Origin: Tubulanus polymorphus
Lineage: Eukaryota > Animalia > Nemertea
Length of the DNA: 64,000 nucleotides
Assembly: GCF_964204645.1 (NCBI RefSeq)
Contig: NC_134034.1
Coordinates: 9,684,962-9,748,961 of the forward strand
Reading direction: 5' to 3'
Below, piece after piece: positions 1-64,000 of the stretch; position 1 is the first letter of the stretch; every line of letters begins with the position of its first letter. Below the pieces are notes generated by a model. That model saw only the letters and a list, made by a program, of their open reading frames with translations. It was not told where the DNA came from and made no database searches. A program made the translations under genes and the position numbers.

Positions 1-517
1 CTGAACCCACCCTGCGAGCTACTGAACCCACCCTGCGAGCTACTGAACCCGCTACGCGAGCTACTGAACCCGCTACGCGAGCTACTGAACCCGCTCCGCG
101 AGCTACTGAACCCGCTCCGCGAGCTACTGAACTCGCTCCGCGAGCTACTGAACCCGCCCCGCGAGCTACTGAACCCGCCCCGCGAGCTACTGAACCCGCC
201 CCGCGAGCTACTGAACCCGCCCTGCGAGCTACTGAACCCGCCCTGCGAGCTACTGAACCCACGTTTGAGCTACTAAACCCACCCTGCGAGCTACTGAACC
301 CACCCTGCGAGCTACTGAACCCACCCTCAAGCTACTGAACCCACCCTGCGAGCTACTGAACCCACCCTGCGAGCTACTGAACCCACCCTGCGAGCTACTG
401 AACCCACCCTGCGAGCTACTGAACCCACCCTGCGAGCAACTGAACCCACCCTGCGAGCTACTGAACCCACCCTGCGAGCTACTGAACCCACCCTGTGAGC
501 AACTGAACCCACCCTAC
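1..517. repeat. 21-bp minisatellite (CTACTGAACCCACCCTGCGAG)n in a MYO1D intron
   Basis: About 24 tandem copies. Confidence 0.95.
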
Positions 518-541
518 TTACACTCTACAAGCTCTACTTAC

Positions 542-757
542 ACTGCTGATTGAAATAGCACCTTTCAACGATTTAAACTTAGACGAATCAAGTTTATAGA
601 TGAAGCGATCGGTCACAACGAGGCACCGGTCGGCCGATTTATTGAATCGATTTGTCTTTTTCACGCGGCACGAGAAAACAACGCGACTGAATTTGTCCTT
701 GAACTTCAGATCGTTAATCGCCGCCACGAACGACGCCGTGTTGTCATTATCGTGAAC
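542..757 (-). CDS. MYO1D: MYO1D exon 18 (TH1 domain)
   Basis: [25 protein letters not shown]. Confidence 0.9.
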
Positions 758-3700
758 CTGTCAAGGAATAAACGAAAAACTATTCTTTCAATTTCGAGGA
801 AGCGTCTGCATCGTTTTCATACGCCAATCACTGTAGACTCCTCCTAAATCAGCACTATAGGGTTAAACCATTAATTAGGTGGTTTTGTAAACACATTTTA
901 TCCTACTTCCTAAACCAAAGTTTCAAAAATAATCCTGGTTCCAACTGTACCGATTTAGGCAAAGTTAACTGTACAACTACAAATAGACAAATATGTCTAA
1001 TCGCCTATTTCTCAACATTGAAGGAGTTTTAAAGGAGTTTTGGGCATTTTGCTCAAATTAAAGGAGTTTCAAGCACCTTTAAATCAATGTGTTTTTAAGG
1101 AATCAAGGAGGCCTAGGGACGCTGCTGTACGATGCTGTAATACAAAATTCAGATCCTGTTCTAGATACATGTATATGACGGATGAGTTCTGAAAAAGGTT
1201 TGAAGGAATCAAGGAGTCGTCCGGACCTCGTTAAACCGACCTTCGCCAAATAGTTTCCTTCCCATTTGCGTTTGAAACCCCACGCGCGTCGTTTGTTGTT
1301 CAGCGCGTCTGCTGCGAGTACTTTCAACTGTAACATCGGGCGTTCGTCGCGCGGTATCTTCGACAGCACCATGTGAGCTCGCCAGCGGTCGTGCATAGTA
1401 CGCAGCTGCAGCTGGAAGCCCGCCAGCACCAGCGGCGCATCGGGCCACGGTAGATGCTTGCCGTAGTCGCGCATTTTTTTCACGTTCCTGAAATGTTAAG
1501 TATTGTAGTCATTCGCGATGGTATTATACGCAATCCGGTTGGTCAATCAGAAAGAGAGGAGCCACTAGAGAAAGGATGGTCACGAATGCCATCGCTCAAT
1601 ATTCTCAGATCGGAGTCACACTTGGAAACTGAAACATGGTTCCTTCGCGCTACGATCAATTTCAAACGGACCGATCATACTGCACTTAACGTTCTCGTGT
1701 TTAACCCTTTCAGTGCTTGCTAATTAATACCCTATATTGCTGAAGATAATTTGAAAATTCTGAAAAATTCCACCCTTGTGTGATGAATAACGGGAATAGC
1801 ACTAGTGCGTCTACACCCTGGCGGGGTATATCGTTAGTTACTAGTATTTCACTATGTTTGACTGGTGCTGCCATCTTTCAAGAGAGATAATTAGTAATTA
1901 CAAATTAAATCAATACACCGCTAGCAAAATCCATCACTGATTCGTACACCCCACTGCGGTGTAGACGCACTGAAAGGGTTAACCGCAAATAATTTTAATC
2001 ATCTACGATGAACTCGGTCTGAAGAATATTCACATCGATACAAACTGTGACCGAGTAGATGGAAACAGATGCCTCTGACGATCTGATCTGATAGCGACTT
2101 AGTCATAAAATCTAATTATTACTAAACCCTCCATGTTTACGAGCGAATTCTTATTTGTTGGAATAAACTTACTTGAATTGATGAACAAGCTGATTGATAT
2201 ACTGTCGTAGTTTATACCGACGGAAGCGATTCATGATCACATGACCGGCAGCCATTTTACGAGCTCGAATACGCGCCAACATCCCTCGCACCATCTGTAA
2301 ACAACAACAACAACCGCACAACACCTTATAGCAGCGATCTTTTGGCAGAGATTCGACCGATCAATAGTCACATCAGAATAACAAATATAGAAAAATTCAT
2401 CCTTGAAAATACTATATCACAGCATGATCAATTTTGCTGAGTCACTTAAGGTATAATCAGGCTTATTTCATACATCATAGAGGTCTTGCAGCCCTGACCA
2501 AAGCCATATCGGTCGGCAAAAACTGATTACATGACGGAACCGCTAAGTTTGTAAATCCCCCAATTATCTTTTTTGGTTATGCACGACAAGTCTGCAGTGC
2601 TGGTTGGCAAACAAACTACATCGCATGCAAGAAAGACCTCTCGGTGAAACCGATCAGGATATACTACTTTCAACAATGAGTTTCGTTATTGTTACACAAG
2701 ACACTTATAAACATTTTCTGGCTGCCTTTGATGATTTGGACGATGAGAACACCATATGTCAGAATGGTCTTTAAAATCAATTCACTCGATCAGATGATAT
2801 CATAAGGGGGTTGATAATAATAGCAGCCATCTGTTCTACGATCTGTTTAGATCAGTGATGATGTCATAGGGAGATTTATGAAGCAAAGATACGGATGAAG
2901 ATGAAGTTTACTCGGCAATCCGATATTTGGATATTCACGGAGGCAGCCATCTTTTCAGGAAACGTCTGCCAACGATCGATCGACTGTAGTTACTCTACAA
3001 ACCTTTTGAAGGAAGATGACGATTCCGGGAATCATGGCCGACCGCTTTCCTTCCAACGTGAAAATTGTCCGCGGAGATCGGATGAATATCTTGGAGCGCC
3101 CGTACTGAACGTCGTCGGCGAAACCTTGCTCCGACAACAGCGCCTCCACTCCGTCGCGGTCGTTACCGCGGTAATTCGGCCACGTGTATTGCGAAATACA
3201 TTTGTATCTGCGTGAAAAAGAAGAAATACAACGGGTGAAGGTTAACCCTTTCAGTGCGTCTACACCACAGTGCGGTGTATGAATCAGTGATGGATTTTGC
3301 TAGTTCACCGCACTGCGGTGTATTGATGTATTTGTCTCTATTGAAAGATGGCAGCACCTGTCAAACATAGTGAAATACTAGTAACTAACGATATACCACG
3401 CCAGGGTGTAGACGCACTATAGTGCTATTCCTGTTATTCAACACACTAGCGTGGAATTTTTTGAAATTTTCAAATTATCTCCAGCTCTATAGGGTTTTGA
3501 TTAGTCAGCACTGAAAGGGTTAAGATTTTCCAAACCGAGTTCGCGAAAGTCAGAAATTATGAGTGGATTAATCAAATAACAATAGACGGTTCAGCGTAGG
3601 GGAACCCTTATAATCTAGGATCTGGTTTTGTAGCAGGTTTAAAAATTTCTAAAATAACATCGAACAATTTTTTCGCTGAGCCACTCCAGCATCATCAAGT

Positions 3701-6444
3701 ATAATGTTCAGAACGGCATATTAGCCCACAGCATAAATAAACAACTACATGTGTATTTAGAAAATGAATGAATAGATTAACACGAATCAATGGGCATGAC
3801 ACTAAAGCATTTTAGAATATATTGAGGGTACTGGTATATGAGGCACCACTGGCAAATAATTGTGAGTGAAGTTTAGGATCCAGTTCCACAGTTATTGGTA
3901 TTGGAATTATCTCTAGAGTTATAATTAGTTCATTTTCAATGAGTTTACTCCCGAGTCAAATAATTGCGAGTGAAGTTTAGGATCCAGTTCCACAGTTATC
4001 GGTGTTGGAATTATCTCTGAGTTAAAATTTTTGTTCATTTTCGATGAGTTTACTCCCGAGTCAAATCTTAACTCACAACTGTGGAACTGGGTCCAGGTTA
4101 GCATGATTTAATACGTATGGTCTCCTTGATTTAACATTCTGGACCCAGTTCCACAGTCGTGAGTTAGAGTTAACTCTGAGTTAAAATTAGTTCATTTTCA
4201 AACTCAGAGTCAAATCTCAACTCAGAACTGTGGAACTGGACCAGTTGCTCAAAAGTTGGTTAAAGATAACCAGCGAATAAATACCATAGTAACAATTGAA
4301 TTTTAATTGTCACTATGTCAACTATCCACTGCTTAACTCTAACCAGTTTTTGAGCAACTGGCCCCAGGGTCCAGTTCCACAGTTCTGAGTTAAGATTTAA
4401 CTCTTGAGTTAACTCATTGAAAATGAACTAATTTAAACTCAGAGTTAGCTCAAACTCACGACTGTGGAATATCATCATTTTATACACAATTTTTAAAGAT
4501 GAATCTTGTTTCAGTTGTGATTCAGTCGCGGCTTTATAGATAAGTAGAGAAATGTACCTACCTCAGTAAGAAGTTTCTGTAAGGCATGCGGTAAGCGAAG
4601 CCGGCTCGTCGTACGCGAACGTTCTCCAACAATCCGAGATACATCACTTGGTGTTGAACGCGCTGCTCGTTGAACGCGTGCGCCGATTTCTCGTCATTCG
4701 GTTTAATACAGCGCACGTAGTACGGCACCTAGCGGCGAAAATAAACACTACATTCAGCAGCAGACGATGAATGAATTCGAAAATGAAGAAGGCAATAGAG
4801 GATTTCGCTTGTTGCAAGTGAGGTGCTTCCACCAGGTGTCGCTAGTGTGCAGTAGGACATCAACTACTGCGGAAATGGAGGATTTCGCTTGTTGCAAGTG
4901 AGGTGCTTCCACCAGGTGTTGCTAGTGTGCAGCAGGACATCAACTACTGCGGAAATGGAGGATTTCGCTTGTTGCAAGTGAGGTGCTTCCACCAGGTGTT
5001 GCTAGTGTGCAGTAGGACATCAACTACTGCGGAAATGGAGGATTTCGCTTGTTGCAAGTGAGGTGCTTCCACCAGGTGTTGCTAGTGTGCAGTAGGACAT
5101 CAACTACTGCGGAAATGGAGGATTCCGCTTGTTGCGAGTGAGGTGCTTCCACCAGGTGTTGCTAGTGTGCAGTAGGACATCAACTACTGTGGAAATAGAG
5201 GATTCCACTTGTTGCGAGTGAGGTGCTTCCACCAGGTGTTGCTAGTGTGCAGTAGGACATCAACTACTGTAGAAATAGAGGATTCCACTTGTTGCGAGTG
5301 AGGTGCTTCCACCAGGTGTTGCTAGTGTGCAGTAGGACATCAACTACTGTAGAAATAGAGGATTCCACTTGTTGCGAGTGAGGTGCTTCCACCAGGTGTT
5401 GCTAGTGTGCAGTAGGACATCAACTACTGTAGAAATAGAGGATTCCACTTGTTGCAAGTGAGGTGCTTCCACCAGGTGTTGCTAGTGTGCAGTAGGACAT
5501 CAACTACTGTGGAAATAGAGGATTCTACTTGTTTGCGAGTGAGGATCCACCAGGTGTAACTTGTGTGCAGCAAGACATGAAATGCTATTCAAAGAGTGAT
5601 AGTTCAAATATTGACGTCGAAGTTCTTCTCAGACCTGAATAAAATGTTTCCCAATTTTGCGGATGTAGAGGGCTAAATCAATTGAAACTATGACTATGTC
5701 CTACTGTTGCACGCACCATCTGGTGGAATTAAAAGCCGGGAATCAACTAACCTTCGACGCCAAATTATCAACGAGGGCTATGATCGAGTTTTTAAAGTTC
5801 GTTCCGGCCGTCAGCGGACGTTTGGTGACCTGCGACACGCAAGTGGCGCCCTCTGGCCACATCATTCTCAGCAATTCATCCTCGCTGTAAACGAAACGAA
5901 AATAAAACGCAACACATGAGATCAGACATCAGTAAGGCAATTCGAGGTCAGTGACGATGTCATAGGGAATTCTATTCTTTTTAGAAAAGATCCATATATC
6001 AATGATGGCATCATAGCGAGATTCATGGAAGCAGCCACCTTCTCTGGACTCTGCAGCGGCGTTGGAACCGTAGCGACTGCAGCGACGAAAGCCGTGGCAA
6101 TAATTAACCGAATGTCGTTTTTTTTCTTTCTATACTATGTTTTTGACGAAATTGAAGTAAATTCGCCACGGCAATATAAGAACCTGTCTAAGAATCAACA
6201 ATTGGCCACCGCGGCAATCAAATATTGCTTCCAACACGCCTGCTCTAGATTCGTCATCTTGAACAAATCACTAGAGAATTCGATGATCTCATAGGAGGAG
6301 CTACTAAATAGCTTCATCTATCTTCAATCTGCTCAAATGGCAATAAGAGGCTTTTTTTACAGTAAATTATAATTATAATTACGGTTGTAATTATCATGAT
6401 AATAATAATAATTACTATTATTGTCATTATAATTATTATAATTA

Positions 6445-6481
<37 letters not shown>

Positions 6482-7577
6482 CATTATTATTATCATTATT
6501 ATTAGCATTACTATTATTATCATCACCATTAATCTTCTTTTTTTCTCTAGGGGGCCTGAACGTCCTAGTGATTGTACAGCCTTTTAAGGCTCTGTTCAGG
6601 TCCCTCATCATCAATCGACTTATTTGTTATACATTTTATTTGTAATTATAATTGATGATGAAATAAATTACATTACATTAAATAAGAGTAGTCGGATAAC
6701 GTCGCATGTTTTTACCTGTTGTAGAGAAGTCGTTTGAAATCTTGATACAACAAGTCTTTATTCTTATCGATAAATCCCAGAACGTCGTAGGTCACTCGGC
6801 CGGCGTAGTGCTGCACGCAAAACTGTTCGGCGTATTTCAGCGTTTTCTCCGTCGGATTCAACTGTAAAATAAAACCGACGATCGATCCGTAGGATTATCC
6901 TGACCACGCGGCGAAGTCTTACGATAACCATCAGGGTCTAATAGATGCGATGGTGGATTGAGGGCGGTAGACTGAATGACTGGTACATTTTTTTTTAAAT
7001 ACATCGTATAATCCAATTTAGTAACATCGAACTGACATAAGATACATAAGAGAGACACCCATTAAGCAGGAAAAACCAATTATGGACAGGTCCATCTCAT
7101 TCAAAATTCGAATGTGCCTCGCAATACGTCTGCAATTTATTTTGCGATGAAAATTCTAAAAAGATAACTGCCAAGAATGTTTGCGCTTCAAAATCCGCCC
7201 TTATCCTAGAATCCTAGATCAGCCCTTGGCGGTAGAAATAAATACTACAGAGGAACCTCGTTACAACGAACTCGGATACAACGATTCATTCATCAGAGCA
7301 AATATAAAATTTCGTCCTGAGTAAGAAAATCTTATTTATTTCATACTGGATAAAATGAACTATCGGTAATAACGAACATATTTTCTGGTCCTGTGAGGTT
7401 CCACTGTAGTAGCGACTATATCCAAACTTTGTGTTCTTATCGAACTCGGACCTAGATGTCCTTGAAACCGCTCGAAGAGCCGCGTTTCATTGTTTGAGGC
7501 GATACTCACCGCTCGACTGGTAAAATGTTCATGCTTCCCTAATTTCTGATTCATCACATCGAGAAACATCTGTTTGA

Positions 7578-7612
<35 letters not shown>

Positions 7613-10600
7613 TCTTACGTTTTTGCGTACATTCTCATCAAAATCACGCGAAGATTATTCCATCGTATTCTAAACCTTAGCCCGCTTACCTCGTCGGTAA
7701 CTTTGCCAACGTTCAAGCACGCTTCGTCCAAAATGGCGAGGATTCCTTTATGAGGCTGTTCGACCAGGTCACATATGACTTTATTGTTGAAATAGTCGAC
7801 CTGCAAATTTTCTACATCTTAGAGGGATTTCATAAAATGTGGCCGCCATGACAACACCATACCTGTCAGCGACTCACATTAGGCTACCGATGGCTACTAT
7901 CTTTGGCTACCATTGGTCACGGCATCAGAAAATGACTAAATTTCAAGGAAAATTCTTATTTGTTCTTTACGGAACAAGATGGGAAATTCAAGGCCCCCGT
8001 GGCAGGCATATCAGATATCAAATTACATTTTTCGTACAAGACACAGAGCAAGATGGTCAATACAAAATGGACACCATGGCAGCCATCTTGGATATCAAAT
8101 TACATATTCATACCCATAATTAGAGCTGGTAGGGGCAACACGCAAAATTCAAGCTGGCCACCTTGACAGCCATATTGGATTATGTAGACCATCTTACGTT
8201 TTCTTAATTATAAGGAAAATTTGTTGATAAGTTTGGCAATGAGGGGAACGAGGGGAATGAGTGGAGCGAGGGGGACGAAAGGAATGAGTGGAACGAGGGG
8301 AACAAGAGGAATGAGGGGAACAAGAGGAATGAGGGGAACGAGGGGAATGAGTGGAACGAGGATGAATGATCGATACTCACGTGTTGCCACTGTATCCCCT
8401 CGCGATTATATTCGTCCTGTTCTTGTTTTAAAACCAATTCGATGAACAACTGTTGTAGTTTCTCGTTGCAGTAGTTTATACAGAACTGTTCAAAACTGAT
8501 GCAAAAGAAAGAATCTAGAAAACTGTATAAATTGGTCGGAGGTTTTCGGAGGACACATCACGGTTATTGGATGGGGGGTTTCATGTTGATGACGCAATCA
8601 TTTGGTCCTAAATAACCCCGGGAAGGTTTTAGCATACATGTAGTTTAAAACGTGAATTATAGCAAGGAGACATTAGATTTAGATAAAATCGTAACAAAAT
8701 GAAATATCATCAGCCGTTTCGGAAGATATCTCCCTCTGTGAGGAAATTAGCGAACTAGCCTATAGCCATCCAGTGACGAAGTTCATGACCTATTTTTCTT
8801 GATGCTGTAACGTCGATATGTTTACGTCGTTTCCGCTTTAACCGGAAGAAGATGACAATAAGGAAGATCGAAACATTGAAATATAAATCAATTAAACTCC
8901 ATTAACCCTTTCAGTGCTGACTAATCAATACCATATAGTACTGGAGATAATTTGAAAATTTTGAAAAATTCCACCCTAGTGCGTTGAATAAGGGGAATAC
9001 CACTATAGTACGTCTGCACCGTGGCGTGGTATATCATGAGTTACTAATATTTCACTGTGTTTGACAGGTGCTGCCATCTTTCAATAGAGATAAAAACTAA
9101 TTACTAATTACAGCAAAATCAATCACTGATTCATACACCGCACTGCGGTGTAGATGCACTGAAAGGGTTAAGACATAATTACCGATATTACCTGTTATTG
9201 TCGAATATTTCGAATCCGTAAATATCGAGAACTCCTATGACGGTATTCTTCCCGTGACGGATGACATCTGCTTTCATTTCGATTGCGTGATTGATTCGCC
9301 CGACGATCCACGAGAACATCCTCTCATAGACGGCCTAATTCGAAAAAATTAGAATAGCGTAAAAATTTCCGATCAGGTGTGTCGAGGGTTATGTTTAGAG
9401 GGGGGAGGGACAAAAATATTTTAGGATACCTTATCACATCATTAGGGGCACCTATAAGCCAAAGCCATGAAGCCGAGTCAAGCAGTCCGGGATCTTCCCC
9501 CAGCAATTTTTAAAATTTTAGTCTCGTCTGAGGCCATTTCAAGGCATCCTTAACAAAATTTTGGATCAAGAGAAAGCTTTTTATTAACATTTTTAGGGGC
9601 ATCTCAAGAGATTCATAGGGGAAAAGACCCCACCAAGCTACCTTTGACTGCGACTGATGTTATCAGCCAATGCTGAAATTGAGCACACCCAGAGACACCT
9701 TTTGATGCCTTCGAATGCCGTTTCCACTTTTAGTTTCACCTAAAAGCGTAGCTATGAATCATAAACTCTGATTCCTCTGATGATCTGATCGCGTAGATAG
9801 GTCGCGAAAAGTCGTCGTCGTACCTTTGCGAAAGCGTCCCTGGCGTAATAAGCATCGATGACCGTGTGTTGTTTTTCCATGATTTCACCGCGGGCCGCGA
9901 CGACCCGATAGCACAACGCTTTCTCCAACTCCGCCTCGTCGACCGATAACAACGTGGCGATATTAGCGAGAATATCTTTATCCGGAATACTAGCGTGGTC
10001 GCCTTCTTCGTCGAACTGCAGGTTTCCCTGAAACAACGTAATCAATAATCGCTTGATTCATCGCTAACTTGTAACTCAGTATTCCTGAAGATGACTATTA
10101 GTATATAATCGAAACGTTTCATAAACTACCAGCTCAAGGAAACATTTTCAGACTTAATCTTATCGTTATCGTTGTGGGATTCCCGTTATATATTATCGAT
10201 ACAGTAAAATAATGACTAGGCTAGAAAAAATTCATACCAGATTCTCATTTCGGCTTAACTTGAAGTTGACCCAGCTGGCAGCTTATCTACCGTGTATGTT
10301 ACTTTTTTCTTAAAATTATGATCAAGCTAACAATAACTGAATCCATTAGACCTGGCGGAAATGAACTGATTACAAATTTCAACGCAGTTTAAAAAATGAC
10401 CCGGCTGATCAGGAGAATCAAGGTTCCGCAATAGTTTTATCGGAAATAAACTAGAAATGATTTTGATTTAGAGAGTATTTTGCAGACCACCCCAGATAAG
10501 ACCACTTGAATATCTCTTCCAACTTTTTTTAATAGCCTATTTCCCAAAATTGAAGTAGTTCTAAAGGTGTTTTGGGCATTATGTTCAAATTGAAGGAGCA

Positions 10601-13600
10601 CCTTTAAAAGCAATTTCTGTTTAGGAGTTATAAAGACATCAAGGAATCGCAGGGACCCCGTTATAAAGGATCACACAGGATTGCAAAACGCGCATCTCTT
10701 ACCAGATGTAAAACCGACGCGACGACTTTCCACAAAGTTTCCGCGTGTTTGAACGGGAAGCCGATCGCTTTCATCGCTTCCAGAACACCGCGATAGTCTC
10801 CGCGATCGTTGATAGATGGCACCGTCTGATCGCCGCCTTGTCCGAGGAATAAATAGACGCCGGTGTCACGCGCGAGTCGTAGCTCCAAAAGTTTCTTATC
10901 GGTGGCGCCGGTTAGCAACTGCAACGAAAAATTCGAAAATATTTCCGCCGTTCTTTTGCGTTAGTCTTTTTTTTCCCGCGCCATTTCGAAGAAATCGCGA
11001 AAATGACGAAAATAAGTACCTGGTAAAATGCGTGAAAATTTCTTTCTCCTTCTTGTTGGTGGACGACCCGTGACTGTGGAAAAATAGGTATTTACGAAAT
11101 CATTTCTGAATAACATTCGAACAATAAAAACATTCTGAATATCGCTCAATTATTGCTTCATATTGATGCGAAAGCAGCAGAAACCCTTATAATGATATTC
11201 AAACAAACAAAAAAAACATGCCTGACGCAAACAACTCTTTTTCGAAACAAAAAAAAATCCTTGGAACTTATTTGTTTTCGTGCTAAATTTGTCCAGTTAA
11301 ATTTCCACATAATTTCAACACGCAATGAAATTCGAATAATTACATTTACGCAACCGCAAAACAATAATGGAGTAATAACTTCCTGAATTTACATCACCTA
11401 GCTGTCGTTTAGAGAGATAGCTGATCTTGCACGTGATGCCATAGTTTGCCGATTATTGCTTAACACAACACGAGATAATCAGGAATCAGTTCCTAAGTCA
11501 ACTCATCGAAAATGAACTGATATTAATTCAGAGCAATTAACTCTTAAGTACCGGTGGAGTCAGGTTCTGAGTAATGATTCAACTCATTGAAAATGAACTG
11601 ATATTAATTCAGAGGGTGTAGGGGCATCTCCAAGGGAAAGCACAGATAAAGCCCAACGGTATTCCAGAACCCTCGGAACCCCCTACCATGTTTACGTATA
11701 CCCTATAGCCACAATATCTATTTCGACGAGAACAAATTTCCGAAATAGCGACGACCAACCTTTTCGAGTAGATAATTATTGATATGTCCGCCGATCGGGT
11801 CGCCTTTGAAATCGAAGTTGATGTCCATGTATTTGCCGAAGCGACTCGAGTTATCGTTGCGATTCGTTTTCGCGTTCCCGAACGCCTCCAGAATGCAGTT
11901 CGACTGAATCAACACGTTCTTCACCCTGCAAAATAGAATCGCACGAATTCACAGATTTCTAACGCAATTTTCTTTTTTTTCCGGAGCCAGTTTTTAAAAC
12001 TGGACACCGAGTTTCGGCGACGGACGTTTTTTGACGAAGCCGAGATTTAAATTCTTGGAGTGACTTCTATTGGGATACACGAAGCGCATGAAAAACAAAA
12101 CATGACTTATTAATGCGATGATCGATTTTGAATTGACAACCGAACCGATGATAACGCGTAACTTTCTCGTGTTAAAACGCGACTGATCTTAATCATCTAC
12201 GATGAACTCGGTCTGAAGAATATTCACATCGATACAAACTGCGACCAAAGATTGACGACTTTCAAACGCGATCTGAGTTTCACTCCGAAAACATGGCTTC
12301 ACAATAATTTACTTAATTACTAGAAAGGCTAATTTGAAACTTTCTCGTTTAAACGCAACCTATTTTACAGGGTAGGCCGAGCTACAAATAAATTACCTTT
12401 CTACTTCTTTCTGTTGACTGACGTTTGTTATAGCAGCGATGTATCTCATGATTATTTTCGACGCTTCCGTTTTTCCAGCTCCACTTTCACCTTGAAATCA
12501 AAATAAAAATCCGATTAGATCTTTGACATCCGGTCTATGAAACCAAACGCAGGTTAAGAATTGATTCCTAGAGATAACCAATCTAAGAGCTGGTACCCAG
12601 TTTGAGGATTTTTCGACGACATAACTTTGAAAGCCTATTCAAGCCCTGAAATCATCCTGTATCTCTAGTAGAAATGTTCGGGAATATTTTCTATTCATAG
12701 TGTGGGGTTTCCTGGATCAGTCATTACTGGATGTAAGGGATTTTCAAGGAGAAAACTTTAAATTTCGATGAAGCGTCTGCATCACTTTCATATCCTAATT
12801 ACTGTACACTCCCCCTAAATCAGTACAGTTTACCTCAGTAAACTATTAATTCAGTGGTTCGCAAGCAAACTTTTATCCTAAACACTACCTAAACTTGGTT
12901 ACTAATTCGCAAAGCTTTAAAAGATAAGCTTTTTATCAGGTGAAGCAAATCCTGGTCCCAACTGTACCGATTTAGGAGTAATCTATAAACTATTACAACT
13001 AAAATATCTTTAATTGCCTATTTCTCAAAATTAAAGGAGTTTCAAGAACCTTTAAAAGCATTTTCAGCTTAAAAGGAGGTTTCAAGGAATTAAGGAACCA
13101 TAGGTACCCTGGGGCCAGTTGCAAAGTCGTGACCTAAGTCCAAAAGTGGTCTTAAGTTGTTAGATTGGCTATAGAACTAAGATGGTCTTAGACTGGTCTA
13201 AGCCATGACTATGCAACCGGCCCCCAATTTATTATATATTTCTTTCATTTATCGTTACAACACGGATTTATGGTGTTTTATAAAATTTATTGCAAACGCG
13301 ATACACACACACATCCAGGGCCATACAGTGACTACAGCACAGTGAAAAAAGGGCACCAACTTTGAAAAGGGCCAATTAATGCCCAGCGAGTGAGTTTGAG
13401 TTTGAGTGCCATTTATTGGTATCATGCCACTAAATTTGCCTTCACATTCAATTTGCTTGTGCCTTTTATAGATTTTTGGTGAAATTTGCCCTTTTTCGAT
13501 TAAATTTATAGAGCAACAATATTGTCTCTTTTAGAATAGTGCCCTATTGAGTATAGGCTAAAAGAAAAATGCCTTAGATTGCCTTTCATGATTTTGGGAA

Positions 13601-14612
13601 ATTTATTTCATTCACATTTTGCTTTAGGCCTAGCACAGAAAGGCAATTATTTTCTATGGCGCACAAATTGTGTGCCCTTTACTTTTTTCCCGAAACATAA
13701 ATTTTTCGAGGGCAGTTGAAAACTGCGACTACCGCACGTGCTGCATGTGCGATAGTCTGGATCCGTGCCTGACGCACGTACACGCACACACGTACCCGAT
13801 ATGACGATGCAGGTGTCTCGCGACTGACGTTTCATAGTTTTATAAGCCGCGTCGGCGATCGCGAATATATGCGGCGGTCGTTCGTAGATCTCTCGTCCGC
13901 GGTAGTCATCGATGACGTCGACGCTGTACTGATCGACAGCGCGATACGGGTTCACGGATACGACTACCTCACCGATATACGTGTAAATCTTACCGTGTTT
14001 GAACCTGCGCGAAAACAGAAGGAAAATTCAATTAATTCAACTTATGCTTAAACTTCGAGGTTAATGACGCGAATGATGTGAGGATACACCAGGTGTCGCT
14101 AGGGTGCAGTAGGACATCAATTCATTACCACAACAATAGAGGATTGCACTTGTGGCAAGTGAGGATTCTCCAGGTGTCGCTAGTTTGCAGTAAGACAAGA
14201 ATTTATCACTGCTGAAAACTTGTTTACCAGTGCAGAAAACTAGTTTATTCTGAGTTAAAAACTTGGCATTGACCTCAAAAATTTTCAAAACTAAATTTAC
14301 GTCCCGGTGCGATTCAAGAAAGAATAGGTAGGCCTACAAATGATAAATTGTACACATATGTTTACTTGAATCTGTCTGTAAAGCCTCTTGACAATGATTA
14401 ATAGATGAATATCTTTAATTTTTGACACATATATAAGGTTAGTCTATGTTGACCCTTGGCCTATTTGAAAAATCAATTTTTTGATTGATTCCTTGCTTTT
14501 AAACTACTCGCCTGACATTTAGATTCGATGTAAACGAATTCAATGAAAGATCGTCCAATAAACAAAAATCACCGACACCAAATTCCGGCCCTTCGTGTAT
14601 GGCTGCCATCAT
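542..14612 (-). CDS. MYO1D: Unconventional myosin-I (MYO1D/MYO1G, Myo31DF-like), 18 coding exons in window; 3' end lies beyond position 1
   Basis: Phase-consistent exons: 14512-14612, 13796-14004, 12397-12490, 11760-11925, 11020-11073, 10703-10918, 9824-10027, 9192-9334, 8381-8495, 7690-7800, 7510-7569, 6716-6861, 5752-5884, 4562-4728, 3003-3207, 2173-2294, 1241-1487, 542-757. Motifs [45 protein letters not shown] region and TH1 tail. N-terminus GPEFGVGDF is typical of Myo1D/G. Confidence 0.93.
1241..1487 (-). CDS. MYO1D: MYO1D exon 17
   Basis: [15 protein letters not shown]...WEGNYLAK. Confidence 0.9.
1701..1982 (-). mobile_element. piggyBac-like MITE (TTAA TSD, TIR CCCTTTCAGTGC)
   Basis: TTAA-CCCTTTCAGTGC ... 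GCACTGAAAGGG-TTAA; seven copies in the window. Confidence 0.85.
2173..2294 (-). CDS. MYO1D: MYO1D exon 16 (IQ region)
   Basis: [16 protein letters not shown]...RYKLRQY. Confidence 0.88.
3003..3207 (-). CDS. MYO1D: MYO1D exon 15 (converter)
   Basis: [11 protein letters not shown]...[12 protein letters not shown]...FLQK. Confidence 0.92.
3242..3523 (+). mobile_element. piggyBac-like MITE
   Basis: Same TIR/TSD; internal TACACCGCANTGCGGTGTA palindromes. Confidence 0.85.
3853..4470. mobile_element. Cluster of short palindromic Harbinger-like MITEs (GGNCCAGTT termini, CWG junctions)
   Basis: Copies at 3981-4093, 4142-4242, 4238-4364 and 4368-4470, plus a tandem duplication at 3853-3960. Confidence 0.65.
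4562..4728 (-). CDS. MYO1D: MYO1D exon 14
   Basis: [11 protein letters not shown]...[17 protein letters not shown]. Confidence 0.93.
4797..5578. repeat. 80-bp tandem repeat, about 10 copies
   Basis: Period 80; relatives at about 14077-14200 and 22850-23120 (77-bp period). Confidence 0.95.
5752..5884 (-). CDS. MYO1D: MYO1D exon 13
   Basis: MWPEG...[13 protein letters not shown]. Confidence 0.92.
6367..6530. repeat. (ATT)n microsatellite
   Basis: Direct inspection. Confidence 0.9.
6716..6861 (-). CDS. MYO1D: MYO1D exon 12
   Basis: [19 protein letters not shown]. Confidence 0.92.
7248..7406. mobile_element. pogo/Tigger-like MITE (TA TSD)
   Basis: TA-CAGAGGAACCTC ... GAGGTTCCACTG-TA. Confidence 0.65.
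7510..7569 (-). CDS. MYO1D: MYO1D exon 11
   Basis: [20 protein letters not shown]; cag acceptor, gtgagt donor. Confidence 0.88.
7690..7800 (-). CDS. MYO1D: MYO1D exon 10
   Basis: [14 protein letters not shown]...LDEAC. Confidence 0.92.
8240..8362. repeat. 9-bp unit purine-rich minisatellite (AGGGGAAYG)
   Basis: Direct inspection. Confidence 0.85.
8381..8495 (-). CDS. MYO1D: MYO1D exon 9
   Basis: [17 protein letters not shown]. Confidence 0.92.
8902..9171 (-). mobile_element. piggyBac-like MITE
   Basis: Same TIR/TSD. Confidence 0.85.
9192..9334 (-). CDS. MYO1D: MYO1D exon 8 (switch II DIYGFE)
   Basis: [11 protein letters not shown]...[13 protein letters not shown]. Confidence 0.92.
9824..10027 (-). 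CDS. MYO1D: MYO1D exon 7
   Basis: GNLQF...ARDAFAK. Confidence 0.9.
10078..10185 (+). mobile_element. Penelope-LTR-like fragment with decayed hammerhead motif
   Basis: attcCTGAAGAtGACTATtagtatATAATCGAAACGTT followed by the tail agctcaaggaaacatttt, shared with the 45361 and 56143 copies. Confidence 0.5.
10230..10425 (+). repeat. Interspersed repeat of about 200 bp (also at 17245-17430 minus and 50720-50915 plus)
   Basis: Shared aagttgaccc...tgatcaagctaacaata...aaatgaactgattacaaat...gacccggctgat. Confidence 0.6.
10703..10918 (-). CDS. MYO1D: MYO1D exon 6
   Basis: LLTGA...VASVLHL; canonical splice sites. Confidence 0.9.
11020..11073 (-). CDS. MYO1D: MYO1D exon 5 ([18 protein letters not shown])
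   Basis: 54-nt exon with conserved ERNFH motif. Confidence 0.92.
11760..11925 (-). CDS. MYO1D: MYO1D exon 4 (switch I)
   Basis: [10 protein letters not shown]; canonical splice sites. Confidence 0.93.
12160..12305 (+). repeat. Interspersed repeat with core GAACTCGGTCTGAAGAATATTCACATCGATACAAACTG
   Basis: Also at about 2000-2055 (+), and tandem copies at 35240-35530 and 38220-38510 (-). Confidence 0.7.
12397..12490 (-). CDS. MYO1D: MYO1D exon 3 (P-loop [12 protein letters not shown])
   Basis: aag acceptor, gtaatt donor. Confidence 0.92.
13112..13223. mobile_element. Harbinger-like MITE (GGGCCAGTTGCA...TGCAACCGGCCC)
   Basis: TIRs; relatives at 29057-29196, 51248-51385, 51646-51787 and 57524-57656. 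Confidence 0.7.
13796..14004 (-). CDS. MYO1D: MYO1D exon 2 ([11 protein letters not shown]...CIVIS)
   Basis: cag|G acceptor, G|gtacgt donor. Confidence 0.92.
14512..14612 (-). CDS. MYO1D: MYO1D exon 1 ([16 protein letters not shown]...NLNVR)
   Basis: ATG at 14612 or 14609; donor AG|GCGAGT. Confidence 0.85.
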
Positions 14613-17600
14613 TGCATGCTCACAGTAATAATTAGTTAACTTAGCGAAAAATTCTAATTGGAAAAAAATCCCGAACGCTACTGATATTGAGTCATCGGCG
14701 GCCGACTGACCGTACGGTGCTGCCACCTCATACTTCCTACAACATCCTCGCTTGCCAGCTGTAGCCAATAAAATCATAGACTAGGTAGAGACCGGAAACC
14801 AGTCTAATAAAATCTTTTACTATAGTCGTTCTAGGTTGAGAATCCAGATCGTCAAGGTTATGTTTTAAGAGCCCAAAGGGTCAGAGTTAGGTTAGGATTA
14901 GAGGGAGACTTAGGTTAAAGATTAGGGTTTAAAGAGAAAAACAATAGGTAAATGTAAAAAATAATAAAAAGTTGCTTAGCCGGTACTCTGTGCGAATGTT
15001 CAAATCCCATTTTTGAAATTAACATCGCCGAATATGACTAAACATTTTGAAAAACTGAAAGATAATTATTTAAGAACTATTTTGAGATTTCCTGTAAACA
15101 CTAACACTACATTAATGGGTGATGCTGAAAAGTGCCGCAATGCCGCTCTGTTAGATGAAGTTGGTCGGACATTTGACATTTTGATGATAAACAGGGCTTA
15201 ATTCAAATGTAGTGTTTTCCTAGAGTTATCCTGTCGAGTAGACGGGCATCGAGCGCCCGATCAACTTTTCTTTATGATAATTGGCCCATAGTAATAATCT
15301 CACCATGCGGCGGGCTGTGAGTATATGCGGAAGTTATTCAGTGTGGCTTTGGCTTCAAAGCTGCCGGGATCAACTTTGGTTTTCGTAGCTAGTCACTAAT
15401 GGTCGGAAGAACTAATAACCGAACACACTATAGTTCGGTCGTAACGTATTCCACAGTTTCAACCACCTTGGACATGGGCCCGAACTATAGCGACCGTGCT
15501 CAATTGCGTGGTCGACCATTTCCGGACCTTGAACTTGAACTTTAATTTTATTGCTCCATATAATATACAAGTTACATAGGAAATGACATGCAATAAAATA
15601 TTAACATCAAAACACAGGAAAAACAGTACAAAAGTGGACATACATTTTTCCAAATATTTGCAAATAAAATATGTGAAATGACCATAGTTCCGACTAACTG
15701 ACATTCGGTTTCATTTAGTTCGATTATAGTCGACTAATTCCGAGACCGAAGATCGCCCTGGGTGATCATTTCGCGTTTGGCCGAGTGTGCGTATGTGTAT
15801 TATGTCCTGTGGCGAGATTCTAAGCTATTTGAGCCTGACGTTCTGGGTATCGTCGCTGAGTTTGTTTGACCAGCAAACCGGAGGCTCTGGCCTGACGTTT
15901 TGGTCAAACGTCGTGAGTTTGCCTGACCAACAAACCGGAGGCCAAGACAGTCACATTTTGGTCAAACATCGTATGGATCCACGTAGGCTTGTGAGACATG
16001 TATTTGTAGCCTGACAGACGTTCTGGGTATCGTCGTTGGGTGACCAGCAAAACGAGGCTCTGGCCTGGCGTTTTGGTCAAACGCTGTAGAACCGTAGAAC
16101 CTGACGTTTTGATCAAACGTCGTGGGTCTACTTTGGAAGTAGACCGGAGATAGAATTTTGAAGGAGAACGATGATTGTTTCGGCCCATTGAATACCCATG
16201 TATGCGTAGGCTTTTCATGGATTTGTCTTTTTACCCGGTCGGTCAGCTCTATTGTGTTAAGTAGATTTCGCGCGTTTAGTCGAGCGCATTCAGTCCGTCG
16301 CTGTTGACGTTGTTTTCAGTCGGCACGATCGTTTCTTGTCATTCAGAAAAAAAGAAATTAAATTAATATCTAAATATCGATTATATTTAAGTTTATATAG
16401 GTACATGAACAACATTTTTTATCGAATAAAGTTAATAAAAACATGTAATTTACCCGCAATGAAACTGAAAAATGGATAACTCTTCGATTACTGACAACCA
16501 TAGATAGACAAGGTTATTTGTCATTACGCGAGTATCAATCTGCAGCCAACACCTCACTAAACTGGCATTCAACTGTAAAGTGTGGACGATCAGTTTTTGA
16601 AAGTGTGCCTATAAAATGTCTAATGTCTGGTGTTTGTAGTTCATTTTCAATTAAAAATGTCTCCTGTGAAGTTCAGAACACACGTGAAGTGTGTACGATC
16701 AGTTTTTGAAAGTGTGTTGATAAAATGTCTAATGTCTGTTATTTGTAGTTCAAATAAAAATAAAATGTCTTATGTCTGAGGGTTTAGGCTGCAGATAGCT
16801 AACTGTAGTAATCTTAATCACACATATCTAGCCCACAAATGATTTTTTCTTACAGCATAAAAAGGAATCTACGGTAAGCGGTGTACCAGTCTATTCAGTA
16901 ATCCATTCAAATTGGTAGAACAATAAAAGGTTATTCTGTATTTAGTTAGTATTTTCTAATGCGAAACGGTCCGAAAATCTATACCGGTATTCACTTATAT
17001 ACCGGTAACGTTTCGACTATAGGCGGAGATTACTGTATATTAGGAAAAATATCATAGATAGCGATGAAAGTGATAAAGAGTCAAAAAATAATCTCAAGAA
17101 ATTAACCTGAATAAATGAAACGAGAGCATTCTTCACGTCGGGCATAGGTCGACTGTAAAGACCCGCCTTCATGAGAAAGCCAACCACTCTAGTCACAAGT
17201 AACACATTCCTATTTCACGACTGACTTGGATTAGGCTAATATAAAATGATACCTTGTTTCTCTTAATCGCCCGGGTCATTTTGAAAACTGCAATAAGATT
17301 TATAATCAGTTCACTTCTATAACTGCCACATCTGTTATTGTTAGCTTGTTCCTAATTTAAAAAAAAAAAGTAATGCGGGTCAACTTACAAGCTCAGCAGA
17401 AAAGGCCAAACAAGGTATCAATTTCTTTAGCTGTATGAAACCAGAATTTAGTTAATTTTGTCACGCAATGAATGAAGGAGATTTCATTTTTTGCATGATT
17501 TTTCAACGAAATACAATGCCTAAAACGTAATACAAAACGGCTCAATACAAGATTCTTAATAACGAACAATTCTTCTTTTGAAAGTGTTTAATTATATAAG

Positions 17601-17794
17601 TTGAACCTAATTAGCAGATTATCGATACTCTGAGAAGGAAGACACCTTTCATCATCGTCGTCGTCGTCATCATCATCGTCATCATCATCATTGACAAGTA
17701 GAATGATGTTCGTTTACAGAACAGTTTAAAAAGAAACCTTCATTTTAAAGCATTTGATAAGAACTAAAATCAAACCATTGTTAGCAACAACACG

Positions 17795-18255
17795 TGATAA
17801 ATAGACATGTACATGCGATAAATGAACATGCACATGTGATGAATGAACATGCACATGTGATGAATGATCATTCACATGTTATCGATGTAAATAGGTACAT
17901 GTGATACATGAATAACAATAGTAATAACGATAATAATAATGAGATAAATGAACTTCATATGAGATAAATTGACATGTACATGTGGTACATGAACATGTGG
18001 TACATGTACATGTGGTACATGAAAGATAATAACAATAATGAGATGAATGAACATTCACATGAGATATACGTGATCATTCACATGCGTTAAACATGTACAT
18101 GTTATAAATGAACATGTACATGTGCATGTGGGTAATCAATATTCGGACATGAGCATGTAATAATCACAAATGCACATGGCAATAAATAGAGATGGACAAA
18201 ATAGACATGTACATGTGATAAATAAACATGTACATGTGATAAATAAACATGTAAA
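17795..18255. repeat. Degenerate ACATGT-rich repeat
   Basis: Repeated acatgtacatgtgataaat variants. Confidence 0.75.
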
Positions 18256-18271
18256 TGTTATCGATATTCTT

Positions 18272-18927
18272 CCTTGAGCGGAGTCTACTGTACCATCCAA
18301 CTCAGATATCACTCTCCAGTCAAAAGATCCTGACTTGAGCGGAGTTTACTGTATCATCCAACTCAGATATCACTCTCGAGTCAAAAGATCCGACTTGAGC
18401 GGAGTCTACTGTACCATCCAACTCAGATATCACTCTCGAGTCAAAAGATCCGACTTGAGCGGAGTCTACTGTACCATCCAACTCGGATATCACTCTCGAG
18501 TCAAAGGATCCAACTTGAGCGGAGTCTACTTTATCATCCAACTCAGATATCACTCTCAAGTCAAAAGATCCTGACTTGAGCGGAGTTTACTGTATCATCC
18601 AACTCAGATATCACTCTCAAGTCAAAAGATCAGACTTGAGCAGAGTCTACTGTACCATCCAATTCAGATATCACTGTCAAGTCAAAAGATTCGACTTGAG
18701 CTGAGTCTACTGTATCATCCAACTCGGATATCACTCTCAAGTCAAAAGATCAGACTTGAGCGGAGTCTACTGTATCATCCAACTCAGATATCACTCTCAA
18801 GTCAAAAGATCAGACTTGAGCGGAGTCTACTGTATCATCCAACTCAGATATCACTCTCAAGTCAAAAGATCAGACTTGAGCGGAGTCTACTGTACCATCC
18901 AACTCGGCTATCACTCTCAAGTCAAAA
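18272..18927 (+). repeat. 60-bp satellite array, about 11 copies
   Basis: Unit ctgtatcatccaactcagatatcactctcaagtcaaaagatcagacttgagcggagtcta. Confidence 0.95.
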
Positions 18928-19892
18928 CAAATTTTGTCCTGTCCAAAAACAACTGACCTCAGTGGAGTGTACCGGTTTGTTCACAATTAAAGCCCTTAGC
19001 TTTAGTGTAAATCATTTTAACATAAAATTTTGCTACATTTACAATAAACATGTTGTATATAATACAATGCCCTAAAGATAACTGACCACTCGCAAACACA
19101 GTAAACCCTGTCTGTTTGGATCATTTTGGGACTAGATAGATTATTCTGGTTTACAGGAAATCCAAATTCAATATTACTGTATTCAATAATTGCTCTTTTG
19201 AGTTACATTAAGTATACACAATTACAATTATACTGTATAACGATAGAGAAGGACACAGGACGAGTTGAGTTGTTCGACTGATCCAGGTTTAAACCACGAG
19301 TTCGACCAGACCTTTTACTGCACGGACAGAACTTTTAACAACCTCACCTCCCAGCACAGTCATGACTTACAATGATCTCAGTCCTATAGCCAATCTAACA
19401 ATAACTTCACACCAGCTTAAGCTCAGTTTTGGTTCTATCGCTTATCTCACAACCTAAGACCAGCCTAAGCTCAATTTGGTTCTATAACCAATCTAACAAT
19501 AACTTCACACCAGTCTAAGCTCATTTTGATTTTACAACCAATCTAACAACTTACGACCAGTCCAAGCTCATTTTGGTTCTACAACCAATCAGACTATAAT
19601 ATCGGACAAAAGTCACGATTGTGTCAAGATTTACATGATCTGGATATTTTGGTGCCTGCCAAAATCCTGCTGAAAGCTAATAACCAATGGCATTCTTTCC
19701 AAATACGTGGATATATGTGAATGTTTTGTGAGTATTTTTTTTTATTCAGTAAAGGAGACATCTTGTTGTTAGATCGCGAACCAGCTACGGTAGTTCTGTT
19801 CCCCGTTCTTTCAACTGTTCTCCGTTCGAGCTGGGGACACATTTCGTCGTTCAACTCGGTCGAACTGGTCGCAACCGTCGCGCGGCGAAAAC

Positions 19893-20221
19893 TTATCGCA
19901 CCAACTCGTGGAGAAGTTCGATCAAATCGTCGAGGTTCCTGTACGCGAGCATGCCGTCGACGTTCTGCCAGCGCGCCGCTCCGTCGGCGCCGACGTTCGC
20001 CGCGTTGTACTTCAGCTGTAGATCGTACAGTTTTTGTATCAAACTCGCCTGGCCGCCCTGTTTCATGATCTGAACGGCGTTCGTGAAGTCGACGACGCCG
20101 CCGCCCTTCGATCGCAGGATCGCGTGCGCCGCGCACGAGTCCCACTTGTACGTCGTCGTCAGACTCAATAAGTAGCTGTCCACCAGCGAGTCGATCACGC
20201 ATAGCATCTTATAACCAGCTC
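19893..20221 (-). CDS. INPP1: INPP1 last coding exon
   Basis: AGYKMLCV...TTYKWDSCAAHAILRSKGG; TAA stop. Confidence 0.92.
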
Positions 20222-23200
20222 CTGGAAATCGAAACCGTATCGAGGATTATTGTCGGGCATTGCTCTAAAATGTGAAAACAGGTACAGGTAATATGACGTT
20301 CAGTCAACTGCCGATATACCCCCGCCTACCACCAGGTTTTCTCATGTACATTTCTTTAGAAATACATAGTAAAACACCCTCGATATACCGCCATCAAGAG
20401 TGGATCCAGTGGCCACAGTCGAGGGTAGCACAACTTATGAAAAAGGCATTTTGAAATAACTAGGGGTCCAGGGACACCATGCCCACTTGGGAAGTAGGAA
20501 GCTACAGGACTCAGAATTCGGGCCAAAATTGACATTTTTGGGCACTAAAAAGGTCATTGGACGGCCATCTTAAGTCCGATCGACCCAATTTGTGTTATGC
20601 TGATGGGCCCTGGAAGGATTCAAATATATAAGAAAGATCAAGGTAATTGATCCAAGCGTCTTCAAAATTTCCCTCAAAAAGTTCAAAAATGTGTAAAAAG
20701 TGCTGATTTTGGCAAATAACAATGGCTGCCAGTCGGCCATCTTGATTCTGACAGGGCCAGTTTTTGGGCTGAAGATGTGTCTAGGGTAGACACATGTGTA
20801 ACCCAAATATCAAGACATTACATTGAAGCGTCTTCAAAATTTCCCAAAATAACTGGATTCCGTCTACGGACGGACGAATGGACGAAAAGTGAATGCAATA
20901 GCCCGCTGGGACTAAAGTCCCAAGTGGGCTAAAAAGGGCATGCTGAAATTTTGAAAATCTGCTTTTTGCTATTTCAAAAAAAAATCCTCGGGACGCCCAT
21001 GATGGAGTGAAGGAACAAGAGAAAAATCTTACAAAACGCTACAATTTAAAACGAATTTGGCAGCGTTATAAGGAATGGTATTTTGATTGAATCTGAGTAA
21101 GATCGAGCAAATTCTTTTTCTGAAAAATATTGACATTCGTTCAGCAGAGCAGTGGCATTAAAAAGAATGGCAGCGTCATAACCGACTTAAGTCTGTACTA
21201 CAGAACACTCTGCCTCAGCGGTAGCGCCAGCTCCGGCAAAATGAATGTTACTGACACAAATACCGGTATCGATTTTCTCATTTTTTTTACACTACTGACA
21301 ATCGGAATATTTAGGATAATTGAAATAAGTAGTGCTAAGTAGGATAAATAGAATGCTGAATGTCTGTAGGTAGGAGATTTCGTTCTACAGAGGGCGCTAG
21401 GATTGTCTTACCAGATGCTTGTTGTAGATGATATTTTTTACTGATGAGATTCTGTGTTGATTTAGATTCCGACGAGCTGAGAATGACGGCTCGTTCGTCC
21501 GGTTTATTATTGGCGGCGCCACCGTTCACCTGCGTTTCGTTGTACGATATACCCCATATTGCACGACCACGCCATCTATTGGAAAGAATTAGAAACGCGC
21601 CGTTAACAGTACTGTACAATTATACTACCTACCACGCCATCTACTGGACAATATCTGAACCAGAATTCATGTCCTACCACACCACCTACTGGACAATATC
21701 TGAACCAGAATTCTAGCCCTATCACACCTCCTACTGGACAATATCAGAACCAGAATTCGTGTCCTACTACACCACCTACTGGACAATATCTGGACCTATC
21801 ACACCACCTACTAGACACTTCGAATTTTAGTCCAACCACACCGCCACCTGCTGGGCAATTTTGGACGTAAATACATGTATATTCGAAGAAATCTTGCTGA
21901 AATCTGATATATTTTTGCTTTTAGCCTGATCATTTTCATTCACAGAACTGCCAAAAAATCTCGCTGAATGAGATGTTTATGATTTCGTTTTAGACCTCGT
22001 TATTTCTATTAACGGAACTGCAAATAGTCGGTTATATATAACTTACTGTTGGTTTTTTTCATCTAGGTGTTGAAACGGTTGATTGATAACGCCGATGATC
22101 GGTAGACCGGAAATGCGATCGAAAACGCCGATTAGAATCGTGGCGCACTGTAAACCGTCGACGTGTATACCGTGCGCGTTCGGCTTAGTGTTCGTGCCGT
22201 GAATATACTGAGCCGTTGAATCTACGGATATAAAACAATCAGTTCGTCAAAATTAAAATCATATTTTCATAGCTAACCTGAGAACTGCGGTCAAACAGTA
22301 GGAACAATATTCACCGAGCTGTAAATGTTTTTGGAGTGAACGATCGGAATAGAATTGCGTTTATATTCTAATATGAATAAAAATGAAATTGGGACTCCGC
22401 GAGGTGTGTACACGTGCCTCGCGGTTAGTGTGTGGCCATCTGTCTACTATCATAGACACCGATTCAACAGTTTTCATATAAAAATCTTAACCTTAATGAT
22501 AATAATAACAATCCCCGTATTCACAAGCACCGGGCAGACGCAGACGCAGAGCACGGTTAACGTACCGATAGGATCGATCCAGATTCCCAGATGATCAGCG
22601 GTCACTTCGATTTTCACTTTATTCAACTGTTGATCGTCGCGTGTAGAATTCGACTGATGGGACGACGGTTGTCTGTGAACGAGTTCGGCGAGCAGCGTGG
22701 AGGCTTCACGATTATTGTCTAAAATACGCGCTAAAAACCGAAGGAAACAACAAGACATGAGATTATTGGGAATAGTTTGAAAATTGGACTGGTTATTTTT
22801 TTTGTTATTTGAGAAATAGAAATGATGACTTGGCAGTTGACTGGGCAATGGAGGATTCCATCAGGTGTCACTAGTGTGCAGTATGAAATCAACACTGCGG
22901 CAATAGAGGATTCCACTTGTGGCAAGTGAGGATCCACCAGGTGTTGCTAGTGTGCAGTAGGACATCAACTACTGTGGCGATAGAGGATTCCACTTGTGGC
23001 AAGTAAGGATCCACCAGGTGTTGCTAGTGTGCAGTAGGACATCAACTACTGTGGCGATAGAGGATTCCACTTGTGGAAAGTAAGGATCCACCAGGTGTCG
23101 CTAGTGTGCAGTAGGACATTGATGCGGCATTTCTTCTCAGATTCAATCGAAATCCATCAATACTTTTTTCAAATTCAATGAATGCCGAAGAATTCTACGC

Positions 23201-24539
23201 GTGTCATACGTAAACCGAAAGGATCAATCTGAATCATCATCCATCTCGAGAATTTATTCGTCTCGTTTTCAAGGTATTTCCAACGTGGAAATTTGACGGC
23301 TCAGCAGGGAGTGGTAACCAAAGGGTTAAAATTTCAGGCAGATGCACGTACCTAGCAAGTTCGTAGTCTCTTCGCACGTATCCTGTATTTCAACTGTGAT
23401 GCTTTCACCGAGTAAATTAGTGAACGTGTTGTTCTCTTCTCCTTGTATGTGGGCGACTAAACCTGGAAACTATCGGTGTAAAGTCGGCGTAAGTAATTGC
23501 GAAATTCTCGAAATATTCAAATTTAAACCTCGTTAACCCTTTCAGTGCGTCTACACCGCAGTGCGGTGTGTAAATCAGTGATAGATTTTGCTAATACACT
23601 GCACTGCGGTGTATTGATGTTATTAGTAATGAGTAACTATCTCTCTTGAAAAATGGCAGCGCCTGTCAAACATAGTGAAATACTAGTAACTAACGATACA
23701 CCATGCCGCGGTGTAGACGCACTATAGTGGTATTCCCGTTATTCAACACACTAAGGTGGAATTTGTAGAAATGTTCAAATTATCTCCAGCACTATTGGGT
23801 ATTGATTAGTCAGCACTGAAAGGGTTAAAAGGTTGAGTTGAACAGCCATAACTGTGTTAACGCAATAATTATCATTTCAAATGATTTCACGAACATTTTC
23901 GGGAATATTTCCCCTCACTCCTCATCATGTTAAATGTCTGTAGTAAATACATTTGCTTACTCATTTGAAATTGAGAGTTATTGCGTTTACGCTGTTGCAG
24001 CTATTCAAATTAATTCTAGTGTTTGCGGTTGATCTTCAAGTCCAAAACAGATGTGAATTGTGGAGTTGTACCCAAAAAGATGGCGGAAGATACAAAATGG
24101 AGGAAAAATACGATCGAATCTCGGAACTAATATTGAATCTGGATTACGATTCTCAACAATATGAAAATAGCCATATTTATTGACAGGATGATAGAAGATA
24201 AAATAACAATCCAAGACTGTTAGGGGCCGATGAGTCAAGATTAGATCTGACTCGAAAACTCATCGAAAATTTTAAATAATTCAAGCAATAGGCCCTACTG
24301 GGTAAAGGCCTTGTACTACTCACCACATTACCAACGTCGTGTCTGACAACCTCTTGCACCAGAACGTCGGCTAAAGTCTTAAAATCCGACACGAATCTCT
24401 TATTCTTATCGACGCCAGTCTTTTCCTGTATGAGTAACGCGAATAAAGTGTCGTCCGAACGGATTTTCCTCGCGATGTCGGCCGCTTTTTCTGAAATCCG
24501 AATCAGCACTTCGGTCAGCGCAGAAAGCGGGACTTTCAT
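19893..24539 (-). CDS. INPP1: Inositol polyphosphate 1-phosphatase (inositol monophosphatase superfamily), about 388 aa
   Basis: Exons 24324-24539, 23352-23469, 22566-22730, 22047-22221, 21412-21575 and 19893-20221 join in frame (1167 nt). Motifs DFKTLADVLVQE, GEE, WIDPIDST, GVINQPF, GAGYK, YKWDSCAAHAIL. Confidence 0.93.
20458..20935 (+). mobile_element. Helentron-associated interspersed element (HINE/pearl/DINE-1-like)
   Basis: AACTAG start, internal GGCCATCTT repeats, GGAC microsatellite, 3' stem-loop AGCCCGCTGGGAC-taaa-GTCCCAAGTGGGCT then AAAAA. Confidence 0.6.
21412..21575 (-). CDS. INPP1: INPP1 coding exon 5
   Basis: WRGRAIWGISY...ILSSSE...QASG. Confidence 0.88.
22047..22221 (-). CDS. 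INPP1: INPP1 coding exon 4
   Basis: DSTAQYI...GLQCATILIGVFD...GVINQPF. Confidence 0.9.
22566..22730 (-). CDS. INPP1: INPP1 coding exon 3
   Basis: ...LGIWIDPI. Confidence 0.9.
22850..23120. repeat. 77-bp tandem repeat of the same family as 4797-5578
   Basis: About 3.5 copies. Confidence 0.9.
23352..23469 (-). CDS. INPP1: INPP1 coding exon 2
   Basis: FPGLVAHIQGEENNTFTNLLGE. Confidence 0.9.
23533..23828 (+). mobile_element. piggyBac-like MITE
   Basis: Same TIR/TSD. Confidence 0.85.
24324..24539 (-). CDS. INPP1: INPP1 first coding exon
   Basis: MKVPL...DFKTLADVLVQEVVRHDV; an acceptor at 24548 implies an upstream UTR exon. Confidence 0.9.
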
Positions 24540-25299
24540 AATCGAGCCTAGAAATATACATTGTAAAAAATATATTCAAATTTTTATAGTTTCCAGTATA
24601 GACCTAGAGGGTTAGGATTAGGTTGAGGTTAGGCTTCTAATTAACCGATCAAAATTAGCTAGGCCCAGCAAAAAAGTGTTTTACTAAAATATCCAACTGG
24701 CACGATATCCATTTCTTTTTTTTTAAATACAGGGGATCTCAGCACTAGCCCATCTAAAAACCCATTCATAGAGCAAGGGCAAGGGCTAAACCTTTTTAAG
24801 TTAACAATTAATAGTTTATACCCCTACCGTCCTAAAAAAATATAATTATTTCTGCACTAGGCCTAGTCAGTAACCTAACTGTGGTTTAGTTTCACAATCG
24901 GATATTTTCAATAAGCCCATCCGATTATAAAAAGCTTACCACCAACAATTAGGTAACTAACTACACTAGGCCTAGCTAGAGGGAGGTCTGCAGGGGGCAG
25001 CAGGATCAAAAAACTTTTGGCCTAAGAACTATCATTTTCAAGTGATTATTTTGATATTTTTGGTGTACTTTGACCCCTCACCCACGCCCACACCTCAACC
25101 CCGATTCAGAAAAAGAGGCCACATTACAAGTCTCTCGGATCGAGGCGAGATGAACAACAGAGAGAAAGGCCTTTTTGTCAACTTCGTGACTATAGCTAAT
25201 TTTTCGTTCCCTTTTAGAAGTGCTTGTACGATGAAAATTATCCTCGGCCGAAAACCAACCTTTCTTTATCTAGAAATCATAAAATCTCAAAAATTGTCC

Positions 25300-26120
25300 G
25301 ACGATTCTCGGAGATTATGGCATTAATCAGTGGATTTATCGACGAAATCAGCGAGCTGTCAAACTGCGCTTGTGTACTACGTCACAACAGCTGTCAAACA
25401 CGCCGTGTATTAGATCATAGTCGCTATAGCGTGTTCATGACGTCGCCAATTTCCTTTTGAGGGCGAGTTTGAAACGTCGTCCTCTAATGTTTTTGATTTT
25501 AAATCTTTGAACAATGAAGTTTGTTTTTTTTTTTCGTAACAATGATCTATTACTTAAAAACGCTTAAAAGTTAATGCTTTACAGAAACGAAACCTCTTTA
25601 AGATCAGCTGTTTTGGGAATTAAAAATCATTTCGAAATGAATTAATTTTCATTCACTAACTTAATTCCGTCACTCTACCTGTGGAATGCACAGGGGCTCG
25701 TATCAGAGTTGTAGGTAATGTAAAAACGATAATCTGTAAATCCAATGTATATAGTATAAAATAACTATTTTTTTATATATACTATATACATTGGATTTAC
25801 AGATTATCGTTTTTACATTACCTACAACTCTGATACGAGCCCCTGTGGTAGAATGGACAAGTTTATTAATTCCAGGTCTTTAGAAAATAAATTGAATTTC
25901 ACAGATAATTGATAATTCTTTGCTGACATTGCACAGAAAAAAAGATTACAATCGCAAAAACTTATGGACAAAATTTCACGGGTTGTTATAGGCCAAAGTT
26001 GAAACTTCAGTTTATATTTAGATAGACATGACGTCACGAACGATCGCGGGCAGGATCTAAACACGACCGGCGAAATCGATTGCGTGCCACGTCACGTCTA
26101 TTCGCGTACGATTGTCGCTT
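25300..26120. promoter_or_regulatory. Putative divergent INPP1/CDK12 promoter region
   Basis: Head-to-head genes; full CRE TGACGTCA at 26029-26036, CACGTCACGTC at about 26088, TGACGTC at about 25438. Confidence 0.5.
25689..25847. mobile_element. Foldback element: perfect 70-bp inverted repeat, 19-nt loop, near-identical 8-bp flanks
   Basis: Arms at 25689-25758 and 25778-25847; flanks GTGGAATG / GTAGAATG. Confidence 0.75.
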
Positions 26121-26699
26121 CCCACAATTCAATAGGTTTCTAGCTCTCGAAAATTTAGGCGAAATTCATAGTTGTTAAACAGAGAACAAAAATCCGGCGG
26201 CATCCGCCTCTTAAACTGAATCAAAATCAGAGAAATCATTAAAAATATAACAATAACATTCTGATAGATAATTAAATGATTAAAACATGAACGACTGCTG
26301 CCGGATAAAGGCAAAAATCTAACGTTTTTATTGATGATAGACGGGAAGAAGCGACAACGATTCGTCATCGATATTTTACTCGTAACGAGCGAGTTGAGCG
26401 TTTTGACAGCGACATGCTGGCGTGGATCGGTGCAGAGATCGCGTGGAATTAGAGGAACGCCTCGAAAAACGGATTAAATCGCTGCAAACCGGCTTCGAAA
26501 AACTGTTCATACGTGTTTTTGATAAAATGGACGACACCCCGCGTACGTGCTGCCACCTGTTAGCCAGTGCCTCAACTACTACTAACGGTAATAATCGCTA
26601 TTTTGTATGAATTTTCGACCGTTTCAAACCGATTTTTCTCGCATTTTTGATTCTATAACTTTCCAGCCTGAAATGAGAAGCGTATAGCTGCACGGAAAA

Positions 26700-27583
26700 A
26701 TGCCTCAATCGCGCGATAGGGATTACGCTTCAACCGGAGCCGGTCGGAGCGGTCGCAACCGGTCGGAGCATTACGCCGGAGCGTACGAGTTCGACTCGCG
26801 AGATCGAATCGCCGCGGTCGACCGGCCGCTTTCGCCCGAACCGCGGATACTAAAAAAACACAAAAAGGCGAAGAAGAAACACAAAAAATCGTCGAAGGAC
26901 GAAAAATCGAGCGGCGGTTCCAGAAAAAAACGAAAATCGCTCGTCAACGAAGGCTATGACGAAATCACGTCGGAATCTGACGATTACATCTCGCCTCCGC
27001 GTTCTCCGCTTGTTGACGATCGGATACCGAGTCGTGTAAACGTCGCGGACGTCGAACAACGCCGTCGTAAACAACGCCACCTATCGCCGGCGTCGGCGAT
27101 CGAGCGTTTTAAACAGATGCAGGAACACCACGGTCAGAGCGCGTCTCCCGTACGGGGCGGCGGACCGACTGCGGGTAAACGTTCGCGCTCGCCGATGATA
27201 CCGCCGGTTATGTATTCGAACGCGCTCCGCTACGACGAGTCCGGTCGCGGCGGTGGTGGCGGTACCGGTTCGAAACGGACTCTATCCCCGTCGCCCGCGG
27301 CGATGATGCCCGATTCGCCCGAACATTATCACCACCACCATCGTAAAATGGCGGTGTCGAAATCGTCGTCGCGAGGAGGTGCGGGCGTTTATAAAGACGA
27401 GCGTTTAAAGTCGTCGCCGCCGCGCGCGTATTTGGAAACGCCGAAAGCGTATCGAGGGTCGTCGTACGGTGGCGCCGTCGACGAATCGGACGCTCGGTAC
27501 CGGTCGTCGCCGCCCAGTCCGAAGCGGTCGCGTTATAAATCGCGTTCGCCAAGTCCGCATTCGCAACAATATTCAGCTTCGAG
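26700..27583 (+). CDS. CDK12: CDK12 exon 1 (Lys- and RS-rich)
   Basis: Long ORF ending AG|gtaagt. Confidence 0.88.
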
Positions 27584-30500
27584 GTAAGTTCATTCGTAAC
27601 GATGTTTCGATTAGATCTAGGGCTTTATTTCGGTTTAGGTGCAGTTATAAAATGCTTTAAAGTGATCTTTTCTTCACCCTTAACCTGTTGAAGCTGAACA
27701 ATTCAGGGCCTGCAGTTGCTCGAAAGTTTGTTAGTTAACCAATGGATAGTTGACATATTGACAATTGAAATTGCATTGTTACTATGGTATTTATCCACTG
27801 GTTATCATTAACCAATTTTTGAGCAACTGACCCCTGTTTCAGTGTTCCCAATATATGCTGGAATTTTACGGGCTGCATTATGACATCGTGGCTGCTGAAG
27901 GCTTCATTTCCCCCCCGAAAACAGAAAATTAACCTTAATTTCAGTGTAATCTTCAATTTTGCATATCAGCTCGACATAAGCAACTTAATTGATTGATTAT
28001 TGACATCCATTCCGGTAGGGGCAGCAAATATCCTATAGGCCTAAGGGGTGGCTAATTTCCAGGGCAGAGGGGCGGATGTTATAATGAAATATATGTCTCA
28101 AACCAGTTGGAGAGAACACTGAGTTCCTGAACCCTTTCAATTGTTTTGGGGTTGGTTAGTAATTGTGGGACAGAGGTTCCCGAATAGAAGGTCCCTAAAC
28201 CATACCCTTTATTTTACTTGATAAGTGTTTCTACTTTTAAAAGAAGTACTAAGCACATTCCAGATGGCGTGACTATCAGTCAACTCCCCAATACGAGCCA
28301 GAAATGTACTAATTAGAAAAATTCTAGAACGAAAAAGTTATACAAAGCTGTCTGTGTATTATCCAGCACTGCCCCCCCCCCCCCCCCTGTAAGTAGATGT
28401 ATAGATGAATAGATCCCTATCTCTATTGTGGTCTAGAAACAGAAATCATTCCAAATCCTCTCGTGAATATCGTCATAGACCATTGATCAGGTAATTCATT
28501 CATTTAATCATTGGTTAGGTTGAATTCGGTTATCGTTCATTGTTCGGTTCGTTTAGCTTTACGAAAATTACAAACTTCGATTTGATTTTCCACGAGTTTC
28601 GTTATTTCGAAATCTTGCAATCGTTGGCCCTGGGTCAAGGCCGGGTACAGGTTCGGTTAGATTTAGCCCTGGTAAGCGAGGTTCTACTGATTGTATATAT
28701 ATTTACAGACAGTTGTCACTCAGTTCTTTCCGTTTCGGTGGCAGTACTCCAGGCGGCGCCGGTAGTAGTGAACATCCGCCGTCATCGTGGGAACCAATCA
28801 AATTGCAGTAAGGCTTTCAGCGCTATTTGCCAAATTAATCAATCTAAAAACTATGCTTGACTCTTGTTTTTTTTTTTTTTTTAATTAGTTAATCAATTTT
28901 AACCAATTGCTTGACTTCGATATTTTGTAGATTAGATATTTCGATCGCTAGTTGGTGCATAACAGCCCGGGATGGGGGTGGGGGTGGTTTAAAGTTAAAC
29001 CCACGACCAGTTCCACAGTTGTGTTGGCATGATTTCTGACACGGTTTCAAGCCCTGGGGCCAGTTGCATAGTCATGGCTTACACTTAAGACCAAACTAAG
29101 ACCAACATCGTTCTATAGCCTATCTAATGACTTAAAACCAGTCATTTAAGATCTAAGACCACTTTTGGACTTAAGTCACGACTGTGCAACTGGCCCCTGG
29201 GTTTAATTTTCTGAAGTAGTTTAATGAGTAAAGTTTAAATTTTTGACTCCTTTATGAAAATAACTGATAGAAATTGAATCAAAAATCTGAGTTGAATTTT
29301 TTTCCTTTCAACAAGGACTAATTCAAACTTAACCATTTTAAGCTGACAACTTATTCCGTAACTCGACCGTACGAATGGGGGGGGGGTTAAGGCTTGAAGA
29401 AATTAGAATCCCTTTGGATTCGTATAGTCCAGCCATCAATGCCCACGGTGATGCTCGGGCGATCTAATGATTTATATCGGGTTGTTTTTTTTTGCCTGGG
29501 TACTGTTGATTATGGTTTCCATGATGATAAGGCATGCTGATTGCTACTACTAACAACTTCGAGTTCGTTATAGGACTTTCTATTTCAGATATTTAAAATC
29601 GTCACAAACCTGGTCCGAACTTGAATCGAATATATTGAGTCTAGATTGAATGCAGCCCTCTTATCATCTTTAGCTCACTCTCTCTGTCTCTTTCTCTCTT
29701 GCCAGCCCTGCTTGAATTTCGAGTAATCATTTTCTGTTGTGTGAATGCTTTTTATGTGTCTAGTAAAAGTTTTGATCGGCAGACTGGACCCCGTGCTCCC
29801 CGTAGACAATCAACTTTATTTAGCGTTCTTCAAATTTCTAATCGTCCTGACTTCAAATTTGACCATTAACTACTAGTATTATTAACTATTATAAACTATT
29901 ATTATTTACTATGAATACCGGCAGACATTAATTATGCCATTTTATCAACCCACTTGCAAAAATCATCCGAACTGGACTTCAGCTGCAAATTGGTGGCACC
30001 AGGCTGCAGATAACTAGGTCTACTGGGATTGTAAGATCGAAGACCATTGCTTGACTTGAGGCGCCACTGTCACCAGCCTCTGTTGAACGTCCCCTCCTTC
30101 TGTATTGAAACACTCCGGAGCCAGGTTTATAGACTGGTATCAAATTTAACCCGGGAGCTTACTCAATTCATTTTCTATCATTAAGTTTAACCCCCGGTTT
30201 AAGTTAAGCTGTAGAACAAGACTTCTATGATTGCCGTAATTACTCAATGCTGTAACTCAAAACGTTGACGTTTTCACTATTTGCAGGTCGCGTCGAGGAC
30301 GTCGTTCTAGGAGTCGCGAGCGTTACTCGAGCCCGCGTCCGAGCAGTAGACGACAGCGATCTCGTTCGCGCGACCACGTGCCCGGTCGCGGCGGCCGGTC
30401 TCCTCATTCCGTGAGTCTGTCTCCGCCGCCGGCGACCTCGTCATCGTCGTCCTCGCGAGGAGCGAATAAACGGTCGTCGACGGCGGGTGGTGGGACCCCG

Positions 30501-33500
30501 ACGAGTATCAACCACTCGACGGTGACGTACGCGACGAGTCTCGCCGCCGAGCTGAACAAACACCGTAAAGCACGCGAGGCGCGCGCAGCCATGACTACCA
30601 CCAACAAACACCAACCTCGTTCACCGGCGCCGCCGCCGAGGAGTGCGAACCGGACGCAGGATATCGACCCGGACGTGATGATCATCATACCACCCCCGCC
30701 CGCGGCGCAGACACTGACGAACCCGCCCCTCCCGCCGCCCGTACCGACGCCACTGCCGATGATACCCGACTCGGCGCCGCCCGGCGACATACACACGGAA
30801 CGCGCCAACCGACTGGTGAACGTCGGCAAAGAACACTTCACGGTGAAAATCGATAATCCACCGTCGTCAGAGCAGCGACCGCCGGAGGACGTCCGGGATA
30901 TACGCGTACCACCTCCGCTGCCTCAAGCACCGGCGCCACCTGGCGGTGCGGCGTCGGAACGCGCCAATCATCCGTTAGGGTTACCGATGCCGCCGGTAGG
31001 GGGCGATGACGACAGTAGCGATGAGAACAGTCCATACCCGCGTAGTAATAACTCTTACAGGTTAGTTAGTGTCTTTTAACACGCACGTCTTGGCTGGGTT
31101 TATTTTTTTCGCTTGGTCTCTACTGATTCTGTTACTCATTCTCTTTTGGCGCGTCATTTTGACCAGAAACACTTCCTATTCCGGAATAGCATAATCTGTA
31201 AACCTGATAGAAGCAGTCGGTAGGAAGTTTGTAATCTGTAAACCTGATAGAAACGGCCGGTAGAGAGTTTGGCTGGTTTAGATCGGTCTCTACCGATTCC
31301 AGAATTGACTTGGAGAATAGTTTCTATTCTTAAACCTTTAAATACTTCCAAAAAATTGAATAGCTATCGAAATACCCTAAAAATTGCAGAGATATGAGGT
31401 GAATTGGTCTGAACTTGGGATAGGAACATCTACAGGAAACATAATCAGGTCTCTGGCCACTGGTCTGGGAAACCTCGGGGAATCAGAAAAATCTGGAAAC
31501 CAATCGACGTAAACTCTGGGAATCTGGATATGCTGTTGTCCACGCGTTTCTATCAATACATGATGCATGAAAAATGAATGAATTGTAACAATTGTAAACC
31601 TAGAAATTCCTCTGGGAAGTTTGCATTAGGGGTCGTCCATTTATTACTTACGCATTATTTTCGGTAAAATCAGACCCCCTTGTACACACTTGTACGCAAA
31701 TCATTTACCCCCTCCCCTTTGCGTACGTACTGACCTTCAAAGTTACCCCCCCCCCCCCCCTATAGTGTGTCTAACAGAAAAAGAAAGACTGAAGAAAGAC
31801 TATTGTTTTTATCGATTAGACCAGGCAAGTGTGATTTGACCTACTTTCATTACGTTTGTACTAAAAGTCGCGAGTTCTTGAACTGGGATGAGTCCACTGT
31901 GTACAGTAGGGGTATTAGACAATGTACAGGGAATGCTCACGATTTGTTTATGGTGCGTACCCAACGCATCAGAATTAGACCCCCTCCCCCTTCTGCACGC
32001 ACATGCATATAATTAAATAAGACCCCCCCTACGATGCGTACTTAATAAATGGACGACCCCCTTATTGCTTCAAAAACTTGGGGTGAGGAATTAGTAAATC
32101 CGTGTCAAGCTGCGACCACCGCATTAAAATGTTTTATCTCTTTTTTTCCCACCAGGGATTCACCGTTGGATACGGTATCGCCAGCCGCGGCTCCGCGTCG
32201 AGGTATCCGCGATCTGCCGATGCCGCCGATGTACGGCGAACAGGACCAGGACGACGGCGATCCCGTCGAACAGTTGGACATCAAACGATCGATTAACAAT
32301 CGCGACGTGTCTCCGGCGCCGGTATCGTTGAAAACTAAACGCCCGAGGTACGTACTGAATATTGGCTCCACTCGTCTCCTCGATAGGGATTTATATAACG
32401 CTAGCTAAAATACCCGATCTTGGATGGGTTGGAAAATTATGAGCGGCTGCTTTAGTGCCAGCCTGATAAATCCCGATTGAACTTTCCAATTAAATCGAGC
32501 AATGAATTTCTTCGCGGAAGCCTGGCCGCAATGTTCCATATAACACTGTGTACGCACTATCTACTGTCAACTTCTGCAATCTACCCAGTGTTTTCAATTA
32601 GAGCCAGGTCCCAGACCCGTCGGTTGTTTGTAAAGGACCTGCCTGTTTTTTCAAACCAGCTTTTGTTTCAGAGTTTTTGACATGTTATGCGACCCTCCTG
32701 TTTTTCAAAGGGACCTGGCTTGTTAATTTCTTATTGAAAACACTGCTACCGGGATATTTGAGATTTAAATTCGGGTGAAATTAGACCCCTTATCCAAATG
32801 AAATTGTTATCTCTACCATGAGAATCTATTCCTGTGTGTACATGCCAAGTTTTATGACCAAACAATGAATAGATTTCGCGCGAACTGGTTATGAAAAATG
32901 ACAGTTTCCCCTTAGCGATATAGATTTGTAACTTAAAACCTTTGATTGGAGTCTTAGCGGATCAAATCAGGGCAAACAACTTACATGTCAAGGAATAGTC
33001 GGGGGGGTCAAGTGGCCACCCTGATTTTGGAAGTTTGATATTGACTGAATTGAATGATTGTTTTTTTTTTTTTGCTGTAGAGTGAATTATACGGGACCAA
33101 AAGGCACGGCCGATTGGGGCGAGAGATGCGTTGATATGTACGAGGTGATTACGCAGATTGGTGAGGGAACGTACGGCCAGGTTTACAAAGCTAGAGACAA
33201 AGACGAAGGTAAGCTGGAAGTCGTAGGTCACCTGACGTTCGTTCGAGTCATTGGCAATGGGAAATGTGCCGGATTCACGGTCCGATATAAGAAATGAAAG
33301 CCACCGTCTTGCCCGGGGGGTCGAGCATATCTAAAATTACACTTGCCCCCCTTCGATAATCTACCTGCCCTACACGAGCAGTTCGGCACAATCATTTGTT
33401 GTATCGATTGGGAAAAAGCTTCGAGACAAAAAAAAGCACTAGCCCGGCGGACAAGTGATAATGATAACCTGCTACTGAAAAGAAACTTGTCCCGGGCAAT

Positions 33501-36500
33501 CTTGGAAAATTCCGAGCCAGTCGGAGCAGTTGTTCAAGTTCGTTATCACGACTAATTGGAGTGAGATAGTAAGATATTTTCCGGGACGCGCCATAATCGG
33601 AGATAATCATCGCCCGCCGCGAAAACTTCGAGGTCTTTTATTTGAAATATCGCTAATCGTGAGTGTTAATTTACAGATTGTTTGGTCGCGTTGAAGAAAG
33701 TGCGTCTGGAGAACGAGAAGGACGGATTTCCGATCACGGCCGTTCGCGAAATCAAAATCCTACGACAGTTGAATCACCGCAACATCGTACAACTGAAAGA
33801 GATCGTTACAGATAAACAACAGGCTCTCGATTTCCGCAAAGATAAAGGTTCGTATTGATCTGATGTAACCAAGACTGAGTCTGATGATACAGTAGACTCC
33901 GCTCAAGTCAGATCTTTTGACTTGAGAGTGATATATCTGAGTCTGATGATACAGTAGACTCCGCTCAAGTCAGATCTTTTGACTTGAGAGTGATATATCT
34001 GAGTCTGATGATACAGTAGACTCCGCTCAAGTCAGATCTTTTGACTTGAGAGTGATATCTGAGTTGGATAATACAGTAGACTCCGCTCAAGTCAGATCTT
34101 TGGACTTGAGAGTGATATCTGAGTTGGATAATACAGTAGACTCCGCTCAAGTCAGATCTTTGGACTTGAGAGTGATATCCGTGTTGGATGGCACAGTAGA
34201 CTCCGCTCAAGTCAGATCTTTTGACTTGAGAGTGATATCCAAGTTGGATAATACAGTAGACTCTGCTCAAGTCAGATCTTTGGACTTGAGAGTGATATCC
34301 ATGTTGGATGGCACAGTAGACTCCGCTCAAGTCGGATCTTTGGACTTGAGAGTGATATCTGAGTTGGACGGTACTGTAGACTTCGCTCAAGTCGGATTTT
34401 TTGACTTGAAGAGGGATATCTGAGTTGGATGGTACAGTATACTCTGCTCAAGTCGGATCTTTGGACTTGAGAGTGATATCTGAGTTGGACGGTACTGTAG
34501 ACTTCGCTCAAGTCGGATTTTTTGACTTGAAGAGGGATATCTGAGTTGGATGGTACAGTATACTCTGCTCAAGTCTGATCTTTTGACTTGTGAGTGATAT
34601 CTGAGGTGGATGATACAGTAGACTCTGCTCAAGTCGGATCTTTTGACTTGAGAGTGATATCCGTGTTGGATGGCACAGTAGACTCCGCTCAAGTCAGATC
34701 TTTTGACTTGAGAGTGATATTGGAGTTGGATGGTACAGTAGACTCCACTCAAGTCAGATCTTTTGACTTGAGAGTGATATCCGTGTTGGATGGCACAGTA
34801 GACTCCGCTCAAGTCTGATCTTTTGACTAGACAGTGATATCCGAGTTTGATGGTACAGTAGACTCCGCTCAAGTCGGATCTTTTGACTTGAGAGTGATAA
34901 CTGAGTTGGATGGTACAGTAGACTCCGCTCAAGTCGGATCTTTGGACTCGAGAGTGATATCTGAGTTGGATGGTACAGCAGAGAAGAATATTGTATTCAA
35001 TTTTTTTGCGATTTCATTTTTTCCAGGTGCTTTTTATTTAGTATTCGAATATATGGACCACGATTTGATGGGTCTACTCGAGTCGGGGTTCGTGCATTTT
35101 ACCGAAGCGAACATCGCGTCGTTCATGAGACAGCTGCTCGACGGATTGAACTTCTGTCACAAGAAAAACTTCCTGCATCGCGACATCAAGTGTTCGAACA
35201 TCCTCATGAATAACAAGTAAGTTTCGGGCGCTAACGTTTCGATGCGAATATTCTTCCGACCGAGTTCTGATCGTCAGAGGCACCTGTTAATGATTCGTAG
35301 CTACGTTTTAAAGAGTGCAACTAAGGTCGTTTGAAAGTCGTCAGTGTTCGGTCACAGTTTGTATCGGTTTGAACATTCTTCAGACCGAGTTCTGATCGTC
35401 ATAGGCATCTTTTATGATTCAGAGCCACGTTTTAAGTGTTGAACAAAGATCGTGTTTGTAAGTCGTCACTCTTCGGTCGCGGTTGGTATCGATGTGAATA
35501 TTCTTCAGACCGAGTTCATCGTAGATGATTAAAATCATTAGCGTTTAAATTACAAGAAAGATACGCAGTATCATCATATAGATTGTCAGTTTAGAATCAA
35601 ATTTTTTATGTTTTCATGTATAGATCCTATGTGAGAATATCCAAATCATGGCTAATAGTAACATCTCCATAGTCTTTGGTCTGAATATTCCTATGGAGGA
35701 GAATGCCATCTTAAACTATTAGCACTGAAGAATTTCACTATGAAGTGTAACTGTATTTGTTTAGTGGGTCTATCAAGAGTTGTGCCCTTGGAAGCTATAT
35801 ATATCCTTGAATTATTCATAGGTTTTTTCAATGGAAATAATGGATTTTTTGTACTCTCTATTTCTCTCCTCGTCTGTACTTTTTTGTACGAAATGAATAC
35901 TTGATAATTGATATTATTACAGAGAAAATTCAGGGAAAAATCTTATTCAAACTGGTTTAATGTTGTCTTAATAAGTAATAAATGTTGATTTACCATTTCT
36001 GTTTTGTTTTTGTTTTTTACAGGGGTGAGATCAAACTCGCCGATTTCGGTCTGGCGCGTCTCTATCTGGGCGAGGAGAAAATACGTCCGTATACGAATAA
36101 AGTGATCACGTTGTGGTACCGTCCACCGGAGTTATTACTGGGAGAAGAACGTTACGGCCCGGCCGTCGATATCTGGAGTTTAGGGTGCGTGTATGATATC
36201 GTCCCACCGGATTTTCCCTATTGCAGTGATTGGATTCATCCCTCGCAGGGATTTGAACATGTGGATTCATCTCCTCGCAGGGATTTGAGTCTGGAACCCT
36301 GTTAACCCTTTCAGTGGGTCTACACCACAGTGCGGTGTACGAATCAGTGATGGATTTTGCTAGTACTCCGCACTGCGGTGTATTGATTTAATTAGTAATT
36401 ACTAATTATCTCTGTTGAAAGATGGCAGCACCTGTCAAACATAGTGAAATACTAGTAACTAACGATATACCGCACCAGGGTGTAGACGCACTATAGTGGT

Positions 36501-39500
36501 ATTCCGGTTATTCAACACACTAGGGTGGAATTTTTCAGAATTTTCAAATTATCTTCAGCACTATAGGGTATTAATTAGCCAGCACTGAAAGGGTTAACAG
36601 GGATTTGAGTGGATTTGCCCCCTTGCGGGGATTTGTGCGTGGGACTCTGTTGAATATCCCCTTGACAAGGATTTTACTCTGATAACAGCCAGTCAGATAC
36701 CCTCTCACAGGGATTTGTATCTTAAGATTGGATGGCCCGAATGATAAGAAATGATATAAACGACAAAAGATTGAGCTGGGAGCCCATAGGGATATCTCCC
36801 ATATTGACACAAGAAAAAATGCATTTTCCGAGGTGATGAATGTCAAGATTGCAGGTATTTTCGACCCTACTCAATTTTGCCCTTCACATTTATTTGAGCG
36901 TATTGTCATGAGTACTGGTGGATAGAATACTCCACAGTATGGAGAGGAAAAAGACTGACATTTCAGAATTGAGAATTCTTAGATTCTATGCAGATTACCG
37001 CGTAATCCTCGCTTTGAGTTGTAGTTTTTGTGACCGAAACTGATAAGTTCTGATTTAATTTCCAGATGTATCCTCGGTGAGCTATTCACTAAACAGCCGA
37101 TGTTTCACGGCGCTCAGGAGCCGCAGCAGTTAGAGTTCATCAGTCGCACGTGTGGCACGCCGACCCCGGCCGTCTGGCCCGAGGTCATCCGTCTGCCGCT
37201 GTTCCATACGTTCAAACCGAAACGTAAATACAACCGACGGTTACGAGAGGAGTTTTCATTGTAAGTTCATTTTTAGAGCGCGACGTTTCGGAATTTGAAT
37301 TCCGACTTTCGAGTTTAGAAATGACCGTAGAATCAAAATCAAGGCAGCTTCTTAACTGGAAATCAGGGAAAAGTCGGTGAATTTTCTTTTCTTTTAACCC
37401 TTTTAGTGCGTCTACACCACAGTGCGGTGTATAAATCCGTGATGGATTTTGCTAGTACACTGCACTGTGGAGTAATTAGTAATCTCTCTTGAAAAATGGC
37501 AGCACCTGTCAAACATAGTGAACTATTAGTAACTAACGATACACCGCGCCACGGTGTAGACACACTAGTGGTATTCCCATTGTTCAACACACTAGGGTGT
37601 AATTTTTCAGAATTTTCAAATTATCTCCAGCACTATAGGGTATTGATTAGTTAGCACTGAAAGGGTTAAAAAGTCATGGAATATTGTTGAAAAAAAACTA
37701 TAAGTCGAAAATTTGTTGAGCTAAATTGAGTCTAAAGTCAAACAGTTTCCCTCTATGTGTTACATATTTAATTGTGTTTAGATTGGATTCTTAGCAGATC
37801 AAGTCGGGGAAAACAACGTTCTTGTTAGGGAAAATAGCAAATGAAATAATGAAAGTGCGGAAATTAGTTGACTTAGTTAACTAATTTCCACGTTAGTTAA
37901 ACTAACCCTAGAGCCAAATTTAACTTGACTTAGATATCTCTAGAGTAGTCAGAATTTGAGAATGAAATATATTCGTTTCTTTTTTTTCTACGTTCGTAGC
38001 CTTCCACGTTTGGCGTTGGATTTATTGGATCGTATGTTAGAACTGGACCCTAGTAAACGTTGTACGGCGGAGGAAGCGTTGAACAGTCCGTGGTTAAAAG
38101 ACGTCGAACCCGATGAAATCGATCCTCCTGAGTAAGTAATCACATGTGAGAGACTGATTGGGGAGGGGGGCAACTGGGGAAAAAAAGTTGCTATCTATAT
38201 GATCGGATTACAGAGGTATCTGTTATGATTCGTAGCCACGTTTTATGAGTGAAACTCAGATCGTGTTTGAAAGTCGATCACAGTTTGTATCGATGTGAAT
38301 ATTCTTCAGACCAAGTTTATCGTAGAATCAGTCGTGTTTAAACAGGAGAAAGTTTTAAATTTGTCTTCAAACTATTATTGTGAAGCCATGCGTTTTAAGC
38401 GTTGAAATTAAGATCGCGTTTGAAAGTCGTCACTGTTCGGTCGCAGTTTGTATCGATGTGAATATTCTTCAGACCGAGTTCATCATAGAATCAGTCGCGT
38501 TTAAACACGAGAAAAAAACGCATCGTCATCGGTTTCAATATTGAAATCATGACGTTATGGAGCCATCTCTTTCTCTGTAGTGGGTGGCTCCGGCTGATTT
38601 TGGGCGACGTGTGTATATGAAACTGAGTCCTATGACGTCGAAAATGTTCAACTTGGGATTTTTGGTTTAGTTTCAACACGGTGGCGCCACTGACCTGGAA
38701 AACATGAACAACTCTGGGAATCAGAAAAATCAGGGAAAACTCCAGGAATTTGACAAACTTTACGAAAAACCTGGAAAATTGGGGAATTCGGATTACAGAT
38801 TATCGACCTCGCTCAGGGGAATTATGTTTAATCACACGGTGAAAACTTGATTGATTTGGCGAAAATTGGTTCGAGGTTCAAATGAATAATTTTCGATTGA
38901 ATATTTTTCAGTTTGCCGCGCGATCAGGATTGCCACGAACTGTGGTGTAAAAAACGCAAGAAGGCGCTCGCGATGCAGAAACGCAGCGGTGGCGCCGGCG
39001 GTGGCGATAAGACAAACTCTGCGGCGGCGGCGAATAAAGATTCGGCGGCGTCAAACAACAAATCGGATAAAACTGCTGCGTCGCGTGCGAGCGGGGCGAA
39101 TCTACCCCGCAGCGTATCCGTGCCCGACCGGCTATCGACGACGAAAACCGGCGCGATTCCTGGATTGGATTTACAGGCCGGCGATAAGAAGAACACGCCC
39201 GATCGACGCACGGCGGCATCGAAATCGAAAGAACTCGATCCGAAAGTTCAAAATCAACTGGCAACGCTCGGCGAACTGGTGACATCCGACGACAACATGA
39301 ACATCGGTAAAATCGCGTCGGCGTTAAACGTTCCCGTCGATAACACGACCGCGCAGCTGCTCGAGAATCTGAATAAACAGTTACTGCTGGCGGCGTCCGT
39401 GAAGAAAGACGTGACGACTCCGCAGCAGCAGCAGCAGCAGCAGACGGAGAATACAACCGTCAGTCAGGATTCGTTCGCCAGTTCCACGAACTGTCAAGGC

Positions 39501-40187
39501 TCGACCGATGATAGCGGAAACGGCGGCGGCGGACTCGCGCTCCGTCCGGTTTATAGCAGCAGCCACGTGCGTAATTTCTCGGAGGATACGTTGATGAGCG
39601 CGCCTGGTACCGATAACAGCGAGCAGCAGACGACTGGCAGTGGCACGGCGGCGTCGGATGCGAACGCCGGCGTTAAAGCCGCGCTCGCTCAGTTACTCGC
39701 GCAGCAAGGCGTAAATGTAAAAACGTCGGGTGAAACGACGACGTCGAAGCAGCGTCAATCGCCAGTGAGTTCGCGATCGAGTGATTTCGGCGGCGGGGTG
39801 GGGAACGATGGCAGCGCCGGATCGCAGGACATGGAGTTCAGTCCGCAGATGCCTGTCAAGCAAAAGGTGCAGAATTTCTTCGACAAGTACCGCGACGACG
39901 CACCCGGCGCGTCGGGCACGCCTCCGACGACTCGGCGCGACGAGCAGACGGACGACCGGTTCGGCAGCGAGTCGTCCTCGCGAGGATTTAGTCAGTCGAG
40001 GTATAACCGAGGCGGAGGAGGTGCCGGAGGAGGAGGAGGTAATCGTCGCGGCAGTTTACAACACGAATTTCGACGCGAAGAACACTACAATCGTGCATCG
40101 GTGGCGCCGCCTACGTCGATGCACCGGTCATCAACCTCGCAGCGTGGCGGAGCGGGCGGAGGTAGTAACAATTATCGTCATTGGTAA
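26700..40187 (+). CDS. CDK12: Cyclin-dependent kinase 12/13 (RS-rich N-terminus, Pro-rich region, CTD kinase domain), about 1400 aa
   Basis: Exons 26700-27583, (28709-28807), 30287-31060, 32156-32347, 33081-33208, 33677-33847, 35027-35216, 36023-36184, 37066-37260, 38000-38131, 38912-40187. Motifs [48 protein letters not shown] and the DCHELW C-terminal extension. Confidence 0.95.
27707..27833. mobile_element. Harbinger-like MITE (CAGTTGCTCAAAA family)
   Basis: TIRs; relatives at 4238-4364, 50288-50417 and 57660-57791. Confidence 0.7.
28709..28807 (+). CDS. CDK12: Putative CDK12 99-nt symmetric (phase 2-2) exon
   Basis: tttacag acceptor, CA|gtaagg donor, open in the required frame, exon-like GC content. 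Confidence 0.55.
29057..29196. mobile_element. Harbinger-like MITE with CTG TSD
   Basis: CTG-GGGCCAGTTGCA...TGCAACTGGCCC-CTG. Confidence 0.75.
30287..31060 (+). CDS. CDK12: CDK12 RS/Pro-rich exon
   Basis: [13 protein letters not shown]...[10 protein letters not shown]...; ttgcag acceptor, gttagt donor. Confidence 0.9.
31629..32061. mobile_element. PIF/Harbinger-like MITE with TTA TSD
   Basis: TTA-GGGGTCGTCCATTTATTA ... TAATAAATGGACGACCCC(C)-TTA. Confidence 0.75.
32156..32347 (+). CDS. CDK12: CDK12 exon (DLPMPP...KRPR)
   Basis: Canonical splice sites, phase 2-2. Confidence 0.88.
33081..33208 (+). CDS. CDK12: CDK12 kinase exon (WGERCVD...[13 protein letters not shown])
   Basis: Gly-rich loop. 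Confidence 0.94.
33677..33847 (+). CDS. CDK12: CDK12 kinase exon ([22 protein letters not shown])
   Basis: PITA(V/I)RE cyclin-binding helix. Confidence 0.94.
33875..34978 (-). repeat. 60-bp satellite array (inverse of 18272-18927), about 18 copies, fills a CDK12 intron
   Basis: Same unit, reverse-complemented. Confidence 0.95.
35027..35216 (+). CDS. CDK12: CDK12 kinase exon ([12 protein letters not shown]...HRDIKCSN)
   Basis: Catalytic loop. Confidence 0.94.
36023..36184 (+). CDS. CDK12: CDK12 kinase exon (DFG and activation loop)
   Basis: DFGLARLY...[14 protein letters not shown]. Confidence 0.94.
36302..36597 (+). mobile_element. piggyBac-like MITE
   Basis: Same TIR/TSD. Confidence 0.85.
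37066..37260 (+). CDS. CDK12: CDK12 kinase exon (CILGELFTK...EEFS)
   Basis: Canonical splice sites. Confidence 0.93.
37394..37669 (+). mobile_element. piggyBac-like MITE
   Basis: Same TIR/TSD. Confidence 0.85.
38000..38131 (+). CDS. CDK12: CDK12 kinase exon ([15 protein letters not shown])
   Basis: Canonical splice sites. Confidence 0.93.
38912..40187 (+). CDS. CDK12: CDK12 terminal exon ([17 protein letters not shown] plus low-complexity tail)
   Basis: Long ORF ending in TAA. Confidence 0.88.
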
Positions 40188-40472
40188 CAGTAGGTGAACT
40201 TTAACGGAATGATCATGCAAACAAAGGAATTGCGCAAGATGCCATCTGGTGGCGTAAACGGTTGTTAATTGAATTGAGGGGAGTGGCCGAGTCTGGTGTT
40301 CGAATATCGTGCCGGCTTTGGAGTAGTTTATCTGGGCCCAATTTGCTCCAGTGAAACTAGGTGCGGTTTTCTCCAGTAAAACTGGGCCTCCTTCAATAAA
40401 ACTGGTTATGATCTGCTCCAATAAACGAGGAGTTAGATCTGCTCCAGTAAAACTGGTTGCGGTCTGCTCCTG

Positions 40473-40527
<55 letters not shown>

Positions 40528-40528
40528 A
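40473..40528. repeat. (GAT)n microsatellite in the CDK12 3' region
   Basis: Direct inspection. Confidence 0.9.
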
Positions 40529-43500
40529 TTTGTATTTATATTCAAATGAAGCGTTCCTATCCAGTAAAGAGTATTATTAATTATAGTAGTATTTCGCGGC
40601 ACTCTGTACCGAGCGTCTCGAATCGAGTTTCAATTTATAAATACTACTACGTTTAGTTTCGTTCGGACTTTCGATCGAAAAAATCCCCGGATCCGGTTCC
40701 GCAGTTTAGCGTTTGAATTATGCGGCTTGTCGAGTTAAGTTACAGTTGAGTTGGGAAACTGGGTTACAATTTTCACGGAAAAAGTTATAGAACGCTCTTT
40801 TATCAATTTGAATAATTTGCTGATTCCGTGAACCGTACACGTCGCCCACCTCAGACAAAATGGAAAGACAAAGCTTGCATTAAGGATAGGAGGAAAATAT
40901 GTTTAAAAAGTCTGAAAATTGATTTTGTTTTGTCCTTGGGAGTCGTAATCATTTGACTACTACAAGGTTGGTCTAGAGTCCCAGTTGGCCATGTACGCTG
41001 TGTGCTGTAGTATTTTCCGCAAAATCTACCCCTTCAACTGCGGAACCGGGTCCCGCAGTTCGCAATCGATCGAAAAGCATTTTTTTATCCGCGGTCGCTC
41101 GAAGCCTGCCTTACTTAATTGTGATCATAGATTCCTGGAATTTCGGTTAAGTTGATTCCGTAGTATAGGAGCTGAAATCGATCCGATGTTTCAATCGTGT
41201 TCGATATCATTTTAACTGGAATTACGGAACCGTGTGTCGCGTTCCTCATTCGTAACGGGGCCGTGCCGAGCTTTTTTTTCTAGAGTTCTATTTCATGAAA
41301 AAGGGCACTATTTACCACGAAAAAGGGCCGCTTTCCTGTCGAAAAAGAGTACGTCTTAAATACGAAGTGCCCGGGAATGAAACGTTTTAAAGTGGATGAA
41401 AAAACATAAAAATTGTATCTATATTTCGAAGGATTTTGATCCAAATTTGTTTACACTGACCCTTTGAAGGACACTAACCCTTTAAAGATTTTAGGGGGCT
41501 TCGTTCGCTACCCCTGAACCCCCCTCGGCACGGGCCTGCATAACATACAATCCGATTTGACTTCTTACATGTATTTATTAAACATCCCGACGTTCGGTGT
41601 CTTATATTTTTCCATGTACAATATTTTTGTGTTCAGCTCGCTCTCTCTTGTTGAATTAATTCTCGTTCGAGCTGATAGATGGCGCGCCGACCATGACAAT
41701 CTGAATGAACGTTCAGGCGTTTATTGTTCAATCATGTAAGAATGTGAATTAAGGCGGTCTAGATGAAATGTGTTTCGCGTGTATCAGTGATTTACGAGTC
41801 TTTTGCCCAGGGCTAATTTTCACAAGAAGGATCATATCCTACTTCAATTGGAACCTTCGTGCGTCTACACCGCATTAGGGTGTAGTAACGGAGTTGCCGC
41901 GATGTATTGATTTAATAATTGATTAGTTAAAATTTCTAATGAAAGATGGCAGCACCTGTCAAACATAGTGAAAGTTAGTAACTAACTATACACTGCATCG
42001 CGGTGTAGACGCTCGATAGCTTTATACAATGAACTGGGGTCTTCTGGGCTGCAGTTTTTTTCTGTTTTTTTACTTCGAGTACTTAGATATTTTTGTTTCT
42101 ACCCCAGATCGTTTAAAGAATATGAAGCATGGCGTATTGTGGTATCGGATCATTTTGGTGGGTTTGATTTGTGATTCTGTTGCGTTTATCTCGGTCGAAG
42201 TATCATGCGTTCAACGTCTCAATCGCAGATTACCAGGCGCCTTCACCTTTTCGATATTTCATCAGTAATTTTGGATTGTTTAGGATTTCATGATTGAAAA
42301 TAAACTACAATCGTACCAGACATTAGACATTCTATCAGCACACTTTCAAAAACTGATCGTCCATATTTCACATGTGTTCAGTACTTCACCTGAGACGTCT
42401 TTAATTGAAAATGAACTACGAACACCAGATATTAAACATTTTATCAGCACACTTTCAGAAACTGATCGTCCAAAATTCATTATCATTGAATGCCTCGATG
42501 GGTGCAGGCTCCAGGTCTAGGGGGTTGGTTCCGGGCTGCAGATTAGTGATACCTGGAAAGAAATGTTTTTTTTTTTTTTTTCAATTTTTTGTTCTCAAAC
42601 AAAGCTCGACAATATTGTTTGTTTGTGAATTCTGGATCTTCGATGGTGATATTTTTTTCTGTCGTGCGCTGCGGTGACCGCGACGATTTTCTTTGACCGA
42701 TGTTTTTTAACGATGGCGAAATGTTGTGAGCTCGTCGTTGTTTAAAAACAGATCGAGGGGAATTCGAAAAGCGTGAAGAAAAATAGAGAAGCCGAAATGT
42801 TTCTCGAGTCGGGATCGAGTTCATTTGGCAACTGTGATATCCCTGAATTCGGAGCCTAGCAGCGGATTTTAACGAAATGCCCGCGGCAGTACCGATTCGG
42901 TTCTTCTAGCGCGCTCACTGGGCCTGGTTTCGCGAAAGAAGTTAACTCGTAGATTATCAGTTGATTTTTGCAGTTGGTTGTTGCATTACGATTTGGATGA
43001 GGATGACGACGTAAACGAGAAACTGTTTTAAGCTTTAACTTTTTGCGAATCCCGTTCGGAGGGGGGGCAGTGTTTGGGTTTCTTCTGTGGTTATGAAGCG
43101 AGGAAGATTGTTTGCTTTAAAACTCTGTGAATTGTTTAATTTCCCGTGTGTGTGTATATATATGTACATGTATAAATGAGAAAAAAGTAATTGAAAAAAT
43201 GAAAGACAAATTGTGTCATTGTAGTCTTTTTGTCAATAAAATTAAATATATGATTTAGCTCATTGTTGTCGTATTAGGAGTTTGAAGTTTGTCATGGTAT
43301 TAAACAATCCACCAGAACCTGCTACAGTAGACTTGTAAAGTCTATTGCCTTAGAGGAATATCCCATGCCCCGACAAAACCGTATAAGGCCACTGTTAGGA
43401 TCTACGGAAAACATTGCATTACAACGAATTTGGCAACGTTATAAAGAATGGTAATTTCTTGGGGGCCCATCGAATCTTCAGATGCATACCAGTACCCTTA

Positions 43501-44067
43501 ATATAACAATCAACCTCCACTTATGCCTTTTCAATGATCAAAAACGCCCTTAAATGTGTCACAAGACCTTCGAAAAGTACGTATTGGATCCTTCTGGTAT
43601 TCGTCTGTCCATAGAAGTGAAAGCGCTTACACTTCTATGGTCTGTCCAAGGACTTGGGTGACAAAATCGGTAAGTGGTTTTTTTTGTTCCTTGTGATATT
43701 CTGTATGTTCATTTTATTGTCTAATTTACAGTTCTGTTTTCTATTGCATGTCATTTGCTATGTAGCCTGTGTTTTATAAAGAAATACAAATGGAAAGTCA
43801 AGAAGGTTAAGTCTTTCATGTGAATTTGTAGAGACTAAAGGGGCGGCGGAGAGAAACGGAATATTTAGGACAACATTAGTCCGGTGGTTGGACAAGCTCT
43901 TGTTTCGAAAAGGATTACGGAGTAGGACAGGCTGGTTTACCCAATGAAAATGTATCGATATCTTGACTAAAATAAAAAAAAATGTAAAGGGCAAAAGATG
44001 GATGAATTCAAATTAGGTTTTATTTCTAGGAACGAGCAGGCTCTGGGAAGCGAGCGTATTTATGTAT

Positions 44068-44115
44068 GATGACGTCATCGTTGATTAGTGATTTCCCCGA
44101 AACTTCACTTCCTGG
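44068..44115 (+). promoter_or_regulatory. Putative UBE2D promoter elements (CRE plus ETS motif)
   Basis: GATGACGTCATC palindrome at 44068-44079 and CACTTCCTGG at 44106-44115, upstream of the 5'-UTR donor at 44256. Confidence 0.45.
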
Positions 44116-44765
44116 ATAGATTACTTATTCATTTAGAGTGGGAGAAATTTTCTGATGAAAACGGATTCGAGTGAATTCGTCCAGGAGATCGAATAGAAAC
44201 CACGACGGACGATAGGCTGACGAGACCGAGAACGTTATTAAAAGTATTCGAAACCGTGAGTCGCTATTTTAATCGAGAAATTGTATATTTATTTATTTAT
44301 TGGTTGGTTGGTTTATCGATGATTGAGAGTAGAAATTTTGAAAAGAGGTGTTTCCGTTCCATTGACCAAGAAAAAACTCGGGTCTTATTGAAAATAATTC
44401 CGATATTATTGCCTGTTCTCATGAATTGTCTTGGTTTGTAAAAATATCCGATCGTGAAACTAAACCACAGATAGATTTACTGACTACTCAAAGCGTTTTG
44501 TAACCAACTTGAAATACTGTCTGGAACTCTGAATTTCGACTAAACTGTGGCACAGAATTTTACCCAACCCTGTGTGGTCACTGACTTAAAACGGCAGTCA
44601 GGTTACTGACTAAACTGCAGTCTGGTTACTGACTAAATGGTAGTCCGATAATGGAATCATATTTTCGGGTAGGCCTTTACCCACGCCTTACAACCATCTG
44701 TCTACTCTGTCCACTTAATAACGTTTCATTTCCTTCATTTGTAGGTTGACGAAAAGCAGTTTTAA

Positions 44766-45233
<468 letters not shown>

Positions 45234-45360
45234 AGCGTGCGGGCGTCGCGAGTGAGACACCGCGAGCGGGTTTAAACCGTTTGAAAAAACGCTACGGATC
45301 TGCGTTATGACGATAATCGATAAGAGAAGCCCGCGATAATAACGAAAAATTTATCTTCGG

Positions 45361-45404
45361 TATTCCTGAAGACGGCTGATAGAATATAGCCGAAATATCG
45401 AATA
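45361..45404 (+). ncRNA. Minimal type-I hammerhead ribozyme motif (Penelope-like)
   Basis: TATTC-CTGAAGA-C-GGCT-gatagaatat-AGCC-GAAA-TA-TC-GAATA: 5-bp stem I, core CUGAAGA/GAAA, 4-bp stem II, palindromic vestigial stem III. Confidence 0.7.
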
Positions 45405-45415
45405 AACTACGACTA

Positions 45416-45757
45416 CAGGGTCCCTACAACTCCGTGATTCTACTCCTTGTTAACCAACCATATTTTTCAAGGTCCTTGAATATCCTTGAATTTGAGCAAA
45501 ATACCCAAAAGTCCTTGAAAATTCCTTGAATTTTGAGAAATTGGCAATTAGAAAATGTTTAGGTTTTAAGCCTAGTTATTATACACACAGATTCCACTGA
45601 ATGAAATTTACTGAGTTTACTGAAATCAGCAGTACTGATTTAGGAGGAGTCTACAGCGATTGGGATATGAAAGTGATGCCGACACTCTTCTCGAAATTTG
45701 AAATGTTCTCCTTGAAAACTCCTTGAATTCTGGAATCGCTGATCTGTAGGGACCCTG
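45416..45757. mobile_element. hAT-like MITE (CAGGGTCCCTACA TIR) inserted into the hammerhead-bearing repeat
   Basis: 13-bp TIRs; related copies at about 770-1130, 10530-10660 and 12703-13110. Confidence 0.6.
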
Positions 45758-46697
45758 CGCTAGGTCAAGGAAACATTTTTGGGCTTTGTATCATTTTCTC
45801 GTTGTTATTGGTCGGTTTTCTATAAAGAAACTGACGTTCTTTATTCCCGGACTGTGTTCAAACTGCCATCTATTGTTCATTTTATCATCAACTCGCTTTT
45901 TGGGTTTTTTTTTCTAGTTTATGTTTCCAAATCGTAATTTTCAGACCAATCTGCGTGATTTTGTCTAGATAAGACCGGGCTAATACTTTGACCCGGATTT
46001 ATTGCGGGTTATGGCACCTCCACCAGATATTACCATTTCTAAACCACTTGATTTTCTGACGATTTATTATATATATTTTTTCGCAGATCTGAATTTTAAC
46101 GACAAGGTCTGAAATATTTTTTCGTGAAGCTGTCTCATTTTCCTGTGATAGTGATGTTAGAATGATGAAAGTAGAAATTGTTGACTTAGTGTTATACTTA
46201 TTGAATGTTTTTTGGGTAATAGGTCTCTGCTTTGCCTGATATTGTAAGTTTTTGATAGTTGGTTCATTAGCATCCTCCCTCGGCAGGGATTTGAACCTGA
46301 TGGCATCGAGACTCGTCGCAGTATGAAGGTCCTGCCACACTAGCTACACGCGCAGCTTAGATGATATCATTATTAGCCAATCAGATATCCCGTTTTATCT
46401 TAGCCCGTAAAATTTACCTCAGTGATTATACAACGAGCAATCTGATTGGTGCAGCAAGTTTTCGTGCGGTAAACCTGCACAGGTCTAGTGTGGCAGGGTT
46501 TCGTACCGTGGCTGAGTGTGGCTGAATGTAGCAATGTCACCAGGTTCGAATCCCAGCTGGCGGGCGATGGATCAGTAGAGATAAATGGGTATTTATGTAA
46601 TACGGTACATTGTGTCTTTCCGCAAGTTTTTCTTCGTTTTTCGTTGAAACTCAACTGAAAAATTATCTATACTTTTCAATGATTATTATAATTATTA

Positions 46698-46799
<102 letters not shown>

Positions 46800-48545
46800 G
46801 ATATTGTCAATAAAGCTTCTATTGTGAAATGGATGATATATTTGTTAACAAGATTTTGTTAATTGCGGATTTTCAAGGAATAAACCAAGCGGTCTTAATA
46901 CTCGAATTTATGCTTGAACAAGGATGTCCCGAATTTGAACCCGGTATAATGATATTCTGAGGGCAGGGTTTATGGCAGTCCTTGAAGTTTTGAAGGAAAT
47001 GGAAATGGGTCAATTCAAGGCCTTGAGTATTGTGGAATGGGCCCTAAAATCCTTAAATCATAGGCATGGTCCTCGAATGGCATCGTTTGCCCAGATCCAA
47101 GATTCAACTTCTTCAAATCTACTGATTATAAGATCAAGAATGCCTGGAAAATGTCTGGTTTAAGCATCGCGTTTATATATAAGTCCTGGAATTGAACTGC
47201 GAGTCAAAAGGACTCCTTAAAAGTCATTACATGAGAGGGTCATGGACACTGACCCTTGTAAGGGGTCTAGATGATAAGATGAGGATAAACAGAGTTGTCC
47301 CAAGTTCGATCCCAGTCTCGTTACCATTGTGATTTTCTTAATTGGATGATACAATAGATGGGGCAGCAACAACAAAAAATACAGCGTTCAGAATATGCAG
47401 ATATTCTGAGGGGACGTCTAGATGATAAGAACATGATTATCATGGGTGTCCCAGGTTTTACGATCCTGGCCTACTCGTCTAGCCTGTTGTTGTAATTCGT
47501 TAATCGGAAATCCAAAAGATTGAGTGAGCCGTTTAAGAAAACAACAACAAAAAAACTATGCAGTGATTAAAAACCTATGAATTCACGCCAAGTTCAAATT
47601 AGGCCTAAGTGACGTTGATTATTTATCTATGACGTTACTGAACTGATTTAGAAACGACTGTATAACCGGTTTGTTTGACAGAAAGTTTTGGCGCCATCAA
47701 TCGGAATTTCCGTGAACTCGACAGAACACAATATAAATCTCCGCGAAATTTCCACAATGAATCTATTGTGATTTTGGTTCACTGAAAATCCACCAGATGG
47801 GGATGCGACGTCGAAATACATTTATACACCGATTAAGGCTACAAAAAGCTCCCGGAATGAAACTAAAAGGTGTTCAAAACACGTGTATATGTTCAAAATA
47901 TGTTCAAATTAATCGTAAATTAGTTAATTAGGCAACGTAATTATTTGTCTAACGTATTTGAACTTATTTAGAAACGACTGTACGACCTTTTCTACTCAGC
48001 AGAGATTTTAGCGCCATCTAACCTGGTTTTATATACCGGGTAATCGTTTTCACAGAATTCAGTTTCTGGACCAGGTTCGAACCTGGAACACCCCTGTATA
48101 TATCCGCTATCTAGGTGTGAATCGGAATCAGTGTGCAGGCCGTCAGGTTCGAATGATCCGTCAGGTGTATTGAAGTAGCAATAGGGTTCGAACCTGTTTA
48201 TCCTCTATTCAGCTTCCAGACCCCGCAGTTTAACGATCGTTAATAGACATGAGCATGAACCTGGGCCCCCCCATTTTAGTCAGTAGACCGGGTTCGAACC
48301 CGAGACACTATAGACTGGTTGCCTGTCCCATTCAAATTGAAGATAGCGACCGGTAACCGGTCTAGAGACTCTCCTGTTTATCTCATTTCCAGTACACAGG
48401 TTACTATGAGCAGGGAAGTGTGATGTGTCTCATCACACTTCCCTGCTGTGAGCCAGTATCCAGACTGGATCTCAAACACGAGACACGTCCTCTTATTTAT
48501 TCTCTAAAATTCTGCTTTAGGTACCATGAGTCAGTGTCAGTAATA

Positions 48546-49470
48546 CTGTCAATCTCGGTTAATCCCTATCATATCACTATGGACTGAGCTTTTTAGTACG
48601 GATTAAGTGATATACGGATAACAGATAATTCGTAATTGATACAAATTAACTATTACCCGTATAATATTTAACTATGATTTAAGTGCACAATCCGTATAAT
48701 AGCTGGTTTAGTTATCTCTCAAACCGTGGACAACAGTAGACCCACGTTCTAGCGATCCGTTGGGGGGGGGGGGGGGATAAAAAGTTCATAGCATCCGATG
48801 GTTCATTAGATCCATTTGATATAATTTATACATGAAAAGAAAACACATCCCTCCCCTGGTGTGAACATGGCCGTATAAACTAGATCTATTTAGTTTATAT
48901 CTAGTTTATACTATCTAGTTTATACGTCCATGGTGTGATGAACTAGTTTCAGTAGAGTAAGACTATTTGAAGCCATCGTCATTGAAGCCGCATTGAAGTG
49001 TGTCTTATGTACAGATAACTCACAGGCCATGTACTTGAGGGCGATTCATCTAAGGACTTAAGCTGATTGACAAATGATAGAATCTGTACTGAATATTTAG
49101 TGAAGCTTGAGACTATGACACTGATGGATTAACTGCAGTGTTTTCTGGAGATTCTCATATTTCCTAATGACCACATTAACCTCATAAGATTACAGATGTT
49201 TATGCGTTTTCCACTTCAAGTGTATCGTTCCCCAACCTCCGTATAAATAAATTGGTTCCGTTTTTCAGTAACGTTATTCCCTTTAAAATTATGTGTCTAA
49301 TTCGTACTCCATAATCCGTATTTCACTTATTCCGTAGACAAATGCGCGTTCCCGTTGTCCAATTGATATGTAAATCCTTATGAGTAATCCGTATCAGCTG
49401 ATTATTATCTATTTATACGGAATAAGCACTTAACCGGTTTAACCGGAGACGGATTAACCGAGGTTAACTG
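48546..49470. mobile_element. Degenerate pogo-like non-autonomous element
   Basis: CTCGGTTAATCC / GGATTAACCGAG inverted ends with internal TCCGTA/TACGGA repeats. Confidence 0.45.
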
Positions 49471-49839
49471 TTATAGGTTTGGTATTAGTTTTATAAATGT
49501 TTGATAGATGGCGCTTGTGTAGTATAGTTAATTGATTGCAAATCCTCGACGATGCCGATATTAGAAAATGAATAGTTCAGCGAAATTCCAATAGATGGCG
49601 CTCATGCATAACCAAATAACGGACCTCTAATCCTCTTCAGCTTCCAGCCGTACAGAATCACTTATCATAGAGTGGGTTCGAACCCGAGACATCCTGCTGT
49701 TCATTTTCCGAGTCAATGTCGAAAGGTTCATTCGAAGAAAGCCACAACGCGCTAGATTTTATTTTGAATAAAAAAGCCATTTTTTATTTCATTCACATCT
49801 CAAGTGACTCGACAGAAACCCTCATTTTCCAGCCTCCAA

Positions 49840-49874
49840 TTATAATAACAATAATATTAAACAATATCAATATC

Positions 49875-49926
<52 letters not shown>

Positions 49927-49980
49927 TCAATAATAATAATAATAATGATAATAATAATAATAATAATTATAATAATAATG
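49840..49980. repeat. (AAT)n microsatellite
   Basis: Direct inspection. Confidence 0.9.
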
Positions 49981-50287
49981 ATTCAATTTACACAATGTGA
50001 ATATTTTGTATTCGAATTCTATCGCAGAGATTCTTACAATCAATTAAAAAACAACGATGATGCAAGTTTGACTTGCGAATGGCACGCGTAAAAATCAACC
50101 TGAAAATTATATCCTATATTTAATCAAAAAATGTCGATGATCAATTGATTTCGAATATTAGAAAAGAAGGAAATCACTGGGACCGGTTTCATGTATCGGT
50201 AGGCCCTGTATACGTGTATAAATTTTACTACTTGGTTTTAAATATTCTCTTTTTTTAACCAGGACCCGTCTAAACTATTTCTGCCAG

Positions 50288-50417
50288 GGCTGCAGTTGCT
50301 CAAAAGTTGGTTAGAGCTAACCGGTGGATAGTTGACACGGTGACAATGAAAAGTCTATTGTCGCTATGGTATTTATTCACCGTTTATCTTAACCAACCTT
50401 TGAGCAACTACTGGCCC
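50288..50417. mobile_element. Harbinger-like MITE with CAG TSD
   Basis: CAG on both flanks. Confidence 0.7.
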
Positions 50418-51972
50418 CAGATCTCTAAAATGTTCCTTGAAATTTCATTTCATATATACATATATTTGATTTGCTGGTCGCTATTTTGCGTCGTAGTTCG
50501 AAGGTTGCAAAGCTAATCATTTCATTCCATTAAACCAGGAACCAGTTACACAGACAAAGGGTAGCCCCAAAGGGTAGCCCTAGTAAATATAAACAATCAT
50601 AAGACCAGTCTAAGCCAATCTAGCAACTTTATGTTCCATAGCCAATGTAGACCATTTTTGGGTATATGTAGCTGTGCAACTCGGTCCTGGCTTTCGCTTT
50701 CTAGTAGCAAGGCAAACAGATTGATACCTCATTTCTAATTTCAGCCGAGCTTAAAGTTGACCCGCCAGCCGCCAATCTACCCTGTACATTACCTATTTTA
50801 CAATTACGATCAAGCTAACAATAGCAGACCCGGCAGTTAACATAGAAATGAACTGATTACAAATTTGATCGCAATTTACGAAAGTGACCCGGCTGATTAG
50901 GAGAAACAAGGTATCATTTTCATTAAGCTTAATAACATTTTCTGGATGTATTTGAAAATAACAAATACTATGCGTGCATTGGCAATGCGGCAAGGGGAAG
51001 CAGTGCACTCACTTATTTCTCATATGTATGTATGTATTTGACATTTTTCCCTTGTAGTCAAAGTGGAGTAGACAGCAGAGTGTAACAGAGTAACCTACAA
51101 GATCAGACATCTAAGTCGAGTCGAACGACTTTCACCACAAAACACAATCTTTTCGAGACCGCACCATCGACAAGTATGTACATTTGTACCGCCCCTAACT
51201 CGCGGTTAAACGGGGCCCTGAAAAATCAGTCTTCGTAAAGGATCAAGGCCTGTTGCATAGTCATGGCTTAGACTTAAGATCAGTCTCAGACCAACTTAGT
51301 TCTATAGACAATCTAACAACTTGAGACCAGTCTTAAGATTTATAAGACAATTTTTGGACTTCAGTAACGACTGTGCAACCGGCCCCAGTACCGCAGTGGA
51401 GACTTTAGGTCTTAATCCTTAAGACTTTATCACTAAATTGGTTTTAGACCGGTCTTAAGTCTAAGCCATGACTATGAAACCAGCCCCCGGAAATCATATC
51501 AGTCCGAGCTAGGCGAGGTTAAATCTAATACCGTTTACAATGGCTGATATGTGACTAACGATAAATTTTTTAAAACCCTAAAACCACACGGGCCAGGTAA
51601 GCGCTGTCGAGTCTTAGAGATCGATCTTTTAGTTTCCATAGCCTGGACCCAACTATAGCACAGTCGTGACTTAAGTCAAAAAGAGGTCTTAAATCCTAAG
51701 ACTGGTCTCAAGTTGTTATAGATCATCTATAGAACTAAGTTGGTCTTAGCCTGGTCTTAAGTCTAAGCCATGACTATGCAACCGGCCATTGATTAACTAC
51801 ACCAGACCGGTCTCAACCGTATTCGGTACGGACCAAAGTCATGACAGCGCCATCTGGCCCCGGTTTCTACCAGACATACGTACGCACACGCACACAGGGA
51901 CATCACAGATCATTTCAAAAACTTCATTAGATTGTTGCATGAACTTTTATCAGACAGAAAATGTATATTATA

Positions 51973-52006
<34 letters not shown>

Positions 52007-52256
52007 AGTATGATATAATTTAATATCCGTATTTATATTTCTGATAGTCTGTTTATCGGGCATATTTTATGTGAAGGCACCGTGAACCACCGTGAGCGAG
52101 AATCGAAGGGTAGTAACCGCGGGTTGAGCCCCGCATACACCGAATGCGTCTCCGTTTATGAATGAATTCAGGCGCCCAATCTCACAGTTCCGCCGAAAAC
52201 TGGTCGCGATGGCAAATTGTTCTCAAGACTAAGCACGTCGGAAACAAGAAAGTAAA

Positions 52257-52636
52257 TGTTGAAGTTATTGAGAATGAGAAGTTCGTCATTAGTAACTAAT
52301 CATAATTTTACTGAATCGTTGAATCCATTTAGAATAAGAAGATCATCATTAGTAATTAATTATAATTTTACTGAATCGTTGAATCCATTTAGAATAAGGT
52401 CATCATTAGTAATTAATTATAATTTTACTGAATCGTTGAATCCATTTAGAATAAGAAGGTCATCAAAAGTAATTAATTATAATTCTACTGAATCGTCGAA
52501 TTCATTCAGAATAAGAAGGTCATCATCAGTAATTAATTACAATTTTACTGAATCGTTGAAGTTATTGAGAATAAGAAGGTTGTTATCAGTAATTAATTAT
52601 AATTTTACTGAATGGTTTTTAAGTTATCGCGAATAA
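52257..52636. repeat. AT-rich 60-bp tandem repeat, about 6 copies
   Basis: Unit ...aattaattataattttactgaatcgttgaa...; a single copy also at about 60072-60118. Confidence 0.9.
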
Positions 52637-55481
52637 GGAGGTCGTCTCAAGTAACTAATACTAATGCCAATGATGAAATTTCACTAGTTCTTTGAGAGAG
52701 CAGACGGTTTTTATTTCTCTTCGGTACGAAGTAAAGTCGGATAGAACAGGATCGATTCTCGCTCGAAAGAGTTTCGCTTTTACATGTGATCATCAACTGA
52801 TTGATTGATTGATTGATTGTCATTGCAATACTGACGGCAAGAAATGAGAAAAGAAAAACAAATCAAACAGGATATTCATCATACAACTCATCCATTTTTC
52901 AATTAATACGATAAAACTTTTGATCCAATCTAGATATTATATCTGCAGTTTTTAAATCAAATCCCTTCAGTCGTCATGTGTTCAGTGCTTTACTGGAGAC
53001 ATTTCTAATAAAGTTTCCAGTTTCTAGGCGCCATTTTCTGGCGGTCCCTCGAGGTCCCCATTGTTGCGATGATTTGCGCTCATTTTTAAAACATAAGTTT
53101 AGATTGAATATCATATAGTTCTGCAGTCCCTTGCTCGATGAACTTAAGTTATACAGCATTTTAAAGGAAATGAAATGCAGATATTTGCTGGCGATTCTTG
53201 GAATTTTTGAACGCAACTGAGAACAGTGACGATGTGAGACCAAGGACCGCATATCTTAACCGCGCGTAAAAGAAACCGCAATATCTATTAATTTCGAAAT
53301 ATCGAAGTATCTCTTGAAGCTATATTTCCTATTTTCACATTTCCTATTTGCAGTTTAAGCCTGCATTGAATTTCAGTAAGGTTTTCTGGTCGATGTTTTC
53401 CAGCAAGAAGGTTGAGATTAAACATTTTATCAACACACTTTGGAAAACTGATCACTTCATGTGAGGTCAGTGCAGACATGTTTTATCAAAAATGAACTAA
53501 AAACACCAGAAATCGGTCAGTATAATATCATCGCCCTTCAAAATGATGCACTATATATAATTACGAATGGCTGAAGGAATTGGTTCCAAGCTGCGTATGG
53601 TAAAATGTATTTGTTAATGCGGTAACTCTACGCGCAGTATTCGCGACAAGCTGACGTTTCGAAAGGTCTACAACTCTTCAACCAATCCTGTTTGATTTGT
53701 TTTTTTTTTTCGCCCAATTCGTCGCCGATTTTAATATAAAGATATAATTTCGAAAAAGACACGATACGGCAATATATGAGCACAACGTACACCAGCTGGA
53801 CAAAATGGCGACAATCTTATAAAAATACGTAGAACGAGAGATTGTAAGAAATAATTTCATCAGTAGTAACAATGACAACATTAGATGACGATTACAAACA
53901 ACGATTATTTCTTCTTTTTAACAATGATATCAGACGAAACATTTTTCAACGTGCTCCAAAGCCCAGCTTCACGCTGAAATTCCGAGATTTTTCAAACTCT
54001 CAATGAAATTTGTTCCGTATTTCATTTGTAAATGCGTAGAGTTACTAAAACTTGGTTCTATAGCCAATCTAACGACTTAAAACCGGCCTAAGCTCGTCTC
54101 ATTTTGGTTCATGCTGGTTCTAGAGCCAATTTAACAACTTAAGATCAGTCTAAGCTCACGTTGGTTCAATAACCAATCTCAGGACCGGCCTAAGCTCATG
54201 TTGGTTCTATAGCCCATCTAAGAACTTAGGACTGGTCTAATATTTTGGTTACATAACTAATCTTAACCCTTTAAGACCAGTCTAAACTCATTTTGGTTCC
54301 ATTAATAACCAATCTAACACCAGTCTTAAGACTTAAGACCACTAATGGACTGAAGTTATCACAGTGTCGCTGGGCTTTGGAGAACGTGACAGCTTGATAA
54401 TAAGATCACAAATTACACCTGTAAATTATCGTACAGCTTTGAAGGCGATGGAAACACGATTGTGAAAAAAACAACTCATTTGCGCATATTTTCGCATTAG
54501 TGTAAATGTTGTATAGTAGAAAAACACGTTTTTTTGATTGTCATCGAACATTTGTAAAATATCAGAAATAGCTGATTTTTTTATAAGGCAGAATTTTTCA
54601 ATTGATCAATTAACAAACAACAAGACAAAGCAGAAGAATTTAACGATATAGTGGTCCCCTGATAATCAACATACAATGACTCGTCTATTTATCCCTCTAG
54701 TCGCAAGGCACCTTTAGACGGCCACCTCCATGAATCAACCCCCCCCCCCCCGATGACGTTCTTTAATTTCTATAGTCCCTTCCATAAATCCCCCTATGAC
54801 ATCATCGAACTACCTATAGCACATTGATTGCTTAGACTCATGCTGACAAGATGGGCATTCCATGAAATAAAAAATAACACCTATGACATTACTGAATAAC
54901 CTCTATGACATTACTAAATCACCTACAGAATTGGTCTAGAGATATTCCTCAATTATTCCACCTTTGACATATATTAAGAAGATGTAGTTGTAAGAAGATG
55001 TATTAGGTGTTATTTTTGTGAGGCGCTACTCAGAAATTTTCCAAGTAAAATATACTGTTATTGCTCGTGTGCCGTCTGCTTTTGTCGCCGGGGCTAGTAG
55101 AGTATTTCCGGTAAACACCGAACGAATTCTGAGCACGAAGTCACGAGGAAAATACTGACTCATGAGTGGGCAGAGAGAAGAAGGAGAAGAGAGAGAGGGG
55201 AAGAAGAGAGAGGGAGGGGAGTAGGAGGAAGAGGTCGCGAGAGAAGATATACGTTCGTATTATAAAGATAGCTGTTGGAATGATTCTAAACGTATCAACA
55301 TATTTATCACCGGGTTATTACGCAGTGTCGGGCTCGAGGGCCATAACAGTGTATCATCGGTATAGCGCGCAATGTTTACTGAAATCTATATACATACTGT
55401 AGACTCGACTCAAGCAGGGCTATCAGGAGATTTTCAAACAAAATGTGCGAATCAATCGGTAATCAATGGTAAGACCTATTA

Positions 55482-55885
55482 AGCCTAGCGTACATCGACA
55501 CTGCAATTGGAGACAACTAGTTGCCAGGCAGTTTTCGGTGCATGAGAGCAACTGCTCGAACGTACACTAGATTACGATTGGTTAGCGTCCATCTATCTCC
55601 AGTTCCACCCAGTTGCTCATGTTCTACTTTTGAGCAACTAGTTGCACTCAGTTGCTGTCATATCATTCCATGTTGGCCCTCCATAATCAACAACACATGG
55701 TTGTAACTGACTAAAACAAAGCAATTTGTCACGTGACTTCAGATGCCCTCAAAGATATTTACCAGATCTCAGTTGAGCCACATGAGCCACACAGTTGCTG
55801 TTTTCATTAGATTTTCGATGTGCGCGGGGTACTCGCTCACTAGCAACTAGTTGTATCCAGTCACTATGTCGATGTACGCTAAGCT
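55482..55885. mobile_element. PIF/Harbinger-like MITE with TTA TSD, followed by a partial tandem duplicate to about 56141
   Basis: AGC(C/T)TAGCGTACATCGACA TIRs; TTA flanks. Confidence 0.7.
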
Positions 55886-56142
55886 TTAGTCATCTTCAGG
55901 AATTCCTTCGGGAACTGCTCGAATTTGAAGATGTGCACCAGCTTACGATTGGTTAGCGTCCATCTATCTCCAGTTCCAGCCAGTTGCTCATGTTCTACTT
56001 TTGAGCAACTAGTTGTACTCAGTTGCTGTCATATCCGTCGATGATCAACAACCCATAATCAAGACCACATGACACAAACTAGTTGTCTCCAGTCACTTTG
56101 TCAATGTACGCTAAGCTTTAGTCATCTTCAGGAATTCCTTCA

Positions 56143-56255
56143 GGTTTTCCCAAAGATGAGTATTAGGATATAGTTGAAACGTTGGATAAACTATACTACT
56201 AGCTCAGGGAAACATTATCGGATTTAGTGTTATTGTTATCATTGTGGGATACTCC
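56143..56255 (+). mobile_element. Penelope-LTR-like fragment with mutated hammerhead core
   Basis: Same family as 10078 and 45361; core reads CAAAGA instead of CTGAAGA. Confidence 0.45.
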
Positions 56256-56473
56256 TTAAGCTAAGCCCAAGTCGACTTACGACACGATCATCTCATTGTT
56301 CTATCCTTTTGAAAGTCTTATGACTTAGTCAGAAACTCCCTACAACTTAACAAGTTTTCGTAAATCAAAATGTAAATTTAAGGACTTTTTAAAGGATTAT
56401 TCTTTTGCATCTAAAAAACAACCAATACAGTTTGTCATCAATCGGATATCATAAGGATCATTTACGAATATAC

Positions 56474-56550
<77 letters not shown>

Positions 56551-57523
56551 TATGCATATACATGTACATGTAGATATACATATACATATACATGTAGATA
56601 TACATAATATGATTTTTTGGCACATGGCTTTAGCACAATAAATAACAAGAACAATTCAACAATGACAACGCAAAAATGATAACTTCCTTCGAGGTTTTTC
56701 CAGAAGAAATAAATGGACGATAACATTTACGTCTGGCAGTTAGATAGGCACTTAGATGCATGTAACAGTTCGAACCGGGTTCCATGTACAGGTTCAATGT
56801 GACTGAACCTTGCCATGAAACCTATTGAAAATAATGAACCAATTTTGACTCAAAGAAAATACAAATTTCAACACCATTGCTATGGAACTATGAATCCTGA
56901 ACAAATTCAAAGCAACACAACTGTGTAACTGGATCCAGAGTCAACTTAAACCCACACAACTGTGGAACTGGATCCACAGTCAAATCAAATCCACGCAACT
57001 GTGGAACTGACTGGGTTCAAAGTCAAATATTAAACCCTCACAACTGTGGAACTGGGTTCAGAATCAATTTAAACCCACACAACTGTGGAACTGGGTTCAG
57101 AATCAATTTAAACCCACACAACTGTGGAACTGGGTCCAGCACTGAGTGGAATTCTACCTAGTTTTTTTGGAACGACAGCGCACTCATTTTTAACCGCATG
57201 AATTCTGAAAATTGAGATCATCGCCGATAACGAATCTTACACCCTTCGTTACAAAATATATGACTTTTGGCACAAAACAAGAAAGCACATCACATGAAGT
57301 TACGTAGTTGATTAGTCAGTTGGCGCTTGTGCACGGTTTCTCCCCCCTGATTATTTCAATGAATCATCAGTTAAACAAATTCCTGACAATAAACGACCAA
57401 TGAATCGGAACTAATGGCGTTCTACCCTGATATGAGAGGAAATTTCCGAGAACGACAACTCAAGAATTGGCGCGACATTTTTCGTAGTTATCTTGATTTG
57501 GGTGCACAAAATTTAGAATTCAG

Positions 57524-57791
57524 GGGCCGGTTCGATGGACAGGGCTTAGACTTAAGACCGCTCTAAGACAAAATTAGTTCTTTAGCCAATCTAACAACTT
57601 AAGACCGGTCTGGAGGTTTAAGACCTGGTCTTAAGTCACAACTATGGAACCGGCCCCAGGGGCTGCAGTTGCTCAAAAGTTGGTAAGAGTTAACCAGTAG
57701 ATAGTTGCCATAGTGACAATTAGAAGTTCATTGTTACTATGGTATTTATCCGCCGGTTATCTTTAACCAACTTTTGAGCAACTGCTGGCGC
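57524..57791. mobile_element. Two different Harbinger-like MITEs joined through a shared CAG
   Basis: CAG-[57524-57656]-CAG-[57660-57791]-CAG. Confidence 0.7.
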
Positions 57792-58120
57792 CAGAAGTTA
57801 CTCGGAAGATGCTCGGAACTTTTGGGCGAAAACAACGCGCGATTCGAACGATCACTAAGCAACAACACAATCACATGACAATCTCCCCTCCCCACTGGTG
57901 GCAGCTGCATTAAGCTCAATCACATGATATAGAACATGACTTTTCACTTGAACACCCCCTAGTGGCAGCTACATTAAACGTGATCGCACGATTCATAAGC
58001 GATGATATGGGACAATCTAGAGAAACTGGCCTGGAAACTTGACCCATTGTACACCGCACAGTACATCAGTATCTGTGAACCTTTACTTTGAACATAAACA
58101 ATACACATTTACATACATAG

Positions 58121-58177
<57 letters not shown>

Positions 58178-59473
58178 AAAGTAAATAAAAGTAAAACACA
58201 CATTCTGATGCAGATAATGATAATTATTATCGTTAAAATTTTAATCAAATATATTATTAATCATTATTTACAATTTCATCACATTCGGTAATAAGATAGA
58301 ATTTCAGGATTGGCAGTAGTTCTATACACTACTAGGCTTGCTATGATTTAAAGGGTTGAATGGGATTTTCAAACCTGACCCGTCGAACCTTATCCATGAT
58401 TATATCCCGGACAGAGAACGTTCTAAGACCGGGTTTCGAATGCTAGCCCGGCCCGTATCGGCTTAGATTGGAATCCTGACATGTAAACTGGGATTCTAAG
58501 ACTGTCCGAAGTTTTAACACTTACAGATCAGTTTCCCACTCTGTGCTACATGTGAACAATTCCACCACGGTGCGGTGTAAAATGGACATAACTTTAGCTC
58601 TACTCCGCAGTGTCATGTATTACAGATATACTGCTATGTTACTTTTACTGCACAGTGCAGTGTATAACAGATGTACCTCCATATTGCATTTACCCCGCAA
58701 AGCGGTGTATAACTGACATAGCGTGTTATTGCGTTTACCCTGAACTGCGGTGTATCATTATTTACTAATGTTCCACTGTTGGGCAGCAAGAGATTTTAAC
58801 TAATTAACAATAACATCGATACGCCGTACCGTGGGGTGGAGGTAATACGGAGTGGGTGGTAGTCAAAGTACTGAAAGTGTGAGTAGTCAAAATTACCAGA
58901 GAGTCCGGACTTGATTCTGATAACAGCCGACTACCTCGTACGGGATATACCGTCGTTGCTAGTCTTTTTTACGTCTCGCAACCTAAACCGGGTTTAAATC
59001 GTTTCCTACACCGTAAAAACGTAACGACTTTGTAACATATATCATACGCGGGACGGACGGACGGACAACTCTGATTTACCCTTTTAATAATAACACGATT
59101 TGAAAAAAAAACAAACGTAAAATAATTTACCCCAAGATTTATCGCATGTCGCGCGTGATATGTTAGACATATACATATTTACAATATACTTATAATCGAA
59201 AAGTTTTTCACTTTCAGTTTTCAACACGTTTCAGTTATCATTACGATCGGGAAAGGAACCAGGGGCAAGATCTGAACGTCTCGTCAAATATTTCGAGGGT
59301 GCGTTAATAAGCGCAAAAACAGAATTCGAGCAGCACCCTTTTCGACATAGCATACCAGAATCTTCGAGGGAAAGTTACGGAACTCTCACGTGGACCCCTG
59401 GATCCGCCAGCGATAATTTTTCGAATACCTACACACCGAACGAACCGCTTCCTTCCTAAAGCGGAAACATGCG

Positions 59474-59709
59474 TTAATGCAGATCGAAATATTCGCTGAG
59501 CAGCGGAGGTAACGATTTCCGTTGTATGCTTAGACTTTTTAACACTTTGCTGTGTTCGTCGCTGAGCGTTCGAAGGTCGGTTAATTTCATAAGCAGACGC
59601 GCGAACGCCGGATACCGGCGCTGCTTCGCGTCGACGTAAGCGCGTAATGTCTTCAGGTAAACTTGTTGGAATTTTTCGACTTTTCGAATGTCTTCAACCC
59701 CGGGTCGCT
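59474..59709 (-). CDS. EcR: NR1H LBD terminal exon with AF-2
   Basis: RPG...[11 protein letters not shown]. Confidence 0.9.
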
Positions 59710-62700
59710 CTGCAAAATAAAGACATAAAACACGCGAAATTAACGACGCGTTCTGCGGTAAATCGAGTTAACTTCTAGAAAAGATGTCTGCCTCCATAAA
59801 TCCAATTTTTGAAAGTAGTCAGTCAAACTTTTTAGTTACCTGAAAAAATGCAGACGGCCGTAAGCAACGCGTATTCGGCATTATCGACGAACATCTGACC
59901 CATCGCTCGACAAAAATCGTACATGATATCGGTAAAATCAGCCAGTCCGCCTATACGCAGTTTCTAAACGGTGTTCCGTCCGAGAAAATGATCGCGTCGG
60001 TTTTCACATCGTAGCGTCGAGCAGTTCGTAACATCATCACTTCAGATGCCGAGCCCTACATTCAACAAAATAACTAATCATAATTTTACTGAATCGTTGA
60101 ATTTGTTGAGAATGAGAGGGTCTTGATTGATGCACCCTGTAGTGTCATCAGGTTCAAATCCCTGTGAGGGAGGATGTGTCTACTAGGGCAGGGGTTTGTA
60201 CTGTGACAGAGTCTCATGATGCCACCAGGTTCAAATCCCTGTGAGGGAGGATGTGTCTACTAGGACAGGGGTTTGTACTGTGACAGAGTCTCACGATGTC
60301 ATCAGGTTCAAATCCCTGCGAGGGAGGATGTGTCTACTAGGGCAGGGGTTTGTACTGTTACAGAGTCTCATGATGTCATCAGGTTCAAATCCCTGTGAAG
60401 GAGGATGTGTCTACTAGGGCAGGGGTTTGTACTGTGATGGAGTCTCACAATGCCACCAGGTTCAAATCCCTGTGAGGGAGGATGTGTCTACTAGGACAGG
60501 GGTTTGTACAGTGACGGAGTCTCACGATGTCATCAGGTTCAAATCCCTGCGAGGGAGGATGTGTCTACTAGGGCAGGGGTTTGTACTGTTACAGAGTCTC
60601 ATGATGTCATCAGGTTCAAATCCCTGTGAGGGAGGATGTGTCTACTAGGACAGGGGTTTGTACTGTGACAGAGTCTCATGATTTCATTAGGTTCAAATCC
60701 CTACGCAATTATCGTTCCTATCCTCATCAATATAATTGCGACACTCCGATTCATCATACCTTCAATAACATGATCTGATCTTTGCGATCGAGTTCTTGAA
60801 AGCCGGGTAATTCCTTGGCGTACTCTACGACTAAATGGGTCGTCTGCAACGTAGCTATGGACATCTGCATGAATAGTAGTTGTTCATACTGCGACGAATC
60901 AGTGCAATCTGCCATCTGTAAATGCTGAAACACATAACAATTAACATAATTAATTCATCAAATAATAGTGTAAGTTTCCTAATACTTTAACCACTTCCAG
61001 TCAATTTTTTTAAGATGGCTTCCATTATAAAATCTCCATGACATGGCCAGAAAGGATTTCACTCACAGACCTCGCAAAAATATGGCCGCCTCCTACGTAA
61101 ATCCCCTGATGACATCTTCGAATTACCTATAGAAGAAACCTCAAGAGAAAGATGGCTGCCGCCATATACACCCTGTATCGTATTGCAGAATAACCTACTG
61201 AAATTATCTATAAACCTTACGGTGATGAACCCCCAATGACATCATCAAATTGCCGAATGATCTGAAGAATATCCCAGATATGGTGACATGACCAAATCAG
61301 TTGTTGATTTACATTGAATCCCCCAATGACATCACCAAATCGTGTTTTAATTCGACCATATAAACCTCCCACAAATTCCCCTATGACATCATGACAATGT
61401 GTGATCACGTATCACAATCTATTGTTGCTATGCCGATGCGATGTTAATTTTGCCCGTGTCCATTTTTGGATTCAAATATTTTCGAATATAATGCGGCCCA
61501 GCGAGTTTGTCCTAGTTGCCGATTACTTGAGTGTTTTTCGCTCTCGACGAATGGAGGGAAAGAGAAGTATAGTATAAAGAGTCGGTCGATATTTTAGTGA
61601 ACGTGAATATCATGTTTGCACACACTTCAGTCAGACGCTGCATTCGCATAAATGGCGATATTTTTTAACGTATTTGTATCGAAGAGAGGGAGAGGGGGAG
61701 CGAGGGGAGAGGGAGATGAGCGAAGAGGCGGATTGAAGGAGAGGTAAGGGAGAGGGAGAAGAGGTTGAGGCAAAGGATGGAGATGGATGGAGATGGATGG
61801 AGAGAAAGAGAAGGATGAGAGCGAGAAGTTATTGAGGCAGATGAAGAGGGATAGGGATGAGAGGGAGACAGAGAGAGAGGAAGGAGAGGGAATGAGGAAA
61901 GAGGTAAGAGCAAGAAAACTAAGTGGTTGAGGCAGAGGGAGAGAGATGAGAGGGAGATGGAGAGAGAGGGAGACGGGTAAGAGTGAGTAGTGGTAGAGAC
62001 AGAGGGAGGAGAGAGGGACAAAAATGGGCAGTGAACAAGGAGGGGAGGGAGAGGGAGGCAGACGGCATGGACAGAGGTGGAGACAAAAGGTAGAGAGGTA
62101 AAGAGAGGGCATGGAGAGGGACTTCCACCTCGGTGTCAGCTGAAGCGAACAAACTGTCAACTTATAATCATCGTCGTTCAAATAACAATAAAATTTCACG
62201 TCGTTCCAATCGCGGATAGCGAGATACCGATAACACTTGACCGATGAAAAACCCGGTTAAAATTTCAATAACATCTGACCTATTTTACTCGTTAGAAATG
62301 ACGCCGTCATCATTATACGGCAGAAATACTCGACCATCGAGGCACGGTGATTTATTTATCCGCGGTTAGAATTAATTAGAAAAATATGAATCAATTCCTG
62401 TAATGCCTGGCGGCGGCGGTAATACGATGATACAAACAGTTGCAGTCAGTGAACTGATTTTCGAAGAAGGGTAAATATTGAATACACAGAAGGTGAACTA
62501 CCTCCCGAAGATGATATCGATTCTCAGTTTCGTGACAGCAGCAGCAGCTGTCCCGTCTAGCTCATACATATGTGCTGTTTTACACACTCTACAGCCTATC
62601 TATGTTAGAACATTCAACTGACACAAGGACGCACTATTAGGTATTAGGTGAAATATGGCATGAGGGGGTGTAATATGGCATGACGGGGTGAAATATGGCG

Positions 62701-63516
62701 TGAGGGGTGTAATATGGCATGACGGGGTTAATATGATGGGGGGTTGAATATGGCATGAGGGTGTAATATGGTGTGAGGGGTTAATATGACATGGGGGATG
62801 GTTGAATATGGCGTGAGGGTGTAATATGGCATAACAAGGTGAAATATGGCGTGAGGGTGTAATATGGCGTGAGGGGATAGTTGAATATGGCATTAGGGGT
62901 GTAATATGGCGTAAGGGGTATAATATGGCGTGAGGGGTATAATATGGCGTGACAGGGTGTAATATGGCGTGACAGGGTGTAATATGGCGTGAGGGTGTAA
63001 TATGGCGTGAGGGGTTAATATGACATGGGGTGTGATTGAATATGGCGTGATGGGTGTAATATGGCGTGAGGGGGTAGTTGAATATGGCGCGATCAACTAA
63101 CACTTACTGGCAGTTTATCGTCGTCGCTCGACGGTAACTCATATCGTTCCTGTAAGAATACAGTGCGTTCTATTAAACCGCGGTGTTTATCGCATAGTAA
63201 TTCTAGTGGATTATCCTCGATCAGCGCCACCTGGCGATACGGCATGTTACGAACTCCGCCGCTATCCGGCTGTACGTCGCTGCTCTCGCTGCTGTCGTGG
63301 TGATCGCGTTTCTTGCGTAGTTTCGTTTTTCGCCGCGTCATTCGCGCTTTGCACTGTTCCTCCGATAGGAGACCTGCGAATATGTAATCGATGACTTAAT
63401 CGGAATAATATGCGTGCAAAACGTAACCGGAATCACTAGGATTTATGAGACTACAATATTTCTAATATTCGCCATAGATAGGGTTATCAAAGCTACCCCG
63501 AGGGGTAAATCCTCAA

Positions 63517-63561
<45 letters not shown>

Positions 63562-63707
63562 CTTACATTCAGCTCTCATTCCGACCTCTCGACAGCGTCT
63601 CAATCGACAGTATTGACACTTTCGTCTCATCCACATGTCCATCTCGCAGTTGCCGCCGGTTTTACACGTGTACTTCGCTTCCCTCGTGATACTGCGTCGG
63701 AAAAAAC
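59474..63707 (-). CDS. EcR: Nuclear receptor NR1H (ecdysone receptor/LXR/FXR group), 3' part; frameshifted in the LBD as assembled
   Basis: Exons 63567-63707 ([48 protein letters not shown]), 63108-63373 (hinge/H1), 60760-60924 ([23 protein letters not shown]), 59840-60055 ([13 protein letters not shown]...[15 protein letters not shown]) and 59474-59709 (ERPG...[11 protein letters not shown]...[12 protein letters not shown]). The first zinc finger lies beyond 64000. Confidence 0.88.
59840..60055 (-). CDS. EcR: NR1H LBD helix 5-8 exon with an apparent 7-nt deletion/frameshift
   Basis: The two halves are conserved in different frames; in-frame TAG at 59951-59953. Confidence 0.8.
60143..60702. 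repeat. 77-bp tandem array with a B-box-like GGTTCAAATCCC in each unit
   Basis: Motif at 60151, 60228, 60305, 60382, 60459, 60536, 60613 and 60690. Confidence 0.95.
60760..60924 (-). CDS. EcR: NR1H LBD helix 3-4 exon
   Basis: LBD signature [21 protein letters not shown]. Confidence 0.9.
61680..62120. repeat. GA-rich low-complexity tract
   Basis: Mostly purine plus strand. Confidence 0.85.
62650..63090. repeat. About 19-bp minisatellite (AATATGGCGTGAGGGGTGT)n
   Basis: Direct inspection. Confidence 0.9.
63108..63373 (-). CDS. EcR: NR1H hinge/helix-1 exon
   Basis: CLLSEEQCK...LQERYELPS. Confidence 0.88.
63567..63707 (-). CDS. EcR: NR1H DBD second zinc-finger exon
   Basis: [12 protein letters not shown] signature of NR1H. 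Confidence 0.92.
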
Positions 63708-63784
63708 CTGCGAAAGAAAATAATATATTCCGGATTTGGAGAAAACGAAAACTGGAACGTAAAAATTACGCATCATTAATTCGC

Positions 63785-64000
63785 TTAACCCTTTCAATGC
63801 GTCTACACCGCAGTGCGGTGTATGAATCGGTGATGGATTTTGCTAGTACACCGCACTGCGGTGTATTGATGTAATTAGTAATTAGTTTTATCTGCATTGA
63901 AAGATGGCAGCACCTGTCAAACATAATGAAATATCAGTAACTAACGATACACTGCACCGTGGTGTAGACGCACTATAGTGGTATTCCTGTTATTCAACAC
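63785..64000 (+). mobile_element. piggyBac-like MITE (cut by window edge)
   Basis: Left TIR plus internal sequence. Confidence 0.8.

Follow-up and report, generated by a model that had tools for sequence, protein, structure and literature searches.

The closest described system to the locus considered here is the minimal hammerhead ribozyme of Penelope-like elements (PLEs) (PMC4209133; Lünse et al. 2017 as cited in PMC6765202). As described by Cervera & de la Peña (2014, PMC4209133), these ribozymes of metazoan PLEs combine a short helix I with a long helix II and are bulged between positions 9 and 10.1. They also contain a G10.1-C11.1 pair and a palindrome at 15.2-16.2, and they are found as thousands of mostly single, truncated copies and in opposite-strand pairs (PMC4209133). 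Single minimal hammerheads gave no detectable cleavage in vitro, and dimers had low activity (PMC4209133). For an active PLE of Anolis, the hammerhead site is neither the start nor the end of any RNA-seq read, and the dominant substrate is unprocessed RNA (PMC11167929).

Hammerheads are additionally known from the 3ʹ UTR of Clec2 genes, where the ribozyme lies on the sense strand between the stop codon and the transcript end (Martick et al. 2008, as described in PMC6765202). Full helices and tertiary contacts characterize the discontinuous ribozyme of rodent Clec2, which cleaves in vitro and has been conserved among species (PMC6765202). Animal non-LTR retrozymes and PLE-derived tandem repeats (PMC7229834; bioRxiv 10.64898/2026.07.22.740005) resemble the family described below in that the same hammerhead unit forms 65-69-bp arrays in the genome, whereas the copy under study is a single unit. 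The insertions that contain these 65-69-bp arrays also include a PLE tail and an inverted tail scrap, and they show a target-site duplication. Published retrozyme units, at ~170-400 nt, are much longer than the 69-nt array unit.

The locus lies in the genome of the nemertean Tubulanus polymorphus, within a stretch of 64,000 nucleotides that was analyzed as a whole and is called the window. Here, a minimal hammerhead motif begins on the sense strand 128 nt past the stop codon of a UBE2D-type gene. The motif and its family share with the PLE ribozymes the type-I topology, a 5-bp helix I, a helix II of 6 bp in the family consensus, the A9-G10.1 bulge, the G10.1-C11.1 pair, the palindromic 15.2-16.2 positions and the lack of a real helix III. 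As in PLEs, the hammerhead belongs to the terminal repeat of an element encoding a reverse transcriptase (RT) and a GIY-YIG domain, and it occurs as thousands of mostly solitary truncated copies and in opposite-strand pairs 100-700 bp apart. The window copy departs from the PLE ribozymes in having a bulged C rather than U, an all-A/U palindrome and a helix II of 4-5 bp; at the level of sequence, nothing essential differs. The Clec2 hammerhead may be regarded as a functional analogue in position only: unlike the rodent ribozyme, the window motif is a minimal, dimer-type transposon relic, and it is bridged by contigs of inferred RNA.

The locus is best read as the decayed relic of a PLE 3ʹ end, carried as a passenger in the UBE2D 3ʹ UTR and without detectable function, with a probability of roughly 85%. 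An old, 5ʹ-truncated PLE insertion would have landed in the present-day 3ʹ UTR of an expressed UBE2D-type gene. This insertion would have comprised a single hammerhead unit between an inverted tail scrap and a tail, and a MITE would have split it later. In the PLE itself, the proposed role of the minimal, dimer-dependent hammerhead is the processing of element RNA in tandem or multimeric form. The window hammerhead would be a solitary relic transcribed within the UBE2D 3ʹ UTR, with the mRNA reading through both the hammerhead and the AATAAA.

The hammerhead motif and its surroundings

Direct reading of the sequence reproduces the motif layout of the original prediction letter for letter (Table 1). 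The hammerhead core, C3-U4-G5-A6-N7-G8-A9 ... G12-A13-A14 ... A15.1/U16.1-H17, is fully present, and the copy has every sequence feature expected of PLE minimal hammerheads, namely, the core, helices I and II, the A9-G10.1 bulge and the 15.2-16.2 palindrome. Helix II is closed by G10.1-C11.1 and contains 4 pairs, or 5 counting a G.U: GGCU(G)/(U)AGCC. In place of a helix III hairpin, A15.1 and U16.1 flank a 2-nt insert, giving an AUAU palindrome at 45395-98. C17 corresponds to position 45399, after which cleavage is predicted.

Table 1. Features of the UBE2D locus and of PLE-derived sequence in the window (positions are those of the window).
Feature	Position	Strand	Basis or remark
UBE2D-type E2 ubiquitin-conjugating enzyme CDS, 147 aa, intronless	44790..45233	+	
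UBE2D 5ʹ UTR intron, GT..AG	44256..44744	+	spliced out in runs X2, X5
Minimal type-I hammerhead motif	45361..45404	+	direct reading; descriptor match; 82-88% identity to PLE family copies
Helix I, 5 bp	45361-45365 (TATTC) with 45400-45404 (GAATA)	+	direct reading; 5/5 pairs
Core box 1, CTGAAGA (C3-A9)	45366-45372	+	direct reading
Bulged C, unpaired, before G10.1	45373	+	direct reading
Helix II strands, GGCT / AGCC	45374-45377 / 45388-45391; extended form 45374-77(78) with (45387)45388-91	+	
Helix II loop, 10 nt	45378-45387	+	direct reading
Core box 2, GAAA (including G12-A14)	45392-45395	+	direct reading
TA, then TC	45396-45397, then 45398-45399	+	direct reading
AATAAA overlapping helix I 3ʹ strand	45401..45406	+	direct reading
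Inverted, 5ʹ-truncated (extended) PLE tail scrap adjoining hammerhead	45285..45359	-	local alignment score 42; best of 300 shuffles 36
PLE linker after hammerhead (AACTAC...), interrupted by MITE	45405..45415	+	alignment; shared flanks of solitary copies
MITE in PLE linker, 342 bp, high-copy	45416..45757	.	25-nt terminal inverted repeats 45416-45440 / 45733-45757
PLE tail continuation past MITE, decayed, end approximate	45758..45825	+	alignment with MITE excised, score 82
Second PLE 3ʹ-end scrap	10071..10182	+	helix I 3/5 pairs, helix II 2 pairs; hammerhead broken
Third PLE 3ʹ-end scrap	56147..56254	+	core box mutated; hammerhead broken

A base-pair-aware descriptor written for this analysis demands a 5-bp helix I, CUGANGA, a bulge of 0-1 nt, a G-C-closed helix II no shorter than 4 bp, GAAA, a palindromic helix III and UH. 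Across the 64-kb window, both strands included, its only match is the motif itself, and 200 dinucleotide shuffles yield none. The Rfam hammerhead models have no match at gathering score in the whole window or at E<=10 in 45200-45560. This blank is uninformative on the window copy because consensus array units of the same PLE family are likewise missed; the Rfam hammerhead models are blind to the minimal type of this family. A looser pattern, CTGANGA..GAAA..TH, was dropped in favor of the descriptor as non-discriminating (14 window matches versus 6.3 expected). A match of the form CTGACGAG...CGAAAC, which spans 44217-44262 where the first 5ʹ UTR exon ends, was set aside as chance, since its helix II would have only 2 pairs and it has no family or Rfam support.

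PLE-derived sequence starts ~50 nt past the UBE2D stop codon and totals ~190 bp, with no ORF. Truncation has left the direct copy with just a few bases ahead of helix I, and the inverted scrap adjoins it; at 80% (E 5.6e-7), window 45281-45349 matches C6:9173943-9174008, which neighbors further hammerhead copies. The MITE begins 11 nt past GAATA, and its termini start CAGGGTCCCTACA. A first look at the genome gives 1294 candidate MITE copies, with matches that cover window 45414/16-45757, and depth over the MITE stretch in the DNA runs is ~100x that of the flanks. These candidate copies and the 25-nt inverted termini bear out the proposal that a MITE inserted later, downstream of the hammerhead. 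The expectation that no other copy in the window keeps both the core and stem I intact also holds, as the two other family scraps are broken in their helices or core. In many MITE copies, the start lies 2 nt earlier and reads TA, suggesting TA as the target site; in the window copy, this duplication is no longer intact. Decay of the sequence prevents a target-site duplication of the PLE scrap, or the exact duplication of the MITE, from being defined.

The Penelope-like source family

A search of the organismʹs own genome with window 45236-45420 gives 104 matches, confined to the motif region, at 74-88% identity. Many of the hammerhead copies stand in tandem arrays with a period of 65-69 bp, and others are solitary. 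The solitary copies have sequence in common upstream of helix I and in a ~70-nt tail downstream, and very often an inverted tail copy lies directly upstream of the hammerhead, head to head. This head-to-head architecture is also found at loci L005, L014, L020 and L021.

The parent element is locus L037, in which an 802-aa ORF (L037 2013-4418) lies between direct repeats, 2857 bp apart, that bear the hammerhead and tail. Its domains above Pfam cut-offs are RVT_1 (E 5.8e-10) and GIY-YIG (E 1.5e-5). An inverted truncated copy precedes the element, and a 13-bp target-site duplication flanks the whole. An ORF with RT and GIY-YIG domains, hammerhead direct repeats, an inverted partner and the 13-bp duplication together identify L037 as a PLE. 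The motif and both of its flanks are homologous to the 3ʹ end of this element, in agreement with the Penelope-like origin first proposed, and comparison of the sequences supports the assignment of the window motif to the minimal, presumably dimer-dependent type of PLE hammerhead.

The family consensus, CAGTATTC CTGAAGA T GACTAT TAGGAT ATAGTC GAAA CGTT GAATA AACTAC, has U as the bulged base, an ACGU palindrome and a helix II of 6 bp. Intact copies are common. The pattern TATTC CTGAAGA N16-26 GAAA N4 GAATA, which represents the helix I and both core boxes of the family, has 1417 exact matches genome-wide, with 0 for the reversed control, and 60 of 165 non-redundant sampled units (36%) pass the full hammerhead test that the window copy passes. 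Moreover, the AATAAA is conserved family-wide (alignment A1, columns 44-49), with five of its six columns at 90% or more and the sixth at 70% or more. Neither the unusual intactness implied by the original prediction nor the AATAAA overlap is therefore a special trait of the window copy, which is no more intact than typical family members, an outcome that the prediction itself had listed as counting against it. Within the family, 90.6% of cells are paired, versus 25-45% when the alignment is slid, and none of the covariation measures rises above the shuffles. This variation fits neutral decay in a young family.

The window copy itself is old: of 53 positions, 8 depart from the consensus. Half of these changes (4 of 8) are pairwise compensatory, replacing A-U with G-C in helix II and ACGU with AUAU. 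All consensus core residues are retained, and position 17 is C, the preferred cleavage-site base, versus U in the family consensus. The compensatory changes could hint at past RNA-level selection, most simply in a source subfamily that is now lost; a subfamily with the combination GGCT/AGCC, ATAT and C17 was not found in the genome, and CGAAATATCGAATA is common to only one other genomic copy. Five sequence variants fall in 45239-45360 and none in 45361-45415, numbers that are too small to carry meaning. SNPs are located at 45282, 45285, 45301 and 45335; behind 45344, an A is inserted.

At least three further consensus families of minimal hammerheads are present in the genome: CTGATGA-T-GGCTGTT..AACAGCC-GAAACGTT, GGCTAAC..GTTAGCC and GGCTAAT..TTTAGCC. 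Together, they account for 780 pattern matches, with 0 in the control (examples are G000:C1:168533-168566 and G000:C1:777507-777540). They have the same bulged U and ACGU palindrome, and by eye their helices II differ by compensatory pairs. These families probably belong to other PLE lineages.

Head-to-tail hammerhead arrays with a 69-bp unit are found at L023:1430-2640 (G000:C12:1961682-1964736; 17 units), as well as at L002, L008, L024 and L027. The L023 array is one insertion, composed of an inverted extended-tail scrap, the array and a last unit that is followed by the complete PLE tail, with a target-site duplication of ~12 bp, CTAAGATAAGGA. Its units end inside the tail start and then return to just before helix I, a structure that either rolling-circle copying or a series of template jumps would be expected to produce.

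Transcripts across the site and predicted folding

Six sequencing runs from the same organism are listed, five of which contain the stretch, and contigs of four were placed on 44300-46300. In X2 and X5, which come from different studies, a contig starts at 44745 with a loose end of 125-127 nt whose last 30 letters are window 44226-44255. This segment directly precedes GTGAGT, and the first UBE2D exon ends at 44255. X2 and X5 have no contigs in 44501-44567 and 44635-44701, inside the intron, whereas X1 and X3 are unspliced across the boundary. From the spliced junction in one pair and the unspliced sequence in the other, we infer that X2 and X5 are RNA and that X1 and X3 are DNA; the UBE2D gene thus has a spliced 5ʹ UTR intron. 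The term retrogene, under which the gene was first described, fits its intronless CDS but not this intron.

The X2 contigs cover 45239-45498 (0 mismatches), 45473-45719, 45690-46049 and 46087-46300. The first of these runs across both the AATAAA and the predicted cleavage site and extends beyond them by ~160 nt in one direction and ~100 nt in the other. The X5 contigs (45243-45519, 45730-46160 and 46132-46300) bridge both as well. In X2, contig-mean depth is 756-1333 after the stop codon versus 868-1003 in the CDS, a poor measure that serves as a hint only. The RNA contigs break between the CDS and the 3ʹ UTR at 45237, where all runs, including those of DNA, break at a 2-nt indel polymorphism; this indel lies 4 nt past the UBE2D stop codon and is present in DNA runs X1 and X3. 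Downstream, the contigs end near 46310, at the start of a high-copy repeat. In the two inferred RNA runs, abundant uncleaved RNA passes through the hammerhead, the AATAAA and the MITE. Because the contigs bridge the site and tile to ~46300, neither 45399 nor the AATAAA is the obligatory 3ʹ end of the gene. No polyA-type loose end is listed at 45410-45440 in the X2 and X5 contigs, which are blind to RNA ends and minor isoforms, and a small cleaved or polyadenylated fraction of the RNA may have escaped them.

Predicted folding does not favor an active ribozyme. The minimum free energy (MFE) fold of the window copy is predicted at -10.1 kcal/mol, versus -7.0 for the active-like fold. In the former, CGGUAUU, which includes the 5ʹ strand of helix I, pairs with AAUAUCG, and the bulged C pairs with G12, so that A13-C17 and G12 are buried. 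With a few added upstream bases, CUUCGG is predicted to pair with CUGAAG. The predicted MFE fold of the consensus PLE unit retains helices I and II. Between two molecules, helix III of the window copy would consist of four A-U pairs, and the AUAU duplex is predicted at +1.6 kcal/mol versus -1.7 for the ACGU of the family. Furthermore, the descriptor and the inspection of family scraps yield no second hammerhead-competent unit in the 64-kb window and hence no partner in cis. Judged from these folding energies, the lack of a partner and the published behavior of single minimal hammerheads, the window copy is probably inactive.

Weighing the alternatives

Low-level destabilization of the mRNA is one alternative to a relic without function. 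The hammerhead would cleave a minor fraction of UBE2D mRNA with the aid of chaperones or by pairing in trans, without setting the polyA site, and would trim expression in a manner akin to that of Clec2. Such a role would be in keeping with a complete core in an abundantly covered mRNA and with compensatory changes that keep helix II and the palindrome, and hammerheads between the stop codon and the polyA signal are known in Clec2 genes (PMC6765202). However, the predicted fold and interface energies and the absent partner weigh against it, a heterodimer with the common ACGU family would hold an A.C mismatch, and the family variation fits neutral decay, with covariation not above that of shuffles. 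No positive sign of cleavage was seen, and the proposal is improbable.

The original prediction went further, holding that the PLE fragment gave the gene its polyA signal and that the hammerhead acts as a dimer-dependent, self-cleaving switch setting the UBE2D 3ʹ end. The contigs of inferred RNA from two different studies speak against this, as they bridge the site and tile for ~900 nt further, with no polyA-type loose end listed at 45410-45440. An AATAAA found in nearly all PLE family members is no special signal, even though it overlaps helix I here. Additionally, the sense orientation, the position 128 nt past the stop codon and the intact core with C17, all of which suit a switch, are set against a transcript with no partner hammerhead, an AUAU interface predicted to be unstable and a predicted misfold as the MFE structure, and single minimal hammerheads are without detectable in vitro cleavage (PMC4209133). 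Both the polyA-donor and the cleavage-switch ideas are thus not supported and have several points against them, and the combined reading is very unlikely.

It has also to be considered that the scrap arrived together with the CDS, as a chimeric retrocopy produced when the PLE reverse transcriptase switched template from element RNA to UBE2D mRNA. The CDS is intronless, PLE sequence begins only ~50 nt past the stop codon, and contig C4 contains a UBE2D-like gene with several exons (G000:C4:537200-537997). Yet neither a polyA remnant nor a clear junction can be seen, a spliced 5ʹ UTR intron belongs to the gene itself, and the same inverted-plus-direct PLE insertions occur genome-wide with no gene attached. 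The event is moreover not reconstructable from the closest paralog (G000:C10:11040871-11041311), which is intronless too and 84% identical at the amino acid level: homology stops at the CDS, there is no common UTR sequence, and the 3ʹ UTR that preceded the insertion is not recoverable from it. A chimeric origin is accordingly highly improbable. Also highly improbable is a domesticated dosage sensor, in which AUAU pairing of this highly expressed mRNA with a second UBE2D mRNA or with rare AUGU/AUAU Penelope transcripts would bring about concentration-dependent self-cleavage and feedback on the mRNA level.

As a passenger PLE relic, the locus would be one more truncated PLE tail with a minimal hammerhead in a 3ʹ UTR, an ordinary case of an already known kind (Cervera & de la Peña 2014). 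For annotation, the stretch is best masked as PLE and MITE rather than recorded as a regulatory ribozyme, and it neatly illustrates a minimal hammerhead tolerated on the sense strand of a host mRNA. Were cleavage true, it would represent a rare co-option of a transposon-derived, dimer-type hammerhead into the control of an mRNA 3ʹ end; nothing found points there.

Other repeats lie close to the gene. A very high-copy repeat occupies window 46270-46570, and within the 46243-46300 bin, depth in DNA run X3 rises from ~25 to ~10000. Both strands of the repeat have tRNA T-arm motifs resembling GGTTCGAATCC, and it may represent a pair of tRNA-derived SINEs; ARAGORN reports no tRNA in the repeat (~46270-46570). 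Another high-copy repeat lies inside the UBE2D 5ʹ UTR intron, at 44432-44474 and 44595, where X3 depth reaches up to 137600 and many contigs join 44471 to 44595.
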